Shown: positions 1 to 64,000 of the stretch, piece after piece
Position numbering within the stretch: the stretch's first letter is position 1
How the letters are laid out: the number at the start of each line of letters is the position of its first letter
DNA from: Chlorokybus atmophyticus
Lineage: Eukaryota; Plantae; Mesostigma and Chlorokybus algae
Length of the DNA stretch: 64,000 nucleotides
Direction: 5' to 3'
Assembly (NCBI GenBank): GCA_009103225.1
Contig: RHPI01003156.1
Span: 1,050,159 to 1,114,158 of the forward strand
Notes under the pieces: model-generated
Told to the model about the DNA's origin: nothing
Database searches by the model: none
What the model saw: the letters and a program-made list of their open reading frames with translations, nothing else
Made by a program: the position numbers and the translations under genes

Positions 1-3000
1 GGAATCAAAGGATGGGGATGCTTGTGAACCTCCTTGCAGTGGTTGCACATGTCAAAGTCTGGGCAGGTCTCGCAGCGCCATCCGCGGCCGATCTCAATCT
101 CACTTTGACAGATGTTGCAGGAGGCCACAAACGCCGGTGCTGTGGGATTGTGAAGGTGGTACAGAACCATCATAGAGGAATGTTTAGCGCGTCGCTGCAT
201 ATCAAATTGGTAGTGATTGCCCTGGCACAGGCTCAGGAACGCCTGGCGAGTGTCAAAGAACTCGCACATCATGATGCCGTCCCTATCAATTGTGTCCGGC
301 GGGATTGAAGGAGCCTCAACACCCATGAATGAGTGACAAACATCTGAGCCGCGAGGATGCCTGTCGCGAGGACTGTGGTCCTGTTATGAGCATGTGTCAG
401 TACCATGAACACTGCTCATGCTCATTGTACCAAGGCAAGATATTATCCTGGCTGAGAGGGACCTCTCTGCTAAGCATCAAAGAGCAAGCAAGGTTGTTGA
501 ATGGGCGACTTGATAAAACTGCACACCTGCTCTTCTACTTGGCACTTGGTGCAAAGATGAAAGTCCTTGCACTCCTGACACGACCATATGTTTCCACTCG
601 AGATATAGCGCCTGCAATGGGCGCAGAAGTGCTGCAGATGCACGAGGATGAAGTCTTCTTTCATGGGCTGTATGGCTTCACCCATCTGCAGACACGCCAA
701 GTCAACAACCAGAGTTTTTGCTGTCGCTTGCATAGAAACCAAGACTCACTACCAAACAGGGAGCTGACAGCACACACCTTGACCATCAGTAGCTGATCAG
801 GTGTTGCATCGTCTGGCACCTGAACTACATTCCCCTTGGGAGCGCTGCGTTTTGTGCTACTGGCCTTTTTGCTTTTGCCTTTCTTCTGCACTTTACGCTT
901 GGCCTCTTCTTTCTGTTCCTCGTCAACTTGCAAAACCATCTCCTCAGCGGCGCCAGGCCAGTAATCGCCATCAAAATAGGGAAGCTCTGTTGCTGACGCC
1001 GGCAACCCGTCCTTGCCTCCAACAAAGAAGGTGTCGAACAGATTGCTGCACTGCACCACAACACGCTGTTCTCGAGACTTGTGCAGCATCTTCAGGTACC
1101 ATTCCCGCAACTTGTCAGCTTTGGGTGTCTTCTGCTGTTCAGGATGGCAATAGAGAATGTAGTCCTCTCCTTTCAACGGGGGGCAAGCCCATATGTATAT
1201 GCTGAAAAAGCCGCGCATCTTCATGTAATGGACATAACCAACCTGCACACAATCAACATAACAATCATGCTCATGGGCACACAGGACACACCAAATGTTG
1301 CATTTGAAATGAACGCCAAGCGCCAGCAAGTGGTGCTTGACGCCACGTTAAAAGACGATGCGGCACTTACCAACACATCATGGTACACGAAGGTACGTAG
1401 CGCTTCGCCGCCGACGGTTCGCACTTCTGGCTGAAAGTACTTCACACTGTCCAGATAGGACAAGTATACCCGTCTTGTATTTGGCGCAGCGGCATCAGAG
1501 CCAAATTCCTGTGGAGCGTGTTACAAAGCTCAGCAACTGCTGCAGAAATAATCAACATGCTCATGGCAGTGCTGATTACAAACGGCCAACTACCTGAGTG
1601 TACATGCCGAAAAGGCAAACATCAACACCATCAATCTTTTGGAATAACAACACAACCTGCCAAGGTGTTAATTTTAGCAACAACAACACAGCAGGCAATG
1701 CGCTCAAGAAGCAAAGTCAGTAACAGGACGTACCTTGGACCGATAAGGGAACTCCCTGGGGAAGCCTTGTGCCCCATACCGTTCAAGGAATCGTGACTTC
1801 ACCTCCATCCGTTTGTCGGTGCACGACACAACACGCAGAGTCAACCCTTCAGCTGTTGAGACCTGCGAATGCCCAACAGGATGAAAACCAACAGCAAGCA
1901 TGCCAACTACATATGGACTTCATGGTGCTTGCACATGAACAGCACGCGTAGCAAACATCGTCAAGCATGCCAGCCCAAGCCAACAGAGTTCTGTGATATG
2001 GTAATCAGTCTTTACCTCACTCTCAGGCTTTCCTAATGCCTGAGCTCGCTGTAACCTTTCCTGCCGCAATGACTCACGAAGGTGGTGCTCCAAAAATTCA
2101 CTGAGGTGTGTGCGTGGTAATTCATGGGGTCCCTTAGGAAGTCCCGTGCGAACGGGGGTGCGTTGCTTTAACTCAATAAGTTCCGAGCAACAGTCTGGAC
2201 ACAGATGCTGACCGCCTCCGCTTTCATTGCGCCTACTATTGAACAACGCACATATCTGATGCTGCCAGGTCTCGCATCGGTCGCACTGCACCCACTGCAA
2301 GCAGGCAACGGGAACGGTTAGGGCATCGTGTCTATATATCAATATGTAACGAAGGTGCTCACAGACATGGTCCAGAAACTCCTTCAACATGGTGAATGCT
2401 GGCACATGTTTCATGCAACAGCACATACGGATTCCTCCATTGGCTCATCATTTTTGCGCTTCTCCATGCTTGATCTGGGCACCAACTGACAACCAGGCAA
2501 ACAAGCATCAAACTCTGCATTCAATAAATACTGCAGAAATAAAGTGCAAAGGTGCTGGTGAACTTGATGTACCTGACCATCCAGTTCAATGGAATCACTC
2601 TTGATGTCACAAAAGCATTGATTGCAAAAGATATGCTTGTTCTCGCCACCGTTGGTGATGGTAATGTAGTACACTGCATTGCGCTTCACCCGGATGCCAC
2701 AACTCGTGCAGTACAGCGGAGGCGGCTCAAAATACAGCTTTTCTTGTAAGCAGGCGCGGCATTGATTTTCCGTCAGATCCTTTACCTTGACCTGGCAACA
2801 GCAGAATGGTATGCATCAGTGGCAATCAGCTGGAAGGAGTGCTGCCAAGCAAACACCACTTGACTACACTCACATTTCGATTGCCTCGTAAAGACCTCAG
2901 GTGTACGCGTATTTGGTCAGCTGTCCAAGTCTGAACCAATGATGTCCATGAGCTCGCCTTTGGTTGTGGCTCAACCTTGGCAGCCTGCAATGGCATGTTG

Positions 3001-5472
3001 CCATTGACCATTGCTGTATTTGGCTCTTCAAGCTTGACCCGCTTAGCCGGAGGTTGCAAAGAATTCGTGTTCATGCTGGAAGTTGCCGCAACCATGGATT
3101 GCAACGCTGCGCCGTTGCTGGTAGTGGCACCAGTTGCAGGACTGGCGGCCCGATTGGATATGGCAAACGCATCAGTACCAGCAGGCAAAGCGGAAGCGGG
3201 CATGCTAGGTGCCGCCCCTGGCAAAGTGCTTCCAGGTACAGCTGCCACACCTGCAGCAGCAGCCTGTGCCTGCGCCTGCCTCTGCCGGATAGCCTCCTTG
3301 ACAGGCCCGCACACAGGACAACGCGCATCGCGACAGCGCTGGTGATGACCAAGAAGCTCACGGGAAGGTAGACATCTTGGATAAGCACACTGCGGGTCTT
3401 TGCAGCTAAGAACATGAAGCCACAACTTTCGCCCCATTACGCAGTGTGGAGTGACCTGGCAAGTTCCCTCTGGGAGTTGGCACTTGCTGGCATGCCGAAG
3501 AAAGAGCAACCACTGTTGTTGTTTGCGGATAAGCAGCTTCTTCTGCTCCAGCATCTGCTCTTGTGTGGCTGATCCATCAGGCAAGGTGCTTGGTGCCTGT
3601 GCAGATGCAGCCGGCGCTGACCCCGGCAGCTGTTGCTGTAGTAACAGCTGCCGCTGCTGCTGTTGAAGTTGTTGTTGTTGCTGTTGTATCACCTGTTGCG
3701 CTTGCAGTGCAGCTTGAGCAGCTGGCTGCTTGCCGACTGACGCTGGTCGCTGGGCTGAGCTTGTGCGTTGTAGCTGCTGAGCTGCATTCTGCTGTGCTTG
3801 CTGCAACAAATGCGGTTGCATGGGGCGCTGTTGCAGCTGCTGTGGACGCTGCTGTTGTTGCTGCTGCTGAAGTCGCTGTTGCTGCTGAAGAAGCTGCTGC
3901 CTTTTGAGCAGTTGCTGCTGTTGCTGTGGAGATAGTATTTGCGTCCCTGCATGTTGCGCAGTGCCGGGTTGCGCCACTGCCGGCAGGCCCCCAGATGCCA
4001 GCGCAGGTGTGCTGGCACCCCAATCCTGCTGTCCTGATGTGCCAAGGGACTGTGCTGTAGAGGACAACAGAGCTGACTGTGGGCCCATCGAAGCATGGCT
4101 GTCCTGCCCAATGCCTGGTGTTGGAATAAACATTGATACTCCTGTACTAGCGCCGTTGGTCATGCCCATGTTTTGTGCGGTACCTGTGGCCAACATGTTA
4201 CCCAGAGATACAACGCTCAACGATTGTGCTGGGCTCAATCCACTATCATTAGCAGTGTGAACATGTGTGAACAAATGTGCAAGGAGAAGCAGCATGCAAA
4301 ATGGCACCTTGACCGCCTCGCTGCAGTTGTTGTGACACTGGCCGGCCAGCAGTGCTGGCAAGTGTGCCATTGGGTATTGTTGCCCCATTCATCATGACAC
4401 CATTATTGACAAACAGCACATTATTCCCAGCCGCCCCAGGTGCACCATTTGTCATGCCTGCGTACAATTGATCCCTTTGCAGTTGTCAACACAATCTATG
4501 CAACAAGCTGTGATGTATGGCTTTCTTGCAATATGGTCACGAAGCAGTGCCATTGAAGATATGCACAAAGTGACGTTGATTACCATTCAACTTGGGTTGG
4601 ACCGCAGCACCAAGGTTGCCAAGCTGCCTGTAATCTGGTGTCCCGCTAGGACGCACCGCGCGTTGAGCATTTGCAGCAGTGACTGCAAGTGCTTGGCCGT
4701 TTATGGGGGCTACGGCACCAGTGCCGCTAGGCTGGGTTGCGGCTGCGGTCTGCGTGTTCATGTCAGATGGCACCTGACCGGGTTGGCCAGTTTGTGGTCG
4801 GTTAGCCATCCGTCGAGCAATCAGTTGCAAGCGTTGCTCTAAGGTGGTTGGATCTGCATACTCCTCCTGAGAACATACAAGATGCACATCAGCTACATGA
4901 CATTGTCGACTATGCCACACCAAACCAAGTTTGCCGTGCTCTAAGCCAAATATGCCAAGTTTTTCCAAGTTTGCCGTGCTCTAGTCAGGGCGTGCATTGA
5001 CAAGTTTGCCAGGATATTGGTGACAGAATAAGCTGCAGGTACTGTTGCAACCCATACTGACCACACTTGGCTATCGAAGCAATCAGAGTGACTTTTCTCA
5101 GAGTGCACTGCTGGACGCGGCGCATACATACCTTTGAACGGGCTGATCGGTACAGTTCCTCTTCCATGCGACGCACAAGATCTGGCAGTTTCTGCTGCCA
5201 ATCCTTGGACCCGTTGCGCTTGCGCTGCTTGAAAAAATCCAGACTGCAAGTATTCGTTCACTGATCACTACTGAGCTACGAACTTGTCCATATGAACAAC
5301 AAACATGAGTCCTGCTTGGCGATAGCATAACATGGTCTCTTCTATGTAAGTGCTGACATGACAGAATTGCACCCAACATGCAGCTCGCGTTAGGGCAAGC
5401 GCAGAACATTACATCTGTTTGAAGATGGCCACCCTTTGTGGTTTGTCTCCATCCGTCTGCCATGTGCGCCAT
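1..5472 (-). CDS. HAC1: CBP/p300-type histone acetyltransferase, plant HAC1-like; multi-exon, 3' end beyond the left edge, start codon uncertain
   Basis: Spliced minus-strand exons give a KIX-like segment ([23 protein letters not shown]|[13 protein letters not shown]), a poly-Q region, TAZ ([15 protein letters not shown]...CPVCGPVK), PHD ([19 protein letters not shown]), HAT core ([13 protein letters not shown]; [14 protein letters not shown]; [10 protein letters not shown]) and two ZZ fingers. [21 protein letters not shown]...[17 protein letters not shown] at about 100-250 is near-identical to plant HAC1. Confidence 0.95.
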
Positions 5473-5796
5473 GATGCGGACGCAACACCAGTGACACCGG
5501 AGCCAGGTGAAGGCGGCACGAATGTCGGTGCCGCAGCAGCAGCTGACTGCATTATAACCGCCTATCCCTTACACCGCTACAGCCATTCCCGGTAATCTTG
5601 CCAGTACTGTTAGGTTACCCAACCGGCCAGGCACTGAGCAGCAGATGAACACCTCAAGCGAAAGGAAGCGTCCATCTGTCCCTCATTGCGCTACATTTCC
5701 GCAGCTATGCTCCAAAGCTCTCAGCTCAGTAACATCATTCCCAGGTCGGCAGCTCATCTTGCTCACGTACGCAGGACTAACAACCCTGCTGAACTC

Positions 5797-5966
5797 AAAC
5801 CCTAATTCCCCACTTTCCCGCGCAAACTAAGACAACCACCCTTGCTGGCGACCACCTCGCTGCTGCCACCGTCCAGCACACCGGCAGCCGCTCCAGGGCG
5901 GCCTCGCCGAAGCTGAGACCGACAGTCAGCCCCAGTGGGGCTGCCCACACCTCCAAGAAACCCTAA
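5797..5966. promoter_or_regulatory. Two telo-box motifs (AAACCCTAA) in the HAC1 upstream/5' UTR region
   Basis: Exact AAACCCTAA at 5797-5805 and 5958-5966. Related AACCCTAA motifs occur near the kinase start (about 27581) and upstream of katanin (about 33068 and 33084). Confidence 0.45.
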
Positions 5967-6736
5967 CACAAGCAATTCACGCAAGAAGCCACAGTGTAAG
6001 CATCCCCCGATACAGAACGCTCCGCCGACAGCCGTGATATATCCTTGGTTCCAGAAGCAACCCGTGCAACCCCAAACGCAAGCACACGACCAGACCGCCG
6101 CTGCCGCCGCCACCACCGCCGTCTCGGCCGCCCCCGCGCCAAGCAGCTAGGGTTAGAGGGCGAAAAGCGTTTTTGCGGGTTGGGTCACTGTCAGAAAGGC
6201 ACACCCCCCCCCCACACAGGTGTGTGACACAACTTGTGTCGCGAGTGCCACTGCACAGCAGGCGACAACAGCTCTTTCCGCCATAGCCTCAAGTCTTAAC
6301 CGCGGTTAGCCCCAGCGAAACGGAGAAAGCGCAGGTTTCGGCGCCCCTCCACCCGCAAGAGGTTTGACATCAACATTGCCAACTGATGTGCTTTAACCGA
6401 GGCGCGACGACGACGGCCTAGGACGCGCTCCCCTGAGGTGATGCCCGGGCGTGCGCCAGCGCTAGCGGTCAGCACTGCGCGGCCCCGGATTCCTGCGAGA
6501 CACGAACGGGAAAATTCACAAGTGCGCGTGGTCATGAGTCCAGTCACCAAGCTACGCGCGAACCGTCGGCACAAGAGCCGCCAGGCAGCAGCGCGGTTAC
6601 TGTCGGCGCTCGACATGCTGCTGCGCCTCAACCCGGATTCTGCAAGCCGGATCGACCGAACCCCGGCAGCACAAAAAATGGCGCCAGGCAGCAGCGGTTA
6701 ACCAGTGCTACGGTTGTGTCGTCGTTGTCCTTCACC

Positions 6737-7867
6737 ATGGCGGCGGCGGCGGTATCCAGCGTCAGCTGGTCGGCGCTGCTGTCCAGGCCTGCTGGAGCTC
6801 TCCGCCGGCCGGCGCCGGCATTGTTGTCGCCGAAGCGGGCCGGCGTGAGGACCGCAGCGTTCGGCTGCAGAAGTCGCCAGCGAGCGTGTGCTGTGGTGGC
6901 TGGCCAAGTGGTGAGAGGAGTGCATGCCAAGCTTCTTGAAGCTACTACTTGCACATTGCTAAGTAGTTACGAACTGTCGTTTATGATTCAAGCGTTAGTA
7001 TAACACATTTACTCAGCTGGTTGATTGTGTTCTGGAATGACAACTTGCTCGCTCGAGTGAAGTTTCTGCTGTGGTCAAAATGCAGGAGAAGCTCAATGCG
7101 GATCAACTTATGACCGCCATTCAGGAGCGGGAAAAGCCAATGGTCATTGATTTCTATGCCAGCTGGTAAGTCCAGTTGTAGCTTTATATGTCCTGGTCGT
7201 ACGCTTCAACATGTCGTTATGGCCATGACCAAGACTTCACCCTTCGTGTCCAACATGCAGAGTACGAGTTGCTTGCCTCCAAAAGATACTTGCATTGGCT
7301 GTTGCTCAAAACAAACTAAGTGCGCATGCATGCATCGTTGTCGCAACCACTGCAAGAAACGCCAGTACTAATGCAAGAGTGTGCCAGGTGTGGGCCGTGT
7401 GTGATGATTGCCGCCGAGTTGGAAAAGGCAAGCATGTTCCGCTATTGAACTCTGAGCGTTGCACGTCGCGCTCGTCAGCTTCATGCTACTCACTCGTAAT
7501 TACTCCTTGTTTGCTTATGCAGCTTGCTGCTGAGATGCAAGACAAGGTCAACATTTACAAGGTTGACACTGAAGAGGAGACTGGCCTTGCCTCAAGCCTA
7601 GAGGTATAAGCAGTACAGATAGCTAAGAACAGTGTATATCTGTATGCAGCAATGATCTTGACTGTTGCCATGCTGCGCAGATTCGGGGGCTTCCGACATT
7701 GGTTTTCATCAGGTTGGTGTTCATGTTCATTGGTGTTCGTTGGTGTTCATATTGGTTGGTGTTCATTGGTTCAATCATTCAGCGGTGACAAATCCAAGCC
7801 GGCATTGCGAACTGAGGGGTTGATTCCGATGGAGACAATAAAGGAGATCATTGAGAACGAGCTATAA
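6737..7867 (+). CDS. TRXz: Plastid thioredoxin z (CITRX) with transit peptide; 6 exons
   Basis: Ala/Ser/Arg-rich transit peptide, then spliced EKLNADQLMTAIQEREKPMVIDFYASW|CGPCVMIAAELEK|LAAEMQDKVNIYKVDTEEETGLASSLE|IRGLPTLVFIS|GDKSKPALRTEGLIPMETIKEIIENEL*. The WCGPC site and the RGLPTL and RTEGLIP motifs are diagnostic of TRX z. Confidence 0.93.
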
Positions 7868-8110
7868 TACGGCCTTGTCTGCCATGCAGTGTGCACCGTT
7901 GTGGTGTTTTGCCTTGTGGGTGGTGAGCTGTACAGTTGTCAATAAAGAGTACTCGTGACGTGGTGCATATGGATCAAAAAGCTCAATTGATGCATACGGT
8001 CAATGAGTCTGTAGTGGCATGTTGCGCAGCTGGCGAAAATTATCTGTGGTCTTACAATCAGTTGTTGTTGTGGTCCTGCCAGTTTGTTTTGTACACAGTG
8101 TGCAGCTAGC

Positions 8111-9983
8111 TTATGCGCACTGCCTGACTGCCTCGGTTGGTATCATCTTGCTTGCACCACCTGTGTGGTGGTGAATCACAGCCCACTCTTCACGACCTTG
8201 ATTTGCCAGTGCCATCGCTTCCTTAAACAAGAGGTCTGCGCCGTCATAGTCAAAAACGGCGACAATGCTCACCCGCGCTCTTCTCCCTATCACCTGCAGG
8301 ACAAGCATACGTCAGCTGTAGTTCCTGGTTGAGGCCAACGACTCAGGCAGGCAGCATGTGCAAGGTCTTTTCATGCAAATCTATGTTGTGCACCTGCCCA
8401 AGCTTGGACCGTGTTAAGGCAAAGATGACTGGGACTTCAGATGCCTTGGCGGCAGCGAGTATGCTGTCCACTGTACAGTCCAAACCACCTGCAATGATAG
8501 TCAGCCTCAAAACCGCCGTCACAGATAGCCCGCAGGCGATGCAATTGTAGATCATTGCACGGCACCTTCAGAGGTAATCTCCTCGATGTTGGGTGTCACA
8601 ATAATACATCGCGCACGCTTTGTTCGAAGTGACTTGGCTACCTCCCTTAAGCCAAACACAAGCCGCCGTTTCTTTTTGGCCTAGCAGCAACAGCAACCGT
8701 CAAATGCACTGCATCACTGCCATGAGAGCGAATAATGTCTACCTGTAACGTCTCCTACCTTTATAGGGTCCTTGGCAGTGGCACGCTCTTGAAAACGAAG
8801 CAACTCTGCCAGCAGGCTAAGGACTGCTTTATTCAGCTCCGTTGTTATGATCTGGTCCACATAACTGCAGTGACGTGTCGCTCGGTTTGGGTATGGCACA
8901 TGCAGCAATGCATGTGTTGGGTGCAATTGACGACAGAAGGCAGCAAGTTACAGCCAAACAAAGCGGTGAAGTGCGCTATGCAGACTGGGCACTGTGCCTG
9001 AGGGAGACATACTGACCGTATGTTCACATCAGGACCAATGTATGTCGTTGGTTTTGCAGGAGACGTTGATGATGCTGGCCGCGAGCGTTCAGCCGCAGCT
9101 TGTGAAGCAGCAGGCAAACATTCGGACTCCCAACTAGCAGCATCATGACCATCAATACCCGAATTGCCATCGCTGTTGTCATCAAGTGTTATGTCTTGCA
9201 AGCATTCAACGCACTGGTCCTCAACGTCGCTTCGGCTGTCATTGATAACCCCATCTTGCTGCTGCAGTCGCTCTTTCAGAATGACCTTTTTTAAAGTGGA
9301 AAGCTTCGGCTTGGACTTTCCATCGAGTCGCTCTTTCCGCCTCCTCACAACTAGCTTGTGTCCAAAGCAAGCATTGCAACAACAACTCAGCCAGCATAGC
9401 AACTCTCCCAGTTTCAGAGCAATGCTACTTCAACGTATGCAACCAAAGCATGTACAGTCTATGCATGCTACAGACATAACCGTAGCTAGCTTCCGCACCT
9501 CACTGGACTGAGCGCTGTTGGGGTTGACGACCACCTCCTTCCCCTTGACGCCAGTGGCAGCCGCTGTGGCAGAGGCGACGGAGGCAGCGGGCTCGCGGTA
9601 GTACCTGGATATGGAAGGCGCGGTGCTGGAAAACACCTTCGGCTTGCTGCTGCCGCCTGCGCCCGCCGCCTCGGCAGCCACACCTGCAGGCGGCTGCGCG
9701 CGGCAAGCAGCTTTTGTCAAAAGCACAGTCAAAAGCTTGTGCGTACGCTTGAATGAGTTAAAGCTTGCTTCTACTTCTGCTTCCCAACACAAATGCCAAA
9801 ACGAGCACATGCGTTGAACACAGACAACAAGCCTACCTGCCCACTCTACCAGCTCACCAGCAGGTCACAAAGCTGCCACTGCACCGGCGCCCTGCGCCTT
9901 CCGCTGCGCCCGCTGCGCCCTCTCCCCTGCTGCTGCTGCTGGTCGCTCCCAGTAGCTGAAGGCGACTTTTTCACCGAGCCCAT
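8111..9983 (-). CDS. SECISBP2: SECIS-binding protein 2 (L7Ae family), multi-exon
   Basis: K-rich motif KERLDGKSKPKLSTLKKVILKER; YVDQIITTELNKAVLSLLAELLRFQER; KKKRRLVFGLREVAKSLRTKRARCIIVTPNIE; GGLDCTVDSILAAAKASEVPVIFALTRSKLG; VSIVAVFDYDGADLLFK. ATG at 9983 (MGSVKKSP...). Confidence 0.92.
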
Positions 9984-11241
9984 TGGTTAGCAGACAAGTA
10001 CTGCTGGTGAACTCTAGGCCCGTCTAAAGCAGCATGGGTGTGCGCCACGCCAACGTCAAGCATTTCGCTGTTGCCCGTAGCTACGCTGGTAGCGGACGTG
10101 GTTTGTCGGTGCATGCTGCGCGAGTTAATACTGTCAATGGATAATCTGTGCTTACATCATGCATTATTCTATTACTAATATCAAGTGTACATACAATGCA
10201 TGGCGTGCTTGCTCATGCATCGTGTCATGCATTGTAGGTCACCGTGCACACAGTATACAGCAGGCGCACATCCTCATATACATGAATAAAAGATGCAAAA
10301 ACTCGCACATGCATATCTATGTAAAGATGCAATGCACACCCACTCACCACCTGACCACCGGGCTAAAGCATGCGCCTGCATGCTATCTACCAACTACCTC
10401 TACCCTTATCACTACTGCCCCCTTGTCAGACGTGCATGCATGCATAAATGTTGCCGTTACATGCACAAGCGCTATATAATAAATTTTTCAAGCGTATAAT
10501 TGAGGTTTTTTATGCTGCTTACAGCTGATTGTCTGTATTAACCCTTGTATTCCAACATGGGGTGTTTGCATAGTCTCGATGCAACGCGTCCAGCTTCAAG
10601 CTACGTCAATTTGGCACCTTACTTGCATTGTCGACATATGATGATCAATTGTGTTTGCGCGCACAACTTGCGTAACGTTAAACATGATGCGTTATATCAG
10701 GTTGCACAATATGCAACATTAATATGATGACGTACCATACGTCATCAGATAATATGAGAGTGTATATATTATGTATGACAACACATATTGGTGCATACAC
10801 AACAATACAGCTCAAGCTACATGCAACATCACCATGCGTAGCATGAACCATCTTACAACCCCTTATTATGCACTAGCATGCCAGCTTTATGAGCAAAGTA
10901 CTATACTGTATGGTAAAGCAGTTGCAAGGGCAAGCCATCATTCCTCGTGGGCGGTTGGATAACCCATATGCAAATAAGATCGTAATCGCCCTTAAAAATT
11001 GCGCAACACGCTTCAAGCTAAGTTAGCACAATGCAGCGCATATGTACAAGCTCTACGCTGCTCGTAAATGATCATGAAGCCCGACATGCGGCTATCTAGC
11101 AATCCCCCATGCTCAACCAAGAGGTGCACACAAGAATAAACATTTGAAAATAGGCATTAAGAGTGCCAAGCAGGATGCAAAGGGGTTTACCGCCATTGTG
11201 ATGAATCTGCCTTCTTGGGACTGGTGGCCTCGGAGCCGGAT

Positions 11242-11623
11242 TGCGACCTACGCGTAATACAAGAGATTAATATCACAACATTATGATGTACAACATGATG
11301 TAGCGCTCAACCATACTGGGGAGCACGTGTAAAGGTGGTGGCCGAATGCCGCAGTACAACAACCACGTGCCTGGACTTCTGGCCCTGGAGTTAAGTTCAT
11401 GCTTTCGATGGCCGAGACGTGACACTTTGAGTGCGACCCACGCGTAATACAAGAGATTATTATCACAACATCATGGTGTACAACATGATGTAGCGCTCAA
11501 CCATACTGGGGAGCACGTGTAAAGGTGGTGGCCGAATGCCGCAGTACAACAACCACGTGCCTGGACTTCAGGCCCTGGAGTCAAGTTCATGCTTTCGATG
11601 GCCGAGACGTGACACTTTGAGTG
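11242..11623. repeat. Tandem duplication of a 190-bp unit ending in a hairpin
   Basis: TGCGACC..GACACTTTGAGT starts at 11242 and again at 11432, with a few substitutions. The second copy ends in the perfect hairpin ACGTGACAC-TTTGA-GTGTCACGT. Confidence 0.9.
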
Positions 11624-12314
11624 TCACGTTCAAAGGACTGGCTTATGTCACTCTCTCTCAATTCTTTATTTATTTGATAAGTAAAAAGGACCAAGGGAGG
11701 ATTTTGTATAATCGCAATGTGTAGCACATGGCATGCGTGCTCATGAGCTTAGCTTATGCACTCAATGTATGAGGACATAGCAAGCTACACAAGGCGCTGA
11801 CCAATAGTAAGTACATGACTACTGCAAAGACACGTACATTACAACCCACATTCACGTTTATTTTTTATTTTTACCTTTTGCTATGATGATAATAAAAGTC
11901 AATAAGATGCATTGATGTTGCAATTAACAAAGCCTTGTAACATCTTATTAAAATTTGAACCCCAGGCAATTGATACTTATTGTGGGGTTGTAATATACGT
12001 GTCTTTACGGTAGTCAGTTTGAAGCGCAGAGTCGCTAAAGCAGCAAGAGTGCTGTCTATGCTGATGTATCCGAGGGTGGACAAAGTCGGCCTGTGCTGAC
12101 AGGGCAGCGCACAAGTGGCGAGGCCCTGTTGGCCTCGGACCGTTTATGTGCCAGGTCTAAGAGCAGCGGTTTGTATAAAGGCATGGCTACCACCTTGGTG
12201 GTAAGGAGTTGCTGGCCTTGCAAGACCACGGTACTTGTGTGTGGGGTCCCTAGCTAAAGTTGTTGAAGGGGCTCTCCCCATTTACTCCCTTGTGGGTTGT
12301 GGCTGGTTGCAAGG

Positions 12315-13485
12315 TGTAACGGGAAGGTACATTAAATTACCACAAATCGACCATAAAAGCACCAAGTCTTTTGTGGTCGAGTGGGCTGTGACATTGGTCA
12401 TCGGAGCTTGAGACCCGGGTTCGATTCCTGCCTTGCACACGAATTCCGCGGTCGTTGTTTCTCGATCCAATAATCGTAAATGGTCACTTTATGAGTGCCA
12501 TCATCGATGGGTCGCGACCTGCCTAATGGCAGTCGCGCCGAAGTGACCTGACCAGTTCAGTCGGCGCGGCAGGGCGCGACCTGCCTATCGCGGCGACGCG
12601 ACCTGTGGGGCCGGCAGCGGAGCGCTATGCGCGCGTTGACCGGTATGGGCCTATATTGGCCGGTCCTTGGCTGTGGGGCCGGTGACCGACCCTAACAAAC
12701 CCCTTGGGTAATTCCCCAGCTGACCGCGCAGCTGCCGAGGACGTCAGCGTTCTTAAGTGGAGGGGAATGTAACGGGAAGGTACATTAAATTACCACAAAT
12801 CGACCATAAAAGCACCAAGTCTTTTGTGGTCGAGTGGGCTGTGACATTGGTCATCGGAGCTTGAGACCCGGGTTCGATACCTGCCTCGCACACGAATTCC
12901 GCGGTCGTTGTTTCTCGATCCAATAATCGTAAATGGTCACTTTATGAGTGCCATCATCGATGNCACTCGACCACAAAAGACTTGGTGTATATATGGTCGA
13001 TTTGTGGTAATTTAATGTACCTTCCCGTTACATTCCCCCCCACTTAAGAACGCTGACGTCCTCGGCAGCTGCGCGGTCAGCTGGGGAATTACCCAAGGGG
13101 TTTGTTAGGGTCGGTCACCGGCCCCACAGCCAAGGACCGGCCAATATAGGCCCATACCGGTCAACGCGCGCATAGCGCTCCGCTGCCGGCCCCACAGGTC
13201 GCGTCGCCGCGATAGGCAGGTCGCGCCCTGCCGCGCCGACTGAACTGGTCAGGTCACTTCGGCGCGACTGCCATTAGGCAGGTCGCGACCCATCGATGAT
13301 GGCACTCATAAAGTGACCATTTACGATTATTGGATCGAGAAACAACGACCGCGGAATTCGTGTGCAAGGCAGGAATCGAACCCGGGTCTCAAGCTCCGAT
13401 GACCAATGTCACAGCCCACTCGACCACAAAAGACTTGGTGCTTTTATGGTCGATTTGTGGTAATTTGATGTACCTTCCCGTTACA
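12315..13485. mobile_element. Palindromic TG...CA element with 5-bp TSD (CAAGG); each arm is built from tandem 453-bp units carrying tRNA-like A/B boxes
   Basis: CAAGG(12310-12314)|TGTAACGGG...CCCGTTACA|CAAGG(13486-13490). Unit starts at 12315 and 12768 on the plus strand, and at 13485 and 13032 on the minus strand. N join at 12963. A box TGGTCGAGTGG at 12374-12384, B box GGTTCGATTCC at 12418-12428, purine tract GGAGGGGAA directly before the second TGTAAC. Confidence 0.85.
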
Positions 13486-14079
13486 CAAGGTGTGTTTTAA
13501 AGTTCAGTTGCTCATAAACTTAAGAGCGTTGTGCAGAAATTTGCAACTCTCACCAGCAGGCAAGTGAGAGGTCAATGTGACATGACATGCCTCAATCCAC
13601 AAGCTCGGCAGATTGCGCACCACGTGATTTAGCACGCGGTGCATATGAGTCACATGTTGGGCTTGGTGTCCATGCGGATTGCTTGTGCATTGCAATGGGC
13701 TTGTGGCGTGGCGCTTTCGGAGAGAGCAACAGCCGTGTATGCGGGGTGGCCACTTCGACAACATGTCGCAATGACCACTTTATCCCGATTGGGTCGAATC
13801 CAATGTTGTAGTGCTCTTAACGCAAGGCCTACATGCATCCAAGCAACGCGCACGTGTTGTGTGGTTGCTAGGCAATTGGCATTAACAATGCAAATGGCTT
13901 GTATCATGTTGCTTGTGAACTTGCATCATATGGATGATGCACGGATGTAGATAGCATTCATCTTCGTAGTCTAAGTGAAAAACGTGTAGTGGATTGAGTT
14001 GCACAACATGATGTGCCATATGCGACATCGTATTGGCCCAACACCAAGCTCACAATCATCGCTGAGATGCCAACTACCA

Positions 14080-16600
14080 TATATCAAGCGTCACATGCTT
14101 GAATCAAGCAACACCAACCAAGCACCTAGGCCCACTTCATCTCGCAAGAAACCATCCACTTGATACATGTCATACACCAATGAGGGCGGGTGCGAGACGG
14201 GGCTGGGAGTCTCAGGGGTGTCCGCCTTGGGGATTCTCGTGGACATGAGCAATTGCAAGGGCAGGGCGTTGTGCAGCACATCAGCCGGCAGCCTGCCTGC
14301 CAATTAGCAGTACGCCTCTCTGGCGCGTGCGTGCGCATGCATATCAGCATCGGACGAAGCATGCACACTTGTCTCAGTAATCTTGTCATGGCCACTGCAA
14401 CAGACTGGCAAACATGTTAATGCGTCACGTAAAACCTCTTTGCATGTGTCGCGACACATTCGCAATACCATTTGCACTGATTTGTTGGTACACATAGCCC
14501 TGGTGCATGTTAGCAGCACTCTGTGATGTATAGATGCTGATTACTACTCTTAAGCTGACAATTCACAAAAGATGCTTAACGTATGCGAACCAATGCTGTG
14601 GACACGTGTGCAACATCGCAACCAAGCACAACAGCGCAATCGCAGCAGCGGTTATCACCATTGTTGCACTATCACGCATGTGTTTACAACACCATGCCAT
14701 CCATACCGAAGGAATATCCATGTTCAACAAAGCCACGCGCACAGCGCCAACTCCAACCAAGCGCACGCACCTGTCCACCTCCCCAGCTTCCGTGTCGGTG
14801 TCCACCTCCCCGCGTCGCCATTTGTGGTGGTGCCACCGCCGCCAGCCGCCTCCTCGTTTGCTGGGCGCGTGCGCAATGAGCACGGTCATGCATGCGTCCA
14901 ACGTGTCCGCCAATTGTATGACCGTAAGATGCAGTCCGGCAGCGTTCACCAGCTTTAGTACCTGAAGCAGCAATCGAGCATCGACAAGTGTGGCAGCAAT
15001 TCGGAGCACAATGACAAACCTAAACCACAATGCAAAGCTCTCAGGATCACACATGTAGGCCAATGACAGGCTCACATATTGCAGTGGACACAAGCGCATG
15101 CACATGCACGCGCTGCCATGAGTATGGCTCGTGCGTGTGCCGCACGCACGTCACACTACGGCGTGTGTGTGGTGGTGCGTGTGCATGTGCGCAGCACTCA
15201 CTTAATCATGTAAAGCTGGGTAGATGCCGGCAGCGCGGGCAAGCAGTCCATTGATAAGATTTTCCCATAAAGGACCCATTGCAAGCTTACAAGTCTGCGT
15301 ACTCCACAACGATGTTGAGAGCAAGTTTTCCGGCCGTTGCGCAAGGGCGGCACAAAACCGCTTCCTCCTCCAACACGGCGCGCTCGAGCGCGGGGCTAAG
15401 CCGGCTTATCCGTCGATGAACTGCGCAAAAAGCTCCTGTCTAGCAGTGCGCGCGAGGGTCAATGCCACCTTACGTGCAACGACATCCCTCTGAGCAAATG
15501 GCACGAGGGCGTCGACATCCGTAGTTATGCTAACATCAATGTCGTCGCTTATATTCGCACTATTATTGGTAGTCTCAGCAATGCTTTTTAGCAGCCGCGC
15601 GACTTTTGGGAAAAAAGTTGATTAAGGGACTTGTGCGGGACGGGCATGTAGATGTTGTCCCGCAGCATCTTGCTTGCGCCATTCGCAAAGAGGATCAGCT
15701 GCGCGTAGAACCGCAGCATGTTGTCGGTGCGGATAACACTCTCGGTTTCCGACCCCAATGCCTGCCAACACAAAGCACTTCAATCTTGCAGGAGGATAAC
15801 AAACAAATGCTACGTAATGAAATCCTTTGATATAACCCATGAGATAAGCAGGAGATGCAAGTGAGCAGTGTTGCACGCGTGCGTTTGACCACACATGGCT
15901 GCACGCACGTGCAACGGCCACATTACTAAGCACACGTTTTTATGAACAAAGCATACAGAGCAAGGACAAACGCATCAGTAGCTGGATGATGATGTCACCT
16001 GCAGAGTGCACAGGGTCTCGAGGAGTATGAGGTGCAGCGTGGGCGGGTCACGGAGGACCATCCCGGCGTCACCAAGGGCAACGGCGGTGCCATTGTTGCT
16101 GCTGTTGCCACGCTGCCCTCGTCCTCGCTGCTGACACCCGCGGCCGCATCAAGGTCCATGATGTTCGCGACAGCGCCACACTTTGGATGTCGTCCACGGA
16201 ACGGTGCTGCCGGCGATGGCGACAATGTGAACGTGGACGGCAGCGGCAAAGGAAGCGAGATGAACGACGAAGTGAGCTCCCGCAACTGACCTTCTTTCAC
16301 CCTCCCATCGCGCAAGCACGCATCTAAACACCCATTGTTGTTGTTGCATGCAAGTGTTCCCGCACTTCTGTGGATGACATGTTACCATGCGAGTTTGTGG
16401 CAGGGGTCACGCGCGCAGATGTCCGCGGCGCCGGCTTCTTCGGAGTTGTGCACAGCCATGAGGAGCTGCGAGCACATCGTGCAAATAGCCACATTTGCGA
16501 TACTGCCCCCACCGTAGCCAACATCGCAGTAGTGCTTGCGCAGAAGGGACAGCAGACTCCCGTACAGCCTCCACGACTGGCCCACCTGAGTAAGGACCAT
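14080..16600 (-). pseudogene. Partial (C-terminal half) tandem duplicate of NELF-B, disrupted
   Basis: Exon-by-exon paralogy with 17070-19680. Acceptor AG changed to GG at about 16333, 1-nt frameshift at about 16110, frameshift at about 15610, premature TAA at 14304-14306 (AREAYC*). Confidence 0.85.
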
Positions 16601-17165
16601 AGCAATTTTAACTGACAAAACACTCAAGGGTCCGAAGATACGCACATCTACACACATACAAACATGCGCATGCATGGACGAACACGGATGCGGGCACGCG
16701 CACGCGCACGCGCACACACACACACGCGTGTACACGCGTGCTCACACACACTAATGCACACGGCATAACGTGCAGCCATCACTATAGCTATTGTATGGCT
16801 AGCCTATTTTGAGCAATTGCTAGACAATCTTAAAAATGTATTTTGCGCTATAATTATTTTGTAATGCCAAGTCAAGTTTGCGCGTGGACATTAAAACACA
16901 GCTTGTCAGCGTGTGGTATGGTTAATATCGTGCATTGACCGCTTGAAAGGTTGAATCTACACATTCCCTCATCGTTCTTTTGTACACGTGCAAGCATGAC
17001 GAACATCATGACTATTAGCATAACCATTCATGGATGGCAACCACCCTTTCAATACGACAATTCAAGTGTTAATTCAAGCAATACCAACGGGCACCCTCAA
17101 CACACTTGAGGCCCGCTGCACCTTGCAAGGAAACCAATCACTTGATACTTTTCATACACTACTCG

Positions 17166-20100
17166 TCAGGGCGGGTGCGAGATGGGGCTGGGAGTCTCAG
17201 GGGTCTCTACCGCGAGGCTTTTTGTGGAAATGAGTGAATGCAAGGCCGGGGCGTTCTGCAGCACCTTCGCCGGCAGCTTGGCTGCCAGCTGGTGATACGC
17301 CTCTCGGGCGCGTGCGTGCGCGTACGAATGCGTGTCGGCGTCAGATGAGGCGTGCACACTTGTTTCGGTAGTCGTGTCATGGCCACTGGAGCACACCAGC
17401 ACACGTGAAGTTGAGCAAAAGTCGCACAACGCTTCTGTGCATGTGTCACAGCATTGGCAATACATTTGCACTACTACTTTAATGCTACACATGGCGCTGG
17501 TACAAGTGAGCGGCACTGACCATTGCACAAAACATGGGTATTTTGCGCGACCAACTGCTGTTGTGCAGACCAGTGCGATGGCCCAACTGAGCACACGACA
17601 ACATCGCCGCAACAGCAGCTGACTCTAACGCTGTCGCCATATTACGAGATGTCCTCAACACGATCATGACACACCCAATCTGAGGTGTCAACAGCGCAAT
17701 CTGAGGTGTGCACAGCAATTCCAGCACAAACCACCAAGCACGCGCACCTGTCCACCTCCCCGGCTTCAGTGTCGGTATCCACCTCCCCGCGTCGCCGTTT
17801 GTGGTGGTGCCGCCGCCTGCTGCCTCCTCGTCTGCCGGACATGTGCGCGATTAGCACCGTCGCGCACGCGTCCAGCGTGTCCGCCAGCCGCGCGGGCGGC
17901 AGATGCGGCTCGGCAGCCTTCACCAGCCTCAACACCTGCAGCAGCAGTAGAGCATATGCCACATGTAGCAGCAATGCTGAGCACATCAATAGTGTTAAAT
18001 CGCAATCTCCTTCTCAGGAACAGACATGTAGATAGTAGCTCAAATGCACTAGGCTCGTCTTGCAGTGGACACAAGCGCATGCAGATGCGCACGCCGGCGA
18101 AAATGGTACATGCGTAGTGTGTGCATGCGTGCGTGCGTGCATGTGTTGTGGTGTGTGCGTGTGATGGTGCAAAGAACCCACCTGGTCATGTAAAACGGGG
18201 GAGGTGCCGGCAGCGCGGGCAAGCAGTCCGTTGACAACAGTTGACCATAAAGGGCCTTGCACGAGCTTCTCAAGTTGAGCACTCGACAACAACGACGACG
18301 ACGTCATGAGCAAGTTTTCCAACCGCTGCGCGAGGGCGGCGCAAAACACCGCTTCCTCCTCCAGCACGGCGCCCTCGAGTGTGGGGCTAAGTCCACTTAT
18401 TAGTTGCTGAACTGCGTGGAAAGCTTTCCTGTCTAGCAGTGCGAGCGCGAGGGTCAAAGCCACCTTGCGCGCGACAACATCGCTCTGAGCAAAGGGCACA
18501 AGGGCGTCGATATCGGCGCCAATGCTTACATCAGTGTCGGCGCCGATATCCAGACTATTGCTAGAATTGGCGATGCTTTTCAGCAGCCGCGCGATTCTGG
18601 GGAAGAAAGTGGATAGGAGGGACTTCTCTGGAACGGGCATGTAGAAGATGTTGTCTCGCAGCATTTTGCGTGCGCCGTTTGCAAGGAGAATTAGCTGTGC
18701 GTAGAATCGCAGCGTTCCATCAGAACGAATCACACTCTCGGCTTCTGACCCTAACGCCTGGCAACACAGCACAGTTCAATCTTTGCACACCGACGGAAGT
18801 GTGACAAGAGTTGCAACCGTTATCAAACTTTGATACAACCTATCTGCAAACCTCTCATATGTAACGCAGTGTGCAGGGATGCAAGCACTTGAAGTGATTT
18901 AAGCAAACATGCATGTGGCCACATATGGCTGCTCGCACGCATGCATGCACGCACGCACGCGCGCGCAACATACATATTTTATGCAAACAGGTTGTAGACA
19001 AAGCAAGCAGACAATTGATGGTGTACAAAGCATTGACAGATACCTCCGTAGATGGAATGATGATGTCACCTGCAGGGTGCGCAGGGTCTCGAGGAGTATG
19101 AGGTGCAGCGCGGGGGGGTCGCGGAGGACCATCCCAGCGTCGCCGAGGGCAACGGCGGTGGCATCGCTGCTGCTGTTGCCAGCGCCGCCCTCGTCCTCGC
19201 TGCTGACGCCCGCGGCCGCATCGATGTCCACGACGTTCGCAACAGCGCCACGCTTCTGATGTCGGCTGCGGGATGGCGCTGCCGGCAATGGCGACGACGT
19301 GGACGTGGACGACAACGGCAAAGGAAGCGAGTTGAACGACGAAGTGAGCTCCCGCAACTGACCCTCTTTCACCCTCCCGTCGCGCAAGCACGCATCCAGA
19401 CACCTGTTGTTGTTGTTGTTGTTGTTGTACCGCAAGTTGTCTGCAAGTGTTCCCGCACATTTGTGATGACATGTTACCATGCGAGTTTGTGGCAGGGGTC
19501 GCGCGCGCAGATGTCCGCGGCGCCGGCTTCTCCGGAGTCGTGTAGAGCCATGAGGAGTTGCGAGCGTATTGTGCAGACAGCCACGTTTGCGACACTGCTT
19601 CCAACCCCACCAACATCACAGTTGTGCTTGCGCAGAAGGGACAGCAGACTCCCATACAACCTCCATGACTTGCCCACCTGTGTAGATAGTCACAACTGTC
19701 AGTAAAAAAACATTCAAGCAGTAGAGCACACGCATACATACGCGCACAAGCGGTTACGCATGCACGGACACGCACGCACAAACACACATGTGTGCGTGCG
19801 TTTGAGTGTGCACCAACACACAAGCGCACAAAATCGTGCCCACGCCCACGACGCACGCCCCAACGCGCGCGTGGGTGTGCATGCACACGGAAGCACACGC
19901 AAACACGCACGCACGCACACAAACCTATGATTGACCGCCTACACTCTGAGACAGTTCACGACTGCGCAGAGAAAAGTGCTGTTTACACTGTCTGCGTGCA
20001 CACGCATACAAGCTCTCACCATCTGAACAAGCTGTTGCAGTTCGCGGTTTTGCGCTCGCCAGGTCTTGCGAAAGTGTGCATTGGCGTGTGCGGCCGGGAG

Positions 20101-22255
20101 CATGCGCTCGTTGTCAACCTCATCACCATCATCGCCCGCGTTGCTGGCGTCATTGCGCGCGTCCTTGGGCGGAGGAGCAGAGAGGGCAAGCTCGCCAAGG
20201 GAGCGCAGCTGCTCGGCAGCGAAAGCCGGCGCCGACCACGCCGCGCGCAGGAGTGGCAGCGCGTGCGACTGGAACAACACCACATCCTGCTCCCACACCT
20301 GCGAAGTGAAAGCAGATATGTTGGAGTGGAGTTGGTTTGCACAGCTGGAGCAACAACTAAGTTGGAGAGATCGAATGTGACTCAAACAACCCTCCAAAGC
20401 ACAACTGACAGTGTTGGGGAATACTACTCATTCATGACAATCGGAGTTGAAGTACTGCATTAAGTGAAAGCAACGCTGTTATTTGCTGTATGGTTGTAGT
20501 TTTGAAGTCTCGGCCTGTCAGTGTGCTTAACATACGCTCGTGTGTTCACGTGCATGTGTGTGTACCTGCTGGTGGACGGAGCGAGGCAACTCTTTGAACA
20601 GCTCCTTGTCTGCGCTGAGCTGCAAGCAGGCTAATAATAATCACAATTTAGCTGCATGTGATGAGATGATACCGGATGCATCGCGACAAGGGATTGCAAT
20701 TGCCTGTTTGAGGAACTCTGGTGGGACTGGCCGCAAGCGCTCCAGAACTGCGAGAGGGACCGCCCGAAGCTCCGGGATGCTCACGTAAGCTGCAGACACA
20801 ACAGCATACATCAGCATGCACACGCTGTTCTGCAATGTTAAGGCGCACGCGCAGGCACATGTGCATGTAGGCCCGTACGCACACGTAGCACTTTAACACA
20901 ATTGATGCCATCCATGCACGCATGTATGAATGCTGGGAATACGAATGGAGAAGCACTGCATCCATTTGCATACCCAAGCACAAGCTGTAGTATTGTTCAC
21001 ACCCTATGCAATGCATTCAGATCTCACGGAAGGAGGCAGTGAGGAGTGCGAGCAGCTGCTTGTGTGACAGCTGCGGCAGCTGAAGCTTGCTTTTGTCCTT
21101 GCTGATGACGTCCTTGCCGCTGTCGTCCTTGCCAGCCTCCCCATGCTCGTCATCGTGCTGGTGGACCCTGCGCAGGAGTGCACCGCGCGCCAGGGCCAGC
21201 GCACCCGCTGCTGCGCGCGGGAGAGACAGACCGAGGTGCTCCAGCAAAGCTGCCGACAAAGGTATGCGCACGCACACATGCATACGCACACTCATCAGTA
21301 TGATTTGTGGGGATTGGCTGCATTCGCTGACAGTGCCCTGCTTGTGGAAGCTAGCAGACTACATGCATGCATGCATGCATGCATGTAGGCATGCATGCTT
21401 CTACGCATGCACGCTTGTGTGTGAACTATGTACACCTTTGCAAGAGTATACGCTTACCTGAGAGCAAAGTCTGCAAGCCACAATGCATGCATATCTGTGC
21501 ATGTGCAGCAATACACAAGAAGCGTCTGCATGCAGTAAGTGCACTCATTGACTGAGTACACCGATTGACATAAAGCGTGTGCATGCAACAATGCATGTCT
21601 GTGACGCATGCGCCGACAAACCGTGTGACCAACAGCGAATAGCAACAGCGAGTGCATCACACAAAGCTACATGGTGGATCAAAACGTCACCGCAACACCA
21701 CTAGCGAGCTGTGTCTATGCGCACGCAAGCCAACAAGCGTCCAGCAAGATGCCCCATTTCCGCATAACCCAGACAAAACTAGCGATGCGGCTACTCCTCA
21801 TGCAAAGCGCAAAGCAGGCATGGTATTGAGGTTTAGCGCGGGCGTTACACATATCTGATTGGAACGACTATTGCAAAAGGAGGAGTACTGAAAGACCGGT
21901 AGAGCAAACTTGGGGTTTGGGGTTTGGGGTTTGGACGTAAGTGGGCAGGAGAGTAGAGGGCAATGCTTTTGAGAGGATTAAAGAGGTTTGCGTTACTGCT
22001 TACCGAGGAGGGGGGCGGCGCAGGGATCTCTGAAGCCGGTGCGCTGCTGGATCTGAGAGATGGCTTTGGTGGGGTCCAGGGAGGATGCCAGCACGCCCGC
22101 TACATACTCGCTGCCCTCGCCGGCGACCAGCCACCGCCGCCGGGACGCCACCGCTGCAGCCGCAGCTGAAACGAGGTCGGCAGCCACCGTGGCAGCCTCA
22201 TCCTCCCCACCCCCGCCACCCCCCGCGTGTTCCCGCACTTCTGTGGATGACATGT
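17166..22255 (-). CDS. NELFB: Negative elongation factor B (COBRA1) homologue, multi-exon; 5' end uncertain
   Basis: Collinear matches to metazoan NELF-B: VLASSLDPTKAISQIQQRTG ~ TLTNCTEPLKAIEQFQTENG; PELRAVPLAVLERLRPVPPEFLK ~ PSLQPVVMCVMKHLPKVPEKKLK; LSADKELF...QVWEQD ~ VMADKELY...QIWQDN; QLLMALHD...ICARDPCHKLAW|CLDACLRD ~ ELLMSLHD...ICTVDPCHKFTWCLDACIRE; VLRDPPALHLI ~ ILCDPFAINTL; LILLANGARKMLRDNIF ~ LLALGQGAWDMIDSQVF. Stop at 17166-17168. Confidence 0.9.
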
Positions 22256-22736
22256 TACCATGCGAGTTTGTGGCAGGGGTCACGCGCGCAGATGTCCGCG
22301 GCGCCGGCTTCTTCGGAGTTGTGCACAGCCATGAGGAGCTGCGAGCACATCGTGCAAATAGCCACATTTGCGATACTGCCCCCACCGTAGCCAACATCGC
22401 AGTAGTGCTTGCGCAGAAGGGACAGCAGACTCCCGTACAGCCTCCACGACTGGCCCACCTGAGTAAGGACCATAGCAATTTTAACTGACAAAACACTCAA
22501 GGGTCCGAAGATACGCACATCTACACACATACAAACATGCGCATGCATGGACGAACACGGATGCGGGCACGCGCACGCGCACGCGCACACACACACACGC
22601 GTGTACACGCGTGCTCACACACACTAATGCACACGGCATAACGTGCAGCCATCACTATAGCTATTGTATGGCTAGCCTATTTTGAGCAATTGCTAGACAA
22701 TCTTAAAAATGTATTTTGCGCTATAATTATTTTGTA
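22227..22736. repeat. 510-bp copy, apparently identical to 16354-16863, abutting an N join
   Basis: Constant offset of 5873 nt; no differences found by eye; ends at the N at 22737. Confidence 0.9.
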
Positions 22737-23720
22737 NGGCCCAAACTCAACCTACACGTTGCTGCACTGTGCCTGCTTGTCTCTCTACCAACACAGGGCA
22801 CAGGGCAAAGGCCATCTGAGGCAAGACAAGACGACACATGCAGCATAGGGTAATAATACCCAGGGGCCAAGCACTCGCATGAATACAAAGCATTTCACTC
22901 GAAGCTACGGGGCTGGTGCTATGTGCTATGCACTGAGTAACAAGGAAGCAGTGCCGCTTCAAAGGCAGGCAGGAACAGCAGCACCACGCAGCTACCTGCA
23001 GCAACCAGCATGCTGTTGCTGAGAATGTGTTGCAACGCACGCTGTAGAGTGAGCAGCTGGCTTGGGCTACGTGTGGTATGCGCTTTGGTAGTTATGTTCT
23101 GCCTCGGCCAGCACGGACATTATGTTACGTGCAGCGCAGCAAACTGACACAACCCTTTGCACACCACACAGTGTACAACACATAGGATGCAGGGGTTGTA
23201 TTTACAACGCTGTTTGCGTAGTTGGGTTGATGCTGGGCACTTGCAAACATCTGGGCTTAATTGTGTCAGTGGCAGGTCTTTGGCGCTGAGCCTGGTTGCA
23301 AAAGCTCAACTCTGGGTTGCAGCCGATGTAGTACCAATTATTTCTACTCCACGCACCTTGCTAGCTATAGTTTTCTGTCAGTGCATGTGCGTAAGCCCTT
23401 CTTGTTATAAAGAGGGCAGCACTGCACTTTCTGATTGGATGTGTCTTCAGGCTGTGACTGCAGCTGCCCCGGCTGGACGACTGCAATAGCGCCTGCTGTC
23501 ATTCCAAGTGAAATGCTAGCGCGCGTACAGCATGCATTGTAATACTGGCAACTTGACATCTTATGCTAGGTGGTGTGAGGGTGCAAACAATAAACAACTG
23601 CACCCATGTAAAACGCTCTGCACATAGAATGAACAGCACTTGCTATCTGCTGCTGCTTACATAATCGCTACGCAACACCTACTTAGAAATGCAATACACA
23701 CACTACAATAGCTGCCGTCG

Positions 23721-26700
23721 CTATCTGCGCCTGGTCCTTTTTGCTGAGATGAACGCCTGCCCACTCTCTAGCAACACCTTCAGCTCCCTACTCCCGCCTG
23801 CCTGCCCAATCTCCGCAAAGAAGGCGGACGCAGCGTGATCAACCACGGGTTGATCCGCCATCTCCTCATCACCATCAACAACAGGCAACCCTTCGTGCCC
23901 GTCCTCAACTGCATCGCGTGCTCTAACTCTGAGCTCTGAACTATGTTTCGCCTGCTGCTGTGCAGATGCTTCCGGGGAGGTGTTATCTACAGCATTCGGG
24001 GGGAACAAGGATGGTGCGAGCTGTTTCTTTGCCTTGGGTGCTTTGGTGGACAAGTTCTGCTGCTGCTGTTGTTTTGATGTGGGCATGTCGACACCATCCA
24101 TGTTGGCCATCAAGCTGCGGTTGCGTGCTGCGAACGCGGTGGAAGGCGCCGGCGCATCTCTATGTGCCGAGACCAGGGACGCTGTGTTGTGGTCTTCACC
24201 TGAGCTGCTTGGCTCTGCTGCATCGTCGCTGCCAGGGGGAATGCGAACCTTGGCGCTCAGCTGCTGCTGCTGCTGCTGCTGCTGGGCGATGCGGCTCTTG
24301 GCTTCAGACAGGGATGAGTGGAGCACAGTGAGATTGTTCACCAGGGCATGGTCCACGCATCCACGTGGGGTGTTGGCGGGCGTGCGGCCGCAGTTCAGCT
24401 TAATGTCGACAGTCAGCAGATTCGAGTGCTTTTTCAAAAAAGAGTTGATGGCAGCTTCTGGCCGCGCCAGCGCCTTTCTGTTTTCAGCAAAGCGATCATA
24501 CTCGTCCAGTGCAGCCAGGGCTGCCGGGACATCCGCTGTGGCCAAAGCAACAAACAAAGTGGCTTTGACATACTCCTGCTGCAGTCGCCCTGTGTCAATC
24601 AAGCCGCAAAGCTTATTAAACACAGTGGCTGCCATCTGCGAAGCGGTGGTGTCCACGTCGTCCTCCCAGTTTGGCTGAGTTGCAGCCCGGTCAGAAAACT
24701 GCTGAGGCGTGTTGGGTTCTGAATGGCCCCTCCATGCATGCGATGCTGCATGCGCATGTGAAAAGGGCGGTGAAGCTAGCGACGATGGCTCCAGTGGCGG
24801 CATGGCTGGCGGAGGGCCTGAGGGTAGCGGCGGCGCCAGGGGTATCTGGGCGCTCGGCGTTGGTGGCAACGAGTCGGGTGCGGACGGCCGTGCCCGTTTC
24901 GAGCGAGCATGGCTGCTCTCCATGGCTTGTGCGGGCAGAATGCCAGTGCGCCGGTAGTAGTCCTCTTCATCCTGAGTCCAGTGATACCGGCGGCACGTGC
25001 TGCCGTTGCACTTGCCAAGTAGTGACTCCAGGCACAGGGCATCAGCCTTCATGCCGGTCACAGCAGGAGCGTGGAAGTATTTGCAACTTGCCGAAGACTT
25101 CTTGCAGCGCCCGTGACGCATGGTGTCAAAGCACAACGGCTTAACGCCATGTCTGTTGTTGCGATCCCATGGAGGTAAGGATGCATTGGCTGGCTCCTCC
25201 ACTCGGGAAGGTGGTGCATGTTGTGCATGTGGCGGTGCATGGTACTTGACAGCTGGCACATGATGGTTGTACTGTTGCGAGTCGTGATGACTAGACGGAG
25301 CGTAATGATGCTGATTGTAATGTGGGGCTTCTGCTGCATGCGCGTCATAAGAGGGCATAAGTTGGCTCCAAAGCTGCTGCTCTTGACCTGGGTGCATGAC
25401 AGCATAGGGTTCTGAAGCAGGCGGGGCAGGAGTGTCACGTGCAGGCGCATGCGTGTCGGGAACAGGCATCTGAGGCTGAGGCTGCTGGGATGAGGCTGAC
25501 AGTACTTCATGAGGGGCAGTAGTAATGCGAGGAGGCGGGCTTGGTGCCTGCACTGCCTTCTCCCAATCATACGGTGCTTCGGGGTGGAGACCAAGGCGCT
25601 GTTGCAGAGCTGTTATTCTGCCGCGAATCAAAGCATAATCTGGTTCATCTTCATACTTCAGGCCGCGCAGATAATGGAATATTGCACAAAGCTCCTCTGG
25701 TAAAGCCTCACCCTCTCCACGAGCCAAGCTTGCAGGGTTTTGGTTGTAGAAATCCTTCAGCGACTTGACCCGCTCTTTATTTTCAATGGAAGATCGCCAC
25801 GGAAGATCGCCCTCCAGCAGTTCTACCAGCAAGTACACAAAAGACCACAGATCGTCTCTTCGCCCCAGATCTTTACACGCGTGGGCGTTCACTGATGCGA
25901 ATGTGGAAGTGCCTCGAAACTCTGCCGATTCTCGCGCAGGCTGCACAGCACCATCTTGATTGATATACCTCTTCGACAGCCCGAAGTCAATAGCAAAAAC
26001 GTTGCTCTTCTTTTCTCCCACCCCAATGACAAAATTGGAGGGTTTCACATCGCGATGCAGAAACCCGCGGGTGTGCATGTCCCTGCACCGCAGCGTGCAT
26101 GTCAGAAATACATGAGAACACAGGCCCATGCAGCATGGTCAATAAAAGCAGTTGATGTAGGTAGCACAATCACATTGACCGTGAACACATTCACGTCCTC
26201 ACCTAAGAGCCTCCAGTACTTGCGTTCCCAATCGCAGTGTGGTTCCCGTGCTGAAGCGATAGCCTTTCGCCTTGCGGCGCAGGTCAGAAAGGCTGTCACC
26301 CAACAACTCCATAGCAACATAAAGGTGGCTATCATGAGACCCCGAGTGCACGAGCCTGCCAGCAGAGAGAGGGTCCTGTCAGCCACTCTAATGACCACAG
26401 ACTGATCACAACCCTCAGCTTGCCTGCAAACGTGTTGAGAGTCTTGAAGCTTGCGAAGCACAGTCGACTCCCAGCGCAGCACCATCTCCTGCTTTTCCAC
26501 CTTCAGTGCAACGAATGTATGTCCTTCCAAAGGCGTCAGGTCCCTGCACCTGTACAGGAGGGTTTTGACGACACTGACAGTGGTGCAGGGCTGTCTGGCC
26601 ATGGCACAGTTGAGAAGATAAAGCGCACGACAGCACTGACCAACAAGCACGCGACCAGTAACAGCGTGTGCTCTCGGTTTTTTCAAGCCAACAAGCATTA

Positions 26701-27299
26701 AACGCTAGCAACTCCACGAAGCTGTTCGACATGCTGTGCCTAAGCTTGCCATGTCAGACGGCCAGACACCTCCACTGTCTGCTGGCTATCGACCACTGCT
26801 TCCAGTACTCGGCACTCGGCATTGTACTCTGTTAGGATTGCAGGGTGTTTTAGTAATCTCGGTGCTTACGCCTTGACCACAGTAATTGAGAACGCCAATT
26901 TGGAGCTCGTAACACAGCGCCCTCTTTGCTTCTAGTGCTTGCAAGTGCAACAAGCGTACTCATCTTGCTGCAGCTAGTCGACAACATAAGTCTCAGCGTC
27001 GATGCAGCGTGTGCAAGCTCGCTACAACCGCGTACAAGACAACAACTTCTCAACTGAGGTTCTCTTGTCTGCAAGGTTGTGGCACATGATCCCTCCTTTC
27101 ACTACATGCACGCAGCTGACAATGCGATGAATGAGTGCAGAGAAGCCAGAACTAGCAAGGTGTCTCCAAACCTGTAGATCTCGCTGAACGTGCCCTCGCC
27201 AATCTTCTTCTCCACCTCAAACCGGGAGTCCACGACGACCCCTCTGCGCAGCAGGGGCGTCTTATCCTTGCCAGCGGCCGGTGCTTCTCGCTCAGCCAT
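23721..27299 (-). CDS. Tau-tubulin kinase / CK1-family Ser/Thr kinase with a C-terminal tandem CCCH zinc-finger pair and a NURR-like helical domain
   Basis: MAEREAP...FEVEKKIGEGTFSEIYR; VALKVEK; HRDVKPSNF; IDFGLSKRY; AEFRGTSTFASVNAH; LGRRDDLWS...GDLPW (TTBK-like). Tail carries C-x8-C-x6-C-x3-H at about 25071-25134 and C-x7-C-x4-C-x3-H at about 24981-25036. Confidence 0.88.
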
Positions 27300-28175
27300 C
27301 CGGCCACTGGTGGCGATGACTACCACTTGAAAACAGCTGGCAGACTGCTCATCATCAACGCCACCATCATCATGACCACCAACACGCGGCCCAGCCACTG
27401 GGCTCTACCATCTGCCTGTCGGTAGAGCCCAGTGGCCTTAGACGTAACACCTCATACGTGTACTAGATACATATCTTTGTATATACTCCTCCCAACCCTC
27501 TGGACGACACCCCAGATCCCGCCTCTGCCGACGATGACGCCGCGGACGCTACCTCCGCCCAGCCCATGCCCGCACACAAACAACCCTAATTTGCCCCACT
27601 CCGGCCCGCCGCATACCGCAATCCGCAACCAGCCGTATGCGGCAACTTCCCCCAGCAGCGCAATTTGTGACTCTATATTGGAGTCACACATTGAGTGGGG
27701 AAACTGATTGAGTTTCAGACTTCATTTGCAATGGAATCTAGGTGGTGGATTCCACGTAAGCATTGTTGGCGGCAGTGTCGGTGTCGTAGTGGTAGTCGTG
27801 GTGGGCGGCGGCGAACCGGCGGTGGGCGGGCGGGCGGGCGGGCGGGCGAGGGGAGGCGGGACGTCGAGCGGTCATCTTGCGTGGGAATCTGTCAAGGCAG
27901 TGCTGGTGCTGGTGCAGGAATCACAATCAGCATGGCTGAGTAGCGCGTCCCCACAGCTTAGTTTGGTGGTGAGTGCGGAAGCTGCACTGCGGCCCCAAGC
28001 AAGCAGCAGGGAAGCGGTTTAACAGGTTCACAGCTGTCTAGCAAACGCTTCAGGAGGTTGTCTGTCAATAACGCTTGCAGACATGACGCTACAAAGGTGA
28101 TGAACTTGTGGAACAGCATCACTCGTCGATTGGTGTGGTTGGGTTCCAGCTCTCACTTGAGACATATTTTGCAGG

Positions 28176-29680
28176 ATGGGTGCAGGGTTGCTGCTTGCGG
28201 GCGTGCTTCTGCAGCTCTTTGCGGCATTTGGTTCCTCTGAAACGGTTGCCTGCACGCTCAATGTGGATACGCAGCTCAGCATTATCAATTACACCATCGT
28301 CATTCCTTCTTTGAGGTCACAAGGCACTCAGGAAGTCCCTGTGAAAGGTACTTTGCCCGTGGTGTTTTGTTTCCAAGGGCTCACTATCAGTGGGACGCCT
28401 TGCAACATTGTGTTAGTAGCATTGCAAGTGCGTTCCATCATGGTTGTCAAAGTCCGTTGGTTTTACCTTTAAATTCAGCGCTCGTTTTTGGGTTGGGTGG
28501 GCTTGGGGATAGTTTGTGTATGTGTGTGTCTCTCCACTCGATTTGTTGAAAGCTCACTTGTCCCCGTTTGCGCATGGTTCGGGAGAAGTGGGGGATTCCA
28601 AGTACCTCAATTGTCCTGTTGTAATGGATCAAGTATAACTGTCAGGCGTCAAAAGGACTTTCAAGCTTGGTTATGCATGCACCGCGCGAGGGGGGCGGGG
28701 AGATCATTATGCATGCTGGTGGTCTTCACCATGTCAGTACCAAGCGACTTTGCTCAAGCTAGTCACACTGCCTCGCCAGTTTGCGTGTGTGGGATTGTTA
28801 GCTTGACAACTCAGGTGATTGAGCAGGTGCTGTTGAGGCCTTCCTGGACGACCCCTTTGGTGATGCGCCAGGGATTCGCTTCAAGCATGCTGGCCTCGCG
28901 GCAGATGGCTTGGATCTTGACGTGGATCTCGGCGTTGTCTTCGGTGTTGCAACCGGTAGGAACTTGAGAGCTTCACAGCAGTGTGTTTGTGTGCATCATC
29001 TGCAACGTGTCCCATATATGTGGATGTAGTGCATTGGTGTACCTCAACTCTGATAACTTCTTTGTCGAGGTAGAGCACACTGTCGGTTAGTGTCCTTCTC
29101 AAGCTGATACTGCTTTCCTTCAGGCAAAGCAGGTCCAATCGGCGGCAATTTCACAGGCGGTCCAACCAGTGCTCAGCAGGTGACGCACGGGGGCAGCGCT
29201 AACGAGAGGACGATGGAGTTCAACCTGGAAGGGTTTATCCTCGCGCTAGACAATGGGACCATTGCCCTCTCAGGCACGCGAGTCGTTGGTTACATCATCG
29301 ACAATAAGACCATTGAACTGTCAACCGATCCGTTTATCTTTCCGCTCGAGCGCAATAAGTCAACACTCAAGATATCTCAGTCAACCACAAACGGCACCCC
29401 TGTCTATAAGGTGCGAAGTGTTTTCTGTTGTATGTATCTGTACTTGATAATAGCTTGTGTTTGTTCCCTCGGGCATGCAAGCCTGCTGCCCCGTACCCTT
29501 CAACCTTGCAGCAAGCAATGCATGTTTTTGTGGTTGTTGCAGGTGTCAATGACTGTTCCAGTCAAGTCGAGTGACAAGTTTGCGGACATACCATTGACCA
29601 CACTTCTGCAGCTAAGCGGTGTTATTTACTTCCAAGCAACATGTCCCGTGCCTGCTCTGGGATTGCATGCAGTATACTGA
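28176..29680 (+). CDS. Orphan secreted protein of about 200 aa, 3 exons (28176-28347, 29124-29410, 29543-29680)
   Basis: Hydrophobic signal peptide MGAGLLLAGVLLQLFAAFGSS. GT-AG introns with compatible phases join VPVK|GKAGPIGGNF and TPVYK|VSMTVP. Beta-strand-like alternating pattern and several N-x-S/T sequons. Confidence 0.6.
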
Positions 29681-29930
29681 AGTACTGAGCGTTTCGTATA
29701 GAATCTGAGCAAATGTAACATTCGTCTGCCATTGTCCAAAACCAATGTTCAGCAGTTACTCAAGAGCTGCCTACTGCTGCCTCCATAACATGGTTGATGC
29801 CGTACCAGTCATTGGGATAACCATCTAGGCACGATCAGGTCAGATCCCGTACTGTTCTGGTGCTGGTATAATTCAGCAACATTTGGTAAGGAGTTGTGGC
29901 AACGATCTTGATCGCAGCCTCAAGAGGGGG

Positions 29931-30256
29931 NNNNNNNNNNNNNNNNNNNNNNNNNNNNNNNNNNNNNNNNNNNNNNNNNNNNNNNNNNNNNNNNNNNNNN
30001 NNNNNNNNNNNNNNNNNNNNNNNNNNNNNNNNNNNNNNNNNNNNNNNNNNNNNNNNNNNNNNNNNNNNNNNNNNNNNNNNNNNNNNNNNNNNNNNNNNNN
30101 NNNNNNNNNNNNNNNNNNNNNNNNNNNNNNNNNNNNNNNNNNNNNNNNNNNNNNNNNNNNNNNNNNNNNNNNNNNNNNNNNNNNNNNNNNNNNNNNNNNN
30201 NNNNNNNNNNNNNNNNNNNNNNNNNNNNNNNNNNNNNNNNNNNNNNNNNNNNNNNN
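29931..30256. other. Assembly gap (326 N) flanked by G runs
   Basis: N run with GGGGG before and GGGGGGGGG after. Confidence 0.99.
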
Positions 30257-33200
30257 GGGGGGGGGCAACTTAGTGCTCTATGACGAGCGGAGCAAGTGTG
30301 CTTGCCAGCACCGCGCAACAACGGAAGTTGATGGACATCAATACCAACATCTCAACAAGGTTCTTGGGCTTTTGTGTGGCAAGGTTTAGCAACAATAAAG
30401 TTTGCACATGCATGTATTGTGTAGGCGTGCTGCATCGATTGCAACTTGCAAATGATGTTGCACGACATCAACTCTGTATGATGATAAAACTGATAAACCT
30501 TTTCAAATCAAATGCATGGATTTTGTAAGTGCAACATAGATATCGTTGCCATGGATAAGTATTGAAGCTCATGCGTAAATCCACTACCATATGCATATAC
30601 ATAAATACTATGATAGACACGTTTTAAATCATGAATCATTGCTTGATGTTATTCTCGATTAAGTAGATCATCATCTCGGATGACACTGTCGCATAATATA
30701 AACTTCGCGAGTATCAGTGACATTGCATAACGAGCGTACGCCCGCACAAAGTTTGTGCTACAAACCGCACCTCCACACTTTGCTTGCCTTTTACTGCACT
30801 AAATAGCATGCACACATGCCATCTGGAAAGCAATGGGTCCTTTAGTAATCAGCAGCAGCACGCACATATACAAGCCATCAAAGTACAAGCACAAACAAAT
30901 TACACACAACAATCAAAGCAAAGGGGGCTCGTTCCAGGTGCAAGAATTGGGCGAGGCAAGCAGAGCAGGCAAGAATTGTAATGACGCTAGTTCTTAAGTG
31001 TTTATGCATTGTAGATTAGTGAACTCATGGGCTGATTGACGGTGGTAATCATTTAGTCAATTAATATAAAAAGTTATATGCACGTGAAAACGCTAAGTGT
31101 TAAGTAAAAAAAGGGCACACGTGAGTGGCTTTTATAACGCCACACGCGAGCGAACTCACCAATGACGGCGGAAGTCATTTAAAATATAAATAACTCAGAT
31201 GGTGGGGACAGCCCTGCCACCACTACCCCATGATACGGCATAGATGTTTAAGCATATATTGGCGTAAGCGGCCAACAAATTGAGTTCAACTAGTTAGCCA
31301 AAAAGAGAAATTGGTTATACCCTCGTACTGAATATGGGATAAGCATTTGGATGGATGACACTTGGTAACTACTCGTAGCAGGTACTGCTGCCGGGATCAA
31401 GAGTGGGGCTCGACTCGGACGTGTATTGCTATGAGAGTTATAAAAGGTCATGCACCGCGAATAGTAGGAACCCAAGATGGAACTACCGCGACGTTACATA
31501 TGTTTCAAGCATTGCAAAGGGCAGTAACTTGCCCGTGATGTTGCAAGAAGCAGCAACTTGCATTTGCAAACCCACGATCACAGAAATAAATCCTTTGTTG
31601 AATTGTCACTACGTTTTTACCGGTTCGTGAGGTTGCACGGATATAACGAATGCCGCTTAAGAAGGTACTAGGTTTGGGTGAGCAAGGACAGGCTTGTTAA
31701 GGACAGAGTTTGAGAAGTGGAGCCCTTCCATGGACGCAGCTAATCCTTTCGCTAACTAGTTCTAAAATGATACTTGGCGTGAGTAGATGGTTCTCGGCGT
31801 GTGTGGATGCTGCAGCATCTGCACTTGGGAGCAACCTTTCACGTGCCAATGCTGTCCTTAAAAAACAGGTAGGTGCTCCGATCGCAAGGATACGACGAAT
31901 TAGGCTAAGGCTTAAGTTGGGACTTGATGGTAGTGATAAGAATAAACGAAATCTCTACTTAGGTTCCGAGGTTTTAGGGGGTCTGAATCCTCCTGCTGTG
32001 ATGGGAAACCGCGGTAAGAGGTTAGCGTACGACGAGTCAATTAGGTCAGAACCGAATTGACCCTAGCACCCAGTCTACTTGGAGGAGGATACTCATAAAA
32101 CTCTAGGCGGGAGGGATTAAGCGAAATCGCTATCATCTTAAGTTTCCCCGTCAAGCAAATTGTTGTGAAAAGGCATTGGCTAGCTTTTTAGCGGCGCACG
32201 CTAGCACTAATGTAGCTCGCTTCCCACGCCCGCAAAAGGAATTAGCCATTTTAAAAACATATGTGGATTCGTGGAGACGCAAATGCACGCCCCAAAAAGT
32301 CGGATTTTAAATAATCGAGATTGGGAGATAATCAAAACTTCAGTAGGGTTCTTTATCTCCCTTGCCGCCGACATTCTCGGGTGGTGAAGCGCTTTCCCGC
32401 ACTTGGAAGTTTAAAGGGCGTAAGCCCTTCTCAAAAATTCGAGTGATAGTTGACTACGTGAATTCAGTGAACTAACAAGCTGAATTGGTTAGTGAAGCAT
32501 TGACCGCATTTGCAAGTCGCAAATTTTGAGAAATTGGAGAATTTGGAGAAATTCGGGGAAGGGGTGTACCTATAGAGGGAGCGCATATGATCAGAGCCAG
32601 AGGTTAGGCTCATGCGTAAGGAAAATAGAGGGGCCCACAGTCAACATACACACCGCACACAAGCCATCACATTAACCAGCAACACCACAACAACTGCATG
32701 CATGCAAGTATATTGCAAATTGTAATGTAGCTGAGGAGCTGCGCTTCCCAACCATATACGGGCATTTGTTGTATTTGTCAAGGTTGTCTACCATGTTCAG
32801 TCATATTGCTGATCTTGGCTGCTTGCATACAATCACATACCAACCCAAGGCCATCATTCTACCGCATGTGCTTGGTACATGAAGCAATGTTTGTGGACTA
32901 TCTGGAGGAGGTGTTGTCGTGGCTGGCATGACTGGCATAGCATGGCTATACGGTATACGGTATAAGCATAAGTAAGCCGCACGTGAGTGGGCCACCCTGG
33001 AGCGACGTACGGGAGACTTTTGCGACTCGGTACAGCGGAAATAGCTGAAAAATAAAAGGTCCGTTCCAACCCTAATTTGTAGCTAACCCTAAACAGTGCT
33101 TTGGGGGCCGGCGTGGTGGCGGTGGGCTTTGCTGGTGTCATGCACGATGGCGGTGGCGTGGGGCTGCGATGGATACCGCTGATAATAGGCATTGTCCAAT

Positions 33201-33341
33201 CAAAGCGACTGGAGACAGACACTGTGCTAAATCGTCTCAAGAACGGGCATGTGGTGCTGCCTGTAAGTAAGAGCCGCAGTGGTAGATGCAGCTAGCAGTG
33301 CACCTGGTGGTGGAGGTGGCACAGTCGGTGGCGGCGTCAAA

Positions 33342-36300
33342 ATGACACGCCGGGCGTACAGACTACGTATCCTCTTTGACCAATCTGTCGTGCTGTAGAG
33401 TGTTATATCTAGTGCTGTGATTGGCAGTTTGCGACTCTCTGTTTCGTGTGCTGCTTTGGCTTTGTCATTTGAGCAAGCAGCTTAGTACGTTGTCCACGAA
33501 TGGCAGTGCTCACGTTAGTCATGTACAGCGCTGTCTTGATGGTCGATTGTTGCTCGCATGCTTGTGTGCACCGATAGACAGCTTGTTTCGTGATCGACGG
33601 TTTTCTCCTTGACCTGCTGTCTGGCAGAGGAGTTCTCGGCGCATTCCGGCACTGTGAACTGCCTGAAGATCGGACGCAAGTCATCAGGCGTTCTCGTCAC
33701 AGGCGGAGATGACAAGAAAGTTAACATATGGGCTATCGGCAAGCCCAATGCGATCATGGTAAGGCGTTCTGCAAGTGACTGCATGTCACCTTTTGCTTTA
33801 CAACGTCTGTATTTCTCAATATGCAATGTGTTAGATCTCAGTCATCACCATGTGTCCGTGTCAGATTGGATCGAGCTGTCACTCTACTTGATAGCTCGTT
33901 ATGTGTAGTGCACGCGCATGTGGTTGATCAGATCACCAAGTATTGCCGTGAGTGAGCGACCAGTGGCACAGTTTGAGCAGTACCTGCTGTGCAAGTCACT
34001 CTTCTTTGTGTAGCATATATAGCATGCAAGTAGTATTATTGTTGCTGTTTCACAAGGTATTGTTCTGCCGCCCAGAGCCTAGCAGGGCACACAAGTCCAG
34101 TGGAGTGTGTGACATTCGATAGTGGTGAAGAAGTAGTCGTTGCCGGTTCATCTGCTGGAACACTGAAGCTATGGGACTTGGAAGAAGCAAAAGGTATGTC
34201 ATTGGCAATCGCAAGCATACACATTCTGAGCATGCACATGGTTTAGTTTTGAGTTCATTCATTGCTACACTCTCACTAAGCGATAGTTTTCTGATATGTT
34301 TATCTTTGTCAGTGGTGCGTACACTGACGGGGCATCGGTCCAACGTTATTTCGGTTGATTATCATCCGTTTGGGGAGTTCTTTGCCTCTGGTTCATTGGA
34401 CACTAACTTGAAGATATGGGATATTCGGCGAAAGGGCTGCATACACACGTACAAAGGCCACACGCGAGGAGTGCAGTGCACGCGTTTCAGCCCTGATGGC
34501 CGATGGGTTGTCTCTGGCGGGCAGGATGGAACTGTCAAGGTATTTTTGTGTATGAGTCGTGATTGGCACTAAACGTCAACATGCATAAAGCCTTGTTTTG
34601 GTGACATTGTGCAGCCATTGTGTCACAGCGCTGCCACCCATCCTTATGTAGCCACAGCATGCCAGATAGTGTTGATGGAGGCGTTGCTGTTTGACCCCAG
34701 TGTGGGTGTTCAAGCACCGCATGATGATTGCGTTGAGATTGCCAGTGTCCAAAGTGAGAACGTATGTACAGCTTTGGGATCTTACTGCCGGCAAGCTGAT
34801 GCATAACTTCAAGGACAATGACGGACCAATCACGTCCCTGGACTTCCATCCGCAAGAGTTTTTGCTCGCTACAGGTTAGGAAACATCGCGCTTAAGCCAG
34901 CATGTCTTAGCTCTATAGTTAATGCACGTGCATTGACTTGAGCTGCATTAACTCGGGTCTGATACGATCTTGTCCCCAGCCAAACTGACAACATGCATTA
35001 TCCTTGCCAGGATCCAGTGACAAGACATGCAAATTTTGGGACCTGGAGACGTTTGAGCGTGTTGCTACCGCTGGCCCTGAGGTGTGCATGTTGGGCCATT
35101 GGTTCGTTCTGCAATAGTGCCGCTGATTGCAATGTGCCAATGGCAGGCTACTGGGATACGTGCGGTTCTGTTTACTCCAGATGGCAAGACGCTTCTGGGA
35201 GCTTCCCAGGAGTCTGTTAAGGTGCACTCACGCGTTGGCAACGCGTTGGTTGATAAGCCGCTAATCACCGGTGCCTGGCAGGTGTGGTCATGGGAGCCGC
35301 TGCGCTGTTACGACTCCATGGAAGCAAGTTGGGGAAAGCTTGCTGACATCAGTTTGTATGATGGCAAGCTGCTGGGCTGCGCATTCCAGCAAAGCTTTGT
35401 TAGCATCTGGATTGTGGATTTGTCGGTGAGAGGCAGCATATCGTTGTCTGCATCGAAGCTGTGAGTTAGTACATGCAAATGACTGCGAGGCATGCTTGTG
35501 ATGCAGAAACTATCACCATTCTGCGTGGATCGGCGGGCCTCCGAGCAGGATTCTATGCTGTCAGGGCTGGGAAACTTGAAGTTCCCTCCTGAAGCAGTAA
35601 GCTCCCCAACACCGAGACCAAAAGGTATCAAGGAAGAGCTATAACTGTCATACAGTCACCAGCATGCACTCTAGAGCCAACATGAGTTACTGTCTCAGTG
35701 TACTCAACACTTACATCCAGTTGTCTTAACAGTTGGGAATGCCAGCTTGACAGCTAGGAGATGGACCGATGCACCACCTTCAGTATCCGTTGCCATGAAA
35801 CCGTCTGCACAAGTTTCTCCGGATGTCTCTGCCGCAGGGCAACAGCGTGTTGCCAGGGCGATCGAGCTGCAAGCAGAGCACAAGGAGCGACGACCGACAC
35901 CTGAGCCACAAGTAGAGCACCGGCCCACAGTCGAGGAACCCAAAGTGGAAGGTGGCGCGGCGGTCGATTATCTAGCAGGCAAGCTGGCAGTCCTTCAACT
36001 GAGTGCACTAAGAGATGTTGATTTTGCACTTTGCACTTCAGTGCATGTCAGTGACTGCGTGACAGTTGTGTCACTCCGTGTTACCTTTTGACCATACTGT
36101 GAAGTGCAACTTCAGGAGGGATTTTATCGTGCATAGCACAGCCTGCATGGTATTCACCCGCATGTTGGCTACAGGCGATGCACATCATGAAGCGCCAGCA
36201 GTCAGTGCACACGTAACACGCAAAAGGAGCACGGATGTTCCAGTCATTGTCAAGACACCTTCCGGGACCCCGCGAGATGCAGATCGTCCATCCACGTCAG

Positions 36301-37664
36301 GTTGACTCTTCAAGCACCTGGTCTGACATTGCGATGCATGTGAAGTTAACGCAGCACGTCTTGACTTAGCAGGCCGTGATGAAGGGTATGATGATTTTCC
36401 CGTCAAGCAACCCCATCACAGCAATGGCCATTCAAGAGCCTCAAGTGCAGGAAGAGATTTTTACGAAGACAGACCTGTGGGCGGTGCTCAGCCATTGGGA
36501 TTGAACATCGAAGAGTTTCTGCCGGTAAAGATTGAGTTTGTTTTCCACTGGTTGTGGTCTGTCATGGGTGTCCGTCATGGGTGTGCTGAATGGAGGAGTG
36601 CATTGTTGTACTCAGCGCCATTGCATACTTTGTGTACAATGCTTGCTGACTCTCAGCCGCTTGACATCTGATGCTGGTATGCTACCTCAGAAACAAAACA
36701 CGAGGCCAGACAACGGTGCGTCAGACCTGAGTGACGAGGATGTCATCCAAAGGATGTTGCAACAGAATCGCACGATGGGTGCCATTCTGCGAACTCGTTT
36801 GACAAATTTACAGGTAGGCGTGCAAGCTGATTGTGCATACGCAGCTAGCGTCATGGGAACCCTCCATGCTTGAATGGTGTATGGCGCTGTATGCAGGTTG
36901 TCAGGACTTTTTGGTCAAAGGGTGACTTACGAGGAGCTGTGGATGCCATGCAGAAGATTGCCGAGCACTCTGTAAGCTCATAATCGTGTGTTTTGTCAAG
37001 TGTTGCTCAGTCTGACATGAGAATGTTTGCTACAGGTGTTGGTAGATGTTGTGAGTATGCTGGTTCAGAAACCAGATATTTTCACTCTGGAGATAACTGC
37101 GGCTATGTTACCTCTGCTGGTGGACTTACTTTCCAACACCCGGCATGAGAGGTCAGCGCACAGGCCAGCAGCTACTTCTTCATGCTCTCTGAAGTGTGCC
37201 CTTCTTGCAACTGTGTGTACTGGCTTGCACTCACACTGATGTGATACTTGCCAGATACCTACTGGTGGGAATATCTGCTGCCAGCATGTTGCTCAACAGT
37301 TTTGGAAGTGTGATCTCAAGCACGAGATATGCGTCTCCGTCAGTTGGCGTGGATCTCATGGCAGAAGCCAGGTGCTCTCCTTGTTTACTGCCGTCATGTT
37401 GGTGTTGAATGCATGAGTTAGTGCAACATGCGACCAAGGCTGATTGTGTCCAGGCTTGAGCGCTGCACTTCCTGCCATGAAAGCTTTATTGCAATGCAAG
37501 CACAGCTGGAGCGACTGAGCAGGTAAGCCGCACACCATCTGTTTATGTTGCGCATCTGTGTATCTGGCACCGGCGTTATTCGGTTGCATACTCTCTACAG
37601 ACAAGGTGGAGAGCTCAGCAAAGAAGCCAAAAAGCTGCTGGCGTCGATCAAAGAGATCCTGTGA
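33342..37664 (+). CDS. KATNB1: Katanin p80 WD40 subunit B1, multi-exon
   Basis: MTRRAYRL|[35 protein letters not shown]; WD40 repeats ([44 protein letters not shown]); C-terminal con80 domain (RLTNLQ|[11 protein letters not shown]...[12 protein letters not shown]|RLERC), ending SIKEIL*. Confidence 0.95.
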
Positions 37665-39697
37665 CCAGTTGAAGAAGGTGTGTATCACATGCAAGCCCTG
37701 GTAGGATGCTGCCCCAGCCAGGAGGCATAAAGTGTTTGCGCTACGCTTGTACCAGTGGCTGCGCAGCACATTGCAGCCAAGCAACTGTGGTACACTTGTA
37801 CATCTTGAGACAATGCAGTAGTGTAGTTGAGGGTCTAGAGTTAGTGAAGATTAGCAATCTGTGCACCCACTGTAAGGTATCAACATCGCCCGCAGCATGC
37901 ATGTCATTGCATGGTATCAGATTGTGTCAGGTGCACTCACCTGCAAGGCAAGCCCTCTGCTGTTGTTATGCCAACGCTCAGCTTGTGCGCGTGTGCACAA
38001 AAGAACGTCGGGGGGATTCACTGCGTGCAATACATGCCATGTGTAGCATGCTGATCGTGCTCTGATATAAAGCAACACCAGTGAGTCACCACCATGCATA
38101 TGTAGGCAATGTTTGAGTGTTGGCATCTGCTGCATTGGCACGAGTCCTATTTATACGTCACTCAGCGCAGAATCGCCGAGTCAGCGTATGGTTGCAACTA
38201 AGTAGGTACTTGGTTACAGGTTTGAATCTGTCAATGGCATGCACGCTCTGGTCTGCAGACCTGTTGCTGGACTGCCCCTATTGCTTGCCTTTACATAGGC
38301 ATTCCAATACAATACAAGTATGAACGGCACACGTACACGCACACGCACAGTAGCACGCCAGCAAGCAGCAAGGCATACAATCAATTACCAGTCGGGGCCA
38401 AGGCTACACTATGCTTCGATGTGCATGCAGGGCGGGTAAGCAAGGGCAAGAGGAGGAGCAGGGGATGGTGCAGATCTTAGCTGCCAACGTGAGCAGCAGA
38501 AGGGTACACGTTCAGGCGACGTTCCAGCACCGTATGGAATAGCAATAGCAGCAGCCAGCACGAGCAGACACAGGGCGGGGCGGGTGTGCAAGTAAGCAGT
38601 AAAATGCTGTGCTGTGCGTTGGCGAGCAGCACGGGGGCCAGTATGAGACTGGTCAGTCTGGTGGCGAGTGTAAGACCCGTTTGCGCGAGCGCGCAACGTC
38701 TGCAGGCTCCCACACACTCACAACCACCAACGGTCAGCATAGCAGCAAAGTAGCATCGTAACTCAAGTAGCTCCAGTAGCATAGCATCGCCCAGCATGTG
38801 CAGACCAGACCGACATTGCACAGGGCAATGAACACCGCTAGCAAGGCACAGCGCAGCAGCAGCACAGTAGCACAGCAGAACACAGAGCAACAGCAGCAAC
38901 TCAGCAGGTCACAGCACATACCACACAGACTAGGTGCGGGCAGTTAAACTGCTCCACATGATTTGAAGCACCAATATTTTTGATGTTTCCTTCCGCTAGT
39001 AAACAGACTGTCCTTGAATCCGATGCAAGAAGCACACTCAAGCATACTCAAGTATTATATGACATATGCCTTGCGTTCACCGTTATCAAAGAGTTAAGAG
39101 CTTTCACCATCTGCTTCTAGTCATATATGACATGTTGCACAAAGCGTGATACTGTTTCCACCATCACGTGGCCGAAAAAGGCGACAAGATTGGATCCAGT
39201 TTCGTATAAAAGAGTTCATGTACATAGAAGAGTACAGTTGCCAGCCCAATGTTAACAACGCATTTATAAACTTCGTAAACTGCAAACAGCTTTCGATGCC
39301 TTCATAAAGCCTCCACCAGAGCATAAACGTGATAGGTGTCGGATAGTTTGCCTTATGTTAAACGGCACGATCAGCTACCCATTTTGAGAGACAATATGCA
39401 AGTTCGCCGGACTGAAAGCGCCGCAGCAACAAATTAGATATAAGCCCACTCAGGCTTTCGATCGAAGACGACCACTAATAATGACCATTGATGGTGAGTC
39501 ATTCCGTCATGATATACAAACAGCTTTCCCTCTCTGTCCACATACATGCTTGCACTCAAACCCGCTGCGCTCTTAAGCTAAGTGCCCAGTCCCACTGCAA
39601 TATGGTCAAGATGTTTGATGTCTCTCTTCTCAACCTTGCAGATAACCAAAACAACACCAAACTTTTGTCAAGTAGTCACACTCTGCCACTGGCAACG

Positions 39698-39877
39698 TCG
39701 CCGCCGCTAATGATGAGACAGATGAGGCGGACGAGGTGGTGGACGACGATGGTGCCGAGGTGCCCGCGTGTATGCCTTACACGTGTCAAAGGGCCATAAT
39801 AGGCGCACGTGACTTGAGTGGGTTAGCCGTTTTGTACCGTACGCGGCGGCGGATTCATTACGGGAATGATTGGGTTA
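39698..39877. repeat. Dispersed repeat, copy 1 (about 170 bp)
   Basis: GATGAG-CGGACGAGGTGGTGGAC...TTACACGTGTC...GCGCACGTGACTTGAGTGG...CCGTACGCGGCGGC...GGGAATGAT-GGGTTA is shared with 43950-44120 in the same orientation. Confidence 0.8.
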
Positions 39878-40338
39878 AAGTAATTAAGTAATCATTGCAA
39901 GCATGGCTGATTAGTATTGAATGTGCAGTGATAGGCGTCGATTCAATCTCCTTTCAACACAACATCCGTCCATTGTCGCAAGCTTTTTTCGGAGGCCTAT
40001 CGTGCCTTGAGCTCGTGCGTTATGGTGTCGAAACCTTTGCCTTCAACATACTATGCATCATGGAAGTATTGTTGTACGTGTGTAACAGTCACTCTGACCA
40101 TTGAGGCTTTTGCATTCGCACTTGCAAATGGCAAAAATATGGTACACGCTCTGAGACACTGCAGCAAATTGGCGACCCCTATGTTCGCAATATTCCATTC
40201 CTTTTGACGTCTTTGTGCGTGCGTGAGAGTGTGCTTGTATGTATGTGAAATTGTTGAAATTGTTACACAACGGCTTTCTTATGCATTGCTGGCATGGCCT
40301 TCACAACTTGAATGCTGTGCAACGGAGCTGAGTTGTTA

Positions 40339-43300
40339 CTACGCACCCTGCTCTTCATACACTAGAAGCGCTTTGAGCATGATCTTCTTAATGATCTGGC
40401 TTTTCTGTATGAAGATGGTCTTCAACACCAGGTGTTGCAACGCCTTCCTGGAGTTTGCCTTCACCACCATCTGAGATACAATGCATGCACCCTTAATTTA
40501 CAACACATACAGGCACACGCGTGCTTACACACGCGCGCACGCACACACTAATCTTGGGGCGCGCGCCATGAAGCTAACTGTGGACATACCTTGTGACAGC
40601 GATAGTGGTATATCCGCGAGGTGATCCTCTTCCGCAACACTCTCCTCGGCTCCCACTCTTTGCTGCTGTTGTGCGCTCCTCCTCCACGCCTTTGCGGCCA
40701 CATTGAGGCACTCGGAGAGTCTCTTCACCTTCTCGTGTGGTGTTACCCCACCCCAACCTATGCCACCACTCTCAGCGGTTGCTCTCTCTTTCTCGAATGA
40801 ACCGGATATCCTCCGCACCAAGGCCCGCCCCGCTGATACTGGAGCTGGCGGCGATGTCGCGGCACCCCGCACCAATGCATCCGCAACCCAAACACTCACA
40901 CCACTCCACACCTGTTGTTGTATCACGCGAGTGTTACAACCATACACCTGCAGGCATATGTGCAAGTGCGGGCGGGCATCTGAGCGCGCACGCGCACACA
41001 TTCACACATGCATGCGCGCGCGCTCGCCACCACGCACACGCATACACAACTACTCACCTCATGAAGCTCCTCCATGATGTGTCGAATCATGTGAGTCCCC
41101 TCTACTCCAAGTAGCTTCTCCACATCTCTGCGCACCTCTTCCTCCTCCGCAGGCATGAATTTGGCCGATACGGGGATGACGAGGAGTTCCCGCAACACGC
41201 TTTCGGTTACCAGCGGCTCCTGATGAAGACAGAAGTTGGTTGTTTAACACACGACACAGATGAAGCAAGTGAACGTAGTAGGTGCGTTGTGTTGGGCTTA
41301 CTTTGAGCGTGCGCCATAACCAATAGTGCAAGAGTTGCATCGCGTCTTTTGCTGAAAGCTCCCTCAACGCCTCCCATCGACCCCTATTCAATGCTTGCTG
41401 CAATGCCAAAGAAGCACTGCTTAAGCGACAGGAGGACGCACTATTGTGCAAGTCTGCGCACACAGCTAACGAAACCAACATACACACTCTTACGCATGCG
41501 CACAGTTCATATATATGCGCAAAACAAGACACGCACGCACTCACCGCTATCTCCCCCTTCGGCACGTAACTTGACGCTGTCGACATCATCACCTCTTCTC
41601 CCAACTCTCCCACAATATCCTCCCCACCAGCAACAACAACCACCCTCTCCCTCACTTGTCTGCAAACTTCCGCGACCACCTTCGGCACCCGCCGAAGCAG
41701 ATACCGGCGCTCCTCTCCGCACAGAACCTCCGCTTGTCTTCTGAGACACTCGCGCAGACTCGCATCAACGCTATGGAGGTGGTGGATGTTGTTGTTGTTG
41801 TTGTTGACAGCGGTAGGGGGGTTGAATATGCGGCGGAGGTGGGTGACGTGGTGCTCGAATAAGGAGACGAAAGACACCTGGGCATCTGTCTGCAACGCGC
41901 CGGGCCTGAAGCACACGAGTGTTGTTAGAAGTGCTACTAACACTCACACACGCCCGGCCGGCCCAAGATTAGTTGGTGTTATGTCTCAAGGCTTCTAGCC
42001 TCCTTTGCTTGCCTGTTTTGGCGAGTGGTCTTGATGGCCTGTTCGTTCGTTGGTCGCACACAAGCACACACAGGACAGGGAGTAAGCTGCTGTGTCTTGT
42101 TTGGACACACGTGTCGAGTGCGTGTACCTCCGAAGCGGTGTGTGTGCCGGCGTAGACGAGGTAGCACGCAATGACAAGTCCCGTCCGCCCTACACATAAC
42201 AACATGACGCTATGTATGCAAAGTGGTGTGAGAACATCACCGCACAAGTCCTAGTTACTCACCGAGCCCGGCGTGGCAGTGCACCGATACACGGTTACCA
42301 GCTTGTACATGGCCTGCCATCACCTGATACATGGAGCATCATGTAGGTAACATGATGATGATAGTCATGTGGAGCTTGTGTGCGTACCTGGGCGATGTTG
42401 AGGGCCTGCGCTAAGGTGGGCGTGTACATGTCCCTCCAAGGAAAGTTCAAGTGCTGGACTGTGTTGGGTCACACGCACACACAGCAGTGTTGTGTCAGCT
42501 CATTGACACGCAACAGGCATTGAGCAACGAACGTGATTGTTGTTGGCCACTTACTGCCGGCGTTCATAAAGTCCTCGGGCTCGTAGCTGAACCCGCTCGA
42601 GTGCAGGATGCCATCCCCACAACCAGGATGCTCACCAAGCTGTGTGTATATGCATGTGCTTGTACCCGCATGCGCATGCATGTGCGTGTGCATGTGTGTG
42701 TGCTTTGCTGCGTGCGGGCATGCTTGCGCGAGCGCGTGTGCTTTGCTGTGTGTCAACTCATGTAATTGTTAATGTGTACGGAACACGCGCATTCATGCAC
42801 AAACACTAACAACATGCAGTACCTCCTGGAGGTTGATGACTGCAGCGATGCGATGTGTCTGGAAGGAGGCGACGAGATCATGCAACCGCATCATCCTCGC
42901 CGCGGGCCTCGCCATTGCCAACACATCATTCGTCACCCAACTGTTGCAGCAGTTGTTGTTGTTGTTGTTGTTGTTGTTGTTAGACATGCATCATGCATGC
43001 ATCACCAACCAACAACACTTGCCTGGAGTGGACTCCCTCTATGGCGCTGCCGCCAGCCTGCCCTTCCCAGTCCTCATACCTGAGCAAACAACCGTGTGTA
43101 CGTGTGTTTGTATGTGTCAATGCAGTGTCTTGGTATGTGTCAGTCATGTTGGATCACCTGCACTTGTTGTTGCGGGGGGAGCCCACGCGCTCGCACGCGC
43201 ACTGCGCCCATGCCTTCACCGACACCGAGAGCGTCAACCCAGGCAGCGTCGCATTGTCCTGTCACATGAACGCCACAACATCAACAACAGACACAAACAA

Positions 43301-43477
43301 CAAAAAGTTCTCCCTCCCGGCACGCACCATCTTAGCCCATGATTTGGATTGGGTGAGGCTCGGGCCTTTTGACGAGGACTTTCTACCACCTTTGCTTCTG
43401 GTCTTCTTATGTTGGTTTGAGGCCTCTGTGCCGTCATCATGCTGCGTCTTTGCGTAGACGCTGCTGCTGCCTCCCAT
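40339..43477 (-). CDS. PTPDC1: Protein tyrosine phosphatase domain-containing protein 1 homologue, multi-exon
   Basis: GVHS|SWVTNDVLAMARP; IAAVINLQE; GEHPGCGDGILHSSGFSYEPEDFMNAG; NFPWRDMYTPTL; catalytic VHCHAGLG|RTGLVIACYLVY; RPGALQTDAQV. The N-terminal MGGSSS is a possible myristoylation motif. Confidence 0.9.
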
Positions 43478-43949
43478 TTGCCTAAGCTATGGATACTAGC
43501 AGACAGTACGCATGATACGCGATTGTTTATCGTTGTAGTGTGAAACCCTTGTTTGCACGTATCGATTGATCTTGCTTCAGGTAAGGATTCAAGGAATGAT
43601 TAATGCAAACTAGTCTTACAGTCGGGATGCTATATCGGCCAGTCGACTGTCCAAGTGACCTTCCCGGTGGCAACTTGTGTCATTGTATGATGATGTCCAC
43701 AGTTCTCCAGTTTACTTATATACCCCTCCAGTTGCACATGACCACTACTGGTGACTCCTTAACCGTTGGTTATCACATGGGAGCTCTATCCCTCCCGCTT
43801 CTAACTAGTGTATCTAGACCTGGGCGTTGCACTCGGCCCCAAGTCCCCAACTCTTTCGCGACCACACCACCGTTGACTGTTTGTTTACACGACCTCTTTT
43901 TACACTATGACAAGAAAATTAACACCCTGCAACCAGCAGCACCACGCCG

Positions 43950-44120
43950 CCGCCGCCGCCGCCGCCGATGAGTCGGACGAGGTGGTGGACAACAAAGGCA
44001 GGCCCTCGTGTATGCGTTACACGTGTCTAAGGCCAAGGGGCCAAGCGCACGTGACTTGAGTGGCGGGCGCCGTTTGCTGCCGTACGCGGCGGCAGACTGC
44101 TTAAGGGAATGATGGGGTTA
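43950..44120. repeat. Dispersed repeat, copy 2
   Basis: Diverged copy of 39698-39877. Confidence 0.8.
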
Positions 44121-44140
44121 TCGGTGGTTTATGACTGTAA

Positions 44141-44564
44141 CAGCTAAGGGGCAAAGCCTCATTTCTTTAGGTTCGCCGTGTCGCTGCAAGGCCGGCGGAG
44201 TCTGCGCCGACCTGCGGGGATTTCGGAGAAATATGAGTCTGTTGTCTGCGCAGACATGGCGTCAGATGTCCTGTGGACGCCGCGCCAGTCGTCGCGGATG
44301 TCACGTTACTGTTTAGACTTGCTCTACCTAATGCCGGCGCCTTTAGGAGTGTTTTGCCCTTAGGCGGGGCAAAGCCTTAAATGTATTACGTTCGGCTGGT
44401 TGCTGCAAGGCCTGCGGGGTCTGCGCCGACAAGCGGTGATTTTGGTAATCTGTGAGTAACTTGTCTGCGCGGACATTCGTCGAAAATCGTGCCGATGCTG
44501 GTCGTCGTGACATCACAGACAAGGACTTGCCGAACCTAAAAACGGAGGCTTTGCCCCTTAGCTG
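44141..44564. mobile_element. MITE-like element, 424 bp, with 20-bp perfect TIRs and a 4-bp TSD (GTAA); internally a dimer
   Basis: GTAA|CAGCTAAGGGGCAAAGCCTC...GAGGCTTTGCCCCTTAGCTG|GTAA. An internal second GGGGCAAAGCCT...GCTGCAAGGCC...GTCTGCGCCGAC at about 44367-44430 is preceded by a degenerate right-TIR-like TTTTGCCCTTAG. Confidence 0.85.
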
Positions 44565-45095
44565 GTAAGAATGGCTGCAAACGAAATGTCGGGTCACCCA
44601 TGATGTGGGCTCAACTGTGTCCGCACGCCGAGTTAAAGCTGTTAAACAGGCTGTGCGCTAGTACTCGTCAACATTCATGACACACCATAGCACGGAACCT
44701 TACTACCGGTAATTGGCGCAAGCACAAGGCATGAATAGGTCAACTCGCCGTGGAATATATATAACATCCCATGCAGATTTAATGGACAAGGTGCGGCTTC
44801 ATCATCATTAATAGCAACGGTTTAAAGTATATATTTGTAATTGGTTTTCCTCAACAAAACTTTGCATTACTGATTGGTTGATAATGTACATGCTCCGTCT
44901 TTCGGCACGTAAATCATATTTGAGAAGTAGAAGTTACGTCGCATGCGGCATATTGTAGCAAATCATATGCGTTGGTTCCAAGTCAATGCTTAAGATGTTT
45001 TGAAGCATTAGGGTTGCATTCAAAAAGTTCTAAGTTAATCACAAGCTGCATCGGCCGCGCTGATATCCATACAGTATACAGTCAGCAGGTTGGCA

Positions 45096-45309
<214 letters not shown>

Positions 45310-45689
45310 GCCCTCTTCAAGAATTTCTCCATAAGAAGGCAAGTAACCAAAGGTGACGCGAATGCGCTCAGCATGCTGTGCACGAACGTGTCCAACTTGG
45401 GGGGGGCAATAGCATCATGCATGGCAACAGTGTAGCGCATATAACTGCGCAATGGCAACAACCTACATGCATTGAGACTTACGTGCTCCATCAACACTTG
45501 ATGAATGTAAATGCTTACTATAGGATTAAACATCTATTCACACATAAAACACAATATGCTCAACTTCGGCATGTTAACATATAGCTGACCGGTAACTGTA
45601 CTCAAACATGTACTTTTATGGTGAACTTTGAGTAACATGCTACATTGCAATGTGGAGCTTGGGGGGGCAATGTGGACCACACTTATTTA

Positions 45690-45990
45690 ACGTCGACTCT
45701 AACAACCACTCAATACTCCGTGGGCAAACCCGAGAGCACAGCCCACACCACCTCAACTTCCTTGAGCTCTATGGCCAATGCCCAACAAGTTTTTCCATAA
45801 CGCTTTCGCCCGCGCGACAAACTTGCTTATTGGCTCCCCGCTCAGCTTTCGCAACGAGTTGAGTTCTTGTCTTAGCTGTAGCCTTCTTGCCATGTTGCGC
45901 GACTTGAAGTGGCTTTCCAACTTCAACCATAGCTCCTTTGCGGTGCTGCATTCTTTAACTCACATGTGCCGTGGATGGCCATGTTAGTGC
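45690..45990 (-). mobile_element. Ty1/Copia gag (UBN2-type) fragment
   Basis: ECSTAKELWLKLESHFKSRNMARRLQLRQELNSLRKLSGEPISKFVARAKALWKNLLGIG...EVEVVWAVLSGLPTEY, with stops and a frameshift. Confidence 0.85.
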
Positions 45991-45999
45991 TGTGCATTT

Positions 46000-46660
46000 C
46001 CTCGCCATCTGCACGTATAGCTTCCTGTAGTCCCCTCCATGGATTTGTCCTTCCATCGTGAACATCTGAGCACGCAACTTGGACAACATAGCTGTTGTAG
46101 CACATACCCTTCCTACTGCATGTCTCGTATGAGCTGCACCATCTCTGTCAGGAAGTGCTCGTGCATGGTGCAAATACGAGCAAACCTCCCAAATGAAGAT
46201 ACTACCAATCTAGCTGTGGACGAGATGTCGTTGTCCCGGTGGGGTGCTTTGCGCCTGGGCACAAACCTGAACGGCGTAGTGTTGGACTTATTTTACACCC
46301 TCGTAGCCAACCCCACCTGCGGAGACTGCAAGATTATGATATCTAACAACAATATGCTCACACCATTGGCTGACCGCAGCAAGGTGAGCATATGCTGCAG
46401 ATAAATTTCCCCTCCGGGTGCATGTGGGCTAAGATATATACAAGCCTCGAACTTTGATAATGCCACCACAATATCATCAATACAACGCAATACGTGTATG
46501 GCAAACCTTATGGCCAGCGGCCTTTATCATGTTGCCACCAACCTGTCCATAAAATCCAACTCGTAAGTTAGCAAGTCATGGCAAGAGAGATACACCCCCG
46601 CATTGTCTCCAATTGGTCTCCCTGTGAAGTTAATCCTCAGCCGTTTGCACAAACAGGTTG
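46000..46660 (-). mobile_element. Penelope-like element reverse transcriptase remnant
   Basis: GRPIGDNAGVYLSCHDLLTYELDFM (~GIPMGTNCAPLLADLFLYSYE); LRCIDDI (YIDD); LLDIII...LATRV*NK; GRFARICTMHEHFLTEMVQLIRDMQ*EGY (PLE thumb). Several stops. Confidence 0.75.
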
Positions 46661-47722
46661 GTTAGCAGAAAGCAAGCATGGCATGCAAGTCAACAGCAGT
46701 GGACACCTTGGTAACACCCTCACGTGAAACCACTGTCCCCCTCACCCACGTGTGTGTCACTTGCCTGGATGTTCATGTGCAAATGGGTTTCTTTGTATCG
46801 TCTCAACACATGTACATGCATGTCCAACGGGAAAGGCTAGTAGCTAGTTATTTAGTGCAGTGGATTAACCCGGTGGTGACAGCGGTGAAATGTATACTAG
46901 TGTGCATGTATTGCTTGAGTGGTTGTGATATATTGCATGCGTATGCCTAATCGCACGTCATATATTATGTACACATGCAAACACCTTTTGCACGAAACCT
47001 TGCATGTGTAACGACAAGTGTTCTACGTTGGTGTACAACGTAGTATAATTCCAGGACATCAATTGCACGTGCTCACGCTTCTGTAGTAGAGTACGCCCAC
47101 CGTTAATGTAGTCCCGCAATCTGCCAAATGCATAAGAATCCTTTATGATCTAACACTGCAACGTCTTGTATTTTCAGACGCCAATCGGGTCCCGCCAACG
47201 TCGCAGCTACTGTACGATGTTCGCTGCTAAGCACGACTGCAAGGACAGTCGGTGTGCTAGTTTGCATTTTAGAAATGAAGTCATCAACCGCTGCGTAGCG
47301 GTGGCGGTGTTCTGGCTAGCGGGTACAGCAGCATGGCACATTTCAGTGCGCCAGCAATAACTTCCGCTTTGCCTGGGTCTTACAGCAGCATCGGCAATGC
47401 GGGGGTTATATTTCGCAAACTAAGCATATAATTGAAGTTATGCTTAATGTACTCAAAAAAATGATGCAAACAAAACTTCCCCGCAATCGTACGTACATAT
47501 GCAAACAACCGTACTGAATTTGCATGTTATGTAAACTCATATGCCACGGCAACATTAACATTAGCTTGACTATATGCTGTGCGTGCACGCTTGGAAACTA
47601 CTCTTTCTTGATTCAACTCACATAGTTCATGTAGAGACAATGCATGTATCTAAGCTTTCTCCCTGAGGCGAGCTGCTCGGCGCCAAGCTAAGTTGTCCGC
47701 ATACGATATACATGATACCATA

Positions 47723-48101
47723 GTTGCACCATACGGCTCCAAAGTCCGTTGCATACGCGTATTGTTTAAAAAAAAAAAAAAAAAAGACTATAATGAATAA
47801 TTATTGCATGCGCGTATGTGAAGGCCTTCTGCTGTTCCACCGCCAGAAAAAATGCCCGTGCCCCGATTTGCATACTATTTTGCACCGCGCGTCACCAAAT
47901 TGTGAATTGCTGGTGGTGCGGCTCTACACTCGGGGCAGGGGCATTATTCTGGTGGTGGGGCAGTGCCAAAGGGTGGATCACCACTGGTTTAACAGCATAA
48001 TGTGCACGTATTACCGTATGCATCGATGGTCCATAATGCATACCCGTATATACCCGTATACATGGACTTGCAATGCATACCCGTATGCCGTATGGTGCAA
48101 C
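47723..48101. mobile_element. MITE-like element, about 380 bp, with 15-bp TIRs and a probable TA TSD
   Basis: TA|GTTGCACCATACGGC...GCCGTATGGTGCAAC|TA, with subterminal ATACCCGT repeats at about 48040-48086 and an internal poly-A. Confidence 0.7.
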
Positions 48102-48599
48102 TATGCATGACACCTTCTCCAATGGCGAGATGCCCCAATTCTCCAGCCCATCCCGCACCAACCGCACTCCCGAAGGCGTCGCAGATGCCGTGGTACTCGC
48201 TTGGAAGTTGTCGCGCCTATAAGGCTGGCAAAGTCATTCTCTGCCCCTTACTTATGTTGGTAAAACGGGACCAAGTGGGATTTTCCATGTCATAAGCGGG
48301 TGTAAGTGCTTATGGCGTCACGCCCCCTCGGAGGGGGGGAGTCTGTTGGGTCTTCTGCTCCTGCTGGCATTGCTGCAAGGATGCGCCGCTAACTTAGCGG
48401 CGTGTGGGTTGAACCCACAGCCATGCTCCTGGTGACTGAGTCTACCGTTTGCATGCATGCATGACTAACAGGGTGGGGTAGTAGTAGTGGTAGAGTGCAT
48501 GTAGACCTGATGTTATGCAGCTGCTGGCGGTGCTATATGGTGTGTGCTCCGTGTGGCATGCGTTGCACGCAAATCCATTCCCTTGCCGTTCTTTTATAC

Positions 48600-49520
48600 A
48601 AATAAGACTTCAGATGTACACCCGTTCATGCTAAGCGGGCGCTGCGTCCGCCTCAAAAGTCTGAGGGCCTCGAGCCACATGACCCCATCGCGGTACTGCA
48701 GCCACCGCAGCTCTCCGCTCAAAAATCGCCATCGCTTGGTCCCGCTCCAATTGCAAGACGTATGCCACGCGCTGACGGCAGAGTCGAATAATGCCCTCCA
48801 GACGCCGTGGCTCCGTCCCACGCACTATGGCGATGTGGCGCGCACAACATCGCAGCACGCTACTCTGTTATCATGATGGTGAGGCATGGAGTGCGCTACA
48901 CAACATGAGCGCACGCTTGCTGCATTAGTCGTGAGAGTATAGAGACATTATGTTACACATTCAAGTGGTTAGGTGTCATCTGCTAACGTGCCTAACAACA
49001 CACCAAACAACAAAAATATAGTGCCATAATACACGTAGCACGTGCTGTTGACGTGCGTCAACAACATCTCGCCCAATGGCACGTTGTCTTCCATCGTCAG
49101 CGGTACATACCCCTCTCGCATTTCTTGTACAGTGTGCATGCGTTCCTAGCCGGGCATTGCTCCCACCGCTGCCCCTCAAGGGGATACATGCCCCTCGCTG
49201 ACGCAATAGCGTGACGAAGTTGCTGACCCGCATAGGGGCAGCTCTTGACGAAACATGGCCTTGTGCTTATGCAAAGACACTAGCACGCGAGCACAGATGT
49301 TGAGGAGCTTGTGATGATGATAGAGGTTGACGCTTGTGGCAGTCCTAATAGTGACGTGAGTCTCCGCCGCTAGTGGGTAGAAGGTGTCGCCCGGCGGATG
49401 GACATGGTATTCCCACTACTTGCGCCGCATCTTCTGCGCTCTCGCCACAACGTGTGACCGTCATATATCAACGGTGAGTAGAAGCAAGTGGAAGATGCAC
49501 ATGCTGTTGCCGAATTGACT
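48600..49520 (-). mobile_element. Degenerate 3' end of a restriction-like-endonuclease (RLE) non-LTR retrotransposon
   Basis: RAQKMRRK*WEYHVHPPGDTFYPLAAETH resembles the RLE motif K..KY...D.F.PLA.ET.G; RQRVAYVLQLERDQAMAIFERR resembles the terminal RQRLSVALQRGNA motif. Confidence 0.5.
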
Positions 49521-50500
49521 TGTCGCAACTGCCACATGCTCTAGACGTGACCACTTCCTCTATATTGTGATGGAGTGGCGTCCATGTGGTAAACGGGTGT
49601 GATATGTGTTTGTGGCCATGGACTATTTTCTTCCCATGGTACATTCATATACACGTTCGCTACTGTCAGCTGCACACCAGTCTCACCGTCAGTCACAGCA
49701 CAAGCAGCATGCCAACCACCCATGTAATTCGATGCCGGTAGGATTTCTCATGCCGTAAGGACCTCATCGCACAATCTCTAGTATCATTGACATACAAGCG
49801 TGTGTCAAACCCGCCATTTGTATAATATACAAGTTTGCGGCCACAATGCACACAATGACTTGTATTGTGCGCAGTAAGGGTCCAGTGGATGCCTGATGTG
49901 AACTAGCAGCACCCACCTGCATCAATACGCAAAGACTGAAGCCTTGGAGCTGTTGCACTGGCAACAGGTGCCGTGCAGTCTCAGTTGCTGCCCACTTGGA
50001 AAGTGAACAATGCAGCACACAAAAACTGCTACAGTACTCTACCTGAATAGCGCACTACAAACCACGATAGTCTAGTGCAATCGCGAAAAACAATCAACAC
50101 ATCTAGTGTAAGGTCTTCTATCTGTAAGACCTTCTATGCGTGCTGGTGGGACTTGGCCATCATACCAGCAGAGGAAGCAGTACTGCAGCCAAGCCCTCAA
50201 CAATGGTCGGTGCAGTACCTAAAGCAGGTGAGTGCAGCAAGCAAAGGGTGCTAGTGTGCAGGTGGAGGCTGCATACAAAGGGTGCTTCCTCCACTCCTGG
50301 TGCTGGCGAAGGTGATGACGTATACTCTGCTCAACGAGTGCTCCATCCTCCACTGGCAGCGGTGACGCAACAAGAGCAGCATGCTCGCTGGGGCTCCAAA
50401 GTTGCAATGTTGGAAAGTTTTGAACAAGCAATATGACTGAAGCTCGTTGGCTGGTTGGATCAAATGGCCAATCGCACGAACTTACAGTTGTAGGCTGGGA

Positions 50501-51240
50501 TCAGCTGTTTGTGAGCACAGGTTGCGAGGCAGGATTCTTCTCGACGGGCTGCGTGCTTCTCCTTGAAGCAATCTTGAGGACATCAAGCAAGCGAACCCGT
50601 TTCATCTCGCGACCTGACATTGCAATGCCGTGTGACCCTTGTTCTGCATGACGACTATTACATGCAAAGACAACAAGCTCTTAGTTATATCAGCGACGCG
50701 CAAACCCTCACCCTCTTCAAAGCCGAGGCGGAGTGCTCGCTTCTCAAGTTCTACTGCCTGCTGATTGAGCAGTGATATTGGTGCGCTTACCAATTCTGGT
50801 ACACATGACAACAGTTTCATCAGGTTGTGCATTCTTCCATTGTCAAGCGCGCTGCAGCTGGACCCATGCATGCAGCCATGCATGGGGTTGAAAGCTCGCT
50901 GCATGCAACCAACTAACAGCACCCAAGCAATCAGCATTCAGCACTTATGCGTACGAGAGCATGCACCTGAGTATGCACTCCGTTGCTTCAAGGGACTACC
51001 TTGTGCTAGCGGACTATCTGCACTGCCGCTGTCCAGCTGCTGAATGTAAGCTTTCAATCGGCGATAGCGCTCTTGAAAGCCTTCCCGGCGGCGGTGACAA
51101 CGAGAAGCTTGCTGCTGTTGCTCGGTTGGAGCAGGCTGAGCAGCTAACGAAGCGGTGGAGGAAGCAGGGATCGCCTGCGCTGAATGTGAGCTGCCTGCGG
51201 CGTTGTCTGCTGCGACTGCCTCAGGACGGCCAGCCTCCAT
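50501..51240 (-). CDS. LIN52: LIN52-like DREAM/MuvB subunit, 3 exons
   Basis: FQERYRRLKAYIQQLD...RSAYS|ELVSAPISLLNQQAVELEKRALRLGFEE|GREMKRVRLLDVLK matches plant LIN52 (AVELEKRSIQLSLEEAKELQRV) and animal LIN52 (LAYQLGLDESREMTRGKFLNIL). Stop TGA at 50501-50503. Confidence 0.8.
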
Positions 51241-51477
51241 AAGCCAGCTGGCACAGCAGCGGCGTCCGCCTCCTCACTTCCCCAAGCTAGCAAGCATCAA
51301 GCAGTATGCACACCTTGCTGCTAGCTAAGCTTGGCTAGCCTACAACCACACCGCCACTGCCAATACCACCAGCCTACGTCCATGCTGTCACACCTCGTGC
51401 CAAACGGCAGCAACCCACCTTCCCCGCAGTTTTGACTTGTCCACAACTACAGCCTCAACACCACGTCCACCACACCC

Positions 51478-51537
51478 GCAGCCACAGCCACAGCCACAGC
51501 CACAGCCACAGCCACAGCCACAGTCACAGTCACAGCC
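51478..51537. repeat. (GCCACA)n hexamer microsatellite
   Basis: About 10 units, some as GTCACA variants, upstream of LIN52. Confidence 0.9.
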
Positions 51538-53599
51538 ATCTCAACCACCACCTCCACCACCTCCGCCGCCGCCTGCTTCGCGCACACAACCGACCTGACG
51601 TAAGTTAGCGAGAGTCAGAGTCAGGGAGAAGTACGTTAGTCGCCACCGTCAGCCCTCACTTTGAATGAGGTGAAAGCCATCAGAACTCGTTGAGGTATGT
51701 CAAACAGCCCGTTTCCGCTGCCTTTGCCGCTGAGCGTGGCGACAAACGGTTTGGGACCGCGCGAAATGACGCGAGTGGCTGCCGCAGTCACATATCAAGC
51801 TGCTCTCGATTTATGATGCACAGCTGGACTGTGGTGCACCTTTGACCACCTAGGGTCATTGCATGATCGACGGTGCTGGTGTCTCATGTAGTGCACGGCT
51901 TCACCCGCGCATTTCTCCCGGGGATCTGTGTGTAGACCGCCGCGGTAGGGGACCGCTTGGCCGTTGTCGGTGGCGGCCACGTGGGAGACCAACGGTCAGT
52001 GCATGCCGTTTTGATAGTGGCTGACTCTAGACCTGATAGAGACTCTGTAAGCGATCAGCCTTAACCTTACCCCTATTACAGTCAGAGTTAATGGCTCGCA
52101 GTTCAACGATCAAGTTGAACTCGCAGTTGTATTCACGGCATTTCATGTCTCATTGCACGCATCAATATCACCGTAAATGCATGTATCATTCATGCAATTG
52201 GCTTTCACCAGAAGTCAGGTCATGTTGTTCGTCGGTTCATCAAGTAGGAGTTCACATACACGAAGTCTATGTAATGTTTTGTGTTAGCTCGTGTTATTGT
52301 ATGCATGCTGTTGCCTTGCCCTACTTTGTGATGCGTCTTGCTCAGGTTCATTGCTATACGACAATGGTATCGATTGCGTGGCACATACTGCGAGGCATAT
52401 GCCAATACACTCACTTAAAAATTTTCGTAATCTTAAAATATAAAAAAGCTATTTACTTTGCCTACGGTGTGATGTTGTTAAATTTAAGGTAATTAGTTAG
52501 ATGAAGCTTCACTCAGGAGCCTTTAGCTCGCTAGAATATATGCCTTACGTGATGTAAATGCGAAAGACAAGGCAAAAGCAGTCAGACAGCAAACCATTCA
52601 TGTTACAGAGCATTTGCGATGCTTATAGCGTGTTATAGTATATGCATGTGTACTGCATTACTAAATAATGCATGCCATGCTTTTAATGCAGCGCACAACG
52701 TCTTGAGTAATATATACTTAATAATCATTATTTGTCATAGTCGATCATTACCATCACTGATAACCATACATGCACGCAGCCCCTAGGCTTTCATGCATCC
52801 GTAGAGTGCAGTGGTGTGCCTGGTGGCGTGTGATGCTGCAATAATAAGCTCCTCTACTCTTTGCCTTTGCCCTACTAAAAGGGCCTCGTATATGATGTGC
52901 ATACCTTGTGCGTTATTGCTTCTAAATCTACTCGGGCCATGCGCCACTCCGTAAGAGCAAGCGCACATAAGCTTGAATGGTAGTGCCAATGCCAATGCGA
53001 TGCGTGTGTAGCAAGCATGTGGGCTGGCCCAAGCCAACGATATGTTATGCTATGCTATGTACTAGATGCAGGCACACGCACGCAAACAATAGTGCATGAA
53101 AGGTATTGGAGGTGCAAGTGTCATAGTCATAGTTAAGTACCAATCACATTAATAGCTTAGCTTCATCAACAATGTCATGCCTATTGTCTTCGCATGCCAG
53201 CCTTCATCAAGCACATGGGCACCGCGCGTAGCTGTTCAGTTGTGAGTTCGATTATGAGTTGTGTGTTTTACATTGAGTGGGGTTTTTTTTGGGAATAGCC
53301 TCCATATGACTGTCAGCTTACGTTCTAAACAGTCATGACTTGTATAAATAGTCACAGTGTTCACCGGATCAGCCGGATGAGCAGGCCCACCCCTTTCTAG
53401 CCAACAGACGAGGGGAACCTCAGCATCTGGAGCCCAACCTCACCTAAGAGCGAGCAAGTGAAGAAAGCGGTTACCGTAGCAGCAGAGGCTCCCGCCCCGT
53501 CTCCGGCTTCACCTCCTTCCATTTCACTCCTCGTCAACGAGCTTCTCCACCTCTTTTTGACAAAGTCGACGGCAAATTGGAGCCTTCCAGCTTGATAAT

Positions 53600-56500
53600 C
53601 TCGCTGCGCTTCTCCGGACGTGCTGGCACTACCCCAATTGATGAGTTCATCATCAAGTTTCATGCCAAGAGGCGTCAGCAAGCCCTCAAGAGCAAGACTG
53701 GTTAAATTTTTTTGTCATTCTATATCATGGCTCAGTATCCTGATTTTGAGGCACATAATGTGTGGAAATCCATTGCTGAGCTGCACCATGTCGATGGCTA
53801 TGGCAAGCTCGCCAGCACCATAACATCCACATCGTTGCACAGCCCTGCAGCTGTTGCCCCTGCCACAATGGTCCCTCCAGCTTTAATCACCGGCCTTGCT
53901 TTAGCTGCAGCTATGCAGAAAGCGGAGAACGAAAAGGGCAAGTTGGTTGTTGCCTCGTCAACCCCTGCAGAGATCGAGGTTAAGACGGCGGACCGCCATA
54001 TCAGGGTACTCAACTGGACCGCTGCCATCATCAAGGACTGAGCAAGATGAGCAGCAAGCTGCAGCATCGAAGATGGGTGCATCTCCATTGCCAACGCTAA
54101 GGTCACGTGCTCCAGCTGAAAACAGTGTCTTCACCCTCAGGTCATAGGCACTGCGCGCACCAGCCATCATTGTCGGTGGTGTGATGTCTGACTCTCTACT
54201 CAAGGACCTTTACACTGCAATGCGGCGTACCCTCCCACCTCAAACCAACCGCCAGGTGGAGGAGCTGAGATGCTTCCGAAAGAAGCCCAACGAGGACCCT
54301 CTCCGGCTGTACTCGCGACTGAAAGGGCTGCTGAAAACAACTGACTACAAGATCATTAGCGACAAGGCAGCCACAGTGGCTTTATGTGGCCAAGCTGGAT
54401 CCCACCTTGAGTGAGTCAACGCGAATGACGCTAAACTGCAGCCGGCCTCTTGGCTACACCCTCAAGCGCTCAAGATTGCACAAGCCATCCACAAGCGCGC
54501 GGTGTATAAGAAAGAGGTTCTGGACATCAACCTGAGTGCCTCACGGCCCGTGGCAAGCACAAGTGCAGAGCCCTCCAAGAAACCATAGCTGAGACGTTCC
54601 GTTCATGCGCAACAATTAGCTCACGCTACCCTTGTTGCTCCGATGCTGTGCCAATGGTGTGGTCGGCATGGGCTATAAAAAAGAGTGCACTAAATGTTAT
54701 GGTAAGCTTGTGTGCAACTACTGCCATAAGATAGGACACTTAAAGGCAGTAAGCTGGCTCAAGTTCCCCGAGGTGCGGCCCTCTATTGACTACAACATTG
54801 GCAACAATGCTGGTGGCTACCACGGCAACAACAGCAACAATAATGGGAGCCACAACAACAGCGACAACGATGGTGGCTACAATTACAGCAACAACGCTGG
54901 TGGCTACCACTGCAACAACAGCAACAATAACGGGGGCCACAACAATAGCAACAACGCTGGTGGTCACAACAACGGCAACAACGTTGGTGGCCACAACCCC
55001 ATCAACTACCACAACAACACCATTGATCGCAAGGAAGAGCCTGGTTACGGAGGAAAGAACCGCCCTCCACATTGCAAAGGACCCGAGGGACGTCCGCGTG
55101 CTGAAGCTGTTGCTGTTAAAGCACCAATCAATCTACCACCTGTTGAGCAAGTTGCAGCCCTCATGGCGCGTGTTGCACAGTGGAAGGAGCAAAGAACATG
55201 ACTATCAAGCCTGCGACGCTGTGGTGGGCGTTGATGGCATCAAAGCGGGAGAGGAGCACTCTCATACCATCGCGAGTGCAACCGTCAAGACGTGCGCGTA
55301 GACAAGCTTGCGCATCATCAACAGCATTGTACGAAGCAACAAGTGGGGCTGCATCAGTAGCCACAATCATTGCTCGGATTGTCGAAAATCGGCACACTAC
55401 TGACTATGCATGGAGTTGGTGCAAGCACAAGCAGACACTCTCTATCAGAGCATTCACACACAAGGCTGATCAAAAAGGCTCTCTAAGGATTACAATCAAG
55501 CCCTACCGCGGGCTTTTATACCCGCCAGTTCTGCACCTGTTTACTCTAGAAGCCACCACAACTTCTACATTCAATCAACTCCTGCGCACTAAGTTGCGCC
55601 ACGTAGCTACTTATAAGCCCAAGAGCTGTTCAACAAGCTATACCATGCACCATATAGTACGTAACCACTGAGCTACAAGACTTCTACCACCACGCTCAAA
55701 CCCTTCCTATGTCGAGAAGCACGTCCACGCCTGGATTTTATCCATTGAAGTCCGCGCCTGAACCCTTCTCGGCTGGACCCTTCTCGCGCTTGAATCTTCT
55801 CGCGGTTAACTTTACCCACAGGGCAAGCTGACCAGTTACAAAAATATCCACAATAGGGACGATGTCGTTAATGACACCATTACAACCACACCAACCGGCG
55901 CAGCAAGTGCAGATACACCTGGCACCACTCTGGCTCCGTTGATGGAAAGCACCGACACAGCTGCAGCCGAGGTTGTTGAATCTGTTGGTGATGAAGGCAC
56001 CACACTAGCCACTGCTACAGCCATGGCACCAGTCACGACTACCGCTGTACTCACATCAACTACTTCTGTCACAACGACTGCTGCAGGTGCCACAACCATT
56101 GCTGCTGCTGATGCTGCCGCACCCTCTGCAGTCGGCACACTATCTGCGGAAGTCACCGCCACCGTAGCATCAGAGGATCGTGCAGCCCCTCCATCATACC
56201 TTGCTGTCACTCAGCAAGTGCCGCACGGATCGCAAATAGAGCGCACCTTGGTGTCCGTCTTCTGCAACATTGAACCCATCACCATTGTATGCGGCCCAGG
56301 AGGGCAACGCACAACACGAGTGGCACAAGATGATCCATATTGCCACTACCACCTCCAGAGTACCACACACTTCCGGAGCCCACACAGCAACGGTTGAAGG
56401 ATGAGATTCTTGCAGTCACTGCGCCCGAGATGCGAAACCGTCTCTTTTGGGTCACCTATCGACAACCTGCTGTGTTGGAGTTGGCAATCCTGTTGTGCTT

Positions 56501-56950
56501 GACATTCCATAAAAGGCTGCAAGAGGCACCCACTAAATCGCGACCGCCAATGCCTGCTTAGCAGGTTGATTTCGAGCCCTCACGGTTGGAGCCGCTCGAA
56601 CTCCGGCGTCGCTCGGTGCAACACCTTGTGGTGGCCACACAAACATGCTGACATGCTGGCCCTGCACTCCGTGGGCTTGTCCAAGGGACCCGATAAGAAC
56701 GATCCTCGGCCCTCTACTAGCTAGTAGCACGCATACCGCTATTGACTAAATCAAGCGGCACAAGTAGATGCGCGACGGCAGGCGTAGAAGAAAGCATCAC
56801 GCGTTGCTGCTAGCCAACCTGCAAGGGCATTCGACGACCCCGGTGCCTCCACCACACTCCCGTTGGTGCCATCTTGCGCAGCCGCGGTTGCTCCACAGGG
56901 GCACGCAGCTGCTGCTGACCAAGCGAGGGCGTTGGCGCAACAATTTAGCG
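53600..56950 (+). mobile_element. Degenerate Ty3/Gypsy-like gag region with two zinc knuckles, an Asn/Gly-rich repeat and a Thr/Ala-rich tail; no intact pol or LTRs found
   Basis: VEELRCFRKKPNEDPLRLYSRLKGLL (retrotransposon gag motif). Frameshifted CQWCGRHG.YKKEC and CNYCHKIGHLKAV knuckles at about 54640-54750. Many stops and frameshifts. Confidence 0.65.
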
Positions 56951-57491
56951 GGGTTTTCGCCACGCTGCTTCCTTCCTGAGTTAATGATATGCCTGAAGCT
57001 GTCACCTACCATCTGTGCCCGCCGATTTGCCCGTGAAAAAGAGGGCTGGATGTGTGGCAATTGCAGGCCACGCTGCCTATTTCAGCCAATTTATGTATGT
57101 TATTGGCGACACTAGGTTTGGGTTTAATAAACCTGGCTGAATTTATAAATAGTTTGGCTTTACAGACGGGGACGTTATATTTGCCCTGAGTGGGCCTTAA
57201 ATCAAATGATAAGGCCTTTAGATGCTAGTCGCGTTTTATGTTATGGCCGGCTCTTTACATAATGGCAATGTTAATTAAAACGTCTTTTAATGCAGGGCCA
57301 AAGCGCTTACAAGAAAAATTCTTTGCCAAAGTAAAAATAACAAACCACTTTGGCCGCTGCGGCAAGCCTTTTACACTCTACTCTTTATACTATCTTTATG
57401 GCTAGGCTCTTTTTGCCAGCAAAAGTGCGCTGAAAAACGTAAAATCTGTTAACATACAGTATGTGAGTGAAGTTCAAGTAAGCCCTATTTT

Positions 57492-58383
57492 ATGACATAA
57501 ACGAACATATTATGACCAAGGTCATGCAGCTTAAAGAAGAAGGGGCAGCTGCCAGCAATAATGAGGGGTGCTTGTTTATTATTTGTGGGCAAAACATTGA
57601 TAGACGCTACTTTCAACATAAATCAGAATTTATCATTGGCCGCTCTGAGTTGGCTGCTTGGGGTCAATTAAAAAAGTGCTTCCAGACAACATGCCAAACT
57701 GGTGACCAACAACATTCGCACCTGGCTTAGTGATACGGGCTCGACCAATGGCACGTTTGTCAACAACCAGCACATTACTTGCATGAATTTACAGGATGGT
57801 AATCTTGTCCGGGTGGGGCAAACGATTTTTAAGTATTTGTCAGGCTCTAATGTTGAAAACGTATACCACGAGGAAATGTATCATCTCTCAACAATTGATG
57901 GCTTAAGCAACACTTATAATAAGCGATGTTTTTAAACGCTTTAGGTTGTGAATTAAATCAAACGCACCAATATGACAGAAGTTTATCGCTGGTGCTATTT
58001 AACATTGATTACTTTTCAAAATAAATAATATTTATGGGCATTTCGCAGGCGATCATGTGTTACGAGAATTGGCGACGTTGATTAGTCATAACATTTGGGC
58101 CTAAAATTTGTTAGCTCGTTATGGAGGGGAAGAAGTTGCCATTATGCTGCCTGAAGTAGATATCGTTTGGGCTGTTTTAATGTGTGAAAAGCTGCGTAGT
58201 TTAACAGAAGAAAACGTCATTGTCTTTAGTCATGAAGAGATTTTGTCGACAATTAGCCCAGAGATCTATTCATATAATGCCAAAATAGGTTATATTAGCT
58301 TAGGTTCTTTTATTGCCGAGGCTGATGCTAAATCATATGCTGCCAAAACCAACCAAAACAGCCGCAACCGTTTGTTTGCCTGA
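57492..58383 (+). pseudogene. Bacterial FHA-GGDEF diguanylate cyclase pseudogene
   Basis: FHA: FIIGRS...SRQHAKL...LSDTGSTNGTFVNN...LQDGNLVRVGQTIFKYL. GGDEF: IDGLSNTYNKR...LSLVLFNIDYF..INNIYGHFAGDHVLRELA...LARYGGEEVAIMLPE...AEAD...YAAK...RNR. Frameshifts near 57680 and 57930 and an in-frame TAA at 58102-58104. No introns. Confidence 0.9.
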
Positions 58384-58440
58384 GTTTTAAGCGCCAGCCA
58401 CATTTTATATAAGCCTTGGTGGATTGCATGACGGACCTTT

Positions 58441-60298
58441 ATGCTTGAGCTCCAAGACAAAATTGCAACTTTAAACCTCATGTCATTGACTTAATTACCG
58501 CTGGTGAAGTGGACGAGCGGCCCAGCTCTGTTATCAACAAATTGATTGAAAATGCTTTAGATGCTGGGGCGCACCACATCGAGGTGACTTTAGGGGGCGG
58601 CGGGCTTGAACAAATCATTAATAGTGATGATGGCAATGGCATGTCTCCTAAAGATGCCAGTCAATCCATTTGAAGGCATGCCACAAGTAAACTACGGCAA
58701 GCCGCAGATCTGGCAGAGGCTACGACTATGGAGCTTCGGGGTGAAGCTTTGTCATCCATTGCGGCGGTCAGCCATTTAACTTTGATCACGCGGCCACCTG
58801 CCAGCGCTGCTGGTTGGCATCTTGTTTTGGCGGGTGGACAATTACAAGCTAACGCCTCAATAGGCTGCCCGGTTGGTACCACGCTTGAAGTCAGCCATTT
58901 GCTTTACAACACTCCCGCCCGCCGCAAAATTACGCGCGCCTGCCACAGAGCACGCCCACTGCTTAGAGATGTGCAGCCGATTATTGCTTAGCCATAAAAA
59001 CGTGAGTTTAGTGCTGCAGGCCGCCAACGGCGCTTGCTGGCTTTTCGTGCAAATGACAATAAAGAGATACGTGTAGCTGCTTGATTGCGGACACCGGTGA
59101 ATTCATTCATACCTTTGCAATGGCAAGAAGGTGATGTAGAAATCAAGGGTTTTTTTAGCTTTGCCGCGTTCAGAGCACGCCGATAGCCGCGAAATGTGAT
59201 TATTTGTCAACGGCCGCTCTGTGCGTGACCGCTTTGTGCAGCGGGCTGTTGTCAGAGCCTGGCGGCCCTTTTGGTCAGCAGCGCTACCCCACAGTGGTGC
59301 TCTTTTTAAAGTTGACAGCGGCTCCATGATGTAAATGTGCATCCGTAAAAGCTTGAAGTCCGTTTTGCGCGTCCTCAAGCTATATTCACCGCCATTGGCC
59401 AAGCTTTTTTTAATGGCTTTGAGCAAGCTAGCAGCAGTCAATTATGCCTCACCTTCAAGGTGAGGTGGGCAAAGTTTGCCCACCTCAAGACTGCAAGCTG
59501 CAACAGATTGGTTTTTGGCTCAAGCTACCACAAGTAGTTTAGATTTAAGAGTAACTCCAAGCAGTGATTTAAAGCCACCATCACCAGTGGCTTCTCCGGA
59601 CAATTTTAGCTTGCCAGCGGCAGCGCCAATATTAACGATCGTGGGCTTTGCGGCTGCCGCTGTGCAGATGGTGCGTATTGTTGAACAACGTTTTTATTTT
59701 AGCGAAGGTGGCCACGACTTTTGGTTGCTAGATTGGTCCGCTTGGGCTCACTAAGAAGCTCTAAAGAACTTTTTCTCGAAGCCCAAACCGCTTTAGTGAG
59801 GCTTGAAACCTTACTCTTGCCAGCATCTCTGACACCTGCTGCAGCTTGGCTGGATTCGTTGGCGCCAGCTTGGCCAAAGTTGGCTATATATGGCTTTAAA
59901 ATAAAATAAAATAAAATAAAAACCGGTAGGTCTTAGCCATTATTTGGTGCGGGCTATTCCTCAAGCTCTATCAGCCATGTCAGCCACTGAAGTTGCCCAA
60001 CATATTTTGACTGTCGCCTAAGCGACGCCTTTAAAGCAGAGCCTTGGTCATTTGCACCAAGAGATCTACCAACCAATGTACGAGCGCTGTGTGGCACGTT
60101 TACAAGGGCCCTGGCAAGAAATTGCCGCCAAAGCTTGAGCACAGCGATGGCTTGCCAAAAAAGAGTTTATGATCTGGCAAGCAAGCTCTTTTTGTCAACG
60201 CTTGAGCACCGCTACAGTGCAAACATGGTGGACTATTGAGTCAAATCTAAGCGTCTTAAAGCTCTTTGAACATCTCGCAATTTGGTTGATAGGTTAGA
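58441..60298 (+). pseudogene. mutL: Bacterial DNA mismatch repair protein MutL pseudogene
   Basis: LITAGEVDERPSSVINKLIENALDAGA...DDGNGM...*RHATSKL...LRGEALSSIAAVSHLTLITR; GTTLEVSHLLYNTPARRK; FVNGRSVRD. In-frame TGA at 58671-58673, several frameshifts, and an (AAAAT)n run at about 59898-59922. The 3' end is approximate. Confidence 0.9.
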
Positions 60299-60728
60299 CT
60301 AGCATAAAAGCGGGCCGCTTTGGGGGCAGCATGCAACAAACAGTGCTTTAAACCTTGATTTTTCAACCAATGTTCACATAAAAGCAACGCGTGCCCACGC
60401 GATGGCTGCGAAAAGGTTCTTGCACATACATTTGGTCGACATACCCATAGCGATTTTTAGGGCGTAGCCAAAAAATTGGATTGGCACTTAATATGTCGGC
60501 CCAACCAAAACCAATGGCTTTAGCGTCTTGCTCGGCTAAAAACAAATTCAATTTGAGGCGCGTGCAGCGCCACAAAAATATCATGGTCAAGTTTTGGCAT
60601 GATCTTTTCGTTAGTGTTTCGTTAATGTTTTCAGGGTCAAACTCTTTGATAAGCTCTGTAAAAAGAGCCACATTCTACTGCTTACTTGCTTTTGTCGCCG
60701 GATAATATGTCATGTTTGTAAGATTCAT
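60256..60728 (-). pseudogene. Bacterial GNAT N-acetyltransferase pseudogene
   Basis: LFLAEQDAKAIGFG...YGYVDQMYVQEPFRSHRVGT (GNAT motif A), continuing after a frameshift as LKNQGLKHCLLHAAPKAARFYASLTYQ. Internal TAG near the start. Confidence 0.75.
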
Positions 60729-60914
60729 AATGAAAAGGCTTTCAAATTATCGGCAACTATGCTACAATTGGCTTGTTTTTATGAGGTCTGTTAAAACTTT
60801 TGTGGTCTCCAGTAAGTTTAACATTGACGAGTTGGGTTTAAATCTTTTAAGGTGAAATCTCTAAAGCAAGCGCGGGCATTTTTGTCAACCGCCAAGCTTT
60901 TTATGAATGAGGTA

Positions 60915-60991
60915 GGGCCGTTAACTCAGCTGGTAGAGCATCGGCTCTTTTATTCCGCTGGTCGGGCGTTTAATTTGCCCACGGCCCACCA
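60915..60991 (+). tRNA. trnK: Bacterial-type tRNA-Lys(UUU) pseudogene with encoded CCA
   Basis: Perfect acceptor stem GGGCCGT/ACGGCCC plus ACCA; D arm ACTC-AGCTGGTA-GAGC with a position-10 mismatch; anticodon loop CTTTTAT with a broken stem and one extra nt; T arm GGGCG-TTTAATT-TGCCC lacking the invariant C56. Confidence 0.8.
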
Positions 60992-60999
60992 TGTTAGCC

Positions 61000-63590
61000 T
61001 TAGCTCATACGGCAACTTCTACTTGTAAAAGTTTTTTAAGCTGAACCTATTTAAAGCGTTAATGCTTTCTCATTCATGTTTGCCAAATATTCAAGCAAGA
61101 AATATTCAAGCTTAGCTAATTTCGGCCAAGTTTTTATCCTTGTCTAAGCGCATAAGTGAGCTAATTGCTTAAAGGCCTCTTTCATGTATATCTTTGGCAG
61201 CCTTGATGCTTAAAAGGTGGATGTGAGCAAGTAAATTTGCGCAGCGAAGGCTTCAGGTAGTTTTAAAGAAGCTAAATGTAAAGGTTTTTGCACATTAGTG
61301 GAAGTAAAGATGTAACTTTCTTGCTCACAAAAAAGCCGTCAAATCTACATTAGAGCGTATTGACTACTCTATATCAAGGCTATCGGTAACAGTTACAGGC
61401 AAGTGGGTGCCATCGGCGAGATAAAATGTCAGTAAAGGCAATAAGGTTTGGTGATAAGTCAGCTTTAAATGTATAATGGGATCAGATGTGTGGCTTTGCT
61501 CAAGATTGTTTTTGCAGGTGGTTAAAATCTCTACCTGCGCTGATGATAACGAAATATTGGTCGCCTGTTTATAGGCCAATAGCGCGGGCTCTTGCTCAGG
61601 GTTGTAAGCGCGCTTGGCAGCAACAGCGGCAGCCAACTCCGGCAAATTTTGTCGGCCTCCAGCAATTGCAAACAGCGCTGCGCTTGCTAAATGCGGGTTT
61701 CAAGGCTCAAAATAGTTTGCAACTGCTTTTGCAGCGCAAAAAGAGATTTATTTGTGAGGGCGGGGTTGTCCTTTGGCACGTCTTCAAAACGCTGCCTAAC
61801 AAGGTGTTGCCGTAAAGGAAAGCTCCAAACAGCTACGGCCCTAATGCTAAACAGTCAGCTGTTGCACATCTGAGGTGTGGCAGCTGTGGCCAAGGAGTTA
61901 GCAGCCGTAAACAATATTCGTCGAGCAACAAAAGTATCGGCTGCAATAATGGGGTTGTAGGGCCGCTTTTAATATCACGGCAGAATATGTACGGCTTGCT
62001 AGCTAAGGTTTTAAAATACGACGGACCCCACGTTTAAAAGCGACAGCTCTGGCAAATGAAAAAAAGGCGGTAAGACTCTTTTTCAAACGAGAAACGGTGC
62101 CAGCTCTGGAAATAAGGGCGGTGCCATTTGCCAGAATTCCGGCGCTGGTGACTTGAGGGCGGTTAGTTTTGACGGCGGCAAAATAATGAGCAGCCCATCT
62201 ACAAGATATTTTTGTAGATTATCTTTTTGGAATTAACTAAATTCGCTAGCGTTTATCCACATTATTTTCAGTTTTTAAGTATAACTTGAACAGTTTAAAT
62301 ACATTGATGTTGGCCATAAGTGATGCTCGTTGTGCATAACTGCAGCGCTGGCTTAGCATGGCCAATAAATGCAGATTAACTCGAGGGTGTGAGGCTCTTG
62401 CCAAATCCCTTGCTAACTTTGTAAACAATAATTGATCAAGAGGTTTTCACTCTCGGCCACGAGAGTTAACAAAGTTAAGCTGTGACGAATAATTTTCAGC
62501 GCTTGGGCATGCTGCCGAGAGGCTAAATGAAAAAGTAATAATTGTAAGCTATCGTTAATAGTTTGAGCCTGCAAAATGTCGTTGGCGCTCATGCTGGCAA
62601 TAAACAATTCAGCTTAACCATGCGCGATTAATGTCGGCGTCAAAAACTACTTATTGGCTGGTTCTTTTGTTTTCCTGAGGCGAAGATAACTGACTATGCG
62701 GTATCAATGCTTGCCGCTGTTGACTGTCGTGCTTTCGTAGCATTAAATAAGGCCCCCCCAAAAAAAGGCTGGCGTGGCAGTTAACAGCAGCCAACGCGGA
62801 TCTTGCTGCCAAGCCCAACTGCCATCGGCTTGAGGCACAAAGCTCAAGTGGTAGCGTTGATTCTACAGACGTTATCCCCGCAGCGGTTTATCGCATGTAT
62901 AAAGTACCGGTCTTATCAACAAACCTTAATACCATTTGCAAGAGCGCCGGAAAAATGTTGAGGTGTGGCTAAACTTGAAGATTTTTTATCGCCTCAAAAG
63001 GGAGGCTCGGTGGCATCTTGATGGGGGCGCGCAATATAGTGAATTGTTTTTTGAGTTGCTGCTTGTATGGCTTCTTGCAACTTAGCTTTGAAAAGAATTT
63101 CTTGGTGTAGGTTTAACGCTGCAATAGCGGAGAGTTGTTTCCGTTGTAGTCCTTTGGCTATGGCACGTTATGGTTGCCAAGACCATTGTTAAAAATAATA
63201 ATGGTTGATGTTAACATAGAGGGCATTAGCGGAATATTATAGGCATATTCTTTCATGATTTTATGGCGCAGTTGTTGCAATAAAATTTTGCTCAGCTTAT
63301 GAATAAAAAAATTAGTGAAGCATTTCCATCCTCAAGAGCCAGAACGTTGACCAGTGTGCCAAGCTGCTGGAGTATCAATACAAGGTTGCGCTTGACCACA
63401 ATACCTTGGCAATAGTTTACTGTATAATGTTGTGGCGCCATTTGTTGCGGTCGGCAAAATAGCAAGAGAAATAAGTTAAAACAAAAATGAGTTTGGTTGC
63501 AAATCATGAAGAGTTTTTGCATCAATATTACCCCGAGCTATGACCCAAGCATTTTTGTTTTTGGTGGTTCTGAAGTGCGCATTGTGGGAA
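61000..63590 (-). pseudogene. Further decayed, intronless, bacterial-like coding sequence of unknown product(s)
   Basis: Same AT-rich composition as the mutL block. Protein-like minus-strand stretches broken by stops, e.g. LRQHLVRQRFEDVPKDNPALTNKSLFALQKQLQTILSLETRI* and the ORFs at 61364-61645, 62246-62428 and 62413-62607. Confidence 0.5.
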
Positions 63591-64000
63591 ACCATTGTAA
63601 TTGAGGGGGAGGTTACCTCATCCCTCAAGGGTACACCATACAACGAGGTGGAGCCGGTATAATGGGAGATCAACAACTCCGTACTGCGCGCATACGACTA
63701 GAAGTCACGCTGCACAGGTTGGAGGGCAGTGCATAAAGAGAGATGATGGGGATGCGAGAGGGCAGCGCAGCTCGAGCATGGATAGTGACATGGCTCGTCG
63801 CCAATAACCCTGCCGTCCCCATGTTTGCCTATGGCATTACAGCATTATTGTTGGGGGCGTTCATCCGTTCGCTACGACAAGCATATGATGAAGTTTCCAC
63901 CACTGCTCCAGACACCTTAGAGGGAGTGCAGGAGGCAATGCTACGTCTTCTAGGAATAGAAACAGCACGATAGCGTTGGCGCATCGCCATCGCTAATGAA

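Follow-up and report, generated by a model that had tools for sequence, protein, structure and literature searches.

A nuclear scaffold of the alga Chlorokybus atmophyticus very probably carries a genuine, old and non-functional insertion of bacterial DNA, at least 6.6 kb in length. The insertion lies in the window, the whole 64-kb stretch of DNA that was analysed. Judged by homology, the insert is bacterial chromosome DNA, and this homology is backed by the order of four elements shared with the bacterial metagenome contig L018. The insert is non-functional because no recognisable gene is intact and the tRNA is damaged as well. Its features and the two junction zones are listed below, where LLR is a second-order Markov log-likelihood ratio that compares the insert core with the rest of the window.

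56973..57050, no strand: left junction zone; end of a host high-copy repeat, then foreign-type composition; no N
57051..57499, no strand: leader of foreign composition upstream of the FHA-GGDEF gene
57500..58383, plus strand: DgcB-type FHA-GGDEF diguanylate cyclase pseudogene, full length (Pfam and protein alignment)
58449..60190, plus strand: MutL DNA mismatch repair endonuclease pseudogene, near full length (NCBIfam and protein alignment)
60259..60674, minus strand: GNAT acetyltransferase pseudogene, convergent with mutL (Pfam and alignment)
60915..60991, plus strand: decayed tRNA-Lys(UUU) with a genome-encoded CCA (Rfam and alignment to the L018 tRNA)
60992..63590, no strand: foreign-composition DNA without a demonstrable gene relic; LLR insert-like to ~63600
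63580..63620, no strand: right junction zone; LLR drop and GC rise; no N

Composition and Boundaries of the Insert

The GC content falls from 0.55-0.58 at 56.0-57.0 kb to 0.37-0.41 at 57.0-58.5 kb and rises again past 63.6 kb. The segment of foreign composition spans ~57.0 to 63.6 kb, or ~6.6 kb. The LLR switches sign twice, first at 56.9-57.05 kb and then at 63.5-63.6 kb, where it drops from +0.05 (63400-63599) to -0.09 (63600-63799). The leader has the most insert-like values of the scan (0.08-0.12), and no further 1-kb stretch in the whole 64-kb window has an insert-like score. The dinucleotide signature of the insert is unlike that of all remaining window DNA, with a TG/CA ratio of 1.16-1.21 versus 1.4-1.5 in host AT-rich stretches and an AA/TT ratio of 1.3 versus 1.0. 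GC, LLR and dinucleotide ratios thus bear out the abrupt switch to AT-richer DNA described in the initial annotation. The remaining AT-rich stretches of the window (10-12, 30-32, 46-48 and 52-52.8 kb) were considered as foreign candidates and rejected; they have host-type dinucleotides and lack bacterial-like frames.

The insert is surrounded by repeat-rich, gene-poor DNA, and host genes lie further to the left. Positions 56921-56998 are a high-copy repeat in sequencing run X1, represented by diverged-repeat contigs at a depth of ~60. These contigs match 56921-56998 and diverge from the window after 56973 or 56998. The initial annotation had placed host-like repeats on both sides. This is shown for the left side only; on the right, the window has just 400 bases of flank. 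The annotation had also noted that neither junction contains an N, and the only N runs in the window (12963, 22737, 29931-30256 and 45291) are indeed far away.

Neither terminal repeats, inverted or direct, nor a target duplication or transposon-type ends turned up in a repeat search of the insert, and BLAST found no second copy of the insert or of either flank in the rest of the window. These results bear on arrival by a vector, such as a giant virus, virophage or cargo-carrying transposon, in which the insert would be part of a larger mobile-element relic. The repeat-rich surroundings fit this origin, but it is very unlikely given the lack of such repeats or a target duplication. Moreover, no viral or transposon gene is found inside the insert, IMG/VR gives just generic FHA matches (39-47% over ~50 residues), and the genes are arranged as on a bacterial chromosome.

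Decay of the Bacterial Genes

The genes were compared with homologues on three contigs, all from uncultured organisms: L017 (ENA ERZ26273096), L018 (Ga0182027_10038592) and the contig of protein P0001 (JGI 3300072015). The first gene corresponds to a protein of ~290 aa with an N-terminal FHA domain fused to a C-terminal GGDEF domain, which is the DgcB-type architecture. On its stop-free pieces, Pfam recognises FHA (E=3.6e-11) and GGDEF (E=6e-6). Aligned to residues 4-293 of the 295-aa L017 protein, the pseudogene is 57% identical; its identity to the L018 protein is 50%. An intact GG(D/E)EF site and an open frame are absent from this copy. The active site has changed from GGEEF to GGEEV, frameshift-aware alignment to bacterial homologues places three frameshifts (~57656, ~57928 and ~58017), and there are two in-frame stops (TAA 57671 and TAA 58104). 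The L017 protein has a predicted structure with a pLDDT of 88.9, and an AlphaFold-cluster search with this model gave nothing but generic GGDEF proteins, with identities of 19-42%. Among solved structures, the one nearest to the family is 6HBZ, the Bdellovibrio DgcB.

The mutL gene follows. The N-terminal GHKL ATPase/mismatch-repair domain is recognisable, in pseudogene form only. TIGR00585 (NCBIfam) matches its pieces at 8e-20 (model 5-68), 7e-30 (72-160) and 0.02 (249-272), and the two strongest pieces are adjacent. The pseudogene is 48% identical to homologue P0004 over 516 residues. In the C-terminal part, the DQHA endonuclease motif can no longer be recognised, and a frame-shifted stretch stands opposite the DQHAAHER of L018. 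Pfam MutL_C matches none of the stop-free pieces. There are at least six frameshifts (near 58929, 59027, 59165, 59275, 59318 and others downstream) and at least four stops (TGA 58673, TGA 59084, TGA for Trp at 59199 and TAA for Gln at 59348). An alternative genetic code was considered for the in-frame TGA codons and was ruled out in view of the TAA stops and many frameshifts that accompany them. A (TAAAA)5 repeat is located within the pseudogene at 59897-59921.

The GNAT relic has two frameshifts (~60546 and ~60391). One piece matches Pfam Acetyltransf_1 at 21.9 bits (cut-off 20.7). The relic is 50% identical to the 156-aa GNAT protein of L018 over residues 39-156 and, by tblastx, 67% identical to the gene stub that follows mutL in L017. 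The GNAT piece had no match in a collection of 5.8 billion proteins.

The tRNA-Lys relic is visible to Rfam alone, which scores RF00005 at 60915-60988 with 36.1 bits (gathering score 29); ARAGORN calls no tRNA in the window. The CCA at 60989-60991 is directly 3' of this match. The relic is damaged in three arms. It has four non-standard pairs, and its anticodon loop has an extra base, for a total of eight. A comparison with the intact tRNA-Lys(ttt) of L018 (5070-5145) shows a mismatch in the D-stem and a T-loop of TTTAATT in place of TTCGACT. The relic lacks the 7-base anticodon loop and the conserved T-loop of a cloverleaf that can fold. The FHA-GGDEF, mutL, convergent GNAT and CCA-ending tRNA-Lys genes reported in the initial annotation were recovered by Pfam, NCBIfam and Rfam. 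Frameshift-aware alignment to bacterial homologues agrees that all three protein genes are broken, as do Rfam, the ARAGORN failure and the L018 comparison for the mutated tRNA.

Beyond the tRNA, the further ORF relics that had been proposed at 61.0-63.6 kb did not withstand analysis. No piece from this region matched a Pfam, NCBIfam or PHROGs family, and the protein collection gave no hit either. Its open segments of 111-112 aa are as long as expected from Markov simulation (P=0.42). A 111-aa piece at 61367-61699 had no match among the 5.8 billion proteins and only chance-level matches in an Atlas search (154 shared features). On the left, stop-free pieces at 57.0-57.5 kb had no Pfam, NCBIfam or PHROGs match, and no pgi relic was found there. 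Promoter and terminator scans gave little above shuffled sequence.

The insert is intronless and has neither host signals nor an intact frame. At least 17 disabling lesions are found in 3.2 kb, some of them 2-base deletions and nonsense substitutions that lie outside homopolymers, and the frameshifts are mostly small deletions. This lesion density suggests that the insert is old, with ~5-10% neutral divergence. Where L017 and L018 are in agreement, C-to-T and G-to-A account for 36 of the 63 single-step changes. The mutation spectrum was dropped as evidence because post-insertion decay is inseparable from a lower donor GC.

Gene Order and the Donor

L018 is a 6.1-kb bacterial metagenome contig that has FHA-GGDEF, mutL, GNAT (reverse) and tRNA-Lys(UUU) with CCA in the identical order and orientation. 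The order on the P0001 contig is pgi, FHA-GGDEF and mutL, with FHA-GGDEF immediately before mutL. FHA-GGDEF precedes mutL by 5 kb in L017, where the GNAT stub follows mutL. Protein identities between the insert genes and those of L017, L018 and P0004 are 48-57% over the full length.

By sequence comparison, the donor appears to have no close sequenced relative. Among 1.84 billion representatives searched, the closest match to the insert has 56-60% identity, in the best-conserved part of MutL. In GTDB, a scan with the insert MutL piece found no relative, and one with P0001 found just distant MutLs at 29-38% identity. An Atlas search for MutL returned 'Pseudomonadota' only. The initial annotation suggested that the donor may be undescribed, and it has no close sequenced kin. 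The donor probably had a moderate GC content of about 44-50%. A value of about 44% is far from the 63-67% seen in its nearest detected relatives, which speaks against the favoured reading, as does the lack of a recognisable bacterial gene in the right 2.6 kb.

The Bdellovibrio/Myxococcus group is suggested by the DgcB-type gene. The donor probably came from a Bdellovibrionota/Myxococcota-type 'delta' lineage with DgcB-type cyclases next to mutL. Members of the Bdellovibrio/Myxococcus group are predators of bacteria, and we do not know of any that are algal endosymbionts. It is conceivable, though rather unlikely, that the donor was an undescribed moderate-GC relative of Bdellovibrio-like or myxobacterial predators that lived as an epibiont, invader or endosymbiont of Chlorokybus ancestors, and that this block is one of several nuclear fragments.

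Evidence for Chromosomal Integration

The assembly continues into host-type DNA at both ends of the insert without a gap. Read evidence comes from X1, a shallow run that is the sole run with insert sequence. X1 is not independent because it may be the sample behind the genome assembly. Seven short-read contigs from X1 (158-263 bases, ~1.3 kb in total) have zero differences from the insert, and lesions that arose as assembly errors would, at their observed density, have produced ~7 differences over this length; none of the contigs listed here lies over a mapped lesion. They include 57383-57546, 61515-61761, 62017-62192, 62334-62505 and 62485-62649. Word depth on the insert contigs is 2.2-4.5, and ~3x in 31-mers is expected from the run and genome size rather than from the host flank. 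This expectation comes from a 355-Mb run over a ~89-Mb genome, or ~4x, where 1398 windows of 64 kb gave the genome size.

The main concern is an assembly artefact, in which a culture-associated bacterial fragment was chimerically joined into the algal scaffold. Algal cultures are seldom axenic. The X1 contigs are at most 263 bases long, and none spans the left junction. X1 also contains ~21% of the sampled insert words and almost no words of the searched 1.6 kb of flanking DNA, a difference that is compatible with chance at 4x though not reassuring. Against this origin, two false joins would be needed around an internal 6.6-kb piece without N. All of the genes and the tRNA-Lys are dead, which a living contaminant would not tolerate, and the short-read contigs agree exactly with the window sequence at nuclear-like depth. 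A chimeric join is unlikely on this evidence.

The dead genes could also be those of a living, heavily degenerating algal symbiont that was mis-joined to host DNA. Recently host-restricted symbionts can have many pseudogenes, and the depth of the insert is similar to that expected of the host. This origin is nonetheless extremely unlikely, since four adjacent elements are all dead, three arms of the tRNA-Lys(UUU) are damaged, and gap-free host DNA lies on both sides.

The initial annotation had described an old, dead bacteria-to-nucleus transfer. The bacterial origin, the four-element synteny and the broken genes support this description, and assembly contiguity, exact agreement of short-read contigs and a depth that fits single-copy nuclear DNA argue for chromosomal integration. 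In a nuclear insertion, a contiguous bacterial chromosome piece of at least 6.6 kb would have been joined into repeat-rich, gene-poor Chlorokybus nuclear DNA, probably via non-homologous end joining, as transposon-type ends are absent. The donor piece would have started just upstream of the dgcB-like FHA-GGDEF gene and included mutL, the convergent GNAT, tRNA-Lys and ~2.6 kb beyond. It was probably never domesticated. Later neutral drift would have introduced the frameshifts and premature stops, as well as the base changes that disrupt the cloverleaf of the tRNA.

Comparison with Known Systems

In Volvox carteri strain EVE, the nuclear genome has a ~9-kbp rickettsial insert with four genes (Kawafune et al. 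2015, PMC4324946). Nuclear insertion of bacterial chromosome DNA in a green alga is thus already known, and the Chlorokybus insert is probably another case. Both are contiguous multi-gene bacterial stretches in a green-alga nuclear genome with the donor order kept. However, Chlorokybus is a streptophyte and Volvox is a volvocine chlorophyte, the donors are of the DgcB-bearing Bdellovibrio/Myxococcus type and rickettsial, respectively, and every gene is demonstrably broken in the Chlorokybus insert, for which we know of no living relative or endosymbiont.

Wolbachia nuclear insertions in insects and nematodes are large chromosome pieces in germline genomes and are mostly decaying, untranscribed pseudogenes. 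The Chlorokybus insert is likewise a large, decayed piece of bacterial chromosome in a eukaryotic genome. Wolbachia are germline endosymbionts with an obvious route to the nucleus, whereas we know of no such association for Chlorokybus.

Bdellovibrio bacteriovorus DgcB (Bd0742) is the protein in PDB 6HBZ (PMC6733907), and the pgi-dgcB neighbourhood has been described (PMC8354745). The insert gene resembles DgcB in its FHA and GGDEF architecture and similar length of ~290 aa, and 6HBZ is the best solved-structure match of its nearest intact homologue (E=6.7e-49). It differs in being a pseudogene with five lesions and GGEEV for GGEEF. The 57% and 50% identities of the insert gene to L017 and L018 compare with a lower value, roughly 40% in the printed alignment, between L017 and DgcB. 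The P0001 contig, with pgi, FHA-GGDEF and mutL, resembles the pgi-dgcB neighbourhood, and the Chlorokybus insert has no detectable pgi relic.

Streptophyte algae also have domesticated bacterial genes, which share a bacterial origin and nuclear location with the insert. Those genes are intron-bearing and apparently functional, whereas the insert is intron-less, multi-gene, syntenic and dead. The insert is a failed outcome of the process that yields domesticated bacterial genes.

Implications

Claims that bacterial genes aided the adaptation of streptophytes and early land plants rest almost wholly on domesticated, intron-bearing, tree-inferred genes. A decaying syntenic block is direct physical evidence of raw bacterial DNA entering a heritable nuclear genome. 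Here, the host is a free-living, non-phagotrophic streptophyte alga that is close to land plants, and most incoming bacterial DNA simply dies there. The insert could serve as a datable marker through its presence or absence among Chlorokybus species and as a yardstick of neutral evolution for the host genome. It also gives a glimpse of a bacterial lineage without a close sequenced relative. If several such fragments are scattered in the nuclear genome, an unknown bacterial genome would be partly recoverable from the host assembly, and with it an unknown interaction between alga and bacterium.

Composition and boundaries of the insert

Most of the window has a GC content of 50-57% and eukaryotic features. 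At ~57.0 kb, GC falls from 0.55-0.58 to 0.37-0.41 and then ranges from 0.38 to 0.52 up to ~63.6 kb, which is the abrupt AT-richer shift described in the initial annotation. Two second-order Markov models, one of the insert core and one of the remaining window, were compared by log-likelihood ratio. The sign of this ratio flips at both edges, 56.9-57.05 kb and 63.5-63.6 kb, and no other 1-kb stretch in the whole window scores as insert-like. The insert has a GC content of 44%, and GC3 is 0.45 in its aligned codons. Relative to expectation, TG/CA is 1.16-1.21 in the insert vs 1.4-1.5 in host DNA, and AA/TT is 1.3 vs 1.0. The signature of the insert is more than lower GC. AT-rich host stretches in the window retain the host dinucleotide pattern. 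Both junctions are free of N, as annotated, with all N runs of the window distant from the insert. The sole sizeable assembly gap is 326 N at 29931-30256. Just after it, at 30257-32000, are 1.7 kb at 38-44% GC with host-type dinucleotides, unrelated to the bacterial insert.

Gene content and bacterial gene order

Profile searches were run on stop-free pieces. Pfam identified FHA (E=3.6e-11), GGDEF (E=6e-6), a MutL-type GHKL ATPase (E=5.5e-6), and GNAT (21.9 bits; cut-off 20.7). The NCBIfam MutL equivalog model hit three consecutive pieces, covering model positions 5-68 (8e-20), 72-160 (7e-30), and 249-272 (0.02). ARAGORN called no tRNA in the window; the Rfam tRNA model scores 36.1 bits at 60915-60988 (gathering score 29), and the three bases directly 3' of this match are CCA. 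All of the annotated genes, FHA-GGDEF, mutL, GNAT, and the CCA-ending tRNA-Lys, were thus recovered.

When 1.84 billion representatives were searched without a profile, thousands of MutLs matched the best MutL piece of the window, the closest at 56-60% identity. One of these proteins, P0001, is encoded on an 89.6-kb metagenome contig (JGI 3300072015) where pgi, a 294-aa FHA-GGDEF gene and, directly after it, mutL lie head to tail. On the metagenome contig L017 (GC 67%), which encodes the MutL protein P0004, an FHA-GGDEF gene of 295 aa precedes mutL at a distance of 5 kb. When metagenomes were scanned with the FHA sequence, a 6.1-kb contig of 63% GC, L018, was retrieved.

Features of metagenome contig L018
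628-1518, + strand, FHA-GGDEF gene
1524-3260, + strand, mutL
3273-3743, - strand, GNAT gene
3753-4967, - strand, gene for a 404-aa protein
5070-5145, + strand, CCA-ending tRNA-Lys(ttt)

The 404-aa gene excepted, order and orientation in the window are exactly those of L018, and the stub 3' of mutL in L017 matches the window GNAT at 67% (tblastx). Shared order, orientation, and the stub match show that the block is one continuous stretch of bacterial chromosome, as first proposed, rather than a random collection of domains. Synteny stops beyond tRNA-Lys.

The 61.0-63.6 kb stretch groups with the insert by composition. The further ORF relics annotated there did not hold up: its longest open segments, of 112 and 111 aa, are of the length given by first-order Markov simulation of this stretch (P=0.42), and family-profile and protein-collection searches gave no match for any piece. 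Carriage into the nucleus by a giant virus, a transposon, or another vector is very improbable, as the insert lacks element ends, family searches found no viral or transposon genes within it, and IMG/VR gives generic FHA matches only.

Decay of the genes

A custom frameshift-aware protein-to-DNA aligner was run against intact bacterial homologues. The FHA-GGDEF pseudogene aligns over residues 4-293 of 295, with 57% identity to L017 and 50% to L018. It carries deletions at ~57656 (2 bases), ~57928, and ~58017, TAA stops at 57671 and 58104, and GGEEV in place of the catalytic motif GGEEF. For the mutL pseudogene, the alignment to P0004 spans ~520 residues with 48% identity. The first 950 bases of this pseudogene, which are well aligned, contain at least 6 frameshifts and 4 stops (TGA at 58673, at 59084 and, in place of Trp, at 59199; TAA in place of Gln at 59348), and its C-terminal endonuclease motif is beyond recognition. 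The GNAT pseudogene, 50% identical to that of L018, has two frameshifts. Among the frameshifts, several are deletions of 2 bases or fall outside homopolymers. Relative to the intact tRNA gene of L018, the window tRNA has a D-stem mismatch, one extra anticodon-loop base, and TTTAATT vs TTCGACT in the T-loop. The claim that the three protein genes and the tRNA are damaged is therefore borne out. A perfect (TAAAA)5 microsatellite at 59897-59921, where homologues have ordinary coding sequence, probably arose after the death of mutL.

Three estimates, 6 stops in ~610 well-aligned codons, ~9 indels in 1.8 kb, and 5-6 destructive tRNA changes in 76 bases, each suggest a neutral divergence since loss of function of roughly 5-10%, judging from general pseudogene behaviour. 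That the sequence comes from a living degenerate symbiont is extremely improbable, the least likely of the alternatives.

Probable integration in the algal chromosome

Of the public short-read runs, only X1 (organism A; 355 Mb), which may be the same sample as the genome assembly, contains insert sequence: 21% of sampled 31-mers of the insert are present. X1 contigs were compared with 56650-62649, a range that ends before the right junction, and none crosses a junction. Seven contigs of 158-263 bases fall on the insert with zero differences and a word depth of 2.2-4.5, covering ~1.3 kb. Were the ~17 lesions per 3.2 kb assembly errors, ~7 differences would be expected in this 1.3 kb; the observed zero means that the assembly is accurate at the insert, with the mapped lesions lying outside all listed contigs. 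Expected coverage, calculated from run size and genome size (355 Mb over ~89 Mb, or 1398 windows of 64 kb), is ~4x, ~3x in 31-mers, so the insert depth fits single-copy nuclear DNA. A chimeric join with a contaminant bacterium is unlikely: it needs two erroneous joins, one at each end of an internal piece, and a bacterium that lives although its tRNA-Lys and three consecutive genes are dead.

The host-like repeat annotated at the left side was found at 56921-56998, a diverged high-copy repeat with a depth of ~60 in X1, ~20-50x that of the insert, and with 13 of 78 bases differing from X1 copies. Other copies diverge from the window after 56973 or 56998; the host repeat copy is thus cut off where the foreign DNA starts. 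The left flank looks like retroelement-derived DNA. An open frame at 54632-55201 (+) has a retroviral-gag-like zinc knuckle (C..C....H motif), and a 27/87-base tandem repeat at 54801-54997 encodes an Asn/Gly-rich low-complexity tail after it. Contigs from X2 and X3, runs of another organism in the same study, match 60126-60165 (40 bases) at 80% and are then unlike the window, probably by chance or through a conserved motif rather than a shared insert.

Donor

The FHA-GGDEF architecture of the insert is that of DgcB from Bdellovibrio bacteriovorus. Among solved structures, the L017 FHA-GGDEF protein is best matched by 6HBZ (E=6.7e-49), full-length DgcB/Bd0742, which is reported to have orthologues in myxobacteria as well as in Bdellovibrio strains (PMC6733907). 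The closest Atlas clusters to this protein are mainly Myxococcota. Together with the pgi-FHA-GGDEF-mutL contig, these matches point most likely to a donor in a Bdellovibrionota/Myxococcota-type group. The domain arrangement is described as of limited distribution, and pgi-dgcB adjacency as Bdellovibrio-specific (PMC8354745); the P0001 contig suggests that the dgcB-type block, extended by mutL, is more widespread. Comparison with GTDB in two scans gave no close relative. The contigs nearest to the insert are metagenome pieces of 63-67% GC vs 44% for the insert. As decay amounts to only ~5-10%, moderate GC must already have been a property of the donor, which is therefore no close relative of L017 or L018.

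Known cases and significance

Nuclear genomes are already known to contain dead insertions of bacterial chromosome that span several genes, with those of Wolbachia in animals as the classic example. The closest green-algal case to the Chlorokybus insert is that of Volvox carteri, with ~9 kbp of rickettsial sequence comprising four genes (PMC4324946). A literature search found no report of a comparable insertion in Chlorokybus or other streptophyte algae. The insert is an undomesticated transfer that failed, a counterpart to those much debated for the streptophyte lineage, and the donor group to which it points had no known earlier link to algae.

Follow-up and report, generated by a model that had tools for sequence, protein, structure and literature searches.

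Introduction

DgcB of Bdellovibrio bacteriovorus (Bd0742; PDB 6HBZ, 6HC0 and 6HC1) is a diguanylate cyclase in which a tail, an FHA domain and a GGDEF domain follow one another, and it is needed for prey invasion (PMC6733907, PMC3271064). DgcB is a GGEEF enzyme that is switched on via its phosphorylated tail (PMC6733907), and three proteins of Myxococcus xanthus with the same domain layout, mxan4029, mxan1525 and mxan5199, have been called DgcB homologues (PMC8354745, PMC6733907). Close spacing of pgi and dgcB has been stated to be specific to Bdellovibrio (PMC8354745). A preliminary description of the DNA studied here had named DgcB as a cyclase required for prey invasion and had called its layout characteristic of myxobacteria too; the literature bears out the requirement for prey entry and the existence of myxobacterial homologues.

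Fragments of Wolbachia in insects and nematodes are decaying bacterial inserts in nuclear genomes. In algae, the transfers reported are usually of single genes that work and contain introns, and their donors are difficult to identify. We analyse here 64,000 nucleotides of the streptophyte alga Chlorokybus atmophyticus (assembly GCA_009103225.1, contig RHPI01003156.1, positions 1,050,159 to 1,114,158 of the forward strand; hereafter the window), which are eukaryote-like overall, with ~52% GC and few long open reading frames under the bacterial code. We consider it likely that the window holds the dead remnant of a dgcB-type gene within an inert insert of ~6.6 kb that came from an uncultured, Myxococcota-labelled lineage, phylum names being throughout the labels that submitters gave to their metagenome-assembled genomes (MAGs).

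Results

A full-length but broken FHA-GGDEF gene

Pfam recognised an FHA domain at 57672-57932 (E 3.6e-11) and a GGDEF domain in two parts, at 58009-58101 (1.4e-4) and 58105-58380 (6e-6). On an HMM of ~296 positions made from full-length FHA-GGDEF relatives, five pieces from the window (Table 1) were colinear, at positions 6-55, 63-148, 147-177, 178-203 and 208-294, and because they cover 6-294 of the ~296 positions the entire gene of ~295 aa is present. Summed tblastn scores against relatives reached up to 334 bits, and the similarity is therefore not due to chance. The pseudogene contains both the linker YLSGSNVENVYHEEMYHLSTIDGLS and, at the active site, the string ARYGGEEV. All features that the preliminary description had listed, from the tail through the FHA domain and the linker to the GGEE-type cyclase, thus lie where it had placed them; what has to be added is that they belong to a pseudogene.

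Table 1. Features of the bacterial-type block and of its genes, in window coordinates.
Feature	Coordinates	Strand	Basis or remarks
Lower-GC block of bacterial origin	57000..63600	.	GC 43.7% vs 51.6% in the window outside the block
DgcB-type tail-FHA-GGDEF (GGEEF) diguanylate cyclase pseudogene	57503..58383	+	Pfam, HMM mapping, identity to relatives
FHA-GGDEF piece 1	57503-57655	+	frame 2; tail and start of FHA
FHA-GGDEF piece 2	57675-57932	+	frame 0; C-terminal half of FHA and linker
FHA-GGDEF piece 3	57935-58018	+	frame 2
FHA-GGDEF piece 4	58021-58095	+	frame 1
FHA-GGDEF in-frame TAA	58102-58104	+	replaces I-site
FHA-GGDEF piece 5	58108-58380	+	frame 1; GGEEV to end
FHA-GGDEF terminal stop	58381-58383	+	
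mutL pseudogene	58473..60290	+	8 frame changes; in-frame stops 58671-58673 and 59346-59348
GNAT acetyltransferase pseudogene	60259..60710	-	convergent with mutL; at least 1 frameshift
Decayed tRNA-Lys(UUU)	60915..60988	+	Rfam tRNA 36.1 bits, gathering score 29
Unassigned remainder of block	60989..63600	.	block-like composition, no gene recognised

No single open reading frame of ~280-300 codons runs through the region, which consists of four reading-frame segments with at least one in-frame stop. The frame changes from 2 to 0 near 57655-57675, from 0 to 2 near 57932 and from 2 to 1 near 58018, and the lesions amount to at least three frameshifts and at least one in-frame stop; a further TAA (57669-57671) is located where the frame first changes. 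The RxxD I-site, whose place is five residues ahead of GGEEF, is kept in the relatives as RRQD, whereas the window reads WA-stop-N (the stop being the internal TAA of Table 1), which destroys the motif. In addition, the GGEEF of the active site has become GGEEV and the DID metal site has become NID, with Asn in place of the first Asp, and these changes fit what one would expect of a decayed former enzyme and not of an active one. The tail reads NEHIMTKV versus ETVVTKV in the relatives, so that one of two Thr is retained and a phospho-Thr position can at most be predicted. The phosphothreonine-contact residues of the FHA domain are retained in GRS, SASRQH and GSTNGT, and DgcB and the window therefore have the phosphopeptide contacts in common: the R of GRS (R61 of DgcB), the S-R of SxSR (S75/R76) and the T-N of GSTN (T96/N97). 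Judged from its sequence, 57503-58383 reads as a full-length but dead FHA-GGDEF cyclase gene by which no full protein could be encoded.

Comparison with DgcB and with the FHA-GGDEF layout

Among solved structures DgcB (6HBZ) is the best match of the FHA-linker piece from the window, and the window gene resembles DgcB in its three-part layout, with GGEEF as the active site in DgcB. The match is distant, at 37.5 bits and 30/84 identities, and at least 150 cluster representatives are closer to the FHA-linker piece, each with at least 68.8 bits. P0173, a relative of the window gene, aligns with DgcB over the full length (157.8 bits). The preliminary description had ascribed a G.N.E..YH linker to Bdellovibrio DgcB, but this motif, which is the mark of the window's family, is absent from the DgcB linker EKGSIEAMTNAAMYDRAQKDALT. 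The gene that follows dgcB, bd0743, encodes an RpoE-like sigma factor, in contrast to the mutL that neighbours the window gene. Nor is the layout diagnostic of a donor, as had been argued, since FHA-GGDEF proteins of ~290-330 aa are also found in clusters in which Fibrobacterota or Acidobacteriota is the most frequent phylum.

Neighbouring genes and borders of the block

The mutL pseudogene was recognised by TIGR00585 (mutl, NCBIfam) on two N-terminal pieces (E 8e-20 and 6.9e-30), and ten pieces of it were colinear on a MutL profile (positions 8-504), with 47.6% identity to P0287 over 353 columns; its end would lie near 60290 according to a reading by eye of the C-terminal CPHGRP-type region. 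The GNAT pseudogene matched Acetyltransf_1 (Pfam, E 2.2e-4) and, in tblastn, aligned with the mutL-adjacent GNAT of the relative contigs L002, L083, L085 and L086 in two HSPs that lie in different frames (32-65% identity). The tRNA-Lys(UUU) has a mispaired anticodon stem and was not called by ARAGORN, and over 47 nt it is 83% identical in DNA to the tRNA-Lys(ttt) of L002. All four recognisable genes of the block, the tRNA included, are thus broken.

GC content changes sharply at both ends of the block at 200-nt resolution, from 0.61 to 0.47-0.38 at the left border (~57000) and from 0.38 to 0.56 at the right border (~63600). The observed/expected ratio of GpC is 1.77 in the block (57100-63590), as against 1.35 for the host and 1.1-1.27 for the relatives, and that of TpG is 1.16 in the block versus 1.48 in the host, the TpG/CpA excess being below that of the host; the composition of the block fits neither the host nor the sampled relatives. 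Algal-type DNA flanks the block on the left and on the right, and as 45291-64000 contains no N the assembly, on which the two junctions rest, is gap-free over both borders. No second copy of any part of the block was found elsewhere in the window.

The longest stop-free pieces of 60989-63600 and of 57229-57402 matched no family in scans of Pfam, NCBIfam and PHROGs, and open reading frames from the loci of the relatives had no tblastn match to the remainder of the block at E 1e-4 and gave noise only at E 1. The gene-less stretch of ~2.6 kb begins directly after the tRNA-Lys; tRNA-Lys is a frequent integration site for bacterial mobile elements. Elsewhere in the window, a GC dip (0.318) at 30-31 kb is accounted for by a run of 326 N at 29931-30256, which rules out a second low-GC insert at that place. 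On the host side, open reading frames at 54632-55301 are Asn/Gly-rich (NNxGGY/H repeats), with Thr/Ala repeats in another frame, and this low-complexity sequence sits ~2 kb to the left of the insert.

Relatives and their gene order

When 1.84 billion cluster representatives were searched exhaustively with HMMER, the FHA-linker piece being the query, the top single-stretch matches were P0002 (63% identity) and P0081 (79% over 47 aa). P0081 is located on a 356-kb contig (L002; JASCQV010017243.1 of GCA_030012885.1), where it is followed by mutL, then by GNAT on the other strand and farther on by tRNA-Lys(UUU), and at the DNA level L002 matches the window colinearly over all four features (67-83%). 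The relatives of P0081, gathered by a word-index search, form a tight FHA-GGDEF family of ~295 aa, and the names among the best 120 matches of P0081 are all 'Myxococcota bacterium' or 'Deltaproteobacteria bacterium', the latter being an old catch-all that NCBI now places under Myxococcia and that is uninformative by itself. The window gene is 55-59% identical to the closest family members over ~267-290 residues (4 HSPs), and the relatives are ~64-86% identical among themselves. The nearest named MutL proteins likewise come from 'Myxococcota bacterium' MAGs or from 'Deltaproteobacteria bacterium'. A cluster look-up gave no taxonomy finer than 'Myxococcota bacterium' and added one more such name, and a look-up of MutL in the ESM Atlas gave broad 'Pseudomonadota' clusters only.

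The order FHA-GGDEF, mutL and GNAT on the opposite strand is common to L002, L083, L085 (GCA_016218825.1) and L086 (GCA_041288095.1; 'Myxococcota bacterium'), L002, L083 and L084 being metagenome contigs. Contigs in which mutL follows an FHA-GGDEF gene, which the preliminary description had suggested looking for, were thus found. tRNA-Lys(UUU) lies downstream of GNAT in three of these four contigs (L002, L083 and L086), and in L084 mutL lies 4.5 kb beyond FHA-GGDEF. Upstream, L083, L085 and L086 have surE and then a LysM/M23 peptidase gene ahead of FHA-GGDEF, and the wider neighbourhood, with tRNA-Pro, surE and LysM/M23, is conserved among the relatives. The Myxococcota-labelled loci thus resemble the window in the ~295-aa family, in gene order and in the clades that both gene trees assign them to (below), but they differ in carrying genes for an acyl-CoA synthetase and a thiolase between GNAT and tRNA-Lys, both of which the window lacks, and in having intact genes, save for L002 with its frameshifts in the assembly.

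Frameshifts occur in the FHA-GGDEF genes of L002 (9640-12370) and L001 (10001-10900), as well as in the mutL of L002, and these are probably errors of long-read assembly. In L085 (6630-8891) and L086 (6546-8807), two Myxococcota-labelled MAGs, pgi stands directly upstream of the FHA-GGDEF gene, as it likewise does in Bdellovibrio, and the adjacency of pgi and dgcB may be older than was assumed (PMC8354745).

Phylogeny of both genes

For both trees the in-frame pieces of each window gene were merged on the profile, with gaps at the breaks. The careful MutL tree comprised 55 rows and 363 columns, included no Bdellovibrionota rows and was rooted on Bacteroidota, which had been collected by a scan of named genomes with the L002 MutL as query and the pattern VIDNGCGM (Bacteroidota made up most of the matches listed, with identities of 28-43%). 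All 34 Myxococcota-labelled rows joined the window in one clade (100/100), within which the window fell into an 11-row subclade (95/84) together with the MutL of L083 and L084. Two unlabelled proteins came next, then Anaeromyxobacter/Myxococcales with Bradymonadia, farther out Desulfuromonadales and Desulfosarcina, and the Bacteroidota stood outside; a larger quick MutL tree was concordant with the careful one. The Anaeromyxobacter/Myxococcales clade is separate from the clade of the window, and no cultured, well-classified organism is close, the MutL of Anaeromyxobacter sharing just 42% identity with that of L083.

In the FHA-GGDEF tree, again without Bdellovibrionota rows, the window lay in a 21-row clade (SH-aLRT 96) beside the proteins of L083 and L084. 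The two trees that result from these sequences are thus concordant down to the level of the L083/L084 sub-lineage, and the phylogeny that the preliminary description had called for places both genes within the Myxococcota-labelled lineage. Window branches are long in the trees (1.4 and 0.93), as is expected because the genes are pseudogenes. A MutL from a 'Clostridia bacterium' MAG (P0311) stood inside the Myxococcota-labelled clade (100/100), beside L086; this bin is likely mislabelled or contaminated.

Base composition of the donor

In the in-frame pieces from the window GC1, GC2 and GC3 are 0.49, 0.40 and 0.43, whereas the relatives have 60-70% GC and a GC3 of 0.68-0.96, compared with 44% GC for the block. 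The encoded residues are also shifted towards AT-rich codons, with a FYMINK fraction of 0.32 in the window versus a median of 0.25. As the window gene is still 55-59% identical to its relatives, we infer that only ~0.1 change per site can have accumulated since insertion, which would not suffice to lower GC3 to 0.43 from a starting value of at least 0.68, so that loss of GC since the insertion cannot by itself account for the low value. The GC content of the donor was probably below that of all sampled relatives and would have been at most ~50%, as expected of a branch that has not yet been sampled; on the basis that all relatives have 60-70% GC and the block 44%, the true donor lineage is therefore unsampled. 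The AT-rich donor that had been proposed in the preliminary description is plausible in the light of this GC3 difference at 55-59% protein identity.

Discussion

On the basis that the nearest homologues, both gene trees and the order of the four features agree, the donor lineage can be named. We propose that the product of the donor gene was an enzyme of ~295 aa in which a short N-terminal tail with Thr preceded an FHA domain that binds phosphothreonine and a GGEEF cyclase domain with an RxxD site for inhibition by the product. If it was activated as DgcB is, c-di-GMP synthesis would have been turned on once the tail had been phosphorylated and bound by the FHA domain of the partner chain (PMC6733907), and the ancestral protein most likely worked like DgcB. 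The gene would have arrived within one fragment of a bacterial chromosome, ~6.6 kb long and carrying FHA-GGDEF, mutL, GNAT on the minus strand and tRNA-Lys, whose source would be an uncultured Myxococcota-labelled lineage with L083, L084 and L002 as the nearest sampled members. Since insertion the fragment would have evolved neutrally, without any role in the alga.

A donor from the Bdellovibrionota with a true dgcB orthologue, instead of one from the Myxococcota, is quite improbable in our judgement. It would accord with DgcB as the top solved-structure match and with the full-length alignment of DgcB to the relatives, with the position of pgi in L085 and L086, and with the low GC of the block, given that some Bdellovibrionota are AT-rich; the trees, moreover, were built from rows of other phyla. 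However, DgcB is outscored by the many cluster representatives mentioned above, lacks the family's linker motif and is followed by a sigma-factor gene and not by mutL, and among the best 120 matches no Bdellovibrio-type name occurred for either gene in a search in which RefSeq proteins carry names. The preliminary description had offered Myxococcota or Bdellovibrionota as the donor: homologues, trees and gene order uphold the former, and the DgcB score and the sigma-factor neighbour speak against the latter, so that its donor was largely right and its argument from architecture is insufficient alone. That some other phylum had acquired the cluster, the Myxococcota signal then reflecting the history of the cluster, we regard as very improbable, because MutL and tRNA-Lys belong to the core of the chromosome, both gene trees agree to the L083/L084 sub-lineage and the tRNA-Pro, surE and LysM/M23 surroundings are conserved among the relatives; in its favour are the FHA-GGDEF proteins of comparable length in Fibrobacterota- and Acidobacteriota-dominated clusters and the one 'Clostridia bacterium' MAG that has a MutL of the window's clade.

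The block might also be DNA of a culture-associated bacterium, whose AT-rich genome was perhaps in the course of degradation, and have been misassembled onto algal sequence. This is unlikely, since with algal-type sequence on both sides and no gap two false joins would be required, since the lesions include in-frame nonsense substitutions besides indels, and since every recognisable gene in the 6.6 kb is broken, even the tRNA; in its favour are the junctions, which rest on the assembly, the dinucleotides of the block, which are not host-like in GpC or TpG, and the frameshifts that the long-read contigs L001 and L002 of relatives show in the same genes. The chance that the FHA-GGDEF gene is functional in the alga through introns or recoding is negligible: transferred genes can gain introns as a general fact, but here each shift of frame takes up no more than a few bases and nothing is inserted between the homologous pieces, a TAA lies in frame at the I-site, both DID and GGEEF are altered and the neighbours are equally broken. 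We therefore reject this reading.

The block resembles the Wolbachia-type inserts in that it comprises several genes in donor order, encodes no protein and has accumulated frameshifts and stops. It differs from them in that the host is a streptophyte alga, the donor stands outside the known endosymbiont lineages and a single piece of 6.6 kb is seen. The type of event is thus ordinary, a decaying bacterial insert, and the donor is unusual and well documented; to our knowledge, Myxococcota are not among the donor phyla usually reported for algae. In contrast to the usual single-gene cases in algae, a multi-gene piece here retains the gene order of its donor, and the block displays how transfer begins, before any selection. 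The gene has no present function, and the value of the finding lies in history and method and not in the biology of the alga.

The lower GC of the donor hints at an unsampled branch of the Myxococcota. The unusual algal associate that the preliminary description had envisaged is speculative. Whether the fragment is the fossil of a close physical contact in which the alga met an AT-rich bacterium from an otherwise GC-rich, uncultured Myxococcota lineage is rather doubtful; such a bacterium may have been host-dependent, be it predatory, epibiotic or intracellular, and would be without a sampled close relative. If the fragment is a fossil of this kind, streptophyte algae once had myxobacterial partners, and the bulk transfer of non-selected bacterial chromosome into the nuclei of these algae would continue to supply gene transfer with raw material.
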